64,000 bases of DNA from Kiritimatiellia bacterium (lineage in GTDB: Bacteria > Verrucomicrobiota > Kiritimatiellia > RFP12 > UBA1067): assembly GCA_050949565.1 (NCBI GenBank), contig JBMNFY010000017.1:1792001-1856000 (forward strand), given 5' to 3'. The stretch's first letter is position 1, and each line of letters opens with the position of its first letter. Positions 1-64,000 of the stretch are shown here, in pieces. Position numbers and translations under genes: made by a program. The notes under the pieces were generated by a model that was not told where the DNA came from, did no database searches, and worked only from the letters and a program-made list of their open reading frames with translations.

Positions 1-176
1 GACCGCGCAAAAACAGGCCACCGCCGCCGCCTCGAGCAACAGCGGCCGCACACCCTGTACGTGCGTACTTTGGCTGGGATCCCACCTGGCGAAGAAATAA
101 GCCGCCGGCACGATCCCGTTCTTCATCCACTGCGCGGGACGGAGCGCACGCAACCACGGCCATTTCGATCGGGTTT

Positions 177-917
177 TCAATCGCGGGGTTTCCTCGGAGA
201 GCGCCGGAACCCGCAGCGTGCCCACAGCCGCAGCACCATCAGCATGGCCTCAGTCGCGATGTTGGCCCGCATCTTAGAGTATCCCGCGCGTCGGTCTTCG
301 AACACGATCGGGATTTCCTGCACCTTGAAGCCCTTCATCCATGCGGAGTGCGTCATCTCGATCTGGAAAGAGTAGCCGTTAGAGGTGATTCTGTCCAAGT
401 CGATCGCCTCCAGCACCGCGCGCCGGAAACATTTAAAGCCGCCGGTCGGGTCGGTGATCGGCATGCCGGTCACAATCCTTACGTAGTGCCCCGCGCCGGT
501 CGAGAGCAACAGCCGGTGCATCGGCCAGTTCATGATGCGGATGCCGCCGATGTAGCGCGAGCCGAGCACGAGGTCGGCACCGTCGCGCGCGGTCTGGAGC
601 AGGCGCGGCAACACCACCGGATCATGCGAGAAGTCACAATCCATCTCGCAGATCAGGCCATAGTCCCGTTCCAGCGCCCACTTAAAGCCCGCGATATAGG
701 CGCGGCCGAGGCCCTCCTTGCCTGCTCGGTGCAGCACGAAAACTCGCGGCTCGCGCGCCGCGATCTCATCCAGCAGCGCACCTGTGCCATCGGGCGAGTT
801 ATCATCCACAAACAAGATATTAGCCTCAGGCACCTGCTTCAACACAGCCTCGGCCATCGGTTCCACGTTTTCCCGTTCGTCGTAGGTAGGAATGATAATT
901 AATGCTTTGTCGTTCAT
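177..917 (-). CDS. Polyprenol-phosphate mannosyltransferase-like GT2 (DPM1-like)
   Basis: IIPTYDEREN, VDDNSPDGT, MDCDFSH and DPTGGFKCFRR motifs of DPM1-like GT2 enzymes. Confidence 0.9.
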   Translation of the reverse strand: MNDKALIIIPTYDERENVEPMAEAVLKQVPEANILFVDDNSPDGTGALLDEIAAREPRVFVLHRAGKEGLGRAYIAGFKWALERDYGLICEMDCDFSHDPVVLPRLLQTARDGADLVLGSRYIGGIRIMNWPMHRLLLSTGAGHYVRIVTGMPITDPTGGFKCFRRAVLEAIDLDRITSNGYSFQIEMTHSAWMKGFKVQEIPIVFEDRRAGYSKMRANIATEAMLMVLRLWARCGFRRSPRKPRD

Positions 918-1026
918 TTGACCGCAGTATACCTATTTCAGCTGACGTCCGCCACACCATTTTGCAGATTTTATGTTTGAGTGATATCCCCGGCTGTGGT
1001 TGAATACGGGATAGGGAAAGAGAACT

Positions 1027-2271
1027 ATGAAGAATTTTCGATGGAACGTGTTGGTTGCCTGTCTGACCGCAGCAGTGGCGACGATACAGAATGCGCGCGC
1101 TACGACGGAAGCTGAAGGCTTGGCCGCGATCCGTGCGCAAGCAACACAAGGGGTGATTGCGGTTCAGCCCTGGGCGCAACTCATGGGGGCGGGGCGCTTG
1201 GGTGTGGGGTGGATGACATCACAACCGGCTGATGGCGTCGTCGAGTGGACGCAAACTTTCGAGACCGGCCAACCGGTCGTCTGGCAAGAAGCCTGGTTTT
1301 CCGAAGACGGTCTGCGGCAGGCCAACGGCACTGCACAGCGCGCGGTCATCGAAGGTTACGATCCGACGCGCCCGATCCGCTTTCGCGCTCGCTCACGTGC
1401 GATTTCCTCGTTCAAGCCATACAAGGTGATCTTCGATGAGCCCGTGCGTTCACAGGAGCGTTTTCTGCCGGCGATGGCCCGCCCGAACGGTGCGGTGTCG
1501 TTTATCGTCTTCAATGACATTCACAATCGCACGTCACTCTATCAGCCGTTGCTGAACCAAGCTGGCGCACCGATCGATTTCGCTATTCTGAACGGCGACG
1601 TGCTGCAGGACCCGCAGAGCGAGGCGGAGATCGTCCAACATCTTTTGCAACCGATGGCTTGGTTCACGGCGCGCGGGATTCCCTGTTTTTTCCTGCGCGG
1701 CAACCACGAGACGCGGGGGGCTGCGGCACGCATGCTGAAGAGCTATCTGACTCTGCCGGACAACCGCTACTACACGGCCATGACCTTCGGTGCCGCACGT
1801 GTGGTGCTGCTCGATTGCGGCGAGGACAAACCTGATGCCAACGTGGAGTACAGCGGACTGGTGGACTTCGACCGCTACATGGAGGAGCAGATCGACTGGT
1901 TTGCGCGCGAGATCGAGACGCCGGCCTTCCGTAAGGCAGCGTGGCGGCTCGTGGTTGTACACATCCCGCCGGACTGGCGCGTGCCGCAAGAGAAGCTCTG
2001 GCACGGGGCGCGACGCATGCGCGAGCGTTTCGCGCCGCTGTTTGACAAAGGCCGCGTCGATGCCGTTATCAGTGGACACAACCACAGACCTGAACTGGTC
2101 GAGCCTTGCCCGGATACCGCGCGCGGTTTCCGCTGGCCGGTCTTCATCGGCGGTGCCCATCCGCTGGAGAAGGCGACCGTCATCCGCGTTGATGCCGATG
2201 CACGTAGTTTGGCGATCCGTTGTATCCGCTCTGATGGCACGATTCACGCTGAGCGGCAGTGGTCGCGTTGA
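1027..2271 (+). CDS. Secreted metallophosphoesterase (purple acid phosphatase-like)
   Basis: Signal peptide; FNDIH, NGD, RGNHE and GHNH calcineurin-like motifs. Confidence 0.85.
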   Translation: MKNFRWNVLVACLTAAVATIQNARATTEAEGLAAIRAQATQGVIAVQPWAQLMGAGRLGVGWMTSQPADGVVEWTQTFETGQPVVWQEAWFSEDGLRQANGTAQRAVIEGYDPTRPIRFRARSRAISSFKPYKVIFDEPVRSQERFLPAMARPNGAVSFIVFNDIHNRTSLYQPLLNQAGAPIDFAILNGDVLQDPQSEAEIVQHLLQPMAWFTARGIPCFFLRGNHETRGAAARMLKSYLTLPDNRYYTAMTFGAARVVLLDCGEDKPDANVEYSGLVDFDRYMEEQIDWFAREIETPAFRKAAWRLVVVHIPPDWRVPQEKLWHGARRMRERFAPLFDKGRVDAVISGHNHRPELVEPCPDTARGFRWPVFIGGAHPLEKATVIRVDADARSLAIRCIRSDGTIHAERQWSR

Positions 2272-2312
2272 ACATGAAGTTAACGGGTAGGATTTAGTCG
2301 AAAACAGGAATC

Positions 2313-3842
2313 ATGAAGGAGAAACACCGAATGAAGAAACATGCAGTTGTCATGGGATGGGGCGTGCTGGCGGCGACGTTGACGTTGGCGCAAGATCAAA
2401 ACCCGGCGATGAGTGATGCCTACTGGAAGATCTGGAACCCAGAGGCTCAACGCGAGATCGACCGCCGCATCGACCAGCATCGCAAGGCGGATGCAACCCT
2501 CACGCTACCCGGCGTGCCGGCCGGTGCAGAGGTCAAGGTCGAGCAGATATCGCACGCGTTTATCTTCGGTGCGCATATCTTCAACTTTGACCAACTCGGT
2601 TCGGACGAATGCAACCGCAAATACAAAGAGCTATACGGCACGCTGTTCAACTCGGCGACGCTCGCATTCTACTGGAAAAAATTTGAGCTAGAGCCCGGTA
2701 AACCCCGTTTCCAAGCGGAGGAGCGCGACTCTGCGGCCTATTGGAGCGCCAGCAAAGATCCGAAGAATGAGACCCACTGGCGTCGTCCGGCGGCCGAGCC
2801 CGTGATCGCATTCTGCGAGAGCAAAGGCATCCGTATGCACGGCCACCCGATCATCTGGGGCAACCGCAGATGGCACCACCCGGAGTGGCTGTTCGAAAAA
2901 TTCTGCCCGGCTGACGAAAAGGAGAAAATCCAGAAGCTCGGAAAAGAAGGACTGGCCAAGCTGACCCCCGCGCAGATCGCCGAGCAGATCCCGGTCTACA
3001 CGCGTGAGATGAAGCGCCTGTTCGAAAAGCGTGCGGCAGAACTAGCGCAGCGCTATCAGGGCCGCATCCACAGTTGGGACGTGGTCAATGAAAGCGCGAC
3101 CGATTTCAGCCGGGGCCTGATGGTGCCGGGCGATGCGATCTGCAAAAGCCATTACGGGTTGATGCCGGGGGATTACACATGGCAGGCGTTCCAGACCGTC
3201 GGCGCGATCTTCCCGAAAAACGTGATGCTCAACATCAACGACTATCTGAACAACGAGGCCTACACGCGCCAAGTCAACGATCTGCGCGCGCGCGGCTGTC
3301 GGATCGACATCATGGGTACGCAGATGCACCTGTTCAATCCAGAGGCCTGTCTGAAACTGGCCGACGGCCAGCCCATCGGCATGCCGATCAACACACCGCA
3401 ACAGATCTGGGACACGATGGGTACGCTGGCCAAGGCCGGTCTGCCGCTGCACTTGAGTGAGATCACCATCACCTCGCCCAATAACGACGCGCGCGGCATG
3501 CAGATCCAAGCGGTGCTTACGCGCAACCTTTACCGCACCTGGTTCAGCGTGGAACCGATGATGGGGATTACTTGGTGGAACGTGGTGGATGATTGCGGCG
3601 CACCGGGCGAGCCCTCGGTTTCCGGCCTGTTCACGCGCAACATGGAGCCCAAGCCGGCCTTCCACGCGCTGAACAAGCTGATCAACGACGAATGGAAGAC
3701 GCGCCTGACGCTCAAGGCCGACGCGAATGGCAAGGTCGCCTTCCGCGGCTTCAAAGGCACCTATCGCGTGAGTTGGAAAGATGCCGCCGGCGCCGCAAAG
3801 CAAGCCGAATTCAAGCTCACAAAAGACGGCGACGGCCTCTGA
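2313..3842 (+). CDS. Glycoside hydrolase family 10 (endo-1,4-beta-xylanase-like), secreted
   Basis: GHPIIW, WDVVNE, INDY, QMH and LSEIT GH10 motifs; signal peptide. Confidence 0.85.
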   Translation: MKEKHRMKKHAVVMGWGVLAATLTLAQDQNPAMSDAYWKIWNPEAQREIDRRIDQHRKADATLTLPGVPAGAEVKVEQISHAFIFGAHIFNFDQLGSDECNRKYKELYGTLFNSATLAFYWKKFELEPGKPRFQAEERDSAAYWSASKDPKNETHWRRPAAEPVIAFCESKGIRMHGHPIIWGNRRWHHPEWLFEKFCPADEKEKIQKLGKEGLAKLTPAQIAEQIPVYTREMKRLFEKRAAELAQRYQGRIHSWDVVNESATDFSRGLMVPGDAICKSHYGLMPGDYTWQAFQTVGAIFPKNVMLNINDYLNNEAYTRQVNDLRARGCRIDIMGTQMHLFNPEACLKLADGQPIGMPINTPQQIWDTMGTLAKAGLPLHLSEITITSPNNDARGMQIQAVLTRNLYRTWFSVEPMMGITWWNVVDDCGAPGEPSVSGLFTRNMEPKPAFHALNKLINDEWKTRLTLKADANGKVAFRGFKGTYRVSWKDAAGAAKQAEFKLTKDGDGL

Positions 3843-3856
3843 GTGGAGTTGACAGG

Positions 3857-3914
3857 TAGGATTTAGGAGTTAAGAATTAGGAAAACTCCTAAATCCTAAA
3901 TCCCAAATCCTAAA
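3857..3914. repeat. Inverted short-tandem-repeat hairpin between convergent genes
   Basis: taggatttaggagtt pairs perfectly with aactcctaaatccta, followed by more aaatcc(c/t) units. Confidence 0.75.
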
Positions 3915-4662
3915 TGCTTTCCGCGCGTAGCGCGGAAGCGGAATCGCTGTCCAGATAGAGCGCGCATCCCTGGTGGCGTTGCAGGATCGAGGCCGGACAG
4001 AGCGGCGTGATTGGCCCTTCCACGGCCCCTTTGACGGCTGCGGCCTTGCGCGCATCCGGCACGGTGCAGACGATGCGGTGGCTCTTCATGATCTGCGGGA
4101 TGGACATCGAGATCGCCTGTGTGGGCACCTCATCCAGCGTCGCGAACCAGCCCTCGCCCACCTGTTGGCGGCGGCAGGCTTCGTCCAGTGTTACAACCAG
4201 ATACGCCGCATCGGTCTCGAAATCGGCCGGCGGGTCATTGAAGGCCAGATGGCCGTTCTCGCCGATTCCTATGCACGCGACATCAATCGGCGCGGCGTCG
4301 ACCAACTGTCTCAGTCGCTCGCACTCCGCCTCAAGATCCGCCGCCTCGCCATCGACCTCGACAAAGGCACGCAACGGGGTCGGTAGCGCGCCGACAAGGC
4401 GCTCACGCAGATAAGCGCGGAAACTGGCGCGATGCGTAACCGGCAGTCCCGCGTACTCATCCAAATGAAACGCCGTGACCTGCGACCAATCGATATCAGG
4501 CGTCTGCGTCAATGCTTGCAGGAAGCCGAATTGACTGGCACCGGTTGCCACGATTAAGCGCGCCTCACCGCGCTCGGCCAGTGCCTGTCTGAGCACTGCC
4601 GCCGCATCGGCGGCGGCAGCGCGTGCCATCTCTTCAGAACTCTTTAAAACATGAACTCTCAT
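3910..4662 (-). CDS. nagB: Glucosamine-6-phosphate deaminase
   Basis: ATGASQ, FHLDEY and [13 protein letters not shown] motifs. Confidence 0.85.
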
Positions 4663-5157
4663 TCAATCGTCCTTGCGACCACCCAAGGTCTTGTCGGCCA
4701 TGAAGAGAGCACCCTTTGATCCAGCACTCATCTCAAGCATCCAGATCACATCCGACGCGCTAGCCTCTTCCTCCACCTGCTCGTCGATGAACCAGCGCAG
4801 CATGCTTTGTGTGGCATAGTCCTTCTCGGCGATTGCGAGGGCATTGATCTCATTGATCCAAGCGGTGACCTGCTTCTCGTGGTCGAGCACCTCCTTGAAA
4901 ATCGCCAGCAGGTCTTTCCATTCGGTCTTCGGCATATCCATCGCGGCCAACTTGACCTTGGCACCCCGGTCCTGCAGGTATGCAGAGAACTTCATCGCAT
5001 GCTCCTGCTCCTCCTCGAACTGCAAGGTGAGCCAGTGTGCCGCACCCTTAAATCCTTTGTCCATCGCGTCATTCGCCATGGCGAGATAGAGGAAGGCTGA
5101 GTAAAATTCACGGTTGATCTGGTCGTTGATTGCCTGGGTCATTTTTTCACTGATCAT
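4663..5157 (-). CDS. Ferritin (non-heme)
   Basis: QINREFYSAFLY, EEQEHA and WFIDEQVEEE ferroxidase motifs. Confidence 0.92.
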   Translation of the reverse strand: MISEKMTQAINDQINREFYSAFLYLAMANDAMDKGFKGAAHWLTLQFEEEQEHAMKFSAYLQDRGAKVKLAAMDMPKTEWKDLLAIFKEVLDHEKQVTAWINEINALAIAEKDYATQSMLRWFIDEQVEEEASASDVIWMLEMSAGSKGALFMADKTLGGRKDD

Positions 5158-5199
5158 GGTCGTTTCTCCTTTTCACAATTTTCTCGGGCACTCCCCGCA

Positions 5200-5660
5200 G
5201 AAGTCCCACGAGTACTTCCGAGTACTTCCAAGGTACCAAGTTCCTGATGGGCTGTCACTCCGCAATTGTTTTCTCTCACAGAGGGGGCGCGCTGTGCGCG
5301 AAGTAGGATTTAGGATTTAGGAGTTGCACTGCTCGGTTTTTTAATCCACAGATGGCACAACAGATTACACAGATTTTTTTGGGGGAGGGCTGCGGTCCTG
5401 CCACAGCGCCAGATGCCAGGCATTCATCAGGCGGCGTGTCACTCCGCCCACGGGCAAGATGCCCGTGCCACACCTGCGGGATCGGCAGCGCGGCTCGTGG
5501 GGACACTCGCCCTCCAGGCTTCGCGCCTTCGCGTGAAACAACCGAGCAGCGCTTTTACTCTCACGGTTGCGAGCCACTGCGTGGTCGCAACAAAGAGGTT
5601 GACTCGCGACCAGCGCCCAAATCCCAAATCTAAAATCACAAATCTAAAATTCTCCCCCCC
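5200..5660. repeat. Composite intergenic repeat patch
   Basis: ggattta repeats (5304) and inverted aaatc repeats (5618-5650) enclose REP-like CACGGGCAAGATGCCCGTGCCAC (5449-5471), GCGGCTCGTGGGGACACTCGCCCTCC (5490-5515) and the ttgcgagccactgcgtggtcgcaa hairpin. Confidence 0.8.
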
Positions 5661-5687
5661 CCCCGCGCTCCGCGCAACACTCATGAA

Positions 5688-6177
5688 CTACAGGTACTCT
5701 TCCGGCGTTTCGGCGACGAGGCCGTAGAGCGCATGCTGGTCGGCCAGCGTTGGGTTCGCGCCGCCCGGCGCGGGTGAAAGAAAATCGGCGAGAATGGCGC
5801 GCAACTGCGCGGCGTCGTGCGTTTCACACTCCCACACCACCAGCACGCGCCAACCGGCCTGCCAGAGCTGACGCAACACGGCGCGGTCGCGCGCGGCGTT
5901 GCGCGCGAACTTCTTTTTCCAGAAACTGCGTGCGCGTGGAAGGCATACGGCGTGCTGCGGCGCAACCGTGCGCATGCCAGAAACAGCCGTGCACCAGAAT
6001 GATCTTGCGATGGCGCGGCAGCACGATGTCTGGACGCCCCGGCAAGTGCTTGACATGCAGCCGGTAGCGGAAGCCCATCGCATGCACCATCCGGCGCACC
6101 CGCCACTCTGGGGCGGTGTCTTTGCTACGGATGCGCGACATGCAGCGGCGACGCTGCTCTGGCGTCATCGTGTCCAT
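5688..6177 (-). pseudogene. vsr: Very-short-patch repair endonuclease, frameshifted (possibly a sequencing error)
   Basis: N-terminus MSRIRSKDTAPE..LPGRPDIVL..VHGCFWH in one frame; FWKKKFARN..GWRVLVVWECE in the next; one extra base near 5923-5925. Confidence 0.85.
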
Positions 6178-6180
6178 AAC

Positions 6181-6723
6181 CTAAACCAGAATCAACCCGA
6201 CATAAGAAACGGTGCCGGGACCATTGTTGTAACGGAGCCCCGCTGCCTCCAACAGCGCGGCCACATCGATGCAGTACGCCTCCAGCGACGCGATCGCCTG
6301 GTCGGGCATGCGGCAAGGCTCGCCGCGCGTGTAGGCGCAGGTTTCGCACAGTTCGCAGGCACCCGCGCTTAAGGCCAGCATCGGTGTCTGCTGTGCGGCC
6401 ATATGTGCTACTACGCGACGGAACAGGTCGTTGTGGCGCGCGGCACTATCCATCATGCTCTCAAAATCAAAACTGTCCACTAGCGGCCAGACGGTTTGGA
6501 TCACCAGTCCGCGCGTGAAGCGGCGCACCCGGTCGGCCAGTTCTTCCGGCGTGCCGACACCGGGCGGACAGGCCCAGTTGGTGCCGTATTTGCCGCACTG
6601 ATTGGCGACGCATGCCGCACGGAACGCAGGATTGAAGACGATGGCCTCGACTGCGATTTCACCGAAGTGCGTCACGCCGAGCTCAATCAACATCTCTCTT
6701 AAAGCTTGTGTCATCACTCTCAT
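6181..6723 (-). CDS. DUF2284 family Cys-rich metal-binding protein
   Basis: CxxNxCGKYGTNWACPP, GACELCETC and SLEAYCIDV motifs. Confidence 0.8.
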   Translation of the reverse strand: MRVMTQALREMLIELGVTHFGEIAVEAIVFNPAFRAACVANQCGKYGTNWACPPGVGTPEELADRVRRFTRGLVIQTVWPLVDSFDFESMMDSAARHNDLFRRVVAHMAAQQTPMLALSAGACELCETCAYTRGEPCRMPDQAIASLEAYCIDVAALLEAAGLRYNNGPGTVSYVGLILV

Positions 6724-6739
6724 GCGGGCGAAGCCCGCA

Positions 6740-6910
6740 ATAGGCAGTAAGGCAGTGAGGTTGTAAGGTTGATCAGACGGATCAAAACAATGCCCTAAAA
6801 AACCTCCGCGCCTCCGTGCACCGCGCGGCAGCGTGGCACCCCTTACAGTCTTAACACCTGAACAACTCCTAACTCCTAACTCCTAAATCCTAAATCCTAA
6901 CTCCTAAATG
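6740..6910. repeat. Short-tandem-repeat patch
   Basis: aggcagt(a/g) repeats, ccttacagtcttaacacc and (aactcct/aaatcct)n; related modules recur at 8271-8915 and 14975-15015. Confidence 0.7.
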
Positions 6911-6920
6911 CGCTACCGCG

Positions 6921-8102
6921 CTAAAGTTCGATGATCGCCTGATCGCAGAGGGTGAGGCACTGCATACCGTTCGGTGTAACCAGAAAGGTGTCTTCTACAC
7001 CGACCGCGCCGCTACCGGGGATCACAAATTTGGGTTCAAGCGCGATGCACATGCCGGCGGCCAATGTGTCGGTTGAACGTGCACCTAGCACGGGCTGTTC
7101 GTTGATTACGATGCCGGTGCCGTGGCCTACGAAGCGGGCTTTTTGCGAGAGGCCCATGAAGCAGTCAGCGAGACCAGCTTCAGCGGCCTGCGCCAACGCA
7201 AGGGCATAGAGGTCTTCACAGCGCGCGCCGGGCACGCCGGCGGCGGCGATGGCGTGCTGGATGTCGATCGCCACTTGATGTGCGTCGCGCGCTTGGGGCG
7301 CTAGTGGGCCGATCGAGAAGGTGCGCGTGCAGTCGGTCAGGTAACCATAGAAATTGGCAGCGATATCAACCATTACAGCCATGCCGTCAGTCAGGCGCAC
7401 ACCGCTTTGACCGATCGGTATCGAGGGGTGCAGGCCCGCGCCGCCGAGCGCGAAGTCATAGGGCGAGGCAGCGCCGCCGTTGTCCCCGGCCAGTACGGTG
7501 CCCATAAACACCTCCATGCTACTTCCAGCAATACGGAAAAGACCCAAGCTGCCGGCCTTGAGCATCAGGTGAAACATTTCTACCGACCACTCTTGATCGG
7601 TCATGCCCGGCTCGTAGACGGCGGCATACTGCGGGATGATGGCTGCGTGGCGACTGCCGGTCTTTTTCATGATCCCGATTTCATACGGCGTCTTGATAGC
7701 GCGGCAACGGCGTAGCAGCGCCGAACCATCGGCGCACTCGGCATCGCCGAACACCGCCGACAGCCGTAGCCATTCGCTGTGGGTCAGGTCGTCGGATTCG
7801 AGTAAGATGCGTTGGGGCAGGGGCACGCCGGCGTCACGCAACAGTTCCGGGATCTGCTCGGGCTTGCGAACGTTGATCACGGTGTCGCCCTGCAGACCAA
7901 CGGGGCGACGCACAAAAAACCAGGGCGTACCTTCCACGGGCAGATAGACAAAGCCCATAAAGACACGGCCGGAGGTGTAAAAAAGATTTACGTTGGTGGC
8001 GACCAGCAGCGCATCCGCGCCATCGACGCGCATCGCTTCCTGTATGCGCGCCCACCGCAGATGGAGATCGGAGGTCAGTTCATTCGTGTATCCTGTAAAC
8101 AT
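6921..8102 (-). CDS. Xaa-Pro aminopeptidase (M24 family)
   Basis: YLTDCTRT, GHGTG, ALEPK and GVEDT metal-binding motifs. Confidence 0.9.
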   Translation of the reverse strand: MFTGYTNELTSDLHLRWARIQEAMRVDGADALLVATNVNLFYTSGRVFMGFVYLPVEGTPWFFVRRPVGLQGDTVINVRKPEQIPELLRDAGVPLPQRILLESDDLTHSEWLRLSAVFGDAECADGSALLRRCRAIKTPYEIGIMKKTGSRHAAIIPQYAAVYEPGMTDQEWSVEMFHLMLKAGSLGLFRIAGSSMEVFMGTVLAGDNGGAASPYDFALGGAGLHPSIPIGQSGVRLTDGMAVMVDIAANFYGYLTDCTRTFSIGPLAPQARDAHQVAIDIQHAIAAAGVPGARCEDLYALALAQAAEAGLADCFMGLSQKARFVGHGTGIVINEQPVLGARSTDTLAAGMCIALEPKFVIPGSGAVGVEDTFLVTPNGMQCLTLCDQAIIEL

Positions 8103-8140
8103 GGTGCGATGATACCCAATGCGGGCAGGGCCCGCAACCC

Positions 8141-8232
8141 AAGTTCATTAGTTAATTAGTGCATTAGTGCATTAGTTCATTAGTGCATGAGTTCATTAGT
8201 GCATGAGTTCATTAGTGCATGAGTTCATGAGT
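8141..8232. repeat. Short tandem repeat (agttcattagtgcatg)n
   Basis: About 11 imperfect 8-bp units (agttcatt / agtgcatt / agtgcatg). Confidence 0.85.
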
Positions 8233-8270
8233 TTGTCTGGGGATGTGCTACTGCGCTTCACAGTGCCCCC

Positions 8271-8915
8271 AAAAAACCTCTGTGCCCCTGTGCCTCTGTG
8301 GTGAGAAAATAGGCAGTGAGGTGTTAAGGCTGTGAGGCTGTGAGGTAACTCAGAACGCCGAACGTTGAACCCTTGAACCAGCGACGAAGTCGCGATTGAA
8401 CTTCTTGAACCCTTGAACCAACTCCTAACTCCTAAAAAACCTCTGTGCCCCTGGCCTCTGTGGTGAGAAAATAGGCAGTGAGGTGTTAAGGCTGTAAGGC
8501 TGTGAGGTAACTCAGAACGCCGAACGTTGAACCCTTGAACCAGCGACGAAGTCGCGATTGAACTTCTTGAACCCTTGAACCAACTCCTAACTCCTAAAAA
8601 ACCTCTGTGCCCCTGTGCCTCTGTGGTGAGAATATAGGCAGTGAGGTGTTAAGGCTGTGAGGCTGTGAGGTAACTCAGAACGCCGAACGTTGAACCCTTG
8701 AACCAGCGACGAAGTCGCGATTGAACTTCTTGAACCCTTGAACCAACTCCTAACTCCTAAAAAACCTCTGTGCCCCTGGCCTCTGTGGTGAGAATATAGG
8801 CAGTGAGGTGTTAAGGCTGTAAGGCTGTGAGGTAACTCAGAACGCAGAACGTCGAACTCAGAACGTTGAACCAGCGACAAAGTCGCGATTGAACCTTTGA
8901 ACCTCTTGAACCCCT
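8271..8915. repeat. Tandem array of four 162-163 bp units
   Basis: Unit starts (aaaaaacctctgtgcccctg) at 8271, 8434, 8596 and 8759; near-identical, with unit 4 diverging at its end. Confidence 0.95.
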
Positions 8916-8925
8916 GGATGGGCAA

Positions 8926-8955
8926 CAAAAAAAGGCACCCGTCGCCGGGTGCCTT
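8926..8955 (-). terminator. Intrinsic terminator of the 358-aa secreted protein gene
   Basis: aaggcaccc/gggtgcctt stem followed on the minus strand by a T run. Confidence 0.85.
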
Positions 8956-8991
8956 CCGTTCGTTAAACACGAATCAGCTCGTAGAACCTAT

Positions 8992-10068
8992 TCACCAATC
9001 AAAGACGTAGCTGACCTTGAACTTGCGATAGATCGCAGCCTCAGGATCGGCCGCCGCCGACAGCTTCTTGTTCAGCTTCGCCGACCACGTGCCACCAGCA
9101 ACCGCGACGCACTCGGCATCGCAGTTTAGGTCGTGGGAGTCAGCAGTCTCAGGCCCGAAGAAGCCCGTGAACCAGCCGCTCCAGCTCGGCCAATCATAGG
9201 AAGGCTCGCACGGCGCGTTCTCGATCGGATCGCAGACAGTGCCCGAGGTACCACCCTTCGACACTCTGTACTTGGCCTTGCCGAAACCGACGAACTGCAG
9301 ATCAATGTCCTCTTCGCCCTCCTCCAGCTTCCACATCACGTCGGACTCCAACGTGGCGCGACCGCCGGGCTTCATGGCCTTTGCCAGACCCTTGCCGAAC
9401 ACGCTCATCTTGTTGACTCCCTGATCCTCGAAGACCCAGAGGTCCTTGCTCGCCTTGTCGTACAGATAGACCGTGAAGGTCTCAAGGCAGCACTCGCCCG
9501 TGCCCACGCCAGGAACGGTGACCGTCTTCTCGACAGCCGTACGCCAGTAGGTCTCGGTGATGCTGGTGAGAGTGCGAGTGGCAAACGTACTTTGACCCAG
9601 AGCATTCGTGTACGTGATCTGCTCTTCGGTCACCACCGTGCGCGTGTACGGAGCGATTCCCGCACCGACCTTCGGCGTAGGAAGATTCGTCGGCGTGTAC
9701 GTCAAAACGGGGGCCAGCGCATTGGTGGCGGTCGGAAGCCAGTTCGTTCCAACACCAACAGCGACAGGATCCGTAAACACGGGGACCACGTTCGTGACCG
9801 TCGCCTTCAGCTCGTCGACATACTCAACGCTCGTCGACGTCGAACCACCCTCCTTGATCTCCGACAGGTTGCCAACGATGGCACCCTTGTAGCTGATCGA
9901 ATAGACAGCCTTGTAACCCTTCGCGATTCCGTTAGCGGTTTTACCCTTCATAACGAAATCCCAAACAGGCGTGTCGCACGGGGAAGCTTCGCTTCCCGGA
10001 GCGCAAACGCTTGCGTATGCGCTACCCACGATCGTCATCGCGGCAGCAAACATCATTAACTTCTTCAT
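8992..10068 (-). CDS. Secreted Cys-rich hypothetical protein, probably highly expressed
   Basis: MKKLMMFAAAM signal peptide, AAGGAG RBS, biased codons, own promoters and terminator. Confidence 0.85.
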   Translation of the reverse strand: MKKLMMFAAAMTIVGSAYASVCAPGSEASPCDTPVWDFVMKGKTANGIAKGYKAVYSISYKGAIVGNLSEIKEGGSTSTSVEYVDELKATVTNVVPVFTDPVAVGVGTNWLPTATNALAPVLTYTPTNLPTPKVGAGIAPYTRTVVTEEQITYTNALGQSTFATRTLTSITETYWRTAVEKTVTVPGVGTGECCLETFTVYLYDKASKDLWVFEDQGVNKMSVFGKGLAKAMKPGGRATLESDVMWKLEEGEEDIDLQFVGFGKAKYRVSKGGTSGTVCDPIENAPCEPSYDWPSWSGWFTGFFGPETADSHDLNCDAECVAVAGGTWSAKLNKKLSAAADPEAAIYRKFKVSYVFDW

Positions 10069-10146
10069 GAGTACTCCTTTGTTGTTTCTCCTTTTGTCGT
10101 CACCACACGATTCCTAAACATCGCTAGTGACTCCAAAAACGTTCAG

Positions 10147-10283
10147 ACTTTACCATTCTGACTTGGACGTGTCAACGGGGATTTTAAAAAAAAATCGTCT
10201 CGTCAAACCGAACCCCCATTGGCCTCAACCGACCAAGTCCCTTAGATGGCGGCAACTGTAGCATTTACGGTGCGTCTCTGCAA
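10147..10283 (-). promoter_or_regulatory. Two tandem sigma70-like promoters
   Basis: TTGACA-N17-TAAAGT (10175-10147) and TTGCAG-N17-TACAGT (10283-10255), both with an extended -10 TG. Confidence 0.6.
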
Positions 10284-10445
10284 GCGCGTTTTTTGCGTTT
10301 TACGTTTTTTTCAATTGATCGGCACTGGGAGATATGCCGAGGTCATGCGTTTCTATAGAGAGTAACGGTGAATGGCGAAGAGTGAATAACAGGGTATGGC
10401 CGTGGGGATTTACCCTAAAAAGAACAGTTGAACCTTCAACTCTCT

Positions 10446-10598
10446 TTGGTTTCTGGTTTCAAGGTTTCATGGTTTCAAGGTTTCTGGTTTCTGGTTTCAA
10501 GGTTTCAAGGTTTCAAGGTTTCTGGTTTCTGGTTTCAAGGTTTCAAGGTTTCTGGTTTCTGGTTTCTGGTTTCATGGTTTCATGGTTTCATGGTTTCA
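10446..10598. repeat. Short tandem repeat (ggtttct / ggtttcaa / ggtttcat)n
   Basis: About 20 units of 7-8 bp. Confidence 0.9.
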
Positions 10599-10781
10599 TC
10601 CAAATCGGGATCGGGATCGCTATCGGGATCGAAATCGACTGTTGCGCCCACGCAGTGGCTCGCAGCGGCAAGTGTAATGATGGCGGCGATACCGATCCCG
10701 ATACCGATAGCGATATCGATGGTGGCGCAATGGAACCTTGAAACGCATGACCTTCGCACTCCCCTGTCACTAACCGATTGC
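10599..10781. mobile_element. Dispersed ~180-bp element, copy 1 (copy 2 at 21766-21936)
   Basis: atcggg and cccgat inverted arms around a conserved core; ends in cccctgtcactaaccgatt. Confidence 0.75.
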
Positions 10782-10802
10782 GTCAGAAAAACCAACTTCC
10801 GG

Positions 10803-10831
10803 TTGACAGTCGCGGGGGGCTTTGATAAATT
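10803..10831 (+). promoter_or_regulatory. Sigma70 promoter for the small ORF and tRNA-Cys
   Basis: TTGACA-N17-TAAATT with an extended -10 TG. Confidence 0.7.
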
Positions 10832-10842
10832 GCGCCCTCGTT

Positions 10843-10938
10843 ATGGGACAACAACTAAGAAAGCGTGCGAAGCGCCAGCGTCGTATCGCTCGCAAAAAGC
10901 GAATCAAAGAGCGTTTGCGCGCCGGGATGAAGAAGTAG
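10843..10938 (+). CDS. Small basic protein, 31 aa (MGQQLRKRAKRQRRIARKKRIKERLRAGMKK)
   Basis: Translated by hand; lies between the promoter and tRNA-Cys; K/R-rich. Confidence 0.7.
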   Translation: MGQQLRKRAKRQRRIARKKRIKERLRAGMKK

Positions 10939-10951
10939 CCTTTTATCCAAA

Positions 10952-11025
10952 GGTGCGATGGCCGAGTGGTTAGGCAGAGGTCTGCAAAACCTCGAACAGC
11001 GGTTCAATTCCGCTTCGCACCTCCA
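10952..11025 (+). tRNA. tRNA-Cys (GCA)
   Basis: GGTGCGA acceptor stem, GAGGT-CTGCAAA-ACCTC anticodon arm, GGTTCAATTCC T-arm, U discriminator and encoded CCA. Confidence 0.97.
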
Positions 11026-11031
11026 TTTTTG

Positions 11032-11073
11032 AACCGCTGACTTTCGCCTTGGCGTGAAGTGAGCGGTTTTTTT
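11032..11073 (+). terminator. Intrinsic terminator after tRNA-Cys
   Basis: aaccgct...agcggtt stem followed by a T run. Confidence 0.75.
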
Positions 11074-11223
11074 ATTCGCGGGTGCGGCCCGCGACGAAAT
11101 TCTCACACGAAGGCATGAAGGACACGGAAGGGGTTTCTGGTTTCTGGTGTGGCTGTGCCACTCGCGGGATGAAACCTCGCAGCCTTAACACCCAATCGCG
11201 GGCGCTGTCCGCGAAGGAGTAGC

Positions 11224-12606
11224 ATGATCGACGCGGCGTTTGTTAACCATTATTTTGAAACCCACCGGCAGGCGATCCTCGACGACTGGTTTGCATTGCT
11301 GCGTATTCCGACGGTCGGTGCAGACCCCAAGCGGCTGGGCGACTGCGCACGTGCGGCGGCGTGGCTGAAGCAGTTTCTGAAACCGCTGGGTTTTGAAGCG
11401 GAGATCCTGACGCCGGGACGCGGTCTGCCGGTGCCGGTGTTGATCGCGGAGCGGCCGGGACGCGAGGATGCGCCGACAGTGCTCTTTTACGGCCACTATG
11501 ATGTGCAGCCGGAGGATCCGTTGAATGAGTGGCAGACCCCGCCGTTCGAGCCAACACTGATCGATGGCCGTGTCTACGCGCGCGGCGCGCAAGATAACAA
11601 GGGGCAGGTGTTCGGTTTTCTGCAGGGCGTGAAGGCGCTGATCGAAGCGGGCGAGAGCCTGCCGACGATCAAGCTGGTGCTGGAGGGGCAAGAGGAGAGC
11701 GGCAGCTCGGCGCTGAATGACCTCGCGCCGATCTTGAAGCAGCGCCTGAAGGCCGATGTAATGATGGTAAGCGATACGGCATGCGGTCCGGATAATCAGC
11801 CTGCGATCGTAGCAGGTCTGCGCGGAGTGCAGCACTTTACCGTGACGCTGACCGGCCCCGCCTACGATCTGCACTCGGGGGAGCACGGTGGCGTGGCACC
11901 CAATCCGGCACAGGGCATGGCGGCGTTGCTCGCCTCGTTGCATACGGCGGAGGGAGCGATTGCCGTGGAGGGATTCCGCGACCGTGTGCACCATCCCTCG
12001 GAGGAGGAGATGGCGATCGCGCGGCAAGGCATGCTGACGGACGAGCAGTACGCGAGCATAGTCGGCTGTCCGCCTGCAGGTGGCGAACAGGGGCTGGATG
12101 CGGTGGTGCGCGGCTGTTTCGAGCCGACGATTGAGATCAACGGCATCCACTCGGGCTACGGTGGACCGGGCTCGAAGACGGTGATTCCGGCGAAGGCGGT
12201 GGCGAAGCTCAGTACGCGGCTGGTGCCGGATCAGCGGCCGGAGGAGACATTCGCGGCGGTGCGTAAGCATCTCGAAGCGCATTGTCCGCGCGGCATGACG
12301 GTGACGATTTCGGAGGCGTGCGCGGGTGCGCAGGGGTTCCGGTTGCCGCTCAATTCGCCGGTCTTCCGATTGGCGGCGGATGTGTTGGGGCAGATGGACG
12401 CACGTGGCGCGACCTTCCGTTGGGCGGGTGCGTCGATCCCTGTGGTAGCGCGTCTGCATCAGATCACAGGTGCAGCGCCGCTGTTAGTGGGCTTCGGCCG
12501 TGAAGAGGATAAGATTCACTGCCCGAACGAGTCGTTTGGGCTGGATCAGTTCGTGAATGTGATGACATGGTCAGCGTTGATGTTGAAGGCGTTAGCGGAA
12601 TGCTAG
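11224..12606 (+). CDS. M20 family dipeptidase
   Basis: YGHYDVQP, ARGAQDNKG, EGQEESGS, DLHSG and IHCPNE motifs. Confidence 0.92.
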   Translation: MIDAAFVNHYFETHRQAILDDWFALLRIPTVGADPKRLGDCARAAAWLKQFLKPLGFEAEILTPGRGLPVPVLIAERPGREDAPTVLFYGHYDVQPEDPLNEWQTPPFEPTLIDGRVYARGAQDNKGQVFGFLQGVKALIEAGESLPTIKLVLEGQEESGSSALNDLAPILKQRLKADVMMVSDTACGPDNQPAIVAGLRGVQHFTVTLTGPAYDLHSGEHGGVAPNPAQGMAALLASLHTAEGAIAVEGFRDRVHHPSEEEMAIARQGMLTDEQYASIVGCPPAGGEQGLDAVVRGCFEPTIEINGIHSGYGGPGSKTVIPAKAVAKLSTRLVPDQRPEETFAAVRKHLEAHCPRGMTVTISEACAGAQGFRLPLNSPVFRLAADVLGQMDARGATFRWAGASIPVVARLHQITGAAPLLVGFGREEDKIHCPNESFGLDQFVNVMTWSALMLKALAEC

Positions 12607-12612
12607 CGCGCC

Positions 12613-12812
12613 CCACGCACACGGAGGTGCGTGGGCACGAGAGGGAGCCTGGTGCAAGGCGGGCGCAGAGCAGCACCCGCAGTACCGGCAGGATCGGCAG
12701 TGCCGGGACCACGCCACGAGAGGGAGCGGTGTAAACGCCGCCTACAGGACAAGCGACGATAACGATGAAAACTAAAACTAAAACTCTGCGTCTCTGCGTC
12801 TCTGCGTCAAAA
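12613..12812. repeat. Repeat patch shared with 13975-14072
   Basis: cacgcacacggaggtgcgtgggcacgagag, gcagcacccg(c/t)agtaccggcaggatcggcagtgccggg and gcgg(t/c)gtaaa(c/t)gccgc occur on both sides of the next gene. Confidence 0.8.
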
Positions 12813-13974
12813 AAACCGCGCACCGTGCGCTTGGCGTTGGTGCTCGGTGTTGTGCTGAGTGTTTGCGCTAGTGCTGTCGGCGCTGGCAGCGCTGATCAGG
12901 TGCGGCTGGATCTGTTTTTCTCGACGGGCTGCACGGAATGTGAGCGGGTAGAGCAGGAAGTGCTGCCGGAGCTGGAAGAGCTGTTCGATGGGATGTATGA
13001 ACTGGTCCGGCATGATATGTTGCAGGCGGAAACGATCCCGCTGCTGGTGGCCTATCAGGAACGGTGCGACAATCACGATAACGGACGGGTGTCGATCGTG
13101 GTGGATCACACGGTGTTTCTCTCGGGGTATGAGGCGATCGCCGCCGAATTGCTGGAGCGCGTGAATGCGGCGTTAGAGGCGCGACAGGATCCGGCATGGC
13201 GCATGCCGCAAGCACCAGATCTCTCAGAAGACGAGGCGGATGAGGTGGTGCGCCGTAAGGCGAGTGGACTGACCTTTTCGGTGGTGGCCTTGGGAGGTTT
13301 GCTAGACGGTTTCAATCCATGCGCGATCTCGACGCTGATCTTTTTTATGAGCGTTTTGGCGGTGGCGCGTGCGGCACCGCGTACGCGGCTGCTGGTGGGG
13401 ATTTCGTTCATCTCCGCCTCGTTTCTGGTCTACATGGGGCTCGGACTGGGCTTCCTCTATGTGTTCCGTCAGGCGCCGAGTTTCACGACGGTGAAACGGG
13501 TGGTGGAGACCGTGCTGGGGCTCTGCATGATCCCGCTGGCGCTGTTCTCGTTCCGCGATGCCTTCCGGTTCCGTAAGTCGCAGCGGGCGGATGATGTGAC
13601 GTTGCAGATACCCAAGGCGTTCAAGACGCGTATCCACAGACATCATGCGCAGCCGCCTGGGTACGGGCGGATCGATCCTGGGCGGGTTGGTGACAGGCGC
13701 GGGGGTGACGGTGCTGGAGAGCGTCTGCACGGGCCAGAGCTATGTGCCGGTGCTGATGTACATGCTCAAGAAGGACTGTTCCAATTTTTGCGTCTGGCTG
13801 CTGCTGATCGTCTACAATCTGCTCTTTGTGCTGCCGCTGGCGGTGGTCTTTGTCTGTTTTCATCGTGGTATGCAGCTCACGGCGTTGATCGAGTGGAGCA
13901 AGCGCAACCTGGTGGTTGTGAAGATTCTGCTGGGGCTCTTTTTCAGCGCCATGGCAGTGCTGCTGCTCGTATAG
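12765..13974 (+). pseudogene. Thioredoxin-like/CcdA-type membrane protein, frameshifted near 13640
   Basis: CTEC motif and LDGFNPCA in the first frame; ESVCTGQSYVP and LIVYNLLFVLPL in ORF 13645-13974. Confidence 0.8.
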
Positions 13975-14101
13975 CGCGGAGCAGCACCCGTAGTACCGGC
14001 AGGATCGGCAGTGCCGGGGATCACGCACACGGAGGTGCGTGGGCACGAGAGGAGCGGCGTAAATGCCGCTCGCAGAACCAGAAGGTGAGGCGAGACCAAA
14101 A

Positions 14102-14960
14102 ATGAACGACGATGAGTACGCCCTGCTGGATAGCGGCGACGGCCGTAAACTGGAGCGGTTCGGGCGCGTGGTACTGTCGCGACCATGCGCGCAGGCGGTG
14201 TGGAAGCCAACATTGTCGGTCGAGGCGTGGGCGCGCGCGGATGCGACTTTTGACCGAACCGAGGGCAATCAGTGGCACAACCGCGGTGCGCTGCCCGACG
14301 AGTGGACGATCCGCGTGAGCGGAATCACCTTCCGGCTTTCGGGAACTGATTTCGGACATCTGGGAATCTTTCCAGAACAGCGTGCGCAATGGCAGTGGAT
14401 CCGCGACATAGTGCAGCGGGCTTGCGCGGCGCGCGGACGGGCGGTGCGCGTGCTGAATCTCTTTGCCTATTCAGGCGGTTCGACGTTGGCGGCGGCGTTG
14501 GGCGGCGCGGAGGTGTGTCATCTGGATGCCTCGAAGGGCATGGTGCAGTGGGCGCGCGACAACGCCCGGCTGAATGGCTTGGAGGCGCACCCGATCCGTT
14601 GGATCACCGATGACGCGCACAAGTTCCTCTGCCGCGAGGTGCGGCGCGAGCGGCGCTACGATGCGGTGATCTCTGGATCCGCCGACCTTCGGACGCGGCC
14701 AGAGCAACGAACTGTACAAGATCGAGAAGGATCTGCCGGAGACGCTGCGACTCTGTCGCGAGTTGTTATCAGACGCGCCGCTCTTCATGCTGCTCAGTGC
14801 ACACACGCCGGGTTATACGCCGGTGGTGCTGGGCAATGTCTTGGGGCAGGCGGTCGAAGGGCTAGGCGGCGGGATCGAGAGCGGTGAGATGGTGTTGAGC
14901 GGCGCGGAAGGGCGGGTGCTGCCGACGCCGAGCGGCGCGTACGCGCGGTGGCGCGCCTGA
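14102..14960 (+). pseudogene. Class I SAM-dependent methyltransferase (RlmI/K-like), frameshifted near 14672
   Basis: GHLGIFPEQ and VLNLFAYSG; removing one T restores [12 protein letters not shown]. Confidence 0.85.
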
Positions 14961-15096
14961 ACGCGCGCCACCGCGATTTAGGAGTTAGGAGTTAGGATTT
15001 AGGAGTTAGGAGTTGGCACTCACGTCTCATGTCCCTTGTCTCGTGTCGCCCGGCGGCGTAAACGCCGCCTACAGAACTTGAAAGGAAACATAAAGC

Positions 15097-16632
15097 ATGC
15101 TGTCACGGGTTTATTCGGGTGCGGTCTATGGCGTCAATGCCTACGCCGTGGAGATCGAGGTCAATGCGGTTAGCGGTGAGCCGCAATTCGTGATCGTCGG
15201 GCTGCCGGATGCCGCTGTGCGCGAAAGCAAGGATCGCGTCTGGACGGCGATCCACAACGCTGGTTTCCGTCCGATTCCCGGCCGCAATACGGTCAACCTC
15301 GCGCCAGCGGACATCAAGAAGGAGGGCCCCGTCTACGATCTGCCGATCGCGGTGGGGCTGATCGCCGCCACCGGTCAGGCCGAAATGCCGCAGATCGAGC
15401 AGTACGCGATGATCGGCGAATTGGCGTTGAGCGGCGAAGTGCGTCGCGTGCGCGGCGTATTGCCGGTGACGCTGGAGATGCGTCGCCAAGGGATGCGCGG
15501 CATTCTCGTGCCCGCAGACAACGCCGAAGAGGCGGCGGTGGCCGAGGGTATCGATGTCTTTGCGGTGCGTCACCTGCGCGAGGCGGTCGATTTCCTCGCA
15601 GGCAACCTGAAACTGGAGCCCTTCCGTGTGGACATCACTGAGTTGATGGAGCGCGAGCGGCGGCATGTCGAAGACTTTGCAGATGTCAAAGGACAGGAGA
15701 GTGCCAAGCGCGCGATTGAGGTGGCTGTCAGCGGCGGTCATAACATCCTGATGATTGGTTCGCCAGGTACTGGCAAAACGATGCTTGCGCGGCGCATCGC
15801 CTCAATCCTGCCGGAGATGACGTTGGATGAGGCGCTGGAGGCGACGCGCATCCACAGCGTGGCGGGCACCCTCAAGAGCCATCAGGCGCTGGTGCTGCAC
15901 CGGCCTTTTCGCGCGCCGCACCACACGATTTCAGACGCGGGGCTGCTGGGCGGCGGTACGCATCCGCTACCGGGCGAGGTGAGTCTGGCGCATCGCGGTG
16001 TGCTCTTTCTCGACGAACTGCCGGAGTTTCACCGCAATGTGCTGGAGGTGCTACGTCAGCCGCTTGAAGACGGGCGCGTCACGATCGCGCGCGCGGCAGC
16101 CACGCTCGATTTTCCCTCGCGCTTTATTTTGGTCGCGGCGATGAACCCCTGCCCGTGCGGTTATGCCGGCGATCCCAAGCGCGAGTGCCGTTGCAGTTCA
16201 CAGAAAATCCAAGCCTACCGCAACAAGATTTCTGGGCCGCTGCTTGATCGCATCGATATTCACATCGAAGTGCCGCCGGTGCGCTATCACGACCTCAGCT
16301 CGCTGGCGCGCGGCGAATCTTCCGAGGTTATTCGCGCACGTGTGGCGGCCTGCCGCGCGGTGCAGCGCGAGCGTTTCGCGCGTTCGCCGCATGCCGCCTG
16401 CAACGCCGCGATGACGCCACGCGATGTGCAGAACTTCTGCCGACTCGATGGCGATGCCGCCGACCTGCTGAAGATGGCGATGAGCGAGTTGAACTTCAGC
16501 GCGCGCGCCTACGACCGGATCATCAAGGTGGCGCGTACCATCGCTGACATGGCCGGCGCTGAATCGATCGGTGCCGTCCATATATCTGAAGCGATCCAAT
16601 ACCGGTCGCTGGATAGGATGATGTGGACTTAA
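15097..16632 (+). CDS. comM: YifB/ComM Mg-chelatase-like ATPase
   Basis: [31 protein letters not shown] and MNPCPCG motifs. Confidence 0.92.
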
Positions 16633-16671
16633 AGACGTACATCTCATCTCTTTATTATTTTTTTGTGGAGG

Positions 16672-16700
16672 TTGACAGGGACGCGCTTTGAGCGTACACT
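16672..16700 (+). promoter_or_regulatory. Near-consensus sigma70 promoter
   Basis: TTGACA-N17-TACACT. Confidence 0.75.
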
Positions 16701-16731
16701 CATGGGCAGATTCTTTTCAGAGAGGTGGACT

Positions 16732-16881
16732 ATGGGCAAGAAAAAATCAGACGCATTTGTGAAAACATCGAAAAAGCGGTTTGAAGTGGCGGACGCCAGC
16801 GAGGTCAGGCTGGGCGTTGGCGGCAACTTTAGAGCTGAGCAGATCGGTACGCTTGGTGGTACTGGCGGAAACATCGAATAG
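16732..16881 (+). CDS. 49-aa precursor-like peptide
   Basis: GAGGTG RBS; MGKKKSDAFVKTSKKRFEVADASEVRLGVGGNFRAEQIGTLGGTGGNIE; own promoter. Confidence 0.65.
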   Translation: MGKKKSDAFVKTSKKRFEVADASEVRLGVGGNFRAEQIGTLGGTGGNIE

Positions 16882-16916
16882 TTTCTCCCGTGCCGGGCGC
16901 GTGACACGGTCCGCTC

Positions 16917-17795
16917 ATGTCGTACACCTCGTCTACCTTTGACCTGGCGGGTATCCGTTTTATATTTGAAGGTCTGGTTCCGGGCGATTTCAACGTCCAC
17001 TTCCATCAATTTCTCCCCGAGATATCATCCGCGGCGACTGGTCTCAATTGTACTGTCGTGTGCAGCGGTGTGAATCCCGATCTCTGTCGGTTGCGTTCCA
17101 ACGTCGCATGGAATTTTCAAGAGCAAGACGGCGAGGCCTGTCTGACGGGGGCTAATCCTGCCGGTGAGGTGATGTGGCGCATGACTGGTCACGTGCCGTT
17201 TGAGCAGCTCTGTTTCGAGTGGCACCCCACCGCTTTCGATGCGATGTACCGCGATAATAAGAACTGCGGGACTTTCGATGTTGTGGCCGTTCTGGCGCTG
17301 GTGTTGCGCCTGCTGCCGCTCGGCGGGCTGGTCTTGCACGGCTCGGCGCAGGTGATCGACGGTTCGGGCATCCTCTGCACGGGGCCCTCGGGGCGGGGCA
17401 AGAGTACGATCTCGCGACTGTTCCATCAATGCGGCCGGACAGTCTTGACGGATGAGCGCCCGTTCCTGCGTCGCGACGGGGAGGGGTTCAGGGTTTACGG
17501 TTCACCGTGGCCTAGCTCCGGCGGTTTTGTCGCGACCGGGTCTGCCCCGCTGAAAAAAATCTACTTCATTGAGCACGGTCCCGAGCAGGAGATCCTGCCC
17601 CTGACCAGCCGCGAGGCGGTGCTGCGGCTGCTCGACGTGGCGATGGTGCCGTGGATGAACCCGGCGTTCTTCGATCCGATGATTCCGACGTTGGAAGCGG
17701 TGATCCGCGAGGTGCCGTACGCCCTGTTGCGCTTCCGTCCCGACACCTCGGTGGTCGATACCATCTGCCGCGACTTGGCGGGAGAGAGCGAATAA
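16917..17795 (+). CDS. HprK-related P-loop kinase-like protein (ScmC-like)
   Basis: LHGS, GPSGRGKST, LTDE and YGSPW motifs. Confidence 0.75.
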   Translation: MSYTSSTFDLAGIRFIFEGLVPGDFNVHFHQFLPEISSAATGLNCTVVCSGVNPDLCRLRSNVAWNFQEQDGEACLTGANPAGEVMWRMTGHVPFEQLCFEWHPTAFDAMYRDNKNCGTFDVVAVLALVLRLLPLGGLVLHGSAQVIDGSGILCTGPSGRGKSTISRLFHQCGRTVLTDERPFLRRDGEGFRVYGSPWPSSGGFVATGSAPLKKIYFIEHGPEQEILPLTSREAVLRLLDVAMVPWMNPAFFDPMIPTLEAVIREVPYALLRFRPDTSVVDTICRDLAGESE

Positions 17796-17882
17796 CGAAT
17801 AATGAATAGCGAATAGCTGGGCAGGGGTTAACTATTCATTATTCGTTATTCACTATTCGTTCTCTTTGCTATACTTGGCTGC

Positions 17883-18861
17883 ATGAACGGTGCGGGAACT
17901 TTCTGGCGAGTTTGGTTGTGTGCGTGGGGGGCGGTCCTGATAGGCTACGCCGACACACGCGTGGCTGCCGTCTATGAGCCTGCGCCGTTTTCGCATTATC
18001 AGCCTATCCTCGACCGCATGCCTTTTGGTGCGCCGCCGCCGGTTGCCGGTTCCATGAACCCGGAGCAGCTTGAGCAGCAGCGGAGCGAAGAATTGCTTCA
18101 GGCGGAACAACAACAGGTCGCCAAGCAGATCGCGTTCACCGCGCTGAATGTCACGCCCCGGGGACGGACGACGGTGGGATTCGTTGATCGTTCGGTCAAT
18201 CCGCCCGAAAGCTATTATCTGGAGGTCGGTGCCTCGGCGCAGGGCTGGACCGTTGTGGACGCGGATTACAACGCGAACTGGGCGCAGTTTGAAAAAGACG
18301 GCGTGACCATCACCATGCACCTCCACAAAGGGCTGATCGACGGACCGCCTTCGGAAGGCACGAACAACGCTTCGGCATCGCCGCAGGCCTCCGCCAGCCA
18401 CACCGGCGGTGGCCGCATCCGAATCCCCGGCTGTACCGCCGCCGATGGCAGCGAAGCGGCCTTCGGTGCCTGGCCTTGTGCGCCTGCCGAAATCTGCGCG
18501 GACGGCCCCGCAGACCGTGCCGACGCAGACCGCAGCCGCTACGGCCGACGCCGCCGCTGATTCAACGTCTGCTCCCGCCAAGTCCTACCTCGAACGTCTG
18601 CGTGAACGCAAAGCGCAGGAGGCGGCAGACAAGAAGGCAGCCGAAAAAGCTGCGCGTGAAAGCCTTCAGGAACTGGCGCGCAAGGTGGCACAGGATGAAC
18701 TCGCCAAGCGTGAGAAGGAGCAGGCTGAAGCCTTGGAGCAGTTGCGCATACAGCAAGAGCTGCTCCAGGTACAGCAAGAACTTGAAGCCCAAGCGCAACA
18801 GGTGGAACAACCGCCCGACGATGCGCATGCGCAGGAAGCCGAGCCGGAGCACGAGAGATAA
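17883..18861 (+). pseudogene. Exported hypothetical protein with coiled-coil C-terminus, frameshifted near 18395
   Basis: Signal peptide and globular domain in 17883-18560; Pro/Ala linker and SYLERLRERK coiled coil continue in 18409-18861. Confidence 0.65.
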
Positions 18862-18883
18862 GAGATAATTTAGGATTTGGGAT

Positions 18884-21670
18884 TTGGGATTTAGGATTTG
18901 GGATTTGGGATTTTCGGCTCGCGAAGCACTGGGAGGGACGAGCGTCTGCTCGTCCGGCAGCGGTCACGCCGTCACTGCCGATCCTGCGGGTACTGCGGGT
19001 GAGGGCGGTGTGGCACGGGCATCTTGCCCGTGGGCGCGGACGGCGACGCGTGCGCTGCTCACTCTCCTGCTGACGGCTGCTGGTCATGTAACGGCGACCA
19101 CCGATCCGGTCACCGTCACCTTTCTGCAGGGCTACGATCCCGATCTGCCGGAAAGCCCTATTACGCGCCAGATTCTCTCTCTCGCACGCGAGGAGCCGCG
19201 CCTCAATCCTCAGAAGTGGGGCGGATTGAGTCTGCCCGGTGCCGGTGGCCGTGCCCCGTTCATGCTTTCGCTCGCTGGTGGCACTGCGCCGGACATCTAC
19301 TTCTGCTGGTTCCACATCATCCGACACGACATCGAGCAGGGCTTCTGTTACCCACTCAACGAGTGGCTCGGTGACGATACCGATGGCGACGGCCAGATCA
19401 GCGACGCCGAGGCGCGCTGGCCCGGCTGGCGGCACGTGCCGCCGCTCTGGCGTCAGGTCGCCACGCGCGACGGCAAGGTCTACGGCCTGCCGATGGCCGG
19501 TATCTGGTATTACGGCATCGTCTACCGCAAAGACTTGGTGCGGCAAGCTGGGGTCGATCCCGAATACATCCCCGCAACCTGGGACGAGTTTTTCCGCTGG
19601 TGCCAGCGTCTCACCTTCCCGGGCAAGCAAGTGGCTGGTGCCAAGGTGCAGCGCGGTCAACGCGCCTTCGGTCTTGAGAACCGGCCGTGGAGCTGGTTGC
19701 CGTGGATGCAGGCTGCGGGCGGCTCGCCGATCGTCTCCGTGCGCATCTCGCCTACCACGGGACGCAGTCACCGTTTCGCCATGGAGGAGACACGCTTCGT
19801 CGTGTCCGAAACCGGCGAAGACCTATCGGAAGTAGCAGCCGTCTGGCAGGCGAATTTCGACTCGCCCGAAGCCATCGAAGCGGCAGCCTTCACTCACCGT
19901 TTGGCCTGGGCCCCCTGGTTACGCGACCCGCAGAGCGGCGAACCGGTTGATCTCACGCCCGACGATTTGGCCGCCGGGCGCGTGACATTGGCCGACGGAC
20001 GCGAGGTCGCCTTTGCCGAAAGCGACGTGATCAAGGGCGTGGCGCGCGCGTTGCCGCGCCTGACGCAAGACCTGCCGCAGCTCTTCGCGCAAGGCGAGGT
20101 GGTGGCGCTCTTCTCCGGTGCCGAGTTGGTCGAGCAGCTCACGCGCGACCTCAACCTGCCGCCCGACATGGTCGGCATCATGCCCTTTCCCGCCGCGCGG
20201 CCGGGAATGAAGCCGGTCTTTCAGGCACACAAGCACTTCTACAGCATGACCGAGGGCGTGGGACGCCGCTCCAAAGCCGAGCGCGATCTGGTGTGGCGCT
20301 GCATCGAACAACTCGCCAGCGAGGCGGTCAACGACGAGACGGTCAAACAGAAGGTACTGGAAGGCCACGCGCGCTGGTGTACGCCTGCCGACCTCGAACG
20401 TCTGGGCTTTACCGAGTATCTGGACGAAGTACCGCCCGGCATCCGGCGCAATTATGAGCGTATCGCCAACGGTGAGATTCTGGCGCGCACCGAACCCTTC
20501 GCCGGCTTCTGGCAGGCGGTGTCGGACCTGATCGACCGCCGCCTGCTCGGCGTGCTGCTGGCCGACACCGGCGAGAACTTCGACTACGCCGCCGCGCTGC
20601 GGAGCATCAATGACGACGCCAACCGCGGACTGATGTTCCGCGCACCCGAGGAGGTGCTCGCGCGCCAACGTCCGCTCGCCCGCGTACTCCTCGGCATCGT
20701 TGCGATCACCGCGCTCATCTGTTTCGGCTTGGCCTTCAAGCGGAAGTCCGGCGTTGCCGGGACTGCCGGGGCACCCGTCTCCCGTCTCCCGTTCCCCGCT
20801 TCCCTGTCTCCGTGGCTGATGCTCGCGCCCGCGCTGCTCTCGATTGCACTCTGGAGTTACTATCCCCTGATCCGCGGCGCGGTCATGGCTTTTCAGGAGT
20901 ACCGCATCGTGGGCGAGACCACATGGGCCGGGCTCGACAATTTCATTCTTGTAGCCACCGACAAGGGCTTCTGGGCCGCGTGGGGACGCACCTTTCAGTA
21001 TGTGGGTTTGACGTTGCTGCTGGGCTTTCTCACGCCGGTGCTGTTGGCGTTGATGCTGTCCGAAATCCCGCGCGGCAAAATCTTTTACCGCACGCTCTAC
21101 TTCCTGCCGCACCTCACCAGCGCACTGGTGATCGCGTTGCTCTGGAAGCTGATGTACGACCCGACCGAGAATGGCATGTTGAATCAGATCCTCGGGTTTT
21201 TCGGCGTGGCGCGGCAGACCTGGTTGCAGGATCCCTCACTGGCGATGCTCTGCTGCATCTTGCCGGGTGTGTGGGCCGGTGCGGGCATGGCCAGTCTGAT
21301 CTACGTGGCGGCGTTGCAGGCGCTGCCGCCCGACTACTATGAGGCGGCGGCCATCGACGGCGCCGGCATTCTGAGCCGCTTCCGCCACATCACCTATCCG
21401 CAACTGCTACCGTTGATGGTGATCAACTTCGTCGGCGCGTTCATCGCCGCATTCCAAGGGATGGGCAGCATCTTCCTGCTGACCTTCGGTGGTCCCGGCG
21501 ATGCCACCAACGTGCTGAGTCTCGCGATCTGGAAAGAGGCCTACAACAACCTGCGCTTCAGTACCGCCACCACGATGGCGTGGTTCCTCGGTGTCGCACT
21601 GATCGGCTTCACCTACCTCCAGATCCGCATCCTGCGCAAGGTCGAGTTCCGGCGCGTCAGCACCAACTGA
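18884..21670 (+). CDS. Fused sugar ABC solute-binding protein and permease (true start uncertain)
   Basis: SBP motifs AGGTAPDI, YGLP, IVYRKDL and PATWDE; permease EAA motif YYEAAAIDGAG. Confidence 0.85.
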   Translation: MGFRIWDLGFSAREALGGTSVCSSGSGHAVTADPAGTAGEGGVARASCPWARTATRALLTLLLTAAGHVTATTDPVTVTFLQGYDPDLPESPITRQILSLAREEPRLNPQKWGGLSLPGAGGRAPFMLSLAGGTAPDIYFCWFHIIRHDIEQGFCYPLNEWLGDDTDGDGQISDAEARWPGWRHVPPLWRQVATRDGKVYGLPMAGIWYYGIVYRKDLVRQAGVDPEYIPATWDEFFRWCQRLTFPGKQVAGAKVQRGQRAFGLENRPWSWLPWMQAAGGSPIVSVRISPTTGRSHRFAMEETRFVVSETGEDLSEVAAVWQANFDSPEAIEAAAFTHRLAWAPWLRDPQSGEPVDLTPDDLAAGRVTLADGREVAFAESDVIKGVARALPRLTQDLPQLFAQGEVVALFSGAELVEQLTRDLNLPPDMVGIMPFPAARPGMKPVFQAHKHFYSMTEGVGRRSKAERDLVWRCIEQLASEAVNDETVKQKVLEGHARWCTPADLERLGFTEYLDEVPPGIRRNYERIANGEILARTEPFAGFWQAVSDLIDRRLLGVLLADTGENFDYAAALRSINDDANRGLMFRAPEEVLARQRPLARVLLGIVAITALICFGLAFKRKSGVAGTAGAPVSRLPFPASLSPWLMLAPALLSIALWSYYPLIRGAVMAFQEYRIVGETTWAGLDNFILVATDKGFWAAWGRTFQYVGLTLLLGFLTPVLLALMLSEIPRGKIFYRTLYFLPHLTSALVIALLWKLMYDPTENGMLNQILGFFGVARQTWLQDPSLAMLCCILPGVWAGAGMASLIYVAALQALPPDYYEAAAIDGAGILSRFRHITYPQLLPLMVINFVGAFIAAFQGMGSIFLLTFGGPGDATNVLSLAIWKEAYNNLRFSTATTMAWFLGVALIGFTYLQIRILRKVEFRRVSTN

Positions 21671-21680
21671 ATAATTCGGC

Positions 21681-21936
21681 GTATCGGTTAGCGACAGGGG
21701 GAAGAGTTATCGTATACGGGTATGTGAACGAGTACGTGCACGGGGTATGGCCAACGTCCACGTTCTCCAAATCGGTATCGCTATCGGGTTCGAAATCGAC
21801 TATTGCGCCCACGCGGTGGCTCGCAGCGACAAGTGTAATGATGGCGGCGATCCCGATCCCGATGGCGATAGCGATGGCGCCGCAATGGAACCCTGAAACG
21901 CACGATCATCGCACTCCCCTGTCACTAACCGATTAC
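21681..21936. mobile_element. MITE-like element with ~20-bp terminal inverted repeats
   Basis: Left gtatcggttagcgacagggg versus right cccctgtcactaaccgattac; right 170 bp match 10599-10781. Confidence 0.75.
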
Positions 21937-22031
21937 CGTTCGAGTCACACTCTCTCTAGCCGATAGTTGCCAGGTGTGGTATCCTAGTGCACATGTTTGC
22001 TTATGGAACTCACTGATATAGGAGGAAAAAC

Positions 22032-22286
22032 ATGAGTGTGAAGCAGTTGTTCTTGGTGTCTCTGGCCGCATGTGTGGCAAGCCTGATCACAGGCTGTGGA
22101 ACGCTGGAAGGTCACGAAGGTGCGGCGGTTGGCGCTGCGGCTGGCGCGACCGGCGGCGCGTTGATCGGTGCGGCTGCGGCCGGTAGCGGTAATCGCGCCA
22201 CTGGCGCAGTGATTGGCGGTGCGGTCGGTGGCGTTGCGGGCGGCGTCGCGGGCGATCAACTGTACGACAAGAAAAAAGATAAATAG
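22032..22286 (+). CDS. Glycine-zipper lipoprotein
   Basis: Lipobox LITGC, GAxxGAxxG repeats, GGAGG RBS. Confidence 0.85.
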   Translation: MSVKQLFLVSLAACVASLITGCGTLEGHEGAAVGAAAGATGGALIGAAAAGSGNRATGAVIGGAVGGVAGGVAGDQLYDKKKDK

Positions 22287-22298
22287 CGGCATCCGCGC

Positions 22299-23060
22299 AT
22301 GGATTGCCCAAGTCCGTTGCGCGCGCACGATGAGAGTTTTTGCGTGCGTGCGTATGAGTCCGGCGTGAACAATCAGGTCACGTTACCGGCTCTTTGTAAC
22401 TATTTACAGGAAGCGGCTGGCAACCATGCGCGTGCGTTGGGGCTCGGTATCCACGAATTGCAGGACGCAGGTTTTACGTGGATGCTCGCGCGGCTACACC
22501 TTGTGATCCGTCGCTATGCCGCATGGCGCGAAACGGTACACCTGCGTACGTGGCCGTCCGGCGTGCGCGGTCGGTTGACGGCATTGCGCGATTTCTGCAT
22601 GACGGACAGCGCGGGCGAAACCGTGTTGTTGGGCGTCAGTGAATGGCTCTATGTGGATCTGGCCGCCCAGCGGATCGCGCGTCTGCCGCAGGCCTTCGCG
22701 GCGCTCACGCCGGAGGGTACGCCGCGGGCGCCCATTCCCGAACCTCCCACGAAACTGCCGGATATCACGGAGCCTGAGTGGTCGGCTGTCGTGACGGTGC
22801 GCCACAGTGACCATGACTTCAATGACCACGTCAACAACGCGCATTATGTGGAATGGGCGCTGGAGTGCCTGCCGGATGCATGGCGCGAACAGCGTCGCGT
22901 GCGCGAGATGGATATCGCATTCCGTGTGGCCGCGCATCGAGGCGACACGGTGATTACCGAAGCCGCGCACGACGCGGTGGACGGCGACGCGCTGCTCCAT
23001 CGCATCCGGCGCGACTCAGACGGCGCACTGCTGGCGCAGGCCCGCACCGTCTGGGACTAA
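22299..23060 (+). CDS. Acyl-ACP thioesterase (FatA/B-like)
   Basis: YLQEAAGNHA, LRTWP and DFNDHVNNAHY motifs. Confidence 0.9.
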   Translation: MDCPSPLRAHDESFCVRAYESGVNNQVTLPALCNYLQEAAGNHARALGLGIHELQDAGFTWMLARLHLVIRRYAAWRETVHLRTWPSGVRGRLTALRDFCMTDSAGETVLLGVSEWLYVDLAAQRIARLPQAFAALTPEGTPRAPIPEPPTKLPDITEPEWSAVVTVRHSDHDFNDHVNNAHYVEWALECLPDAWREQRRVREMDIAFRVAAHRGDTVITEAAHDAVDGDALLHRIRRDSDGALLAQARTVWD

Positions 23061-23125
23061 CCCCCTTTTTTGAGGCGGCTGGTTCTTGCGGCCGGTCGCA
23101 CGGATTGAGCACAAGGAGAAATGAC

Positions 23126-24487
23126 ATGAAGCGAATGATGATCCCGTTCCTGATGGCGGCGCTTTCGGCTTGCGCCCTGTTTGCACAACAGCTTTCAACC
23201 ACCCCGACGCCGCGTGACGCCGGTTGGATCAAGCGTGTCGAACGCGACGCCGCCCAAGCGCGTAAAGGCGGCTGGGATGTCGTCTTTATCGGCGACTCGA
23301 TTACCGATTTCTGGCAGAGCCACGGCAAGGCCGAATGGGCCAAGGCATTCGCGCCGTTCAAGGCGCTGAACCTCGGCATCAGTGCTGACCGCACGGAGCA
23401 TGTGTTGTGGCGTCTCGACAACGGCCAGCTTGAGAACAACCAACCCAAGCTCTTCGTGGTCATGATCGGCACCAATAACACCGGCCACCGTCCGGCGGAC
23501 AAGGAGAGCACCGCCGACACCGTCGCCGGCATCAAGGCGATCCTTGATCGGCTGGCGCAGAAGGCGCCGAATTCCAAGGTGCTGTTGCACGCCATCTTCC
23601 CGCGTGGTGCCACGCCGCAAGACGCTTACCGTCAGCGAAACGAAGCGATCAACGCCGAGATCCAGAAGTTCGCTGATAACAAACGCGTCTTCTGGATGAA
23701 CATCAACGACAAGTTTCTTCAGTCCGATGGCACGCTCTCCAAAGAGGTCATGCCCGACCTGTTGCACCCGAACGCCAAAGGCTATGCGATCTGGGCCGAG
23801 GCGATCCTGCCGTTCATCCAGAAGAGCGTCAAGACTTCGGTCACGCCCGACCACCGCATGGATCAGGCGTGGTGGAAGCAGCGTTTTGAACAGAAGGTGG
23901 CACTCGCCAAACAGGGCGGCTGGGATGTCGTTTTCTTAGGCGACTCCATCACCCACGGCTGGGAGGGGGCCGGCCGAAAGGTTTGGGACGAACATTTCGG
24001 CGCGTACAAGGCGTTGAATTTGGGCTACGGCGGCGACCGCACTGAGCATGTGTTGTGGCGGCTTGAGAATGGCGAGTTGGACGGTTACCAACCCAAACTG
24101 CTGATCCTGATGATCGGCACCAATAACACCGGCCACCGCCCGGCTGTGCAGGAAACACCGCAGGATACCGCCGATGGCATCAAGGCGATTCTTGAGTTGA
24201 TTGCCCGTAAATCACCGTCCACCAAGGTGTTGCTGCTTGGCATCTTCCCGCGTGGTGCCGGACCGTCCGACGCAGCGCGCATACGCAACAGTCAGGTCAA
24301 CGACCTCATCAAGGCGTATGCCGACGGTACGCGCGTTACCTACATGGATCTCGGTCCGCAGATGCTGGAGTCGGACGGTACGCTTTCTCGGGAGATGATG
24401 CCGGACTTGCTTCACCCCAAAGAGAAAGGCTATGGTATCTGGGCGCGGGCCGTGTTGCCCGTGATCAAAGAGACGCTGGGGAAATGA
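23126..24487 (+). CDS. Secreted tandem SGNH/GDSL hydrolase (two domains)
   Basis: AAGGAG RBS; two copies each of GDSIT, MIGTNN and MPDLLHP. Confidence 0.9.
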   Translation: MKRMMIPFLMAALSACALFAQQLSTTPTPRDAGWIKRVERDAAQARKGGWDVVFIGDSITDFWQSHGKAEWAKAFAPFKALNLGISADRTEHVLWRLDNGQLENNQPKLFVVMIGTNNTGHRPADKESTADTVAGIKAILDRLAQKAPNSKVLLHAIFPRGATPQDAYRQRNEAINAEIQKFADNKRVFWMNINDKFLQSDGTLSKEVMPDLLHPNAKGYAIWAEAILPFIQKSVKTSVTPDHRMDQAWWKQRFEQKVALAKQGGWDVVFLGDSITHGWEGAGRKVWDEHFGAYKALNLGYGGDRTEHVLWRLENGELDGYQPKLLILMIGTNNTGHRPAVQETPQDTADGIKAILELIARKSPSTKVLLLGIFPRGAGPSDAARIRNSQVNDLIKAYADGTRVTYMDLGPQMLESDGTLSREMMPDLLHPKEKGYGIWARAVLPVIKETLGK

Positions 24488-24528
24488 CGCGCGACACGCG
24501 GTACAAACGGGCAGATGGATAAGTATTT

Positions 24529-26196
24529 ATGACACTTCGATCCTTACTCGATGATGCGGCAGCACGCGACCCGCGCGCGGTCGCGCTCCGTTATCGTCGT
24601 GATAATGCTTGGCAACGCCGTTCGTACGCCGAATTGGTTGAAGGCGTCGGTCAAATGGCCGAAGCCTTCAGCCGTTTCGATCTCAAACCGGGCAGTGAGC
24701 CGGTTGCGATCATTCTGGACAACGGGCCGGAGTGGATTGAAATCTATCTCGCAAATGCCGCCACCGGCGTGGCGGTCGTGCCGCTCGATCCCAAACTGCG
24801 CGCCAGCGAAGTGACCTATATCCTGAACGATTCTGAAGCCGTCGCGGTCTTTACCGATACGCGCCACTTAGCCCTTTTGGAGAACATTCTGCCCGATCTT
24901 CCCACTGTCCGTGCAATCGTCGTTACCGATGGCGGCAGCGAGCCGCTGGCCCCCATCGCCGGCCGTCCCTGTTACGACTACGAGACCTTGCGTGAGAGCG
25001 TACGCGGGCAACCGCCGGCCTGGTATGCCTCCCACATCCCCGCGCCACAGGATGTCGCCTCGATCATCTATACCTCGGGCACGACCGGCAAGCCCAAGGG
25101 CGCGATGCTCACCCACCTCAACTTCTGCAGCGATGCGCTCGGCAGTCTCGAGGCTATCAGCGACATCGTCACGTCCAAGGATGATTTCTTGGTTGTGTTG
25201 CCGCTCTTCCACGCCTTCTCATTCACGGCCAATTTCGTGGTGCCGCTGGTAAAAGGCTGCGGCATGTACTTCGTCGAAAGCCTGCGCACCATCGGCGACG
25301 ACATCAAGACGCTGCGCCCCTCGGTTTTCATCGCCGTGCCGCTGCTGGCGGAAAAGTTGTTCGACAAGATTGATGACAAGATCAAGCGCAGCGTCGTCGC
25401 CCGATGTCTGGTAAAGGTCGGCCTCGGTCGGCTAGTCGGCAAGAAGGTGCTCAGAAGCCTCGGAGGGCGGCTGCGTTTCCTGATTGTCGGCGGCGCACCG
25501 TGCCCGCTCCACGTGCTGGAGGGATTCAGCAGGCTGGGCGTACCGATTGTCGAAGGCTATGGCCTGACCGAGTGTTCGCCGGTCGTCTCCATCACCAACA
25601 TCCGTCAAGCGCGCATCGGCACTATCGGCAAAAAGTTGCCGAATATCGAAATCCGGCTGGCGGATGCCGACGAGATGGGCGTCGGCGAGCTGCAGGTCCG
25701 CGGTCCGATCGTCATGAAAGGGTACCTCAAAAACATTGCCGCCACCCGCGAGGCCTTTGACGGCGAATGGTTGCGTACCGGAGACCTTGCCTCGATAGAT
25801 GCAGATGGTTTCCTCACCATCCGTGGCCGCAAAAAAGCGCTTATCGTCAATCGCGAGGGGAAAAACATCTACCCCGAAGAGGTCGAAAACGTTATCGCGC
25901 GCGACCCGTTGATTGCGGATGTCATTGTGCTTGGTTATACCGTTGGCCAAGTGCCCGGTGAACGTGTGGGTACCATCATCTCGCCCGATTGGGAGGCTCT
26001 CGCCGCTGCCCACAACGGCACGGAGCCGCCGCTGCAGGAGGTCGAGGTCCTTGTCCGTGAGCGCGTCCGCAAGCAGTGCGCAAGCCTTGCGGATTACAAG
26101 CACCCGCGTAAGATCATCGTGCAGCGCGAGCCGCTAGAGCGGACCTCCATTCAGAAGGTGCGTCGCTGCGCCTATCAGGACAAGCTCAACGAGTGA
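24529..26196 (+). CDS. Long-chain acyl-CoA synthetase
   Basis: IYTSGTTGKPKG, GYGLTE and TGDL motifs. Confidence 0.9.
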   Translation: MTLRSLLDDAAARDPRAVALRYRRDNAWQRRSYAELVEGVGQMAEAFSRFDLKPGSEPVAIILDNGPEWIEIYLANAATGVAVVPLDPKLRASEVTYILNDSEAVAVFTDTRHLALLENILPDLPTVRAIVVTDGGSEPLAPIAGRPCYDYETLRESVRGQPPAWYASHIPAPQDVASIIYTSGTTGKPKGAMLTHLNFCSDALGSLEAISDIVTSKDDFLVVLPLFHAFSFTANFVVPLVKGCGMYFVESLRTIGDDIKTLRPSVFIAVPLLAEKLFDKIDDKIKRSVVARCLVKVGLGRLVGKKVLRSLGGRLRFLIVGGAPCPLHVLEGFSRLGVPIVEGYGLTECSPVVSITNIRQARIGTIGKKLPNIEIRLADADEMGVGELQVRGPIVMKGYLKNIAATREAFDGEWLRTGDLASIDADGFLTIRGRKKALIVNREGKNIYPEEVENVIARDPLIADVIVLGYTVGQVPGERVGTIISPDWEALAAAHNGTEPPLQEVEVLVRERVRKQCASLADYKHPRKIIVQREPLERTSIQKVRRCAYQDKLNE

Positions 26197-26205
26197 GCAC
26201 GGCGC

Positions 26206-28092
26206 TCATTCGCTCTTGAACCATTCGCGCAGCAAACGGCCGATGATCTGACAGCCGCGCTCGTTGGCGTGGACGGCGTCGCCCATGAACCAGCCATAGC
26301 ATTTGCCGCTCTCCTGGATGTAGCTCCACCAAGGGCCGGTCATATCGAAAAACGCGCAGCGCTCTTCGGCGGCCACCTTCATCAGGTTGTGCCGGAAATT
26401 GTTGGTCGATGTATCGATCTCACGCGTGAAGCTCTTGATGTGTTCGTCGCGCATAGCGCCGAAGACCGGCGTCAACAGCAGGAACTCGGTGTCGGGGCGT
26501 GCAGCGCGGACCTGCCGCACCACGTCGCGTATGGCCTCGGCGTCGCCGCGATTGGAGATGCCGCCGATCAACACGAGGTCGGGCTCGTGACGTAGCACAT
26601 ACTCCTGCACGCGGTTCTCTTCGCGGTAGTAGGTGCAGCCGGTGGAACTGCGCAGTGACGCGATCTTGATGATCTTCGCGCTGGGATAGTCGCGCATCAG
26701 CAGCAGTTCGAAAGAGGAGGCGGAGGTGTTGCCCATGATGCTGTCGCCAAGCAACACCATGCGCAATGTGCCGCCGCCGCGCAGGGTGGCGAGAGTTTTG
26801 GGCAGATGCTCGAAACGCTTCGGCGGCGGTGTGTAGGTGATCGGGTCCATCGCAGCGTAGATGGCGTCGATGCGCTGCAGCGTGTTCAAACCGGCGAAGG
26901 CATCCTTGACCGTGCCGTTGAGCAGGAAGCCGCCGATGCGCGCAATGCCGGGCGAAGCGGTCTTGAGTGTCAGCGTGTGCTCGGCATTACGGTCGAGACC
27001 GCTGGCCAGCGCGATTGGGCGCATGGCGGGTGCCGTCGCGTCCCGAGGCGACGCGAGTGTCTGAAACGGAGCGCCGTCCACGGCATAGGCCAGCGCCGCT
27101 CCGTCTGGCGCGGCCACGTCGATCAGGCCGATCTCCGAGCCTTTGAAGGCGAGCGTCAAGGTGTCGCCGACGCGCTCCGAAACCAGCACGTGGCGGAACG
27201 GCGGCACTGGACTGGTCTGCCCCGGCCGCCAAGAACCTTCGCGTTGCACCGCCGGATGTTCATAGGCCACGATGCGTCCGTTGTCATCGCTTTCCGCAAA
27301 GAGCGGCGCGGGCAACTTGACGGGCGTCGGTTTTTCGGGAACCGTCTTGGCCGCGATCAATGCGTCGACGAACGCCGTGACAGCCTCGGCATAGAGCCGC
27401 GCGCCGGCGTCGGTAGGGCGGATGCCATCGGTGGAGAAAGCCTCGAAACTGATTTGACCGGCCTTGATCTTGTCGGCGGCATAGCGTGCGAGGTTCAGGC
27501 TGGGCACGTCGTAGTGGTCGGCGAGTTGCTCACAGATGCGGATATACTCCGGAACACGGTCGGCACGATAATCGGCGAGCAGTTCGGGGGTCAGGGTGTA
27601 GACGAGGATCCGGCTGTGGGTGGCGCGGTAGAGCGTGATCTGGCGCAGCAGACCTTCGAGCGCGAGCGCGGCCTGCGCGGGCTTCGTCTCTCGGTCACCC
27701 GCTGCGAAATCGAGAATCGCCAGATGGCCGCTGCAGATCACCTCACCGAAGACCGCTTGCCCGCGGCTACAGCGGTAAAGGCCGAACCAGCTTCCACCGG
27801 GCTGCATGTGACGCGTCTCGATTGGGTTGGCGTTAGGGTAGTGGCGTTTGAAGGCTTGCGTCATCTGTGTCGAGTAACGCAGGCTCTGATCCTTAAGACC
27901 CGCGCCCGACAAAACCTCATTGCCGATGAAAAAGAGATACTGGTTGCCGACCTTGTCATTCTTGAAAAAGTACTGGCTGTTAGGAATGCCGCCGCGTATC
28001 TTGAAATAGTCCGCCGCCTCCACCCCGCCGCACATACCCAGCAGACATCCCGCTACACACATGCGTATCAACTTCATCATTCTGTCGTTCAT
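26206..28092 (-). CDS. Secreted two-module SGNH/GDSL-like hydrolase
   Basis: Degenerate N-terminal SGNH module (IGNEV, DGIRP); C-terminal LGDSI and DAVHAN. Confidence 0.75.
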   Translation of the reverse strand: MNDRMMKLIRMCVAGCLLGMCGGVEAADYFKIRGGIPNSQYFFKNDKVGNQYLFFIGNEVLSGAGLKDQSLRYSTQMTQAFKRHYPNANPIETRHMQPGGSWFGLYRCSRGQAVFGEVICSGHLAILDFAAGDRETKPAQAALALEGLLRQITLYRATHSRILVYTLTPELLADYRADRVPEYIRICEQLADHYDVPSLNLARYAADKIKAGQISFEAFSTDGIRPTDAGARLYAEAVTAFVDALIAAKTVPEKPTPVKLPAPLFAESDDNGRIVAYEHPAVQREGSWRPGQTSPVPPFRHVLVSERVGDTLTLAFKGSEIGLIDVAAPDGAALAYAVDGAPFQTLASPRDATAPAMRPIALASGLDRNAEHTLTLKTASPGIARIGGFLLNGTVKDAFAGLNTLQRIDAIYAAMDPITYTPPPKRFEHLPKTLATLRGGGTLRMVLLGDSIMGNTSASSFELLLMRDYPSAKIIKIASLRSSTGCTYYREENRVQEYVLRHEPDLVLIGGISNRGDAEAIRDVVRQVRAARPDTEFLLLTPVFGAMRDEHIKSFTREIDTSTNNFRHNLMKVAAEERCAFFDMTGPWWSYIQESGKCYGWFMGDAVHANERGCQIIGRLLREWFKSE

Positions 28093-28158
28093 ACTCCTTC
28101 CTCCAAACCTTTTCGCACAATTCGCGGTTAAAACCAAATCTCGGCTCCCCGTTATTAG

Positions 28159-28611
28159 TTATTCACTATTCGTTATTAACTCAACCGTGACCGGCCCGTC
28201 GTTGAGTAGGCGCACTTTCATCTCCGCGCCGAAGACGCCGGTGCCGACGCGTGACGCGCCGAGTGCGTCGCGCAGGTGGCGCACGAGTGCTTCGTAGAGC
28301 GGCTCGGCATGCTCTGGACGCGCCGCCGCCACGAAACTGGGGCGGTTGCCTTTGTGTGTATCCGCATACAGCGTGAACTGCGAGACCACGAGAACCGAAC
28401 CGCCGATGTCCTGAACGGAGCGATTCATCAATCCCGCTTCATCCTCGAAGATCCGCAGCGCGGGAATCTTGCGTCCCAGCCACGCCACGTCGTCCATGCC
28501 GTCGCTGTGTGTGATGCCGAGCAACACCAACAGCCCTTGGCCGATTTCTGCCACACGCTGTCCATCCACTTCGACGGACGCCTCGGAAACACGCTGGATC
28601 AATGCTTTCAT
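28159..28611 (-). CDS. dtd: D-aminoacyl-tRNA deacylase
   Basis: QRV, SQFTL and NDGPVT motifs. Confidence 0.95.
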
Positions 28612-31600
28612 CAGAGCACCGTGACCTTCAGCCCTTGCCGGTCGACATCAAAATCGAAGAAGCGTGCATGCTCGTTCGGCGGATGGGCTTCAAAACGCGC
28701 ACGGATGCGTTCCGCCGCCGCTGCGTTCTTGGCGATCATGAAGATAAAGCCTCCGCCGCCTGCTCCGGGCAGGAGCGCCGCCAGCGTCTCACGCGAGACC
28801 GAGGCGAGAAGCGCTTCGATTGATGTGTTGGTTGATCCCGGATCAATGCGTTTTTTCAATTCCCAGTAGTGCGCCACGCCAGCCGCGAAACCGTCGATAT
28901 TCCGCGCATCGAGCGCTTCTTTGGTTGCCAGCGCCGACACCTTGAGTGCCTCCACGGTTTGTAGGATCACGGGATCACGCGCGAGATAGCCGGAGACCAC
29001 GTTCTGCAGGATGTTGCGCGCCATGCGCTTCTGTCCGGTGAAGTAGAGCAGACAACGCTGCTTCAACTCGCTGCCTTCCGACATGTCGAAAACCGTCCAG
29101 CGCAGCGAGACCGTCTGATCCGGCCCCGGCTGCGTGCGGATCAATTTCACGCCCGGCACGATACCGCCGACTTGATCCTGCCAGCCACCGCCCGTACACA
29201 TCCGCTGTTCGAGAATCGACGTCATACGGATCAGGCGGTCGGTGTTGAATGGCACGCCCAACACACGGTCGAGGCAGGCAATGACCGCCGCGCCCAAGAC
29301 CGAACTCGTGCCCATGCCCGAGCCTTTTGGCAGCGCTGAGAAGATCGTGAGGTCCAGACCGCCGCCCAGTGTCTTGAGCCATTTGGCCAGAGGCTCCTCG
29401 CGCTGTGACGGACCGATGCCGGCCAGAATCAATGCGGCCTTGGCTAACGCCGCCCAGTCGTGCGGATCGTGGTGGTCGAGCAACTCGCCCGTGGTGCGGA
29501 TTTCCTTGCGTTCGCCCAGATCAATGCTCGACAGGCGGATACATCCCACCGTATTGAGTTTGGCCATGACTTGGATCGGATAGAGTCCGTTGAGCGTGAC
29601 CGCTGCATTGAGTACCGTGCCGCCGCGTTCAGTGCAGATCGGCGGCGTATCAGACCAGCCTCCCGCGAAATCGATGCGCACCGGTGTGGTGACCCATACC
29701 ACCTGATCGTGCAGGATTGCCGCTGGCCGCGGCTGCCGACAGGGCTCGAAACGCACCGCCACCGACGTCGCCACCTCAGACAGGTAAGAGGGCAGGGCGG
29801 GTACGGTGATTTGTCCGGCAAACGCCTCGCTGATCATCGTCATCAGTCGCAAGATACGCGCGCGCAACAGTGGTTCGCCCCGTGCCGCGCCGTCCAATAG
29901 GTCGGCAAGCTGCCGCAATGCGCACATCGCCTCTTCAGCGGTGTGGATCTCGTCACACACTTTAGCCGCCGGTAGCGCATCGTTCTCCAGCACACGCGTA
30001 GCCACGTTCATCAGATTCACCTGACGCCGGATCTCAGCGCGCATGGCCAACAGACGCGCGTGGTTCACGCGGGGTAGCAGCTCGGCCAAGCTGTAACGCT
30101 TCCCGCGGCCGACGATCCGGTCCGACGGCTCGACGGTATCCTCCTCCGCTGCGGCGATCCGCGCCAGCGCCACAGCTTCGGTCAGCACATCGTCCAATGC
30201 TCCCACGCGCCACAGACGCGCACGCCAGAGACCGTCGTGTTCGTCGTCGCACCACACGCGCGCGGGTTTCATGCCCACGCGCATCAGTACCTGTTCGATC
30301 GGCACGTTGAGAAAGCGACAGGGTGCCGCGCCGCCGAACGGTGTTTTGAAATCGTCGTCAAGTCCGTACGCCACTGCCGCCCAGTGGCGTGCGCCGATTG
30401 GCAGCACCACCAGCCCCGTACCCGGCGGTAACCGTATCGCCACACTCGCTTCTGGGGGCAGACCAGTCAGGATGTTCTCGCCTTCCAGTTCCAGTCCCGC
30501 GCATGCTATGGCGTGTACCGACTCCACCAGTGCATTGCCCGTCGTGAACGGGCACGCGATCCGCGCGTTGAACACAAATGCTCGGCCAGTCTCGCCGCTA
30601 CTGGTCACGCACGCGCCGCTACCGTTGGCGAATCCGTAAGTCTGTGCCGTGCGCGACAACCCCGAAAATCCCGCCAGTAGCTCACGACTGCTACCGATAT
30701 GGAAGAAATCACAGTACGGCACGATGTTGACCTGAAACGGCACCCCGCGCAACGCGCGGTAAAAAGCACGCAATCGCCGCCGGTGAGCCGCATCGTGTCC
30801 GCGCGCCGTCACAAACCGATCCAGATAACGCGCCTCGTCAAAGTGCGGCGCGGCCGCCATGGTCAGCTCTTCGTAAAGGTCCAGCGGCGGACAGTCGCCG
30901 CCGGTGATCGCATCCAACAGCGTGGGTGCCGTCCGCTTTGCACCGCTCTGTCGCCCGACGCTCAGCGCGACCAGCCGCGCGCAGACTTCGGGCGTCAGAC
31001 TGATGAGCCCGGTGTCCACTGCCACATGGCCGAGTGGATCCACCGCCCCGCATGCACGCGCCTCTGTCTCGGAGGGCTTTTGCAGAAAGTCGACGACCGG
31101 CACGCACTCCGTACGTTGCGGGTTCGCACCGAAACCAGACGGCACATACACGCCGTGCCGCGAACCACGCTCGACCGGCCCGAAGTAGGCGACGCCCGTG
31201 ATACCCGGCTGCGAAAAATCCACCGACGCATGATCGAAGGTGAGCAGCACGTCGCCGGAGGTGATCAGCACATGGCCACCCGCAGGCGCGGGCAGAGCCG
31301 ACACAGTGCGCAGGATCAAATCAAACAGCGCGAGCGGTTGCCCCGCAGGGCCTGTTGTCGGTACCGGCGTAAACACCTTGCCTTGCGCCGCGTAGGCCGG
31401 CGTACGCCGACTGTCGCCTCCCGAGTGGCAGATGAGGATGCGCCGACCGGCAAAGGCTACTTCGCCCCGGCCGTCCGCCACCTGCGCCAGCACATTCAGC
31501 GTGGCACCAAGCGAACCCACGCGGCGGCCGCCGGGATCGGTGATCACCCGCGTTTCGGTTCCCGGCGGGATCAACCCGTTCGCGCACCGCCAGGCAAGCT

Positions 31601-31673
31601 GTGCACGATATCCCTCGGCCTGCGCCTCGTTGGCTGCCGTCAAAATCAGAATGTCAAAGTTCTGCATGGTCAC
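28611..31673 (-). CDS. fkp: Bifunctional L-fucokinase/fucose-1-P guanylyltransferase
   Basis: HSGGDSRR and FLQKP; GHMP kinase [30 protein letters not shown] and GAGGGG. Confidence 0.88.
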
Positions 31674-31676
31674 TCG

Positions 31677-34529
31677 CTATTCGTTAACGATCTCGTAAAG
31701 CAGCCGTGCACCTTCCGGATGGGCGACATCGGCGGTGAAGCACAGCGCACCGTCGACCACGCGGGCAGGTACTCGGTCCAGGCGGCGTCCACTGGTCGCG
31801 AGCGCATAGACGGTGCAGGCTTCGGGATGCTGTACCTTGAGCGCGATCTCCGCCTGTCCCACGCGCACGAGATGCGGCGTCTTGCCCCACACCAGCAGGG
31901 TCTTGCGCGCTTGATCCGCATATTTGACGTGGGTGTTCTGCACATCGGTCAAGTGCGTGAGCAGCAACCGCCGGCTGCAGGTCACCGGCTGGTCGTCAAG
32001 CGCACTCACCCAGACCGTGGCGGGCGTCCCGCGCAACGTCACCTTCAACGCACCGGCCGAGATGCTTCCCTCCTCCGCGAAACCGCCCATCGTGCGCTCG
32101 GTATTCAGCGTGAATGCGCCGCGCACCTGGTCAATCGCCAAGGGGCCGACCGTATTCGTCAACGATGCGACGCATGCCACCGTGCCGGTCGCATACGCTT
32201 CGTTCTCCGGCAGCAAGCGCCAGTTCGCAAGAGGCGCCGTTGACGCATACGTCCCGACCTGCGCGTTCCACGCTGCAACGCGCCAGTCGGGCGCAACCCG
32301 TTGCGCGATCTCGGGCAGTACCGCGCCTTTGCTGTCCGCCTGCTGCGCGATATGAATCGCTACGCGCGACGATAGGGGCGCGAGGTCACGGCGCAGGAAG
32401 AGGCAGATCGACGCACGGTCCGACGCCTGCGAAAGCGGATCGGTCGCCACATCGAAATATCCGGCGAAACTGTTCGTGGAGAACATGTTTTCCAGTCGGT
32501 GCGAATAGGCAAAGCGCCACAGCGCGCTCCAGTCCTGCAGCGCGCCCATCGCGCCGGTCATGATTCCACCGACGCCGCGATACATACCGGGCCCGGAAAA
32601 GTTATATTCCGAGACGGTGAATGGTTTGTTGGCGAGACGGGTGAACGCGACACCGCACGGCACCACGCAACCGGTACGCAACGGGTTTTCGTTACCGCAA
32701 CGGCTCGGTAACGCCCAGCGCTTGTCGAGAAAACGCGGGTGGTCGACGTAAAAGTGGTCGTCCACATAATCGTACAGCGTCTCGCGCACCGGCTGAAGCG
32801 TGGTGTAGTGCGTGCCGCAGTTGTAGTTCGAGATCAAGGCGCGGCAGCCGATCTCATCACGCAGAAAAGCTTTCATGCGTGCGACCATGCGTGCCTCGAT
32901 ATCGGCCACAAAGCGCGCCACCGCCGCGCCTTCACGACCAGACATGCGCAACGGCATCGTGTCCGGAATATCGGCATAGGCGGCAGGGTTTTTGGCGCGC
33001 TGCTCGGCCAGCCACGCGGTCCATGCGGCTTGCATGGCCGGGGTTTGGCGCGCCTCGGCTCTGGCATAACCGATCGATCCTTCGTTGATCAATGCGATGA
33101 ACGGCATACCCGGCTCGTCGGCGTAGCGGCGGCCGGTGTGCGGGTTGACGTGATTGAGAAACGCACGCGCGAACGCGACCCAATTCTGGAAGGCTGGCTC
33201 GTGTACCGCGATCAACGCCTTGAGAACCTGTATATCATCCACCTGACCGTCCTTATCAATGCCGATGTGACGCCAGGCAACCCGGCGCGAGACGTACAGG
33301 TCGGTGGTCACGTAGAGTCCGCGTTTGTAACAGGCGGCCAGAAAACCGTCGAGCCGCGCCATTTGGTCAGGGTTGAGCGTCAATGCGTCCGGACTTCCCT
33401 GCACGCAGCCGTTGTCGTGATGGTGGATACGCACGCTGTTATAGCCCAAGCGCACCAAGCGGTCCGTGAGTTGGTCGGCCTGCTCTTGCGACGGGAAGTT
33501 GGCCGTGCCGCAGAAGTTGACGCCGTAGAAGCGCTGCGCGACACCGGGCTTGCCTTCAAACTCGAAGTGCGGGCCGACCGCCTTGAGCCATCCGTACTTG
33601 CCGGCCGGCGCGTCGGTGAACCCCATGCCGGAAAAATCGAGCGCGGATCCTGGGACAATCTCCTTCTCATACGCGAGTGTCACCCATTCCGGTCCTGCTT
33701 CTAGCATCACCGGCTGATCGTACGTCAGGGTGAGCGGCGCGTGCGTCTTGAGCGTGAACCCGACCTGAAGCGACTTGCCGACTGGATAGAGTCCTGAACC
33801 GCCGACGATGACGCGGAGGCTAAATACATCGCTCCAGCGACGGCTGTCTTGGATCAAAACAGAGGTCGGTTCATCGAACGTAAAGACAAGACGCTGCGCG
33901 GCGGGTGGCGGCATCTCGATCTCCAGTTCTTTGACTTTGCCGCTGAAGAGCGAAAGTGCACCTTCCTTCTCGGGGAAGACGCCCGACTTTTGATCGGCCC
34001 GCCAGCGTCCGCCGATTGCCTTCTGTGCGGGGAAGCGGGTGCTGACAAAGAGGCTGTTCAGCTCAAGCGCGGCCTTCGGCGTGAAGGTGTAGTGCGCGTG
34101 GATCGCACCATCAGCGGCCGGCACCACTTTTACTTTAACGGCAACCTGTTCTTTGTCCGAAAGCTTCAAGGCGCATGCGCATGTACCGTTCTTCTCGTCG
34201 GGGAACGTGAAGCCGGAGGCGGAGACACCACGCTGCCAGCCCTTTGTGAAGAGACTGCCTTTCAGTTCGAGTGCGGGTTCGCTGAGTGTCAAGGCTCCGC
34301 CCATGCCGAGCATTGCTTCGCCGCCGAAACACGCCGGCGGCAACACAGCCACCAAACCGGCCACAAGTATTAACGCAGAGATGCGGAGGCGCAAAGATTT
34401 TGGGGCTACCGGAGCGGCGTGAATGCCGCCCACAGAACCGGATGCGCACTGCTTTCCCTCCACTGCTTCGTCCCAGCGGCTCCAATGCCGCGCCTCAATC
34501 ATGTCAATCATGTCAATCATGTCAATCAT
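31677..34529 (-). CDS. Large secreted glycoside hydrolase-like protein (clan GH-A; start uncertain)
   Basis: RFYGVN, GYNSVRIHH, INE, DDHFY and VSEYN motifs; hydrophobic signal segment. Confidence 0.75.
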   Translation of the reverse strand: MIDMIDMIDMIEARHWSRWDEAVEGKQCASGSVGGIHAAPVAPKSLRLRISALILVAGLVAVLPPACFGGEAMLGMGGALTLSEPALELKGSLFTKGWQRGVSASGFTFPDEKNGTCACALKLSDKEQVAVKVKVVPAADGAIHAHYTFTPKAALELNSLFVSTRFPAQKAIGGRWRADQKSGVFPEKEGALSLFSGKVKELEIEMPPPAAQRLVFTFDEPTSVLIQDSRRWSDVFSLRVIVGGSGLYPVGKSLQVGFTLKTHAPLTLTYDQPVMLEAGPEWVTLAYEKEIVPGSALDFSGMGFTDAPAGKYGWLKAVGPHFEFEGKPGVAQRFYGVNFCGTANFPSQEQADQLTDRLVRLGYNSVRIHHHDNGCVQGSPDALTLNPDQMARLDGFLAACYKRGLYVTTDLYVSRRVAWRHIGIDKDGQVDDIQVLKALIAVHEPAFQNWVAFARAFLNHVNPHTGRRYADEPGMPFIALINEGSIGYARAEARQTPAMQAAWTAWLAEQRAKNPAAYADIPDTMPLRMSGREGAAVARFVADIEARMVARMKAFLRDEIGCRALISNYNCGTHYTTLQPVRETLYDYVDDHFYVDHPRFLDKRWALPSRCGNENPLRTGCVVPCGVAFTRLANKPFTVSEYNFSGPGMYRGVGGIMTGAMGALQDWSALWRFAYSHRLENMFSTNSFAGYFDVATDPLSQASDRASICLFLRRDLAPLSSRVAIHIAQQADSKGAVLPEIAQRVAPDWRVAAWNAQVGTYASTAPLANWRLLPENEAYATGTVACVASLTNTVGPLAIDQVRGAFTLNTERTMGGFAEEGSISAGALKVTLRGTPATVWVSALDDQPVTCSRRLLLTHLTDVQNTHVKYADQARKTLLVWGKTPHLVRVGQAEIALKVQHPEACTVYALATSGRRLDRVPARVVDGALCFTADVAHPEGARLLYEIVNE

Positions 34530-34542
34530 GTCCCAAATCAGA

Positions 34543-35382
34543 TCATTGCATCGCCATCAACTGCTGGATCTCCTGCTCCCACAGCTCCTCGTTTGGCGTC
34601 TCCAACACCAACGGCATGTTCTTAAAACGCGCGTCGGTCATGATGCAGCGAAAAACTTCAATGCCCAGTAATCCCCGCCCCAGCGACTCATGCCGGTCGA
34701 CGCGTGAGTTGAGTGCCACCTTGGAATCGTTGAGGTGCATGCCGCGCAGATACGAGAAGCCGACCGTCCGGTCAAAGTGCTCCATCGTTGTCAGAAAACC
34801 GTCGCGGGTACGGAGATCATACCCTGCGGCGAAGGCGTGCATCGTATCCAGGCAAACGCCCACGCGCGTCCGGTCGTCCACGCCGTCGATGATGGCGCGG
34901 ATCTCCTCAAACGGAGCGCCCAGATTACCGCCGCTACCGGCGGTGTTCTCGATCACCAGCGTCACATCCTGCGTCTGCGCCAGTGCGGCGTTGATCGACT
35001 GCGCCACGCGCGTGCACGCCGCTTCAGGCGTCAGCTTTCGCAGGTGACTGCCGGGATGGAAATTCAGCTTGTCGAGTCCCAACGCCATGCAGCGCCGGAT
35101 CTCATCAATCAACGCGCCCATCGATTTTGCGTGTGCCTCCTCATCCGGGTTAGCGAGATTGATGAGGTAGCCGGCGTGCGGCATCACTTGGGCGGCAGTA
35201 TAGCCGTCTACCGTCATCTGCTGCTTAAACGCTTCGATGTCAGCGGGCGTGTACGGCGCGGCGGTCCACTGCCGCTGGTTTTTCACAAACATGCCAAAGC
35301 CTGTCGCACCTAGCGCTTTGGCGTTCTTCGGCGCGTTGGCCACGCCGCCTCCGATGGACACATGCGGTCCGATGTAATACAT
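34543..35382 (-). CDS. nfo: Endonuclease IV
   Basis: PHAGYLINL, FHPGS, IENTAG, CLDTMH, HLNDSK and DRHE motifs. Confidence 0.95.
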   Translation of the reverse strand: MYYIGPHVSIGGGVANAPKNAKALGATGFGMFVKNQRQWTAAPYTPADIEAFKQQMTVDGYTAAQVMPHAGYLINLANPDEEAHAKSMGALIDEIRRCMALGLDKLNFHPGSHLRKLTPEAACTRVAQSINAALAQTQDVTLVIENTAGSGGNLGAPFEEIRAIIDGVDDRTRVGVCLDTMHAFAAGYDLRTRDGFLTTMEHFDRTVGFSYLRGMHLNDSKVALNSRVDRHESLGRGLLGIEVFRCIMTDARFKNMPLVLETPNEELWEQEIQQLMAMQ

Positions 35383-35396
35383 GCCTGCTCCCTTTC

Positions 35397-36983
35397 CTAA
35401 CGCTCTTTCTCGCCCCACGAAGTATAGCCATTTTTGAAGAGCCACTCCGCAGCGCCAACGTGACCTTGTCGCGCGGCCTGTTTAAATAACTCGACCGCGC
35501 GGACATGGCTCATCTCGACTCCGCGCCCATATTCGTACAGGGTTGCCAGATTGTAAGCTGCGCTGGCGGCACCTTGATCAGCAGCGGCCTTGAACCACTT
35601 TGCGGCGAGGGCATGATCTTGAGGCACGCCCTCGCCCCGCAGGTAAAGCATGCCGAGATTGTTTTGCGCGGCGGGGACTCCAGCTTCGGCAGCGCGGCGG
35701 TAATGCTGTTCAGCCTGCGCGTAGTCCTTCGGTACTACGATCCCGCGGTAGTGAAAAGTGCCGAGCGCATGAATCGCGCGCGGGTTCGCCTGCTCCGCCG
35801 CCTTCGTGTACCAGTTGAAGGCGCGCTCATGGTCTTGTGGCACGCCGCGTCCCTCCTCATACATCTGCCCGATGAAAAACTGCGCCATCGCATGGCGCTT
35901 TTCGGCGGCTCTGGCGAACCAAGTGAGCGCCCTGCGGTTGTCTTGTTTGACACCGTCACCATCGCGGTAGAGCAGGCCAATGTTAACCTGTGCTTCGGTG
36001 TGCCCTTGGTTTGCGGCGCGCGCGAACCACAAGCCAGCCTCGCGCGGATTACGCGGTACGCCGCGCCCCCGGGCGCAGACAAAGCCATAGTTGAACTGGC
36101 CATCGGCATTGCCGGACTCCGCCGAGCGACGATACCAATTGGCCGCAGCGATTAAATCTTTTTCGGTTCCGCGTCCCTCCTGATAGAGCCAGCCGAGGTT
36201 GTTCATGGCGCTCGAATGCCCCTTCTCGGCGGCGCGCGTGTAGAGCACGAACGCCATGCCCTCATCCTTGGGCACGCCGCGTCCCTGCGCATAGAGCGCG
36301 GCCAGATTGTACTCGCCGTTGCGGTCTCCTTGCAGCGCAGCCTGCCGGAAATATTCGCCGGCCTTATCATCATCTTGCGGAACCCCCTGGCCGCGATAGT
36401 AGATAAGTCCCAGTGCGTTTTGCGCTAAGGCCTGGCCCTGTGCCGCAGCCTGCTGGTACCAGTCGCGTGCCTCTTCCGGCTGATTCAGATTAAGATCGCA
36501 GTCCAGCCCTACCAGATATTGAGCCAACGCGTTACGTTCCCGGGCGTGCGCGCGTATCAATGGCCGTCCCTCATTCAGATAACGCTCCCGCTGTTCGGCC
36601 GATAACGCGCAGAGCGGCTCTTGTGCGGCATGCACCGCCAGTAGAAAACGGAAAAACGTCTGGCCGGCATCGGCCATCTCCCGGACCTTTGCCACCGCCA
36701 CCAAAAAATCATCGGTGCTGCCCGCCGTTCGTGCGTTCACGAATCGCTCGACCGCGCCCCGGACCTCCTCCATCGCGGCCGCAGTCTCCTCGTCGGCGCG
36801 GACCACAGAAAACGTGAACACAAGCGCCGCGCTGGCGACCTTAAGAAGCGCGAGTCGCAAAGGGCGGCATGACCGCCGCCGGGCAAGCAGACGCTTGCTC
36901 CTCCCGATGTTCCGCAAGTAATGAAACCTGGAAATCCTAAATCCTGAATCCCAAATCCTAAATCCCAAAATCCTTCGCCTCAT
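35397..36983 (-). CDS. Sel1-repeat exported protein
   Basis: About 10 repeats of the AQxxLGxxYxxGxGV / AAxQG type. Confidence 0.9.
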   Translation of the reverse strand: MRRRILGFRIWDSGFRISRFHYLRNIGRSKRLLARRRSCRPLRLALLKVASAALVFTFSVVRADEETAAAMEEVRGAVERFVNARTAGSTDDFLVAVAKVREMADAGQTFFRFLLAVHAAQEPLCALSAEQRERYLNEGRPLIRAHARERNALAQYLVGLDCDLNLNQPEEARDWYQQAAAQGQALAQNALGLIYYRGQGVPQDDDKAGEYFRQAALQGDRNGEYNLAALYAQGRGVPKDEGMAFVLYTRAAEKGHSSAMNNLGWLYQEGRGTEKDLIAAANWYRRSAESGNADGQFNYGFVCARGRGVPRNPREAGLWFARAANQGHTEAQVNIGLLYRDGDGVKQDNRRALTWFARAAEKRHAMAQFFIGQMYEEGRGVPQDHERAFNWYTKAAEQANPRAIHALGTFHYRGIVVPKDYAQAEQHYRRAAEAGVPAAQNNLGMLYLRGEGVPQDHALAAKWFKAAADQGAASAAYNLATLYEYGRGVEMSHVRAVELFKQAARQGHVGAAEWLFKNGYTSWGEKER

Positions 36984-37807
36984 TTGAACTTGTCCAGCGA
37001 GAGTTGGCTGCCTTCGCGGCGCGGGTTGAATAGGATCGCGTCCGAAACCGGCGTGTGTTTGCCGAGCACGCTCACATGTTTAGAGCGCCAACCTTTGCGT
37101 CGGCTGTAAACGGTCATCTGATGACCGCGCGTCCAGAACAGCGGCAGGTCCATCAGCCATGCAATCCTATACAGTATTCGCAACCAGATGGTGTTCGTGC
37201 CACGGATTCCGGAACCCCTGCGGCGGCTGTCCCATTGCCGTACCATCTGCACCCAGAAGCGACAGGAAAACCTGAACCCGAGCACATCGAATCCATCTTT
37301 CAGCAGGTGGAAGATGTCGGATTCAGTGTAGCTTTCTGCAGCACCGAACGCCATGCGCCGCCCGCTCAGCACAGCCGCCAGGCCCAGCGGTTTGCGATAT
37401 GCCACCGTCAGCAAGAATATTCCGCCCGTCTTGAGCACCCGGTGGCACTCCTTGACGATGGCACCAGCGTGAAAATTATCTGACAGCACCCCGTGTGCAA
37501 GCACGACGGCATCGAACTGCTTATCCTCAAAAGGCAATTCTCCATCCTTGCCGAGGCTCAGTACCGTCTCTTGTCCCAACGCCGCCGCCACCAGCGAGCG
37601 CCGTTGTTGTGTGGGCTCCACGGTCATCCAGCACCCGCCGACCAAACGCAGCGTGCGGCTGACGCCCGCATTGGTGAACCCCACATCTAATCCCGTACGG
37701 ACCGCACCTGGTTGCGCATGCAACAGATGCAACACCGCATTGACCTCGCTCTGCAAGGGCAACGAATACAACGCACTGTCAACGAAGGTATCTCGTTTTT
37801 TCTGCAT
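36980..37807 (-). CDS. Class I SAM methyltransferase-like protein
   Basis: GLDVG, LPFEDKQFDAV and HRVLKTGG motifs. Confidence 0.75.
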   Translation of the reverse strand: MQKKRDTFVDSALYSLPLQSEVNAVLHLLHAQPGAVRTGLDVGFTNAGVSRTLRLVGGCWMTVEPTQQRRSLVAAALGQETVLSLGKDGELPFEDKQFDAVVLAHGVLSDNFHAGAIVKECHRVLKTGGIFLLTVAYRKPLGLAAVLSGRRMAFGAAESYTESDIFHLLKDGFDVLGFRFSCRFWVQMVRQWDSRRRGSGIRGTNTIWLRILYRIAWLMDLPLFWTRGHQMTVYSRRKGWRSKHVSVLGKHTPVSDAILFNPRREGSQLSLDKFK

Positions 37808-38040
37808 GTTTCCAACTCAGATTGCCTTAAGCATACCATCTCACAAACAGAGCCGTCAACAAACAGGGTTCAAGTTCTCGATGGCGCGCGTGTAAAAAAA
37901 AATTTCATTTTTCCTAAAACAGTCCTTGCATTTTTTCCAGCACACGCTACATTGTGGACATAACAACATATCGACGCACTCTCTCGTGGTGCGGCGGTCT
38001 GTTGATGTTAACGGGTTCAACCTAACGAAAGGAAAGCGCA

Positions 38041-38517
38041 ATGGCCACAGCAAAGAAAGCAGCTCCTGCGAAAAAGGCTCCCGCGAAGAAGGCGGCAGCG
38101 AAGGCAGCTCCTGCTAAGAAGGCGACGCCTGCGAAGAAAGCGGTTGCGAAGGCTCCCGCGAAAAAAGCGGCTCCGGCCGCCAAGAAAGCTCCCGTGAAGA
38201 AGGCGGCAGCCCCGACGAAGAAAGCGGTCGCGAAGGCTCCCGTGAAGAAGGCGGCTCCTGCAGCGAAGAAGGCACCTGCCAAGAAGGCGGCTCCTGCGAA
38301 GAAAGCGGTCGCGAAGGCTCCCGTGAAGAAGGCGGCTCCGGCAGCGAAGAAGGCACCTGCCAAGAAGGCGGCTCCTGCGAAGAAAGCGGTTGCGAAGGCA
38401 CCGGCTGCCAAGAAAGCAGCTCCGGCGAAGAAAGCCCCCGCGAAGAAGGCAGCAGCCCCTGCTAAGAAGGCCCCTGCTAAGAAGGCCCCTGCTAAGAAGG
38501 CGGCAGCGAAGAAGTAA
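38041..38517 (+). CDS. Histone H1-like Lys/Ala/Pro-rich nucleoid protein
   Basis: Almost entirely PAKKA-type repeats; followed by a terminator. Confidence 0.85.
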   Translation: MATAKKAAPAKKAPAKKAAAKAAPAKKATPAKKAVAKAPAKKAAPAAKKAPVKKAAAPTKKAVAKAPVKKAAPAAKKAPAKKAAPAKKAVAKAPVKKAAPAAKKAPAKKAAPAKKAVAKAPAAKKAAPAKKAPAKKAAAPAKKAPAKKAPAKKAAAKK

Positions 38518-38545
38518 CACGCAACGCGACCGTTGCAAAGAAGTC

Positions 38546-38580
38546 ACGCCTGCGGTTTTGCGCCGCAGGCGTGTTTTTTT
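38546..38580 (+). terminator. Intrinsic terminator
   Basis: cacgcctgcgg / ccgcaggcgtg stem followed by a T run. Confidence 0.85.
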
Positions 38581-38600
38581 GCGCGTGCTGTGACGGCAAC

Positions 38601-39653
38601 CTAGCTGTCGCGGTAGATCACCTTCCGCGGTCCTTTTTCGATCGCTCCGATCAGGACCGGTGCTTGGCGCGCTTTGGAAAGTAGCGCCATGGCGGCGGAG
38701 GCGTCTTTCTGGCGCACGATGATGCAGAAGCCGATGCCCATATTGAAGACCCGGTACATCTCGTCGCGGTCGACCCGGCCCTGGCGCTCGATGAAGGTGA
38801 AGAGCGTGGGCACGCGCCAGCTTGAGCGGTTGATGACGGCCGTACAATTTTCGGGCAGCACGCGCGGAATGTTGTCCACAAATCCGCCGCCGGTGATATG
38901 CGCCATGCCGTGTACGGGCACTTGCGCCATCAGGGCGGTGACGGGCTTCAGAAAACTGCGGTGAAGAGCCAGTAGCGCCTCGGTCACGGTGTAGCGGGTG
39001 CCTGGCAACAGATCCTGCGGCGTCAGTCCGCACTGGTCAAAGATCACCTTGCGCGCCAGTGAGAAGCCGTTCGTCTGCAGGCCGCCGGAGGGGAGGCCGA
39101 TGATGACGTCGCCAGGTTTGATCTTTTTGCCGGTGATGAGCTGTTTGCGAGGAACCGTTCCCACGATCGTGCCGACTAAGTCGTACTCGTTCTGCGGATA
39201 GAGCCCGGGCATCTCGGCGGTCTCGCCGCCCAGTAGTGCGCAACCATTCTCCTTACAGGCTTTGCACAGCCCGGAGACCACATCTTTGAAAACCACAGGG
39301 TCAAAGCGCGAAGCCCCGATGTAATCTAGGAAAAACAACGGCTTGGCGCCCTGGACGAGGATATCGTTGACGCAATGGTTGACGAGGTCTTGACCGACTG
39401 TATCGTGCTTTTTGGCGATGACGGCGACCTTGAGCTTGGTGCCGACGCCATCGGTGCTGGCGACCAGTAGGTTCTCCTTGCCCGGTGATTGAAAGAGACC
39501 GCCGAAGCCGCCAATTCCGCCCACGACCCCCTTGGTGGCGGTAGTACGCACCATCGTCTTGATGACCTCGATGCCGGACATCTTAGAATCTATATCCACC
39601 CCGGCCTGCGCATACGCAGAAACTTTTTGAGTGTCATCGGCCTGTTTCATCAT
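38601..39653 (-). CDS. purM: Phosphoribosylformylglycinamidine cyclo-ligase
   Basis: STDGVGTK, GGETAEMPG, AHITGGG and FNMGIG motifs. Confidence 0.95.
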   Translation of the reverse strand: MMKQADDTQKVSAYAQAGVDIDSKMSGIEVIKTMVRTTATKGVVGGIGGFGGLFQSPGKENLLVASTDGVGTKLKVAVIAKKHDTVGQDLVNHCVNDILVQGAKPLFFLDYIGASRFDPVVFKDVVSGLCKACKENGCALLGGETAEMPGLYPQNEYDLVGTIVGTVPRKQLITGKKIKPGDVIIGLPSGGLQTNGFSLARKVIFDQCGLTPQDLLPGTRYTVTEALLALHRSFLKPVTALMAQVPVHGMAHITGGGFVDNIPRVLPENCTAVINRSSWRVPTLFTFIERQGRVDRDEMYRVFNMGIGFCIIVRQKDASAAMALLSKARQAPVLIGAIEKGPRKVIYRDS

Positions 39654-39742
39654 CCGTACCCTCGTACCTCGGTCATTTTCCAAAGAAATCGCCACAGATT
39701 ATCACATTAAACCCTGTGATTCCAGTGTAAAAAGTACGGTTC

Positions 39743-41536
39743 TTACGTTTTAGCGGTGATCACGGCCTTAATGCGGCGGACGCCGGCTGATGAGGACTCC
39801 TCTTTCTTGATTTTGAAGCCGCCCAGCTCGCCGGTGGTGGCGGCGTGCGGGCCGCCGCAGACCTCCAGCGAGAAGTCGCCGGCGGCGTAGACCTTGACTT
39901 GCTCGCCGTATTTGGCGGTGAACAGGGCGGCTGCGCCTTTAGCTTTGGCCTCCTCAATGCTCATGGTCTCCATCGTGACCGGCAGATTACGTTGGATCAC
40001 GTCGTTGACGATCTCCTCCACCTGTTTGATCTGCTCGGGCGTCATTTTTTCGGGATGCGAGAAGTCGAAGCGCAGGCGCTCGGATGTGATGTTGGAGCCC
40101 TTCTGTTGGACGTGCGGGCCGAGCACCATCTGCAACGCCTTGTGCAGCAGATGGGTGGCGGTGTGCAGGCGCGTGGTGGCGACCGTGTTGTCGGCCAGTC
40201 CGCCCTTGAAGGTGGCGTCGCCCTGCTTGGAGAGTTCCTGGTGCTTTTTGAACGCCTCTTCGTAGCCTTGGCGATCCACGGCAAACCCTTGCTCGGCGGC
40301 GAGTTCCTCGGTGAACTCCAGCGGGAAGCCGTACGTATCGTAGAGCTTAAAGGCGGTACGCCCCGAGAGGGTGGTTTGTCCGTGCTGCTTGAGCGCGCCC
40401 GCGACCTTGTCGAACTCGCGCTGGCCGGCGGCGAGCGTTTTTTCAAAACGCGCCTCCTCAGCGGTCAGCTCATCAAGCACCGTCGCGCGGTTCGCCTCCA
40501 GTTCGGGATAGACATGCTTGTAGTTATCGATCACGATTTCCGCCAGGATACGAGTGTAGCCAGACTCGATACCCAGCAGCTTGGCGTAGCGCACGGAGCG
40601 GCGGATCAGGCGACGCAGCACGTAGTTTGCACCGATGTTACCGGGCTTGACGCCGCCTTTGGGGTCGCCGAGGATAAAGACCGAAGTGCGCATGTGGTCC
40701 GCGATGATGCGTTCGGCGCGCACGGCGGTCTCCTCGTCCGGGCGGACGGTCGACAGTTCCTTGATCCGGGCCATGAGCGGCGCGAAGAGTTCGGTCTCGA
40801 AGACCGTTTCGAGGCCGTTCATCATGCAGATGGTACGCTCGACGCCCATGCCGGTGTCGACGTTGTGCTGCTTGAGCGGCTCGTAGGTGCCTTCCGCCGT
40901 CTTGTTGTACTGCATGAAGACGTCGTTCCAGATCTCGATGTACTTGCCGCAATGGCAACCGGGACGGCACTCCGGGCCGCAGGCGGGTTGACCGTTGTCG
41001 ATGAACATCTCGGTGTCAGGCCCGCAGGGGCCGGTGGTGCCGGCCGGCCCCCACCAGTTGTCCTCCTTGGGCAGCGCGTAGATGCGCTCTTCGGGGATGC
41101 CGAGGCTCTTCCAGATGGCGATTGACTCATCATCACGCGGAATGCCGTCCTCGCCCGCGAAGACGGTGACGCTGAGTTGGTCCGGCGCGAAGCCGAGGTG
41201 CTGCGTGAGAAACTCGAACGACCACGCGATCGCCTCTTTCTTGAAATAGTCGCCGAGCGACCAATTGCCGAGCATCTCGAAGAAGGTCAAGTGGCAGGAG
41301 TCGCCCACGGCGTCAATGTCGCCGGTGCGCACGCACTTCTGCACGTTGGTCAGGCGTCGGCCCGCAGGGTGCGGCTCGCCCAACAGATAAGGAACGAGCG
41401 GGTGCATGCCCGCAGTGGTGAAGAGCACGGTCGGGTCGTTCTCCGGAATCAGCGAGGCACCCGAAATAACGGCGTGGCCTTTGGATTCGAAAAAGGTGAG
41501 ATACTTATCGCGGAGTTGGTCTGCTGTGAGTTTCAT
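39743..41536 (-). CDS. alaS: Alanine--tRNA ligase, short form (about 597 aa)
   Basis: LFTTAGM, FFEMLGN, IDxGMG-like DTGMG, HTATHLL and CGGPH motifs; ends at GVRRIKA. Confidence 0.93.
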   Translation of the reverse strand: MKLTADQLRDKYLTFFESKGHAVISGASLIPENDPTVLFTTAGMHPLVPYLLGEPHPAGRRLTNVQKCVRTGDIDAVGDSCHLTFFEMLGNWSLGDYFKKEAIAWSFEFLTQHLGFAPDQLSVTVFAGEDGIPRDDESIAIWKSLGIPEERIYALPKEDNWWGPAGTTGPCGPDTEMFIDNGQPACGPECRPGCHCGKYIEIWNDVFMQYNKTAEGTYEPLKQHNVDTGMGVERTICMMNGLETVFETELFAPLMARIKELSTVRPDEETAVRAERIIADHMRTSVFILGDPKGGVKPGNIGANYVLRRLIRRSVRYAKLLGIESGYTRILAEIVIDNYKHVYPELEANRATVLDELTAEEARFEKTLAAGQREFDKVAGALKQHGQTTLSGRTAFKLYDTYGFPLEFTEELAAEQGFAVDRQGYEEAFKKHQELSKQGDATFKGGLADNTVATTRLHTATHLLHKALQMVLGPHVQQKGSNITSERLRFDFSHPEKMTPEQIKQVEEIVNDVIQRNLPVTMETMSIEEAKAKGAAALFTAKYGEQVKVYAAGDFSLEVCGGPHAATTGELGGFKIKKEESSSAGVRRIKAVITAKT

Positions 41537-41544
41537 GGTGTGTT

Positions 41545-42579
41545 TTACTTCGCGCTTTCGTCTTTGCCCTTTTCCCCGATGACGACGGGAGGCTCGCCCT
41601 TGATCTTGGCGATGATCCGCTCGACGACCTCGGGGTTGTTGCGCAAGAACTCGGTGGCGGCGATTGAACCCTGGCCGATCTGTTCCGACTCGAAGCTCAA
41701 CCACGAGCCACGCTTGGCAACCACGTTGTTCGCGATCGCGGCATCGAGCACCGAGCCTTCCCATGAGATGCCGCGGTCGTAGAGAATGTCAAACTCCGCC
41801 TCGGTGAAGGGGGGCGCGACCTTGTTCTTGACGACCTTGACGCGCGTGCGATTGCCGATCACGGCACCGGCGGGGTTTTTGATCGCGCCGATGCGCTGCA
41901 CCTGCAAGCGCACCGAGGCGTAAAACTTGAGCGCCTTACCGCCGGGCGTGGTCTCGGGGTTGCCGAACATCACGCCGATCTTGTCGCGCACTTGGTTGGT
42001 GAAGAGGCAGAGGGTCTTGGTCTGCGAGATGGCGCTGGTGAGCTTGCGCATCGCCTGCGACATCAGGCGCGCCTGCAAGCCCATGTGGGCATCGCCCATG
42101 TTGCCGTCGATCTCAGCCTGCGGGGTGAGCGCCGCGACGGAGTCGATCACGACCACATCCAGCGCGCCGCTCTTGACGAGCTGCTCGGTAATGGTGAGCG
42201 CCTCTTCACCCGAGTTCGGCTGCGAGACCAGCAGATTGTCCAGATCCACGCCGATGCGGCGCGCGTAGTTGGGATCCATTGCATGCTCGGCATCGACAAA
42301 GGCCGCCAGACCACCAGCCTTCTGGGCATTTGCAATGACATGGAGCGCGAGTGTCGTCTTGCCGGAAGATTCCTGCCCGTAAACCTCGACTACGCGGCCG
42401 CGCGGCAGCCCGCCGACGCCGAGAGCGAGATCCAACGAAAACGCACCGGTGGGGATGACCGGGATGTCCTTGGAGGCTTCGGCATCCCCCATGCGCATGA
42501 TGGCCGATTCCCCAAACTCTTTACGAATCTGATTGAGGACTGCATCCAGTTGTGTATTCCCCGACTTTTTCGCGGCCAT
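41545..42579 (-). CDS. recA: Recombinase A
   Basis: [15 protein letters not shown] and [12 protein letters not shown] motifs. Confidence 0.98.
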
Positions 42580-42801
42580 GACTCACTCCTTGCTCTGTGT
42601 TGAAAAAACGGGGACCACGATACCAAAAATGCCCCCCAGAGTGGAGCGTTTTCTATCAAGCGAACCCGAACTGACGAGATAGCAGATTTTGCGTGATGAT
42701 TTGTCAGGATGCCTCGGTTTTGATTTAATGGACGTTCAATTTTTTTCAAGACGCATTAGAAACGCAAAGGTCGCGCCTCGCAAGAGCGTGAAGAGTGTCA
42801 C

Positions 42802-45498
42802 ATGGATAAGCATTACGATCCGAAGTCTGTCGAGAACAAATGGTACGCATGGTGGGAGCAAAACGGGCTGTTTCATGACGAGGCCGCGCGGGGTGGTACG
42901 CCCTACAGTGTCGTCATCCCGCCACCGAATGTGACCGGCATCCTGCACATGGGCCACGCGCTCAACAACACGATCCAGGACGTGCTGGTGCGTTGGCGTC
43001 GCATGCAGGGGCGCAACACGGTCTGGATGCCGGGCACCGACCACGCAGGTATCGCCACGCAGAATGTGGTGGAGAAGGCACTGCGCAAGGAAGGTCTCTC
43101 GCGGCGCGATCTCGGACGCGAGGCGTTTCTGGCGCGCGTGTGGGAGTGGCGCAAGGAGTACGGCGGCACGATTGTGCGCCAGCTCCGTCAGCTCGGGGCA
43201 AGCTGCGACTGGTCGCGTGAGCGTTTCACCATGGATGAAGGGCTGAGCGCGGCGGTGGCCGAGGTGTTCTGCCGGCTCTACGACGAGGGACTCATCTATC
43301 GCGGCAACTATATCGTCAACTGGTGCCCGCGCTGCCATACCGCGCTGTCGGATGAGGAGAGCGAACATCAGGACACTCAAGGCCATCTCTGGCACATCCG
43401 TTACCCGATTCCGGGCGGCGGCGAGGTGGTGGTCGCGACCACACGTCCCGAGACCATGCTGGGCGACACCGCCGTGGCCGTCAATCCGGCGGACGAGCGT
43501 TATCAGGACCTGATCGGCAAGAGCGTGACGCTGCCGCTCATGAACCGCGAGATACCGGTTGTTGCGGACGACTATGTGGACCGCGCTTTCGGTACGGGCG
43601 TCGTGAAGATCACGCCCGCGCACGACCCGAATGACTTTCAGGTAGCGCTGCGCCACAATCTGCCGATGCTGAATGTCATGAATGGCGACGGCACGATGAA
43701 CGAAGAAGCCGGACCGTACGCCGGTATGGATCGTTTCGCCTGCCGCAAGCAGGTGATCGCCGACCTCGAAGCGCAGGGGTTGCTGGTCAAGACCGATCCG
43801 CATCAACACGCGGTCGGCCACTGCTACCGCTGCGACACGGTGGTCGAGCCGCGCCTCTCCAAACAGTGGTTTGTGCGTATGAAGCCGCTTGCCGAGCCGG
43901 CCATCGAGGCCGTGCGCACCGGCAAGATCGTCTTTGTGCCGCAGCGCTGGGAGAAGACCTATTTCGAGTGGATGGAGAATATCCGTGACTGGTGCATCTC
44001 GCGCCAGATTTGGTGGGGGCACCGCATCCCGGTTTACACCTGTACGCCGTGCGGACATGAGTGGGCGGCCAAGACTGCGCCGAACACCTGTCCGAAATGC
44101 GGCGCCGCAGCGGACCAGATCACGCAGGATGAGGATGTGCTCGACACCTGGTTCTCCTCGTGGCTCTGGCCCTTCAGCACTTTCGGCTGGCCCGCAGACC
44201 ACCCCGACCTGAAGTTCTACTATCCGACCACCGACCTGACCACCGCGCCGGACATCCTCTTCTTCTGGGTCGCGCGCATGATCATGGCCGGTTGTAAGTT
44301 CATGGGCGACGTGCCCTTCCGCACGGTCTATCTGCACGGCACGGTGCGCGATGACAAAGGGCGTAAGATGAGCAAGAGCCTGGGTAACTCCATCGACCCG
44401 CTCGACATCATCGAGACCTACAGCGCCGACTCGCTGCGCTTCAGCCTGATGCTGATCACTTCCACCGGCATGGACGTCTACGTCAACATGGAAAAGTTCG
44501 AGATCGGGCGCAACTTTGCGACCAAGATTTGGAACGCCGCGCGTTTCATGCGGATGCACATGGAGAAGCTGCCCGACACAGACTGGCGCGCGCTGGCCAA
44601 CGGCGAGTTGACGCTCGATCCGGCGCTGTTGCGCGATGACGATCGTCACATGCTCGCCACCTGCGAGAGCGCCGTGCGCAATGTGACCGGACATCTGGAG
44701 GCGTTCCGCCTGCAAGACGGCGCGCTCGCGATTTACGATGTCGTCTGGAGCCAGTTCTGCGACTGGTATCTCGAATACGCCAAGCAGGACCTGAACGGCG
44801 CGGACGAGGCGCGTCGCCGCCAAGTGCTGGCCGTGATGACCGATGTCTTCGCCAAGGCGCTCAAGCTGCTGCATCCTTACATGCCGTTCATCACCGAAGA
44901 GCTATGGCATCAGATGGGTTACGCTGCCGAATCCGAAAGCATCATGCGCGCGCCGTGGCCCGTACCCTACACCGACGCGCAGCGTGAGGCATGGGGATTG
45001 AGCGACGAGGTCACTGCCTACGTCAATGCCCGGCGCGAACTGGTCACCGCCGGTCGCGCACTACGCGCCGACTACAACGTCGCGCCCTCTAAGTTTCTCC
45101 ACTACATCATTCAGGCGACGGACGATGAAACGGCCGACCGTCTGAAGGCCGACGCCGAAACGCTCAAACAGCAGTTGCGCTCGGACAATCTGGAGGTTGT
45201 CGCGGGCGGCGGCGAGAAAGCCATGCCCGGTACGCTCTGCAAGCTCGGCACCGTTTATCTGCCGCTCGAAGGGCTGGTCGATATCGAAGCCGAAAGCGCG
45301 CGCGTGAAGGCCGAACTGGACAAGACGCGCGGTTTCCTCAAAGGTGTCGAAGCCAAGCTCAGCAACGAAGGGTTCGTGGCCAAGGCGCCCGCGGCCGTGA
45401 TCGAGCAGCAGCGCGTCAGACAGAAAGAACTGACCGAAACGGTCGCACGGCTGGAGAAACTGCTCGCGACGTTCAACGCCGCGAAAAACAACGAATAG
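42802..45498 (+). CDS. valS: Valine--tRNA ligase
   Basis: PPPNVTG..HMGH, DWCISRQ and KMSKS motifs; C-terminal coiled coil. Confidence 0.97.
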   Translation: MDKHYDPKSVENKWYAWWEQNGLFHDEAARGGTPYSVVIPPPNVTGILHMGHALNNTIQDVLVRWRRMQGRNTVWMPGTDHAGIATQNVVEKALRKEGLSRRDLGREAFLARVWEWRKEYGGTIVRQLRQLGASCDWSRERFTMDEGLSAAVAEVFCRLYDEGLIYRGNYIVNWCPRCHTALSDEESEHQDTQGHLWHIRYPIPGGGEVVVATTRPETMLGDTAVAVNPADERYQDLIGKSVTLPLMNREIPVVADDYVDRAFGTGVVKITPAHDPNDFQVALRHNLPMLNVMNGDGTMNEEAGPYAGMDRFACRKQVIADLEAQGLLVKTDPHQHAVGHCYRCDTVVEPRLSKQWFVRMKPLAEPAIEAVRTGKIVFVPQRWEKTYFEWMENIRDWCISRQIWWGHRIPVYTCTPCGHEWAAKTAPNTCPKCGAAADQITQDEDVLDTWFSSWLWPFSTFGWPADHPDLKFYYPTTDLTTAPDILFFWVARMIMAGCKFMGDVPFRTVYLHGTVRDDKGRKMSKSLGNSIDPLDIIETYSADSLRFSLMLITSTGMDVYVNMEKFEIGRNFATKIWNAARFMRMHMEKLPDTDWRALANGELTLDPALLRDDDRHMLATCESAVRNVTGHLEAFRLQDGALAIYDVVWSQFCDWYLEYAKQDLNGADEARRRQVLAVMTDVFAKALKLLHPYMPFITEELWHQMGYAAESESIMRAPWPVPYTDAQREAWGLSDEVTAYVNARRELVTAGRALRADYNVAPSKFLHYIIQATDDETADRLKADAETLKQQLRSDNLEVVAGGGEKAMPGTLCKLGTVYLPLEGLVDIEAESARVKAELDKTRGFLKGVEAKLSNEGFVAKAPAAVIEQQRVRQKELTETVARLEKLLATFNAAKNNE

Positions 45499-45672
45499 AG
45501 CAAAAAAAACGTATCCTGCTTTTACCAGAAACGCATGATCTTCGCACGCCCCTGTCACTAACCGATGGTCACTAGCGATTAAGAAAAAAATTTCACGCGG
45601 GTTGACCATGCTAGGGGCGGTATGATACGCTGAACCCTCTTTTTTCACGTTGATAGATAGGAGACGATAACC

Positions 45673-45810
45673 ATGAAGATGATGTGGCAGCCTTCGAAGA
45701 TCAAGCGTGCGCGCAAGATCGGATTTCGCGCCCGCATGGCCACCCGGGGCGGACGCGCGATTATCCGGGCCCGCCGTCGTAAGGGGCGCACTCGCCTGAC
45801 GCAGGTGTAA
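45673..45810 (+). CDS. rpmH: 50S ribosomal protein L34
   Basis: Translated by hand: [45 protein letters not shown]; directly upstream of rnpA. Confidence 0.95.
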
Positions 45811-45815
45811 GGCCC

Positions 45816-46238
45816 ATGCCTGAGGGCGTCATGAACGGTCCCGAAGTAAAGGAGAACGGCGCGTTGCCGTTGTCTGGACCGTTCCGACTGGACGCTTCCA
45901 AGTATGCGCGTATCTTCGCACAGCGGCGGACGGTCTATGGACGGACGTTGGCTATGTGGGTGACGCGCGGGACTGACGCCGGCCGCCAGGCCGGCGTTGT
46001 CGTTTCCAAAAAGACATTCCGGCGCGCGGTGGATCGCAACCGGGCCAAGCGCTTGCTGCGCGAGGCGTTCCGGTTGAGCCGCCACCGCCTGGCACCGGAT
46101 GTTGACGTGATTTTGATCGCGCGCGCGGGAATCGCCGGCAAGCGGTGCCAAGAGGTCATGAGGGATCTGGAAGCACTGTACGTACGCGCGAAAGTGACGG
46201 ATCGGCCAGCCGATGCGGACCGTTCCGAACGGAGATGA
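45816..46238 (+). CDS. rnpA: Ribonuclease P protein component
   Basis: VSKK..AVDRNRAKRLLRE motif; synteny. Confidence 0.93.
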   Translation: MPEGVMNGPEVKENGALPLSGPFRLDASKYARIFAQRRTVYGRTLAMWVTRGTDAGRQAGVVVSKKTFRRAVDRNRAKRLLREAFRLSRHRLAPDVDVILIARAGIAGKRCQEVMRDLEALYVRAKVTDRPADADRSERR

Positions 46239-46250
46239 CGGAGGGCGCAC

Positions 46251-46505
46251 ATGGGCCGGATTGTGAGCGCCGTCAGCCGGGCGGTGAGCGGGATGCTGAT
46301 CCTGCTCGTGCGAGCCTATCAGGTGGTGCTGTCGCCGCATCTCGGGCGGTGTTGCCGCTTCGAGCCGACCTGCTCCGCCTACTGCATTGAGGCACTCCGG
46401 ACGCACGGTGTTTTCAAGGGGTGCCTGCTGACGTTGCGGCGCGTGATGCGCTGTCGGCCGTTCGGGCCATCGGGTTACGACCCGGTGCCGCCCAAAAAGC
46501 CGTGA
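46251..46505 (+). CDS. yidD: Membrane protein insertion efficiency factor
   Basis: CRFEPTCSAY and RCRPF..GYDPVP motifs. Confidence 0.93.
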   Translation: MGRIVSAVSRAVSGMLILLVRAYQVVLSPHLGRCCRFEPTCSAYCIEALRTHGVFKGCLLTLRRVMRCRPFGPSGYDPVPPKKP

Positions 46506-46522
46506 TTGGGTTTTGAGGAATT

Positions 46523-48331
46523 ATGAATAATCAAGAGCGGACTATCGCGATTTTGTTGGGCCTGACGCTGGTTGGGTGGATGTTCTACAGCAACAAGCAG
46601 GCGGCCCAGCGCGCCCGCGAGGCGGCACTGAACGCCCCGCCTCCGGCTAGTGAGACGACCGACCCCGACGCGGTACTGCCCCCGACGCAGACGGCGCTGG
46701 CCGCCACGTCTGAAACCCCGCTGCAGCCGGAAGCCGAGGCCGCACCGCCCGCGCCGCCCTCGCAACCGGAAGAGATCGTCACCCTGAACGGCGGCGAGAT
46801 GACGCTCGCGCTCTCGTCGCATGGTGCGGTGATTAAGCAGGTCACGCTGAGCCGCTACCTGAGCGAGCCGGGCGGGGCATCGGACAGCAATCCGCCGGTC
46901 ACGCTCGACTTCGCGAATGCGCCGAGCCTTGAGTGTTCCGGTCTGCCGGGACTCGCCCCGAACGCCGCCTACAGCGTGACGCGCGAGGAGAGTGGCAAAG
47001 CAGCCGCCTTCTCCACGAAGACCGCGCAGGGGTTGGCGTTGACGCGCCGCATCGAATTGCTGGATAACTATCAGGTGAAGGTCACGGACACGCTGCGTAA
47101 CGAGGGCACGGATCTGGCGCGGCTCGGTACCAACAGCGTGACAATCGGTGCGATGCAGCGCGGCACCTCTAAGAACGATATGCTGTCGATCGACTCGTTA
47201 CCCGCGTTTGCCAAGGCCAAGGTGCATCACTGGGACAGCGAGAAGGCCACCAAGCAGTATCTCGTGGGCGGCACGGCGGGCGGCTGCCGCGGCAAGGTGT
47301 CGGCCGCAGGCATGCCGGAGCGCATCACGGTACCGGTGATCGAGCCGCAGGCGTGGGTGGCGATCAAGTCGCGCTTTTTCGTGACCGGATTCTCGTCGGG
47401 CGACGCCAACTGCGGTTTTACGGCCACGATGACCCGCGATACGGCGCAGCAGATCTATGCGCTCAACGAGGTCTCGGCGCGCGTGTTCTTCCCCGGAAGC
47501 GTGCTGGGGGCGGGCGAGACGGCGACACGCGAGTACGCGCTCTACATCGGTCCCAAGAAGTTGTCGTTGCTGCAGCAACTCGGCAACGGCATGGACGCGG
47601 TGATGCAGTTCGGAACCTTCGCTTGGTTTTGCAAGCTGTTGGTGCCGACGCTAAACTTCTTCCACCGCCTGATTCCGGATTACGGTATTGCTATCATCCT
47701 GCTGACCTTCTTGGTGCGCATCATCTTCTGGCCGCTCACCCACAGTAGCACGGTCAGCATGAAGAAAATGCAAGAACTCCAGCCAAAGTTGAAGGAGCTT
47801 CAGACCAAATTCAAAGACAACCCGCAGAAGATGCAGCAAGAAACTTGGGCGCTCTACCGCGAAAACAAGGTCAATCCGTTGTCGAGTTGCCTGCCGATGC
47901 TGATTCAGATTCCGGTCTTCATTGCACTCTTCACCGTGTTGCGCAGCGCTGTCGAACTGCGTTACGCCCCTTTTCTCTGGATCGCGGATTTGAGCGAACC
48001 GGAGAATCTGCTGGCCGGTGTGCTGCCGATCCCGCTGAACATCCTGCCGATTCTGATGTCGGGTACCATGGCGTTGCAGAGTTACCTCACGCCGTCGACG
48101 GGCGATCCGCAGCAGCAGAAGATGATGATGGTCATGATGCCGGTGATGATGTTATTAATGTTCTACAACTTTCCTTCGGCCCTTGCGCTCTATTGGACGG
48201 TGAGCCAGATACTGGCGATCATACAGATGATCGTCATCCGTCGCAAGACCGCACGCGCCGGGCAGGGACCGGGCGACGGCGTGACGCCGGAAGTGCCGCT
48301 TACGCGCCAGCAACGGCGGCATGCGCCCTGA
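46523..48331 (+). CDS. yidC: Membrane protein insertase
   Basis: YIGPK, GIAII, CLPMLIQIP and LYW motifs. Confidence 0.95.
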   Translation: MNNQERTIAILLGLTLVGWMFYSNKQAAQRAREAALNAPPPASETTDPDAVLPPTQTALAATSETPLQPEAEAAPPAPPSQPEEIVTLNGGEMTLALSSHGAVIKQVTLSRYLSEPGGASDSNPPVTLDFANAPSLECSGLPGLAPNAAYSVTREESGKAAAFSTKTAQGLALTRRIELLDNYQVKVTDTLRNEGTDLARLGTNSVTIGAMQRGTSKNDMLSIDSLPAFAKAKVHHWDSEKATKQYLVGGTAGGCRGKVSAAGMPERITVPVIEPQAWVAIKSRFFVTGFSSGDANCGFTATMTRDTAQQIYALNEVSARVFFPGSVLGAGETATREYALYIGPKKLSLLQQLGNGMDAVMQFGTFAWFCKLLVPTLNFFHRLIPDYGIAIILLTFLVRIIFWPLTHSSTVSMKKMQELQPKLKELQTKFKDNPQKMQQETWALYRENKVNPLSSCLPMLIQIPVFIALFTVLRSAVELRYAPFLWIADLSEPENLLAGVLPIPLNILPILMSGTMALQSYLTPSTGDPQQQKMMMVMMPVMMLLMFYNFPSALALYWTVSQILAIIQMIVIRRKTARAGQGPGDGVTPEVPLTRQQRRHAP

Positions 48332-48344
48332 GGAGAAACACACT

Positions 48345-48926
48345 ATGAAGTCTACTAAAACATCCATTCCACTCGTATTGGGCTCCGCCTCAACTCGGCG
48401 CAGCAAAGTTCTGAGCACCTTGGGCTGCACCTTTGAAATATGCCCCGTGGAAGCGGAAGAGATCCGTAATCCCGCCGATCCCGTTCACACGGTGGTGACG
48501 AATGCAGCCGCAAAATACAACGTCTGCCGTACCCGGCGGCCTGACGCCGCGATCATCGCGGCCGATACGCTGGTGTGGTTCGAGGGCCGTCTGATCGGCA
48601 AACCCGTCGACATCAAAGAGGCGGCGGCTTTCCTGCGCGCCTTCTCCGGTCGTGCACAGGTCGTCTACACCGGCCTGGCGATGGGATTGCCGGGGAAAGA
48701 GCCCGATCTGCGTGTCGAGGCCACGTCCGTCCGTTTCAAGCCGCTGACCGAAGCGACAATCCAGACCTATCTCGAACAGACGCGCCCGTTCGACCGCGCC
48801 GGCGCGTACGACATCGACGAGAACGGCGAACTGCTGATCGCCGGCACGAGCGGCTCCTACACCAACGTCATGGGCCTGCCCGAAGCCCCTGTGCGCGACT
48901 GGCTAGCCGCGAACGGTTTCATTTGA
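48345..48926 (+). CDS. maf: Maf family nucleotide pyrophosphatase
   Basis: LGSASTRR, AADT, GKP, DRAGAY and NVMGLP motifs. Confidence 0.9.
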   Translation: MKSTKTSIPLVLGSASTRRSKVLSTLGCTFEICPVEAEEIRNPADPVHTVVTNAAAKYNVCRTRRPDAAIIAADTLVWFEGRLIGKPVDIKEAAAFLRAFSGRAQVVYTGLAMGLPGKEPDLRVEATSVRFKPLTEATIQTYLEQTRPFDRAGAYDIDENGELLIAGTSGSYTNVMGLPEAPVRDWLAANGFI

Positions 48927-50130
48927 GCGGATCAAGCCAATGCCGCACAGGCTGCGAGAGGAACTCTTCTAGGGCGATACCGTCCCCGCCGACCAGCAGG
49001 CAGCGTTGCGGCTTAAATGCCTGTGCGAAGGCCACTGTGCCGGCATGCACCGTCGGCGTGCGTCCACTCTTGACCTCGATCGCCGTCAGACGGCGACCTC
49101 TCTGGGCGACAAAGTCCACCTCTTGGTTGCCGTCGCGCCAATAATGCAACCGGCAGTCGCCGCACAGGGCCGCGTTGGCTAGATGCGCACCGACGGCGGA
49201 CTCCACCAGCCACCCCCAGAACGCATGATCTACACGGGCCTCGGCCAGCGTCATGCCGCTCATGGCGGTCATGAGTGCGGTGTTGAGCACCTGCAGCTTC
49301 GGGCTGGAACCCCGGCTACGCGCCACGTCCCCGGCGTACTTCTGCAAACCGCAGACCATACCGGCCCCGGTCAGGAGTTTCAAGTAGTGGGCGAGCGTGG
49401 TGGTGTTGCCGGCATCCTGCAACTGCCCCAGCATCTTGGTGTACGAGAGCACCTGCCCCGAATAGCGGCAGGCCAGCTCAAAGAGCCGACGCAGGAGCGC
49501 CGGTTTGTCCACGCGGGTCAGCAGCAGCACATCGCGGGAGATCGAGGTCTCGATCAGACTGTCCATAACGTAGCGCGCCCAGCGTTCATGGTCGCCGATC
49601 AGCGGCGCCGCTCCCGGATAGCCCCCGTAGAAGACAAACTGTTCAAGAGACCAGCCAAAGGCCGTCCGCATCTCGCCATAACTCCAATGGGACAGAAAGA
49701 TCACCTCAAAACGACCGGTCAGGCTCTCGGTGAGCCCCTGAGTGATCAGAAGCGGCGCCGATCCCAGCAGCACGACACGCAACGGTCGCCTCGCGCGGGT
49801 GTCCTCGTCCCACAAGCGCTTGACGGTCTCCGACCAGCCGGTGATCTTCTGGATTTCGTCGAGCACCAGCACTGCACCGGCTGGAACCATGGCCAGTCGC
49901 GCCGCCTCCCACTGCTGGGCGATCCACTCTCCTCCGCGCAGCGTGGGCTCATCCGCGCTGGCATAGCGGACGGGCAGTTCCAGCCGTTCGACCACCTGCT
50001 GTACTAGCGTGGATTTGCCCACCTGGCGCGGCCCCGCTAAAACCTGAATGAACCGGCGCGGCTCGGCCAGCCGCTCCGCAAGCGCCGCCCCCTGCGGGCG
50101 CTCATAGGGTTGAGTGTTTTTGCCCTTCAT
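48919..50130 (-). CDS. AAA ATPase with DUF4143 and C-terminal PD-(D/E)xK-like domain
   Basis: GPRQVGKST, LDEIQ, ESLTGR, GGYP and EVDF..IEVKS motifs. Confidence 0.9.
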   Translation of the reverse strand: MKGKNTQPYERPQGAALAERLAEPRRFIQVLAGPRQVGKSTLVQQVVERLELPVRYASADEPTLRGGEWIAQQWEAARLAMVPAGAVLVLDEIQKITGWSETVKRLWDEDTRARRPLRVVLLGSAPLLITQGLTESLTGRFEVIFLSHWSYGEMRTAFGWSLEQFVFYGGYPGAAPLIGDHERWARYVMDSLIETSISRDVLLLTRVDKPALLRRLFELACRYSGQVLSYTKMLGQLQDAGNTTTLAHYLKLLTGAGMVCGLQKYAGDVARSRGSSPKLQVLNTALMTAMSGMTLAEARVDHAFWGWLVESAVGAHLANAALCGDCRLHYWRDGNQEVDFVAQRGRRLTAIEVKSGRTPTVHAGTVAFAQAFKPQRCLLVGGDGIALEEFLSQPVRHWLDPLK

Positions 50131-50153
50131 ATTGAGTATTTTTACTCAATATG
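50128..50153. promoter_or_regulatory. Perfect palindromic operator candidate
   Basis: CATATTGAGTA-tttt-TACTCAATATG overlapping the ATPase start codon, next to a minus-strand TTGACA (50166-50161). Confidence 0.65.
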
Positions 50154-50368
50154 TTGAGCATGTCAAGCGGAAGCCCCCAAAAACCCTCTGCGGAATCTGT
50201 GCCATCTGTGGATAAAACCGAACCATGAAACACATGAAACTTCATGAAAAGTGAAGGCTTTTCTTGGTGCTCTTGGCGGCTCCAAACCCCGAGCCATGCC
50301 CCCCAAAGACCTCTGCGTCTCTGCGTTAAAAAAACCGAGCCATGCACGAAAACCAGCGCTTTTCGCGT

Positions 50369-50758
50369 TCAATTGCTTGCCTTGTGCTTGAGCGCGATCG
50401 CCTCAAGCTCGACGCGTGCGCATCTCGGCAGGCGTGCCACTTGGACAGTCGAGCGCGCCGGTCGGTGGTCGCCGAACATCTCGCCGTAGACCTTGTTGAC
50501 AGCCGGAAAGTCACCGATGTCGGTCAGGAAGAGCGTGGTTTTCACCACCCTATCAAGGCCGGAGCCGGCCGCCTCCAGCACAGCGCGCAGATTGAGCAAG
50601 ACACGCATCATCTGCTCTGCGGCGCCGACCACCTCAATCTCGCCGGAAGCGGGATTGATCGCAAGCTGTCCCGAGCAAAAAATGAATCCATTGGCCTCAA
50701 TAGCCTGCGCATAAGGGCCGATCGCCTCAGGGGCTTCCGGCGTACTAATAACCTTCAT
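50369..50758 (-). CDS. ridA: RidA family reactive intermediate deaminase
   Basis: AIGPY, CSGQ, VVKTT, PARS and VELE motifs. Confidence 0.9.
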   Translation of the reverse strand: MKVISTPEAPEAIGPYAQAIEANGFIFCSGQLAINPASGEIEVVGAAEQMMRVLLNLRAVLEAAGSGLDRVVKTTLFLTDIGDFPAVNKVYGEMFGDHRPARSTVQVARLPRCARVELEAIALKHKASN

Positions 50759-50914
50759 GGTCTTTCTCCTCTTCCTCTGGGGGATGGTTCGTCAGGGAAA
50801 GATAGCCCCGGGCATCTGTAAAGACAAGAAGGAAAACGGGGAAACCACCGCTTCGGTTGACGGGTGTTTGCTTATAGTGATAAATTCCTCACAGATTCTA
50901 TTTTGTTACAACTA

Positions 50915-51883
50915 CTAAGGGGCAGGTAATTTGACCAACTGTTTCGCTAACTCCAGCGCATCCACGGGCCAGAAGCATTCGGGGCGGGGACGGTGGACGC
51001 CGGGCTGTCCGGCTTGGGGACGGCAGTTCAGAATGCAGTCGAGCCACTGGGCGGGCACGGCGTCCAGACCGTACACCGCGCCCAGCAACGCTCCGCAAAT
51101 CGCCGCGTTGGTGTCGGTGTCGCCGCCCCGCATGACTGTGTCGACAACGCCCACTTCCAGATCCGGGGCATTGAGCAGTTGCCACAGGGCGTTGCGGAAG
51201 GCGATCAACCCCCAGCCTTGTTGTCGCGTGTAATCGGCGGGCGGCGCTTCGGCGGCACCTTCGATGGTTTCCATGATCACCGGGGCGACCGTCATATCGG
51301 CGGCCCATTGCTTGATGCACTGGTAGAGCGTGGTGGCCTCGCAACCTGAAGCAATGGCGTGGGCAATCGCCATGGCAAAAAGCGCGTTCGCCTGAAGACA
51401 GATCGGATTGGGATGAGTCAGGGCGGCGTCCTGCCTGGCCCACTCGGCCACCGTCTCTAATGGATGGTTGGCACCGAAGATGCCCAAGGGGCTGATGCGC
51501 ATCATGGCGCCGTTGGCCTGACTGTGATGGTTCGGAGAACCCCGGAGAGCGGCAGACGTGGTTGTGCCACAGTCAAAGGGCGCGGAGTCGATCCAAAATC
51601 GATACGCCTCAAACGCCGCTTTCGGGTCATACGAACCAACTTTCACCAACATCCGTGCCAACAGCAATGCCATCTCCGAGTCATCGGTCGGCTGGCCGGC
51701 GATGGTGTTCCACGTGCCGCCATCGGCCAACTTCCGCACACCATCCGGGTAACGGTGGCGGATCATTTCAGATGACTCAAATTCAACCAAGCTACCGAGC
51801 GCATCCCCGGCAAGCTGTCCAAGCAGACAGCCTTGAGCACGGGACAACATGGCAGTGTTTTCGTATGGACACTTCGTTTTCAT
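50915..51883 (-). CDS. ADP-ribosylglycohydrolase
   Basis: GDALG, TDDSE, NGAMMR, THP and GGDTDTNAAI motifs. Confidence 0.92.
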   Translation of the reverse strand: MKTKCPYENTAMLSRAQGCLLGQLAGDALGSLVEFESSEMIRHRYPDGVRKLADGGTWNTIAGQPTDDSEMALLLARMLVKVGSYDPKAAFEAYRFWIDSAPFDCGTTTSAALRGSPNHHSQANGAMMRISPLGIFGANHPLETVAEWARQDAALTHPNPICLQANALFAMAIAHAIASGCEATTLYQCIKQWAADMTVAPVIMETIEGAAEAPPADYTRQQGWGLIAFRNALWQLLNAPDLEVGVVDTVMRGGDTDTNAAICGALLGAVYGLDAVPAQWLDCILNCRPQAGQPGVHRPRPECFWPVDALELAKQLVKLPAP

Positions 51884-52159
51884 GATTTTTCACCTTCTGC
51901 GATCAACTACTGAAAGAATACCCATGACCACTAAGGGATAGGTAATTTGACCATCGCTCCCGGCACTACTGGGCCTGCAGGGATTGCGGCACGGGCGGGA
52001 CGCCCATGCCCACGGGCAAGATGCCCGTGCCACACCCGCAGGATCAGCAGTTCCGGCAGTGCCCGCCCAAAAAACTTTGTGCCCTTTGTGCCTTTGTGTG
52101 AGAAAAAAGGACAGAGCCATCCCCCCAAAAAAATCTGCGTACATCTACGGAATCTGCGG

Positions 52160-54901
52160 TTAACCAAGCCCCCTGCATCCCGGCCCGGACAGTACGCTCC
52201 TGCCGCCGGTCTGGGGGGTGACTTGAATCTGTGTGCTGATCCGCTCTTTCAAGGCGGAGACGTGCGAAATGACGCCGATCAGCTTGCCGTCATGCTGGAG
52301 ACTCGCGAGGGTTTCCAGCGCGGTGTCGAGCGCCTCTTCGTCCAACGTGCCGAACCCTTCGTCCAGGAACAGTGAATCCACGCGGACATTCTGGCTTGCC
52401 ATGTGGGACAAGCCCAACGCCAGCGCGAGACTGACGATAAAGCTCTCCCCGCCAGAAAGGTTTTTCGTGGTGCGGATCTCTCCGGCCTGATAGTTGTCGA
52501 CTACATTGAGTTCCAAGGGCGACGTATCGTCCCGCGTCAGCAAGTAACGGTCGGTCATGTTCTGCAACTGACGGTTGGCGTGACCAATCATCATGTCGAA
52601 GGTCAACCCTTGCGCAAAATTGCGGTACTTTTTGCCGTCGGCAGAGCCGATCAGTTCGTGCAGATTCTCCCACCTGCGGCACTCGTTTTTCTGAGCTTCG
52701 ATCGCGGCCTTTTTGGTCTCCATCCGCTCTTTGGCAACCGTGTTCTCGTTCAGTTTGTGCTTGAGACCGGCAATCGTATCCCGCATCTCTTTCAGGGACT
52801 CCTCCTGCTCTTTGAATCGCGGTTCAAGCGCTTCCAGCGGCTCGTCGGTGAGCTTAAGGGCCAGCTCCTTGGCCAGATGCGCCTCCCGATCCTTCTGTCG
52901 CGCTTTTAACTCGGTTTGACGGTCGTCCAAGCCTTTGGCCGTGTCCGTCAACTCGGCTCTGCGTTCAGCGGAAAGCCTGGCCGCCAAGAACTGCTCTTCA
53001 TCTGCAAACCCCACCGGCGCGAACGCTGCGGAAAATTCAGTTTCAAGTTTTTTAAGTTCCGGTTCTTGGTGCTCGATGCGCCGTTTAAGCGATGCGGCAC
53101 GATCCTTCGCGGTGTTCCACTTTTGCTGGTGTTCATGGTGCCGTTCTCTGGCCTGCTTCTCGGCACTCTCGGCAGCGGCAACCGCTTGGTTTAAGCGGCG
53201 CTCCTCATCGTCCGGCTGTTTGTCGCCGTACAGCGACTGACGCTCCGCACTCGCGGCGGCGAGTCCCTTTTTCAAGGTCTCCAGTTGCTCCAACTTTTCG
53301 GCCAGAGCGGTGCCTTGGGTTTCGATGACCGCATCCAGCCGTTTGACCTCGCTATCGATGTCGGCGATCTGCCTCTCGATCTCTGCCTTCCTGCCAATCA
53401 GATCCTCGACTTTGTCGATCAGGCGAGACAACTCATCAATCCGTTGCTCGGTTTCATCGGGGAGCGGCACATTGCCTGCGGCGAAGGGGTGTTCGGTCGC
53501 GCCGCAGAGCGGACAGGGCTTGCCGTCTTGCAGCTTGGCGCGATGCGCTTCAAGCTCTGCGATCCGAGTCAGGAGCGCCATTTCGCGCAGCAGGGCGTCC
53601 TTCTCGGCACGGTACTCGCGCAACAAAGTGGTCGGCTTTTCATCCTGCGCATGTTCCTTGAGGAAGGCGTCCACGCCTTGCAACGCCTCGCACGCCTTGG
53701 ATCGTTTGTCCAGTTCCGCAAGCCGGGCTTTTTTGTCTGTGTCGATCTTGGCTGTATCTCTTTTGCAACCCGCTTCGCTATCCGCGACAGCTTTTTGCTG
53801 GTCGCCAAGCTTTTGATCCAGTGCGCGGACTTTCTGCAAGGTCGGCGCGGCCGCTTTCAGCGCTTCTTTTGCTTGGACGGTTTGCTGCTCAGCCGCTTGC
53901 AAGGTTTCGGCCTGTTCCTTGGCAGAGATTTCCAGTCCGGGCAGTGCCGCCTCTTCGGTTTTCAGGGCGGCTTGGTCAGCCGACTGCTGTTTGCGGGCGG
54001 CGGTGAGTGTGGCGTATGCGCCGTCCAGCGCGGCGGCACTCAAGGCGCGTCCTAGCTTTTCGCGATCCGGCTTGAACGCTTCGATTTCGCCCTGCAGCTT
54101 GTCTGCTTCGTCGGCCAGACTGACAATCTCCTTTTTCAGTCCGTCGATGAGGGTGAGCCAGGCGATGGCCTTCCCGGTGGCGGCTGACGTGGCGGCAAGC
54201 TCTGCCTCTTCCTTGCGCTTGTTTTCGAGTGTTTGCTCCAGCGCTTGCTCCTGCTCCGGTTCAAGAATCACGATGCCGGCCGTTTCAGCGCGGAGCAGGT
54301 TCAGCTTCTCCTGCTCTTCGCGCTGGCGCTCATGGACGCGGATGGATATCCGGCTGTAGATCTCCGTGCCCGTGATCTGCTCCAGAATCGGTGCCCGATC
54401 ATCGGGTGCTGCCTGCAGGAATGCGGCGAAACCGCCCTGCGCCAGTAGCATGGAGCGGGTGAAGCGGTCAAAGTCCATGCCGGTGGCCGTCGCGATCTGG
54501 TCGGCAACGCCTTTGATTTTGGATTCAAAAATCTCGCCGGAGTCGGCATCGGCAATTTCGTGCTTCGGGGCTTGGAGTTCGCCGTCCGGCTTCTTGCGCG
54601 CCCGGTGCTGGCTCCAGTGGCAGCGGTAGCGCTTGGACTGGGCTTCGAAGGTCACCTCGGCAAAACATTCGCCAGTCTGGCGGGACATGACTTCGTTGCC
54701 GCTCCGATTGACCCTGTCCAGGCGCGGCGTGCGTCCGTAAAGCGCGAGGCAAATGGCATCGAGGATGGTGGTCTTGCCCGATCCGGTGGGGCCGGTGATG
54801 GCGAAGATGCCGTCAGACACATAGGCCGGATGCGTCAGGTCGATTTCCCATTCGCCGACCAGCGAGTTCAGATTCTTGAAGCGTATTTGGCGGATCCTCA
54901 T
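52160..54901 (-). CDS. sbcC: SbcC (Rad50-like) ATPase
   Basis: GPTGSGKT, Q-loop LAQG, zinc hook CPLCG, LSGGE and FLDEGFG motifs. Confidence 0.93.
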   Translation of the reverse strand: MRIRQIRFKNLNSLVGEWEIDLTHPAYVSDGIFAITGPTGSGKTTILDAICLALYGRTPRLDRVNRSGNEVMSRQTGECFAEVTFEAQSKRYRCHWSQHRARKKPDGELQAPKHEIADADSGEIFESKIKGVADQIATATGMDFDRFTRSMLLAQGGFAAFLQAAPDDRAPILEQITGTEIYSRISIRVHERQREEQEKLNLLRAETAGIVILEPEQEQALEQTLENKRKEEAELAATSAATGKAIAWLTLIDGLKKEIVSLADEADKLQGEIEAFKPDREKLGRALSAAALDGAYATLTAARKQQSADQAALKTEEAALPGLEISAKEQAETLQAAEQQTVQAKEALKAAAPTLQKVRALDQKLGDQQKAVADSEAGCKRDTAKIDTDKKARLAELDKRSKACEALQGVDAFLKEHAQDEKPTTLLREYRAEKDALLREMALLTRIAELEAHRAKLQDGKPCPLCGATEHPFAAGNVPLPDETEQRIDELSRLIDKVEDLIGRKAEIERQIADIDSEVKRLDAVIETQGTALAEKLEQLETLKKGLAAASAERQSLYGDKQPDDEERRLNQAVAAAESAEKQARERHHEHQQKWNTAKDRAASLKRRIEHQEPELKKLETEFSAAFAPVGFADEEQFLAARLSAERRAELTDTAKGLDDRQTELKARQKDREAHLAKELALKLTDEPLEALEPRFKEQEESLKEMRDTIAGLKHKLNENTVAKERMETKKAAIEAQKNECRRWENLHELIGSADGKKYRNFAQGLTFDMMIGHANRQLQNMTDRYLLTRDDTSPLELNVVDNYQAGEIRTTKNLSGGESFIVSLALALGLSHMASQNVRVDSLFLDEGFGTLDEEALDTALETLASLQHDGKLIGVISHVSALKERISTQIQVTPQTGGRSVLSGPGCRGLG

Positions 54902-54929
54902 CGCCAGCCCCTCCGCATAGCCGGGACAT

Positions 54930-55200
54930 AAAAATTGAGCGTTGAGCGTTGAGCGTTGAAAGTTTTAACGCAGAGACGCAGAGACGCAGAGATTTTTATG
55001 GGATGGCATCGTGACCGCCGCCGAAGGGAGGGACGAGCGTCTGCTCGTCCGCGGGCAAGCAGACGCTTGCCCCTCCCGGTGCTTCGCACTGAAATCTGAG
55101 AAACTATCCTTCCGCACGGCGGAAGGCGGCTCGTGGGGACACTCGCCCTCCAATGCCGCGCCTCAATCATGTCAATCATGTCAATCATGTCAAAAAAAAC
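54930..55200. repeat. Composite repeat patch between sbcD and sbcC
   Basis: (ttgagcg)3, (acgcagag)3, a GGAG-type REP dyad at 55026-55077, a REP at 55126-55152 and (caatcatgt)3. Confidence 0.85.
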
Positions 55201-55215
55201 GCATCCCGTCTTTCA

Positions 55216-56577
55216 TCAAAGCGCGTCGTCCTCGTCGAGCGACGCGACCGCTTCTTGATAAGTCCGCAGTAGCTCGGGCCGCTGTTCGTCAGGCACGTTG
55301 TGAGCGGCGAGGCAGCGCTCGAATACATCGTTTACGGTCAGATCATCGAGCGTTTCCTCTGTGTGGAGCCGTCCCAGCACGCGGTCGATGATACGGTTGT
55401 TTTTGACGCGGAGAATCTCTATTTGGGTATCGGCTGTCGCAGTCTCCAAACGTTCGCGCAGGTCACCGATGACTTCTTCGCCCTCGTAGACGACTTCGAG
55501 CCAGCTTGAAGCGTCCGTTGCCGACAACTCAAGGATGCGGCGCTCGATGTCGTCCCACTCACCTTTGACGCGCTCAAGCTTTTGAAACATCGGTGCGTCG
55601 ATTAGGCTGATGTGAGCTTTTGGCCGATTATCGAGGCCTTTGCAATCCCCCTTGCGTGCAGGTGTGGCACGGGCATCTTGCCCGTGTTTCATGGGCGGGA
55701 CGCCCATGCCACGAGGGGTTTTGCAAGGGTCTCTGGCGTCAGCCTTGTCTGCGTTCCTCTGTGGATAAAAATCGACCAGCACCACACTCTTCTGCTGTTT
55801 GGCCTCGCCGAATCCCATAGGCAGGGGAGAGCCGCTATATCGCATGGTTTCGGTGCTACTCACCATTTGCGGGATATGGAGGTGGCCGAGCGCCAGATAA
55901 TCAAAACTGGCGGGAAAACTTTGGGCAGTCACATGCGCCAGCGAACCCACATAGAGTTCGCGCACGCCATCGCCGTCGACCGTTTGTCCGCCTGCGGTAA
56001 ACAGATGCCCCATGCCGACGACGGGGATATCGCCCCCGAACTCCGCGCGTTTTTGTTCGGCCAGGGCAGTGACGGCGGCGTAGTGTGCGCGGATGCCGTC
56101 AGTCAATTTCCGCTCCTTGTCCTCGACACTCTCGCCGGCTTCCGCCGTGCGGATATCCCGGTCGCGGAGATAGGGCACGGCGCAGACGATCAGTTCCGGC
56201 GCGTCCTGCGCATTGCGGAGCACCAGCACCTCGTCTTCCAGGCAGTCAGAAGCATTGCCGACCACATGGACATTGAGGGCTTTGAGCAACTCTTTGGGGG
56301 CATTGAGGAACGACGGCGAATCATGGTTGCCCGCGATAACGACAACATGTCGGCAGTGCGAGGCAACCACCCGGCACAGAAAGCGGTAGTAGAGTTCCTG
56401 GGCGCGGTTGCTCGGTGTACTGGTGTCAAAGACATCCCCCGCCACCAGCAGCGCGTCGATCTCACGCTCCCGGATCGTCTCCGTCAGCCAAGCTAGAAAC
56501 GCCTCAAACTCCTCATAGCGTTTTCTGCCATAAAGCGTGCGGCCGAGATGCCAGTCGGATGTGTGGAGTATTTTCAC
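55216..56577 (-). CDS. sbcD: SbcD nuclease with in-frame repeat insertion
   Basis: HTSDWHLG, AGDVFD, AGNHD, LGHLH and YSGSP motifs; GTG start. Confidence 0.93.
   Translation of the reverse strand: MKILHTSDWHLGRTLYGRKRYEEFEAFLAWLTETIREREIDALLVAGDVFDTSTPSNRAQELYYRFLCRVVASHCRHVVVIAGNHDSPSFLNAPKELLKALNVHVVGNASDCLEDEVLVLRNAQDAPELIVCAVPYLRDRDIRTAEAGESVEDKERKLTDGIRAHYAAVTALAEQKRAEFGGDIPVVGMGHLFTAGGQTVDGDGVRELYVGSLAHVTAQSFPASFDYLALGHLHIPQMVSSTETMRYSGSPLPMGFGEAKQQKSVVLVDFYPQRNADKADARDPCKTPRGMGVPPMKHGQDARATPARKGDCKGLDNRPKAHISLIDAPMFQKLERVKGEWDDIERRILELSATDASSWLEVVYEGEEVIGDLRERLETATADTQIEILRVKNNRIIDRVLGRLHTEETLDDLTVNDVFERCLAAHNVPDEQRPELLRTYQEAVASLDEDDAL
55633..55733 (-). mobile_element. In-frame inverted-repeat element, copy in sbcD
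   Basis: gaggcctttgcaa...ttgcaagggtctc ends around a REP dyad; about 89/97 identical to 59371-59467. Confidence 0.9.
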
Positions 56578-56880
56578 CGGGCATTCTACTTTTGCTCGCA
56601 GGTCGTTTTTTCGCCCCGGGCATGGTGATAGGCCTTGCAGGCTTTGCAGTCTCCGTGCCGCGGGCACCCCGGCCACGTGCAGGGGCAATCAGTTTTGATC
56701 GTTTTCTCGCTCATATCGGTTCTCCTAGTAGTTTTGCCGGTGGTGGATTTAGTGGACGTTGTGGACGCTGTTGACTTGGTGGACGCTTCAGAATCTTGTC
56801 CACGCTATCCACCCCTCTGGCTTCTCTTTGCCGCCTGTCGCCCCCAGACGTCGGTACCTGTCGCCCTCGATCACGTGTAC

Positions 56881-57240
56881 TCACACCGCCGAGGCGACGA
56901 TGCGGTTGTGTTCGTCGAGCCGCACGATTTTGGGGTGGTGGTCCGCGCACTCGTTCGCGTCAAGCTGGCACCAGACCATGACGATCAGGCGGTCGCCGAG
57001 GGTGCCCTTGTGGGCGGTCGCACCGTTCAGGCACGCCACGCCGCTGCCGCGCGGCCCTTTGATCGCGTAAGTCTCGAAACGTTCGCCGTTTTCCAGATTG
57101 GCGACCAGCAGCTTTTCGTAATTCAGGATACCGACGGCGTCCATCAAATCTTCATCGATCGTCAGGCTGCCTTCGTACTCCTTGTCGGCCTGTGTGACGC
57201 GCAAGTGGTGCAGTTTGGCTTTGAGTAAAGTGCAGAGCAT
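56881..57240 (-). CDS. panD: Aspartate 1-decarboxylase
   Basis: KAKLH, YEGSLTID, NGERFETY and LNGA motifs. Confidence 0.95.
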   Translation of the reverse strand: MLCTLLKAKLHHLRVTQADKEYEGSLTIDEDLMDAVGILNYEKLLVANLENGERFETYAIKGPRGSGVACLNGATAHKGTLGDRLIVMVWCQLDANECADHHPKIVRLDEHNRIVASAV

Positions 57241-57373
57241 AAAAATCCTTTTGGAAACGTAGTTACAGCATACGGCGAAGCCGCTTGCGATGCAAGAAGA
57301 GAGATTGTTGCAAAACACACGCCAACCCCGTATTCTATTGCCGTTGCGTAAAACCGATTCTTAGGAGAGAGAG

Positions 57374-58060
57374 ATGGCATTGAATGTGGTGAGAGAGATT
57401 GACGGGTGCGTGGCCGTGCGCCATGTGTTGATGAGTGTGTCGGACAAGAGTGGCCTGGAGACGTTTGTGCCCGGACTGATCGCCGCCTGTCCAGAGGTGA
57501 AAATCTATTCGACCGGCGGTACCTACACCGCCGTGCAGAAACTGCTCGGCCCTGAACGCGCCGCGCAACATTTGGTGGCAGTCTCGGACTATACCGGACA
57601 GCCGGAGATGCAGGGCGGACTGGTCAAAACCCTCGACTTCAAGATCTATCTGGGCTTGCTCAGCGAGACCTACAACGCGGATCACCAGCGCGATCTGACC
57701 CGTACCGATGCGGTTGCGATCGATATGGTCGTGGTGAACCTCTATCCCTTCCAGCAGACGGTCGCGCGCGAGGGCGTGACCCCAGAGGAGGCGCGCACGA
57801 ATATCGATATCGGCGGCCCCTGCATGGTACGCGCCTCGGCCAAGAACTACCTGCGTGTGGCTTCGGTGACCGATCCTGCGGACTACAGCGCGTTGCTCGA
57901 TGAGCTGACCGCCAACGGCGGTACGCTGGGCTTTGCCACGCGCCTCGCTCTGATGAAAAAAGCCTTTGCCCATACCGCGCAGTATGACACCGCGATTGCC
58001 GCCTTCTTTGCCGATGTTACGGAGGAGCAAGCGCGGAAGACGTATGACATGCACGCCTAA
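57374..58060 (+). CDS. IMP cyclohydrolase domain of PurH, stand-alone
   Basis: SVSDK, STGGT, VKTL, VVNLYPF and IDIGGP motifs; no AICAR transformylase domain. Confidence 0.85.
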   Translation: MALNVVREIDGCVAVRHVLMSVSDKSGLETFVPGLIAACPEVKIYSTGGTYTAVQKLLGPERAAQHLVAVSDYTGQPEMQGGLVKTLDFKIYLGLLSETYNADHQRDLTRTDAVAIDMVVVNLYPFQQTVAREGVTPEEARTNIDIGGPCMVRASAKNYLRVASVTDPADYSALLDELTANGGTLGFATRLALMKKAFAHTAQYDTAIAAFFADVTEEQARKTYDMHA

Positions 58061-58063
58061 ACC

Positions 58064-58936
58064 ATGATCGATCTGCACATCCATTCCACGCACTCGGATG
58101 GCTCCGACACGCCCGCACGCTTGGTTGAACTCGGGCGGCGGGCTGGCTTGCATGCGATGGCTCTGACCGATCACGATACGATGGCCGGCACTGAGGATTT
58201 TCTGGCCGCCTGCCGTGCGCACGGCATGACCGGCATCTCCGGCATTGAAATCAGCGTGGATGTCGATGGTGGCCCTGGTTCGCTGCACATCCTCGGTTAC
58301 GGCATGGATCCGCACCACCCGGCGATACATAAGAATCTCGGGTGGGTGCTTGACGGGCGCGCCTGGCGCAATGAGCGGATTGTCGAAAAGCTCAACGAAC
58401 TGGGCTTGGAACTGAATCTGGACGAGGTTCGCGCTTACGCCGGCGAGGATGTCGTCGCACGCCCCCATATCGCGCGGGCGCTGATCGGGCGCGGCTATGT
58501 CTCGACTGTGGCGGAGGCGTTCGACAAGTATCTCGCCAAGGGGCGTCCCGCGTACATCGACCGCTACCGCCTCAACCCGGAAGAGGGCATCAGCATGATC
58601 CGCGAGACCGGCGGCATCGCCGTCATCGCGCATCCCTTCACATGGGAGAATGACGACGCGCGTCTGGAGGCGGGCTTGCGCACGCTTCAGTCGTTCGGCC
58701 TCAACGGCATCGAGGCGATTTACTCTGAGTATACGCCGGAACAGACCGTGACGCTGCTACGCCTCGCCAAGCGCCTCGGGCTGTTGGTCACCGGCGGCTC
58801 CGATTACCACGGTCTGGCCAAACCCGACATCGCGCTTGGTCGCGGCTTCGGCGCACTCAGTGTGCCGGACACCTGCCTGCTTCCGCTGCTGGCCGCGCTT
58901 GGCCCCGATAACCCTTGGGTGGTCACGCCCTCTTAA
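58064..58936 (+). CDS. PHP domain phosphoesterase
   Basis: DLHIHSTHSDG, LTDHD, AHP and GGSDYHG motifs. Confidence 0.92.
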   Translation: MIDLHIHSTHSDGSDTPARLVELGRRAGLHAMALTDHDTMAGTEDFLAACRAHGMTGISGIEISVDVDGGPGSLHILGYGMDPHHPAIHKNLGWVLDGRAWRNERIVEKLNELGLELNLDEVRAYAGEDVVARPHIARALIGRGYVSTVAEAFDKYLAKGRPAYIDRYRLNPEEGISMIRETGGIAVIAHPFTWENDDARLEAGLRTLQSFGLNGIEAIYSEYTPEQTVTLLRLAKRLGLLVTGGSDYHGLAKPDIALGRGFGALSVPDTCLLPLLAALGPDNPWVVTPS

Positions 58937-58971
58937 CCCCTCACCCCCTTAACCCCTTACAGCCTCCCCCC

Positions 58972-59964
58972 ATGGACTGGACTGATACATTAGCCGAATT
59001 GATCCGACGCACCACGAGCGACCTGCCCGCCGATGCGGAGGCCGCGCTGTGCCGCGCTGTCGATGTGGAGTCGCCCGACTCGCAGGCCGCGCTGATCCTG
59101 CGCGCGCTTGTGGAGAACACCGCGCTTGCGCGCCAACAATCTACGCCGCTCTGCCAAGACACCGGCACGCTCACCTTTTTCTGGGAGGTGCCGCCCGGCA
59201 CCGATACCGCCGCGCTCGAACAAGCCGCGCGCAACGCGGTGGCGCGCGCCACCCACAACGGCTGGCTGCGCCGCAACACGATCGACACCTTGACGGGACG
59301 CTCGGTCGACAGCAATGTCGCCGAAGGTTGTCCGGTGTGCCACTTCGAGCAACGGGCGGCGGATGGAGAAGGCTCTTGCAAAACCCCTCGTAGCATGGGC
59401 GTCCCGCCCATGAAACACGGGCAAGATGCCCGTGCCACACCTGTACGCAAGGGGTTTTGCAAGAGCCCCGAAGGTCATGCGGCGGGAATCGAAGTCTGGC
59501 TGCTGCAGAAAGGCGGCGGCAGCGAGAACATGAGCCGCCAGTTCAGTCTGCCCGACGAAACGCTCGGAGCCGGACGCGACCTCGAAGGGGTGCGGCGTTG
59601 CCTGCTGCACGCGGTCTGGCAAACGCAGGGCTTCGGCTGTGCGCCCGGCGTGCTGGGCGTCTGCATCGGTGCCGACCGCGCCGAAGGGTTTCTCGTCGCC
59701 AAGCGCCAGTTGTTGCGTTCGCTTGACGATGCCGCGCCTGAACCTGAGTTGGCCGCACTTGAGCGGCGCGTACTGGAGGAGGCCAACGCATTGGGCATCG
59801 GTCCGATGGGCATGGGCGGCACCACCACGCTGCTGGGCGTCAAAATCGCTGCGCGTACCCGTCTGCCCGCCTCTTACTTTGTCACTGTGGCTTATCTCTG
59901 CTGGGCTTGCCGCCGGCGCGGCCTGCGCGTATCGTCCGACGGTTCGCTCCACTGGCTCAACTGA
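58972..59964 (+). CDS. Fumarate/tartrate hydratase alpha subunit with in-frame insertion
   Basis: PLCQDTG, KGGGSEN, GIGPMGMGG and CWACR motifs. Confidence 0.9.
   Translation: MDWTDTLAELIRRTTSDLPADAEAALCRAVDVESPDSQAALILRALVENTALARQQSTPLCQDTGTLTFFWEVPPGTDTAALEQAARNAVARATHNGWLRRNTIDTLTGRSVDSNVAEGCPVCHFEQRAADGEGSCKTPRSMGVPPMKHGQDARATPVRKGFCKSPEGHAAGIEVWLLQKGGGSENMSRQFSLPDETLGAGRDLEGVRRCLLHAVWQTQGFGCAPGVLGVCIGADRAEGFLVAKRQLLRSLDDAAPEPELAALERRVLEEANALGIGPMGMGGTTTLLGVKIAARTRLPASYFVTVAYLCWACRRRGLRVSSDGSLHWLN
59371..59467 (+). mobile_element. In-frame inverted-repeat element, copy in the hydratase gene
   Basis: Perfect 18-bp inverted repeats ggctcttgcaaaacccct / aggggttttgcaagagcc. Confidence 0.9.
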
Positions 59965-59990
59965 TTCACTCCCTCATTTCACATTCACTT

Positions 59991-60590
59991 ATGATCACGC
60001 TTCACCATCCTTTCACCGAAACTGCTGTGCGTGCGTTGTGCGCCGGAGAGGCTGTGCGCGTGTCGGGTCGCGTCTGCACGGGGCGCGACCGTCTGCACAA
60101 GCATCTGGCCGAAGGCGGCGCGTGTCCGGCCGACCTGCGCGACGGCGCACTCTTTCACTGCGGCCCGGTGGTCGTCCCGCTTTCGCCCGATCCTGCGCAA
60201 CCGTCAGATGGGCGCGGCGGTTGGCGCGTAGTGGCGGCCGGCCCCACCACCTCGATACGCGAAGAACCCTACATGGCGCGGGTGATCGAGCGGTTCGGCG
60301 TGCGTGTCGTGATCGGCAAGGGCGGCATGGGCGAAGCCACGCGCGCGGCATGTGCGCGGTTCGGTTGCGTCTACCTGCAGGCGGTGGGCGGTGCCGCCGC
60401 CTTGATCGCGCAACGCATCAAGCGCGTGGCGCAGGTGCATTTCCTTGAGGAGTTCGGTGCCACCGAAGCGCTCTGGGAACTGGATATCGAGGGCTTGGAG
60501 GCCGTGGTCGGGATTGATGCCAGCGGGCGCAGCCTATACGATGAAGTACGTGACGCCTCGGCTATGCGCTTGCGTCGGCTGCTGGGGTAG
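59991..60590 (+). CDS. Fumarate/tartrate hydratase beta subunit
   Basis: GRDRLH, HCGP, AGPTTS and GKGG motifs. Confidence 0.9.
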   Translation: MITLHHPFTETAVRALCAGEAVRVSGRVCTGRDRLHKHLAEGGACPADLRDGALFHCGPVVVPLSPDPAQPSDGRGGWRVVAAGPTTSIREEPYMARVIERFGVRVVIGKGGMGEATRAACARFGCVYLQAVGGAAALIAQRIKRVAQVHFLEEFGATEALWELDIEGLEAVVGIDASGRSLYDEVRDASAMRLRRLLG

Positions 60591-60609
60591 GGTGAGCCAA
60601 AACTTGGGG

Positions 60610-61440
60610 CTACGCTTTTTTCCTCGCACATTGACCGATCACCCAGACTTGCGCCTCCTTATGTTTCTTCCATGCCGTCTGGAGGATATCCCAAGCGATC
60701 ATAGCTTCTTCTTGGCTCCCCGTGCTGTATGCACCCGGCATCCTCTTGGGCAGGTTTTTGGCTTTGGAGAAGTACGCCTCAGCGTAGGGGTTCTGCTTCC
60801 TCGCGGCCGCAAGCGCTTCGGCGGCGCCGTCAGAGTCACCGGCCAGATAACGCTCAAGCACAAAGGCCCAGGCGAATGTTGCGGAAAACTCTCGCTCATC
60901 GTACTCGCGGAAGAGCCGGTTCGCACCCTCCAGGTTGTTCAACGCCAAGTAGAGCGCCATAAGCCCGTAGCGTATGCCAAGGTTGTCGTTCGGGCAGAGT
61001 TCGAGCATGCCTTCATGCTCGGTCACGGCCTCTTCCAGCCGCCCGGCCTGCACCAGACGTTGAGCCAGACGCGCCCGCGCCCGCATGTAGGGCCGCGTTT
61101 CCAGGAACCCCCAGAAGTGCCCCTTGAGTTCTTGGAACACCTTCTTGCCGAGGTTCTTCTCGCCTAACGCGACCAACTGGCGGAGAAACGCGATTTCCTC
61201 TTCACAGCCAAGCGGCTCGAAGTTCATCAGTCCCCGCCAGGCGTCTACGTTGCGCGGGTCAAGTTCAACGGCCTCGGTCAACAATGCGTAGGACTCGTCA
61301 CTGTCTGCCGTCTCCCAAGAGTCGAAGACCAGATCCGCCGCCTCCTTCACCTTGCGTTTTTTGACAGAGCCTATCAGCCGTTCCATTCGCTGCGGAAGTG
61401 ATTCTGAGTGGCCCTTTTGGTTTTTTTTGTTTGTGGTCAT
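60610..61440 (-). CDS. TPR-like hypothetical protein
   Basis: FWGFLETRPYMRA and PNDNLGIRY motifs; helical repeats. Confidence 0.7.
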   Translation of the reverse strand: MTTNKKNQKGHSESLPQRMERLIGSVKKRKVKEAADLVFDSWETADSDESYALLTEAVELDPRNVDAWRGLMNFEPLGCEEEIAFLRQLVALGEKNLGKKVFQELKGHFWGFLETRPYMRARARLAQRLVQAGRLEEAVTEHEGMLELCPNDNLGIRYGLMALYLALNNLEGANRLFREYDEREFSATFAWAFVLERYLAGDSDGAAEALAAARKQNPYAEAYFSKAKNLPKRMPGAYSTGSQEEAMIAWDILQTAWKKHKEAQVWVIGQCARKKA

Positions 61441-61449
61441 GTCATTCTC

Positions 61450-63438
61450 CTAGTCTGAAACCCCAACGGGGCTGATAAAGCCGAGAATCGCGGGATGCTC
61501 GAAAGGCACATCGATTTCAGCGGTGCCTTCTGCTCCGACCTGTTTACCGGTACGGAGATCGAAGAGCGGACGGCGCTCGCCGTATACGAAGGTCACGCGC
61601 ACGGCGTTGCGCTGCGTCGGCAAATTGTGCGCTGTCACATCGTCGCTGTGCTGTCCCTGCTGCCGCTGCTCCAATGCGAAGAGTTGCGACGAGCCCTCGC
61701 GAAAGCGATAGACGCAAACACCGCTACCGGGCGTGGTGATGCGGATTGCGGGTGGGGGCAGGGCGGTGACGAGTTGCGCGACTGTCTGCGTGCTTGCGGT
61801 GAAGAGCGGTTGCGTGCGCGGTGTGCCGTTGGCGTGGAAGACACCCGGTTCGCCGGTGTAGAGCAGGCGGTTGCCGGGTTTCTGCGCGAAGTCGCGCAGG
61901 GCATGCGCTTCGCGGTCGGAAAGCGCGAAGGCGTCGGGGAGCAGGCAAGTGTGAAAACCATCCGCCTCAAGCTTGCCGGCGGCGACCTCCTCGTAAGAGA
62001 CGAAGAGCGGCGACCAGCCGGCCTCGCGTAGGGCTTGCAACAAGTCGGTACGCAATGCGGCATGACGGTTGTGGCGTGCCTCGTAACTTGAGAAGCGGCG
62101 CGGCCAAGTCGCACCGTCCTCGAAGGATTCGAACAGCCAGGCGAGCTGAATCGAGGCGTGGGAGTAGTGGATGGCGATCGGGTCGTACAGCCGTTCGGCC
62201 CGCAACAGCCGACGCGCCAACGGCGTGTGCATCTCGCGTATGACTGGCGTCAACGCGCGTCCTTTGGCACTGAGCCGCAGCGCGGGGCCGTCGCCTTCGA
62301 GCAGGTCCTCGCTCCACCACAGAATTGCGCCGCTGTCGCCCTCAAGCAGCAGGTGCCAGAGGCGGCGCGAAACCGCTACCGGATCACTTTCACCGTACGT
62401 GGCGAATAGCGGTTTGCCACGCATGAACGATCCAAAGATCGCGCGTGCGGCGGTGATGTCGTAGGGCTCTACCCAGTCCAGCACACGCGACAGCTTCCAG
62501 AGATCATACCCGCCCCAAGCACTGGGCATCTGGGTGCCTTCGATGCCGACTGGCGTGACGGGGTCTACTGCACGCGCGGCGGTGCGTAGGTCGGCTAAAG
62601 TCTCGGCGAGTGTGTCATCCATGAAGGTGCGGAAGTCGCACCACGGCGCGAGGTGCCAGCGTTTGGGTTCCGCACGCACATGCTGTGGCGCGTATTGCAT
62701 GGCGCGCAGGGCGCGCCAATTCGGCTGTTGGTCCAGGGCCTCAATGCGACCGGCCAGCCGCGCCTTGATCTCATCGGTCGAAAAAGGGCGCACCTCCTCC
62801 CATGCGGCAAACGGTGTCAGCCACGCCGCGTTCAGGGCGTCCAGCGAAGGGTAGCGCTGCTGCAACCATAGTCGCAGGGCGGCGAGACTGGCCGGAGCGA
62901 AATCATAATCGAATGGATTGGCGGAGACGGTGACGGAGAGTTCGTCGCGGATGTCGTATAGCAGTGGGCTCCAAGGCGCGTGATGTGTAGCGGCGCGTTG
63001 CATGGCGGCGCGGGCACGGGCGCGCCAAGCCGGATCGGACAGACAGAAATCGCGCGTGAATGCCTCCGGGCTGCGCGTCTTCATCCACTGTGTGATGAAT
63101 GCGTTCCAGTCAGTGACGGATGATCGGAACTTCAGGCAGAGTCCGGGGCTGACGATATTCTCCACATAGTAATTGAAGCCCAGTGTACGCCACAGCGCGG
63201 GGTCTTCCGTCGGACCGGTCATCAACGAAGTCACGCCCAATTCATTACAAGCGCGGGCGAGTTCTTGCGTGCTGTCGCGGTTACGGGCCACCCTGTCACT
63301 GCACCACAGGATCACCTGATAGTTGCCATCGCCGAGACGCGCATGCGTCGGCCACGCCAGCAAGGCGCAACCAAACAGGATGAGTACCACCGTCATGCCT
63401 CGCATTGTCATGTGACGCATTTCTCCTTCTCGCCTCAT
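61450..63438 (-). CDS. Secreted GH42-like glycoside hydrolase
   Basis: DE motif, YPSLDALNAAW and DFRTFMD; C-terminal trimerisation-like domain. Confidence 0.7.
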   Translation of the reverse strand: MRREGEMRHMTMRGMTVVLILFGCALLAWPTHARLGDGNYQVILWCSDRVARNRDSTQELARACNELGVTSLMTGPTEDPALWRTLGFNYYVENIVSPGLCLKFRSSVTDWNAFITQWMKTRSPEAFTRDFCLSDPAWRARARAAMQRAATHHAPWSPLLYDIRDELSVTVSANPFDYDFAPASLAALRLWLQQRYPSLDALNAAWLTPFAAWEEVRPFSTDEIKARLAGRIEALDQQPNWRALRAMQYAPQHVRAEPKRWHLAPWCDFRTFMDDTLAETLADLRTAARAVDPVTPVGIEGTQMPSAWGGYDLWKLSRVLDWVEPYDITAARAIFGSFMRGKPLFATYGESDPVAVSRRLWHLLLEGDSGAILWWSEDLLEGDGPALRLSAKGRALTPVIREMHTPLARRLLRAERLYDPIAIHYSHASIQLAWLFESFEDGATWPRRFSSYEARHNRHAALRTDLLQALREAGWSPLFVSYEEVAAGKLEADGFHTCLLPDAFALSDREAHALRDFAQKPGNRLLYTGEPGVFHANGTPRTQPLFTASTQTVAQLVTALPPPAIRITTPGSGVCVYRFREGSSQLFALEQRQQGQHSDDVTAHNLPTQRNAVRVTFVYGERRPLFDLRTGKQVGAEGTAEIDVPFEHPAILGFISPVGVSD

Positions 63439-63573
63439 GGTGAGTCTGTTGAGCCGCTCATAATATCCAATACCGCGCGTAACGACAATTCGTAATCGGT
63501 TAGTCTATAAACCTAAAACGAAAGCGCCCCATCGTGACTTAGACGCATCGGCGTTATTCCAAGCTCGTTCGTG

Positions 63574-64000
63574 TCAAAGGATTCGGTGATGACTGCTGAT
63601 TCTGTCCCGTTCCTTGGGCGAGACATTGGCGCTTGCGGCAAAATCCGGCCACGCCATGAGTACATCGCCGATCTGCTTGAGAACTTTGGCCGCTGTGCCG
63701 ATGCCGAAGCGATCCGCCACGGCCAGCAGATCTTGGCGTGTGATGTCGGCAAACCTGCCGTTCACTGACATGAGATGCTGGCTCGTCCACTCGCCCTTTG
63801 GATTATGCGCGTGCGTTACATCGTATGCCGGGGCGAGTGTCCATCCCTCGTTCTCACGCAGCAGAAACGAGAAGTTTTTGGTATGGTCGTCGCAGTTGGC
63901 CGCCATCACGTTAAAGGCCATGCGTCGGAAGGCTTCTTCCTTCGCCTCGTAACCGAGCCTTAACTGGTCGATGGTCTGGAAAAGTTGATTGTAGTCGTGA
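63574..64000 (-). CDS. hipA: HipA family toxin, C-terminal part (runs off the window)
   Basis: NCDDHTKNFSF and LAPAYD motifs. Confidence 0.9.
   Translation of the reverse strand, partial: HDYNQLFQTIDQLRLGYEAKEEAFRRMAFNVMAANCDDHTKNFSFLLRENEGWTLAPAYDVTHAHNPKGEWTSQHLMSVNGRFADITRQDLLAVADRFGIGTAAKVLKQIGDVLMAWPDFAASANVSPKERDRISSHHRIL

Follow-up and report, generated by a model that had tools for sequence, protein, structure and literature searches.

In-frame insertion of small palindromic elements into bacterial genes is already known. In-frame gene fusions of IS-derived bacterial MITEs are described as not unusual in passages of Minnick (2024, PMC10969869) and Delihas (2011, PMC3184786), and Di Nocera et al. 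(2013, PMC3733652) report the GTAG-19 REP of Opitutus terrae, a PVC bacterium, in frame within unrelated proteins, repair genes included. In the summaries given by PMC10969869 and PMC3733652, Rickettsia palindromic elements are repeats of 100 to 150 bp that also lie in frame in unrelated enzymes. For in-frame palindromic inserts elsewhere, the mover and the original sites are usually not known. Here, we analyzed a stretch of 64,000 nucleotides from an uncultured Kiritimatiellia bacterium (the window; assembly GCA_050949565.1, contig JBMNFY010000017.1, positions 1,792,001 to 1,856,000), in which one such element occupies both sbcD and the gene for the fumarate hydratase alpha subunit. What is visible in this genome (G000) and its relatives is the likely mobilizing transposon together with empty insertion sites. 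Our search, which left most subscription papers and ISfinder outside its scope, found no literature on this element, on a REP dimer within IS1182 ends, or on such repeats in Kiritimatiellia.

Results

A palindromic element lies in frame in two unrelated enzymes

The original prediction described two 97-bp copies with about 8 mismatches, which lie within two open reading frames and share their orientation and frame with respect to the host. We counted 8 mismatches (9 over 102 bp) between the copies, which are mutually inverted and form the longest inverted repeat of the window, and both host ORFs are open with the copies oriented and framed as described. The perfect 18-bp inverted repeat proposed for the hydratase copy is also present (59371-59388 / 59450-59467). 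However, a consensus built from 85 copies sets the element at 101 bp rather than 97 bp, with perfect 15-bp terminal inverted repeats. The features of the locus are as follows.

55216 to 56577, minus strand: sbcD, 453 aa, with the insert at about residues 282-316; it lies in front of sbcC (52160-54901)
55633 to 55733, minus strand: MITE in sbcD, translated in element frame +2; its target duplication has decayed
58972 to 59964, plus strand: alpha subunit of a class I (Fe-S) fumarate hydratase, 330 aa, with the insert at about residues 132-166
59365 to 59368, plus strand: left target duplication, GGAG, where the empty alleles have GAAG (a single change)
59369 to 59469, plus strand: MITE in the hydratase alpha gene, element frame +2; the empty alleles lack exactly 105 nt
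59369 to 59383, plus strand: left terminal inverted repeat with one change from the 15-bp consensus, which matches the resident IS ends exactly
59390 to 59438, plus strand: REP dimer core made of two GC-rich palindromes with 3 nt between them; its translations are GTAG-19-like
59455 to 59469, minus strand: right terminal inverted repeat, which departs from the consensus at one base
59470 to 59473, plus strand: right target duplication (GAAG)
59988 to 60590, plus strand: hydratase beta subunit, intact partner gene, TIGR00723 above cut-off

Both copies fold far better than shuffled sequences (z of -10.1 and -5.8, with 0 of 200 shuffles as good), and an Rfam scan of the window gave no match at either insert, its sole match being a tRNA elsewhere.

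Both host genes keep open frames and catalytic motifs

The hosts are well defined by family models, with SbcD above the cut-off of TIGR00619 and the hydratase, the alpha subunit of a class I fumarate/tartrate hydratase, above that of TIGR00722. Like the beta subunit, sbcC is intact. The insert-bearing hydratase retains the Fe-S cysteines C61, C223, and C310, together with D63 and KGGGS, and all filled alleles seen have open frames and motifs, in line with the original description of intact catalytic motifs. This hydratase is the sole fumarase found in the genome, which is 92% complete, such that a second one could be missing; a search for FumC returned two weak matches far below the cut-off.

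The sbcD product is 35 residues longer than its homologue P0002 between shared anchors. In structure models, both inserts appear as low-confidence loops at β-hairpin turns that relatives expand with other repeats: residues 274-317 of SbcD (whole model moderately confident, mean pLDDT 65.7) and 132-169 of the hydratase have pLDDT below 50 and lie between two strands. The same SbcD turn is lengthened by at least 14 residues in 10 of 120 homologues besides P0001, and by up to 22 residues, while the same fumarase loop is lengthened in 40 of 104 other scorable homologues, several by unrelated simple repeats. The MITE segment itself was absent from distant orthologues, with none among the 119 other SbcD hits outside the element-bearing cluster P0001 and none among the 119 other fumarase hits outside the element-bearing cluster P0121 (15 fumarase hits unparsed).

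An assembly artefact was ruled out because both inserts are also present in another genome, G004, and all four insert junctions are spanned by contigs of DNA run X3, a possible source sample. Contigs from RNA libraries, which may hold DNA, also cross junctions (three of four in X15, one in X16, and one in X17). No contig joined across either insert without it was found in these three libraries, a null result weakened by the fact that contigs drop rare forms. The host genes have dN/dS values of 0.09-0.17. Since recombination with empty alleles affects the flanks (of 62 variable sites, 12 are shared polymorphisms and 3 are fixed differences), these values are weaker evidence for the hosts and may partly record selection on insert-free donors.

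Insertion duplicates 4 bp and adds exactly 35 codons

No clear target duplication had been noted originally. On the contrary, a 4-bp duplication exists: it is exact at 35 of the 81 stand-alone copies in the genome, with about 0.3 expected by chance, and appears as GGAG/GAAG at the hydratase; 8 of the 81 have a 5-bp duplication. The comparison with orthologues brought out the original state, as three fumarase alleles that are 97-98% identical lack exactly the 105 nt and have a single GAAG at the target site; their sequence rules out GGAG as the original target. Elsewhere, the sites of two G000 copies align to G004 with a clean gap of 105 nt, five G004 copies have empty sites in G000 at which the flanks overlap by 4 bp, and a GH42-like gene of G002 is shorter by 35 residues. 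Copies are gained and lost between close genomes.

An insertion adds 101 + 4 = 105 nt, or 35 codons, and 34 of the 44 copies with a duplication of at least 4 bp add a multiple of three. The consensus is stop-free in five of six frames; a shuffle test reached this in 80 of 5,000 trials, which is a hint at most, given that shuffling destroys the palindrome and the test was post hoc.

Most copies lie outside genes

All 81 stand-alone copies are full-length, lack a transposase, and stop sharply at the terminal repeats; 123 further matches comprise the core only. Six of the 81 lie in frame within genes and 75 outside, compared with a genome that is 82% coding (coding fraction and in-gene counts both from our own gene caller). 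With 75 of 81 copies outside genes, sbcD and the hydratase gene are no special targets. The six coding copies are all stop-free and keep the frame, and they use three different element frames. The predicted loop of about 33-35 residues stands, with its length now fixed at 35, while the common peptide does not: three frames across six genes rule out a shared functional peptide.

Among 53 paralogues, the REP core differs by 2.3% pairwise, while the arms differ by 19%. Compensatory evolution of the outer stem is unsupported, as paralogues showed 135 broken pairs, 50 G-U pairs, and 10 compensated pairs.

A resident IS carries the whole unit at its right end

A resident IS of 1650 bp, present in 12 copies, has ends identical to the MITE terminal repeats (perfect over 15 bp), and its right end holds a whole MITE-like unit. 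Target duplications at the nine copies scored measured 4, 5, 0, 5, 4, 3, 7, 0, and 4 bp, and one further copy lies at a contig end. The transposase has DUF772 and DDE_Tnp_1 domains and, along 97-99% of its length, shares 40-45% identity with nine plasmid records, eight of them annotated as IS1182-family and one with near-identical ends. We call the IS no more than IS1182-like because the transposase scores 90.5 bits against the NCBIfam IS1182 model, below its curated cut-off of 270; models of the IS5 family, to which the original prediction had likened the ends through IS1106, score lower still, also below cut-off.

Ends of this IS group in G000, G035, and G055 consist of a terminal repeat, a hairpin, and, further in, a degenerate copy of that repeat in inverted orientation, with three different hairpins in the three genomes. 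Among the copies examined, only those of G000 carry the REP dimer at the right end. The transposase is present in three of seven other pattern-positive genomes and was not found in the MITE-rich genomes G002 and G004 (56% and 78% complete).

Orthologous copies are less diverged than their surroundings

Across 80 whole-contig stretches that cover 1.48 of 3.5 Mb, copies orthologous between G000 and G004 differ at 32 of 1951 positions (1.6%). Divergence is 2.05% at second codon positions, 6.9% in the remaining intergenic DNA, and 11.6% at fourfold sites. An estimate of 0.8% from 40 G004 loci was dropped, as these loci had been chosen by similarity to the element and were biased. Five coding inserts show 3 differences in 505 nt, while 4 of 47 fourfold sites within 30 nt of them differ. 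We looked for a broad low-diversity valley around the inserts at fourfold sites and did not find it; a short one is present in intergenic flanks within 60 nt (2.2-2.4% vs 5.5-7.5% in control gaps) and in 5-nt flanks (1/180). Of ordinary intergenic windows of 101 nt, 48% show at most two differences. A neutral loop alone does not account for 3 differences in 505 nt across the coding inserts.

Discussion

Our findings support the original view of a REP-carrying MITE, given the terminal repeats, target duplication, and REP dimer core, and we consider it probable that this non-autonomous miniature transposon derives from the end module of the IS1182-like element. The GTAG-19-like REP dimer that serves as the right-end hairpin in this lineage makes the end module a 101-102-bp unit with two usable ends, although the direction could be either, the IS having given rise to the MITE or having picked it up. 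Identical ends and similar duplication lengths suggest that the enzyme of the IS mobilizes the unit in trans, producing the 4-bp duplication and mobility seen at empty sites. As a gain of 105 nt leaves the reading frame intact and only one of the six consensus frames has a stop, most hits in genes would be expected to yield a 35-residue insert. Selection may then clear nearly all coding hits, leaving survivors in already variable loops or linkers; depletion in genes and loop positions are observed, and selection seems a better guess than target choice. The peptide would presumably be translated as a disordered, near-neutral loop, with each enzyme gaining exactly 35 residues and both probably still working. 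Our best reading is therefore that the inserts are tolerated selfish insertions in variable surface loops rather than a functional peptide.

We considered whether the copies are instead kept by selection on nucleotides, as an mRNA hairpin (stability, processing, or operon tuning) or a protein-binding site, both within genes and between them, with the peptide as a by-product. We consider this rather unlikely. In its favor, 56 of the 81 copies lie between co-directed genes, at a median of 7.5 nt past the stop codon and 34.5 nt ahead of the next start, the core is conserved among paralogues, and orthologous copies are nearly invariant even where nearby fourfold sites vary. On the other hand, the arms have decayed freely among paralogues, there is no orientation bias (32 vs 24), copies come and go between close genomes, and the site just past a stop codon is also the least harmful place to insert. 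The 60-nt intergenic flanks are less diverged as well, as linkage would give, and nearly half of ordinary windows show two differences at most. The very stable hairpin and its conservation could also suit removal or bypass of the insert in RNA, by hairpin excision or ribosome bypass, yielding normal-length proteins; we give this hardly any credence, because all six coding copies are stop-free and in frame, which would be needless if they were removed, and neither an Rfam match nor (weakly) an insert-skipping contig was found.

HUH/Y1 transposases are not known to duplicate their targets, and it is very improbable that a RAYT (Y1) transposase spread the REP dimer with the IS-like ends being incidental. 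The GTAG-19-like core, the core-only matches, and 13 RAYT-like matches in the genome, one above cut-off and another (below cut-off, with a stop inside) directly after tandem core arrays, speak for such spread, which may still apply to core-only copies; the sharp ends, 4-bp duplications, and clean empty sites of full-length copies are a DDE footprint. SbcCD cuts hairpins, and if one or both host genes were crippled, loss of sbcD would relax this nuclease and favor the spread of palindromes. We consider this improbable: although full-length SbcD was found in only one of six congeners with this query, suggesting that SbcD is probably dispensable, and its model is only moderately confident, all filled alleles seen keep frames and motifs, the same turn is longer in other SbcD proteins, the fumarase is the sole one found, and both partner genes are intact.

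We also offer a broader scenario, which we hold only tentatively and think rather unlikely as a whole. The hairpin-bearing ends of this IS group could serve as templates from which MITEs arise, with foreign palindromes taking the place of the hairpin. The variant that spread would have been selected, at the level of the element, because its 105 nt and five frames free of stops do no harm in genes. A REP that is normally moved by Y1 enzymes would thereby be handed to a DDE transposase. While the surrounding genome is overwritten, copies might then be held near unchanged, either by RNA-hairpin selection or because they block recombination.

The constancy of orthologous copies in an otherwise mosaic genome either signals a function in the RNA or marks the clonal frame. 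With a candidate transposase, the duplication, a core enzyme whose filled and empty alleles are 97-98% identical, and six hosts in three frames together at hand, it can be tested directly whether inserts of this kind do harm, are of use, or have no effect.

Comparison with known systems

The closest relatives of the resident IS are ISUnCu17-like plasmid elements of the IS1182 family, which share 40-45% transposase identity over nearly the whole length, terminal repeats differing at 1-2 of 15 bases, and a duplication of mostly 4-5 bp; the resident IS differs in its score below the IS1182 cut-off and in the REP dimer at its right end. As far as they are characterized in passages of PMC10969869 and PMC3184786, IS-derived MITEs resemble this one in being under 500 bp, transposase-less, and mostly intergenic, with terminal inverted repeats, a target duplication, a stem-loop, and IS-shared ends. 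This MITE differs in being GC-rich rather than AT-rich, in its REP dimer core, in the presence of the whole unit at an autonomous IS's own end, and in an element plus duplication of exactly 35 codons with five open frames. Its core translates to the same short peptides as GTAG-19 of O. terrae, for example Oter_1283, Oter_3001, and Oter_3506 (PMC3733652, supplement 3), a match at the peptide level. In PMC3733652, however, GTAG-19 occurs as RAYT-linked REPs, single or dimeric and without further ends, that mostly add 7-30 residues, whereas in this element IS terminal repeats surround the dimer and a 4-bp duplication is present. The likeness to Rickettsia palindromic elements, which the original prediction had drawn, holds at the level of how they work, with an in-frame palindromic insert in unrelated proteins and six such genes here. 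According to the summaries in PMC10969869 and PMC3733652, nearly half of the Rickettsia elements lie in genes, compared with 6 of 81 here, and they are CGTC-tagged REPs without a dedicated transposase, whereas the element described here uses several frames and has a resident candidate DDE transposase.

Anatomy and mobility of the element

The original prediction placed two 97-bp copies of one palindromic repeat inside unrelated enzyme genes. Both are present in the window, which is G000:C17:1792001-1856000, with 8 mismatches over 97 bp, and each lies within an open reading frame of an identifiable gene:

55216-56577, minus strand, sbcD, holding one MITE copy
58972-59964, plus strand, class I hydratase (fumarase) alpha subunit gene, holding the other

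Long hairpins were predicted for both copies, well past those of shuffled sequences, and an Rfam search gave no match for the repeat. Using a profile built from 85 copies, we found 275 non-overlapping matches in the genome, of which 93 are full-length (81 stand-alone copies and 12 right ends of a resident IS). The consensus is 101 bp long with 15-bp terminal inverted repeats that are perfect in the consensus. Named homologues, and named records bearing the repeat, point to Kiritimatiellia and nearby PVC lineages.

Target duplication had been thought unclear, but an exact 4-bp duplication flanks 35 of the 81 stand-alone copies and a 5-bp duplication another 8, with no target consensus among their insertion sites. 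Empty sites confirm this footprint when the source genome (G000) is compared with G004, a second genome carrying both inserts: two G000 copies face a clean 105-nt gap in G004, and five G004 copies correspond to a 4-bp overlap in G000. In an unbiased sample of 32 full-length G004 copies, 16 are shared with G000, 2 are empty there, 3 are otherwise rearranged, 10 have flanks that are not both placeable and 1 lies at an edge. Since 101 bp plus a 4-bp duplication makes 105 nt, insertion adds 35 codons; among the 44 copies whose duplication is at least 4 bp, 34 bring a net gain divisible by three, and stop codons are absent from five of the six consensus frames. Together, these findings demonstrate a mobile element with defined anatomy, duplication and frame arithmetic, and the proposed REP-carrying MITE is a MITE on every feature testable here.

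The MITE shares its ends with the resident IS, a 1650-bp element in 12 copies (at least 98.4% for 11, 91.7% for one) whose target duplications are mostly 4-5 bp. At its right end the IS carries a complete MITE-like unit of 102 bp, the inner repeat of which has decayed. Its transposase carries DUF772 and DDE_Tnp_1 domains, scores best against the IS1182 model, yet below cut-off, and shows 40-45% identity to plasmid proteins that carry an IS1182-family annotation; one such plasmid element has nearly the same ends. Related ISs in genomes G035 and G055 are built to the same plan but carry other hairpins, and the IS ends L253, L362, L361 and L371 have a common terminal repeat and different right-end subterminal hairpins. 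Among 120 other genomes of the order, the transposase occurs in 8, the exact end pattern in 7 and both in 3; related genomes do not count as independent here, and ISs in many copies frequently fail to assemble. We infer that the IS transposase moves the MITE.

The insert occupies loops in two host enzymes

Aligning orthologs, as had been suggested, recovered empty fumarase alleles: four proteins with 97-98% identity to the insert-bearing one have 295 aa, exactly 35 fewer, and three fumarase loci show an empty site with a single GAAG. The closest empty SbcD homologue (P0002) is likewise 35 residues shorter between shared anchors, as counted from the protein alignment. AlphaFold2 places the insert in a low-confidence segment between two beta strands in both fumarase (132-169; model mean pLDDT 86) and SbcD (274-317; model mean pLDDT 65.7), and the fumarase model matches structure 7XKY with a TM of 0.90 by target. 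The cluster cysteines, catalytic aspartate and KGXGS motif described in the M. jannaschii enzyme (bioRxiv 10.1101/2022.09.03.506457) are all retained, as noted earlier for the hydratase. These results demonstrate the loop position and the intact motifs in what is the sole fumarase gene detected in the genome (92% complete). Residue 297 is an arginine, invariant in 106/106 aligned homologues; because its M. jannaschii counterpart is apparently His257, the substrate of this hydratase clade is uncertain.

Of the 104 other fumarase homologues that could be scored (from a set of 120, of which 15 were not parsed), 40 have a longer loop at the insert position, as do 10 of 120 SbcD homologues besides the element-bearing P0001. 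Both loops were permissive before insertion. The fumarase loop of relatives (L016, L017, L018, L019, L034; P0126-P0221) was lengthened independently, by up to 42 extra residues and often through translated heptamer tandem repeats, and is a repeat sink within a core enzyme. The closest database relatives of SbcD (sbcCD region, window 52160-56577) are labelled proteobacterial and other lineages, and full-length SbcD was found in 1 of 6 congeners; sbcD was possibly acquired horizontally.

Contigs of DNA run X3, possibly from the source sample, span all four insert junctions, and among the RNA libraries, contigs of X15 span three junctions and those of X16 and X17 one each. We do not take the latter as expression because the libraries may contain DNA. 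None of the contigs from these four runs joins directly across an insert. The peptide is probably translated and tolerated in its host enzymes.

Genomic distribution and other hosts

Our own gene caller gave 3030 genes (82% coding). The coding versus non-coding tally that had been proposed places 6 of the 81 stand-alone copies within genes and 56 between co-directed neighbours; another 5 have divergent and 1 has convergent genes on either side, and 13 are remote from any called gene. The scarcity within genes suggests selection. Of the six coding copies, three are read in frame +2, two in -0 and one in -1, and they therefore encode no common peptide. The insert is absent from orthologues of the other four hosts of full-length in-frame copies:

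G000:C4:128441-130321, double hydrolase, lengthened by 61 residues through more than one element
G000:C8:231677-234535, FtsX/MacB permease
G000:C8:274358-278359, restriction-modification protein
G000:C17:347246-350476, GH42-like protein

Partial in-frame elements lie at:

G000:C17:1265668-1265741, second FtsX permease
G000:C17:994344-994418, transglutaminase-like protein
G000:C17:735844-736004, exonuclease/endonuclease/phosphatase protein

In P0251, P0249, P0256, P0258 and P0260 the element forms predicted N- or C-terminal extensions, for example in a tRNA-guanine transglycosylase-family protein (PF01702); the N-terminal ones may be start-calling errors. Within the window, core-only copies lie at 5446, 19007 and 52008, and a 228-aa gene (57374-58060) matches PurH models in their N-terminal part alone. 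Window intergenic DNA holds other small repeat families and many heptamer-nonamer tandem tracts. Repeat tracts lie at:

3845-3918
6864-6911
8134-8912
10425-10612
14967-15028
18868-18934
36932-36979
54945-54995
55148-55193

Orthologous copies are nearly invariant

Over 1.48 Mb of G004 compared with G000, element positions diverge by 1.6%, which is less than second codon positions (2.05%), intergenic DNA (6.9%) and fourfold sites (11.6%). Across the five coding inserts present in both genomes, 3 of 505 nt differ. Measured per kilobase, fourfold divergence has two modes, about 4% and 21%, and a 5th percentile of 1.5%; such a mosaic indicates heavy recombination.

Selection on the hairpin might keep orthologous copies alike, and it gains from the fact that fourfold sites right beside the inserts are still diverged; we consider it a possible, if less probable, explanation. 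The arms of paralogous copies diverge by 19%, and element arms show little compensation. Filled and empty fumarase alleles have 12 polymorphisms in common, and two of their three fixed differences lie within 71 nt of the insert. Given the little compensation, the mosaic genome and the common polymorphisms, we lean towards a neutral account in which the copies mark the recent clonal frame, flanks are replaced from element-free relatives and the insert acts as a barrier. Such flank replacement makes the low host dN/dS (0.09-0.17) unclean evidence of post-insertion function.

Relation to known repeat families

The core, a REP dimer, probably had a separate past as a REP, since the genome contains RAYT-like genes and 123 core-only matches. 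A single open frame at G000:C10:220516-222747 (L013) joins MmeI-type methyltransferase pieces, in-frame tandem core arrays and the beginning of a RAYT-like domain. The observation is real, and neither this element nor a REP dimer enclosed by IS1182-like ends is described in the literature covered; in-frame MITE and REP fusions are already published (PMC10969869, PMC3184786, PMC3733652). The parallel drawn with Rickettsia palindromic elements stands only at the level of how the element works. The core translations match those listed in PMC3733652 for the GTAG-19 REP family, which lies in frame in Opitutus terrae proteins.
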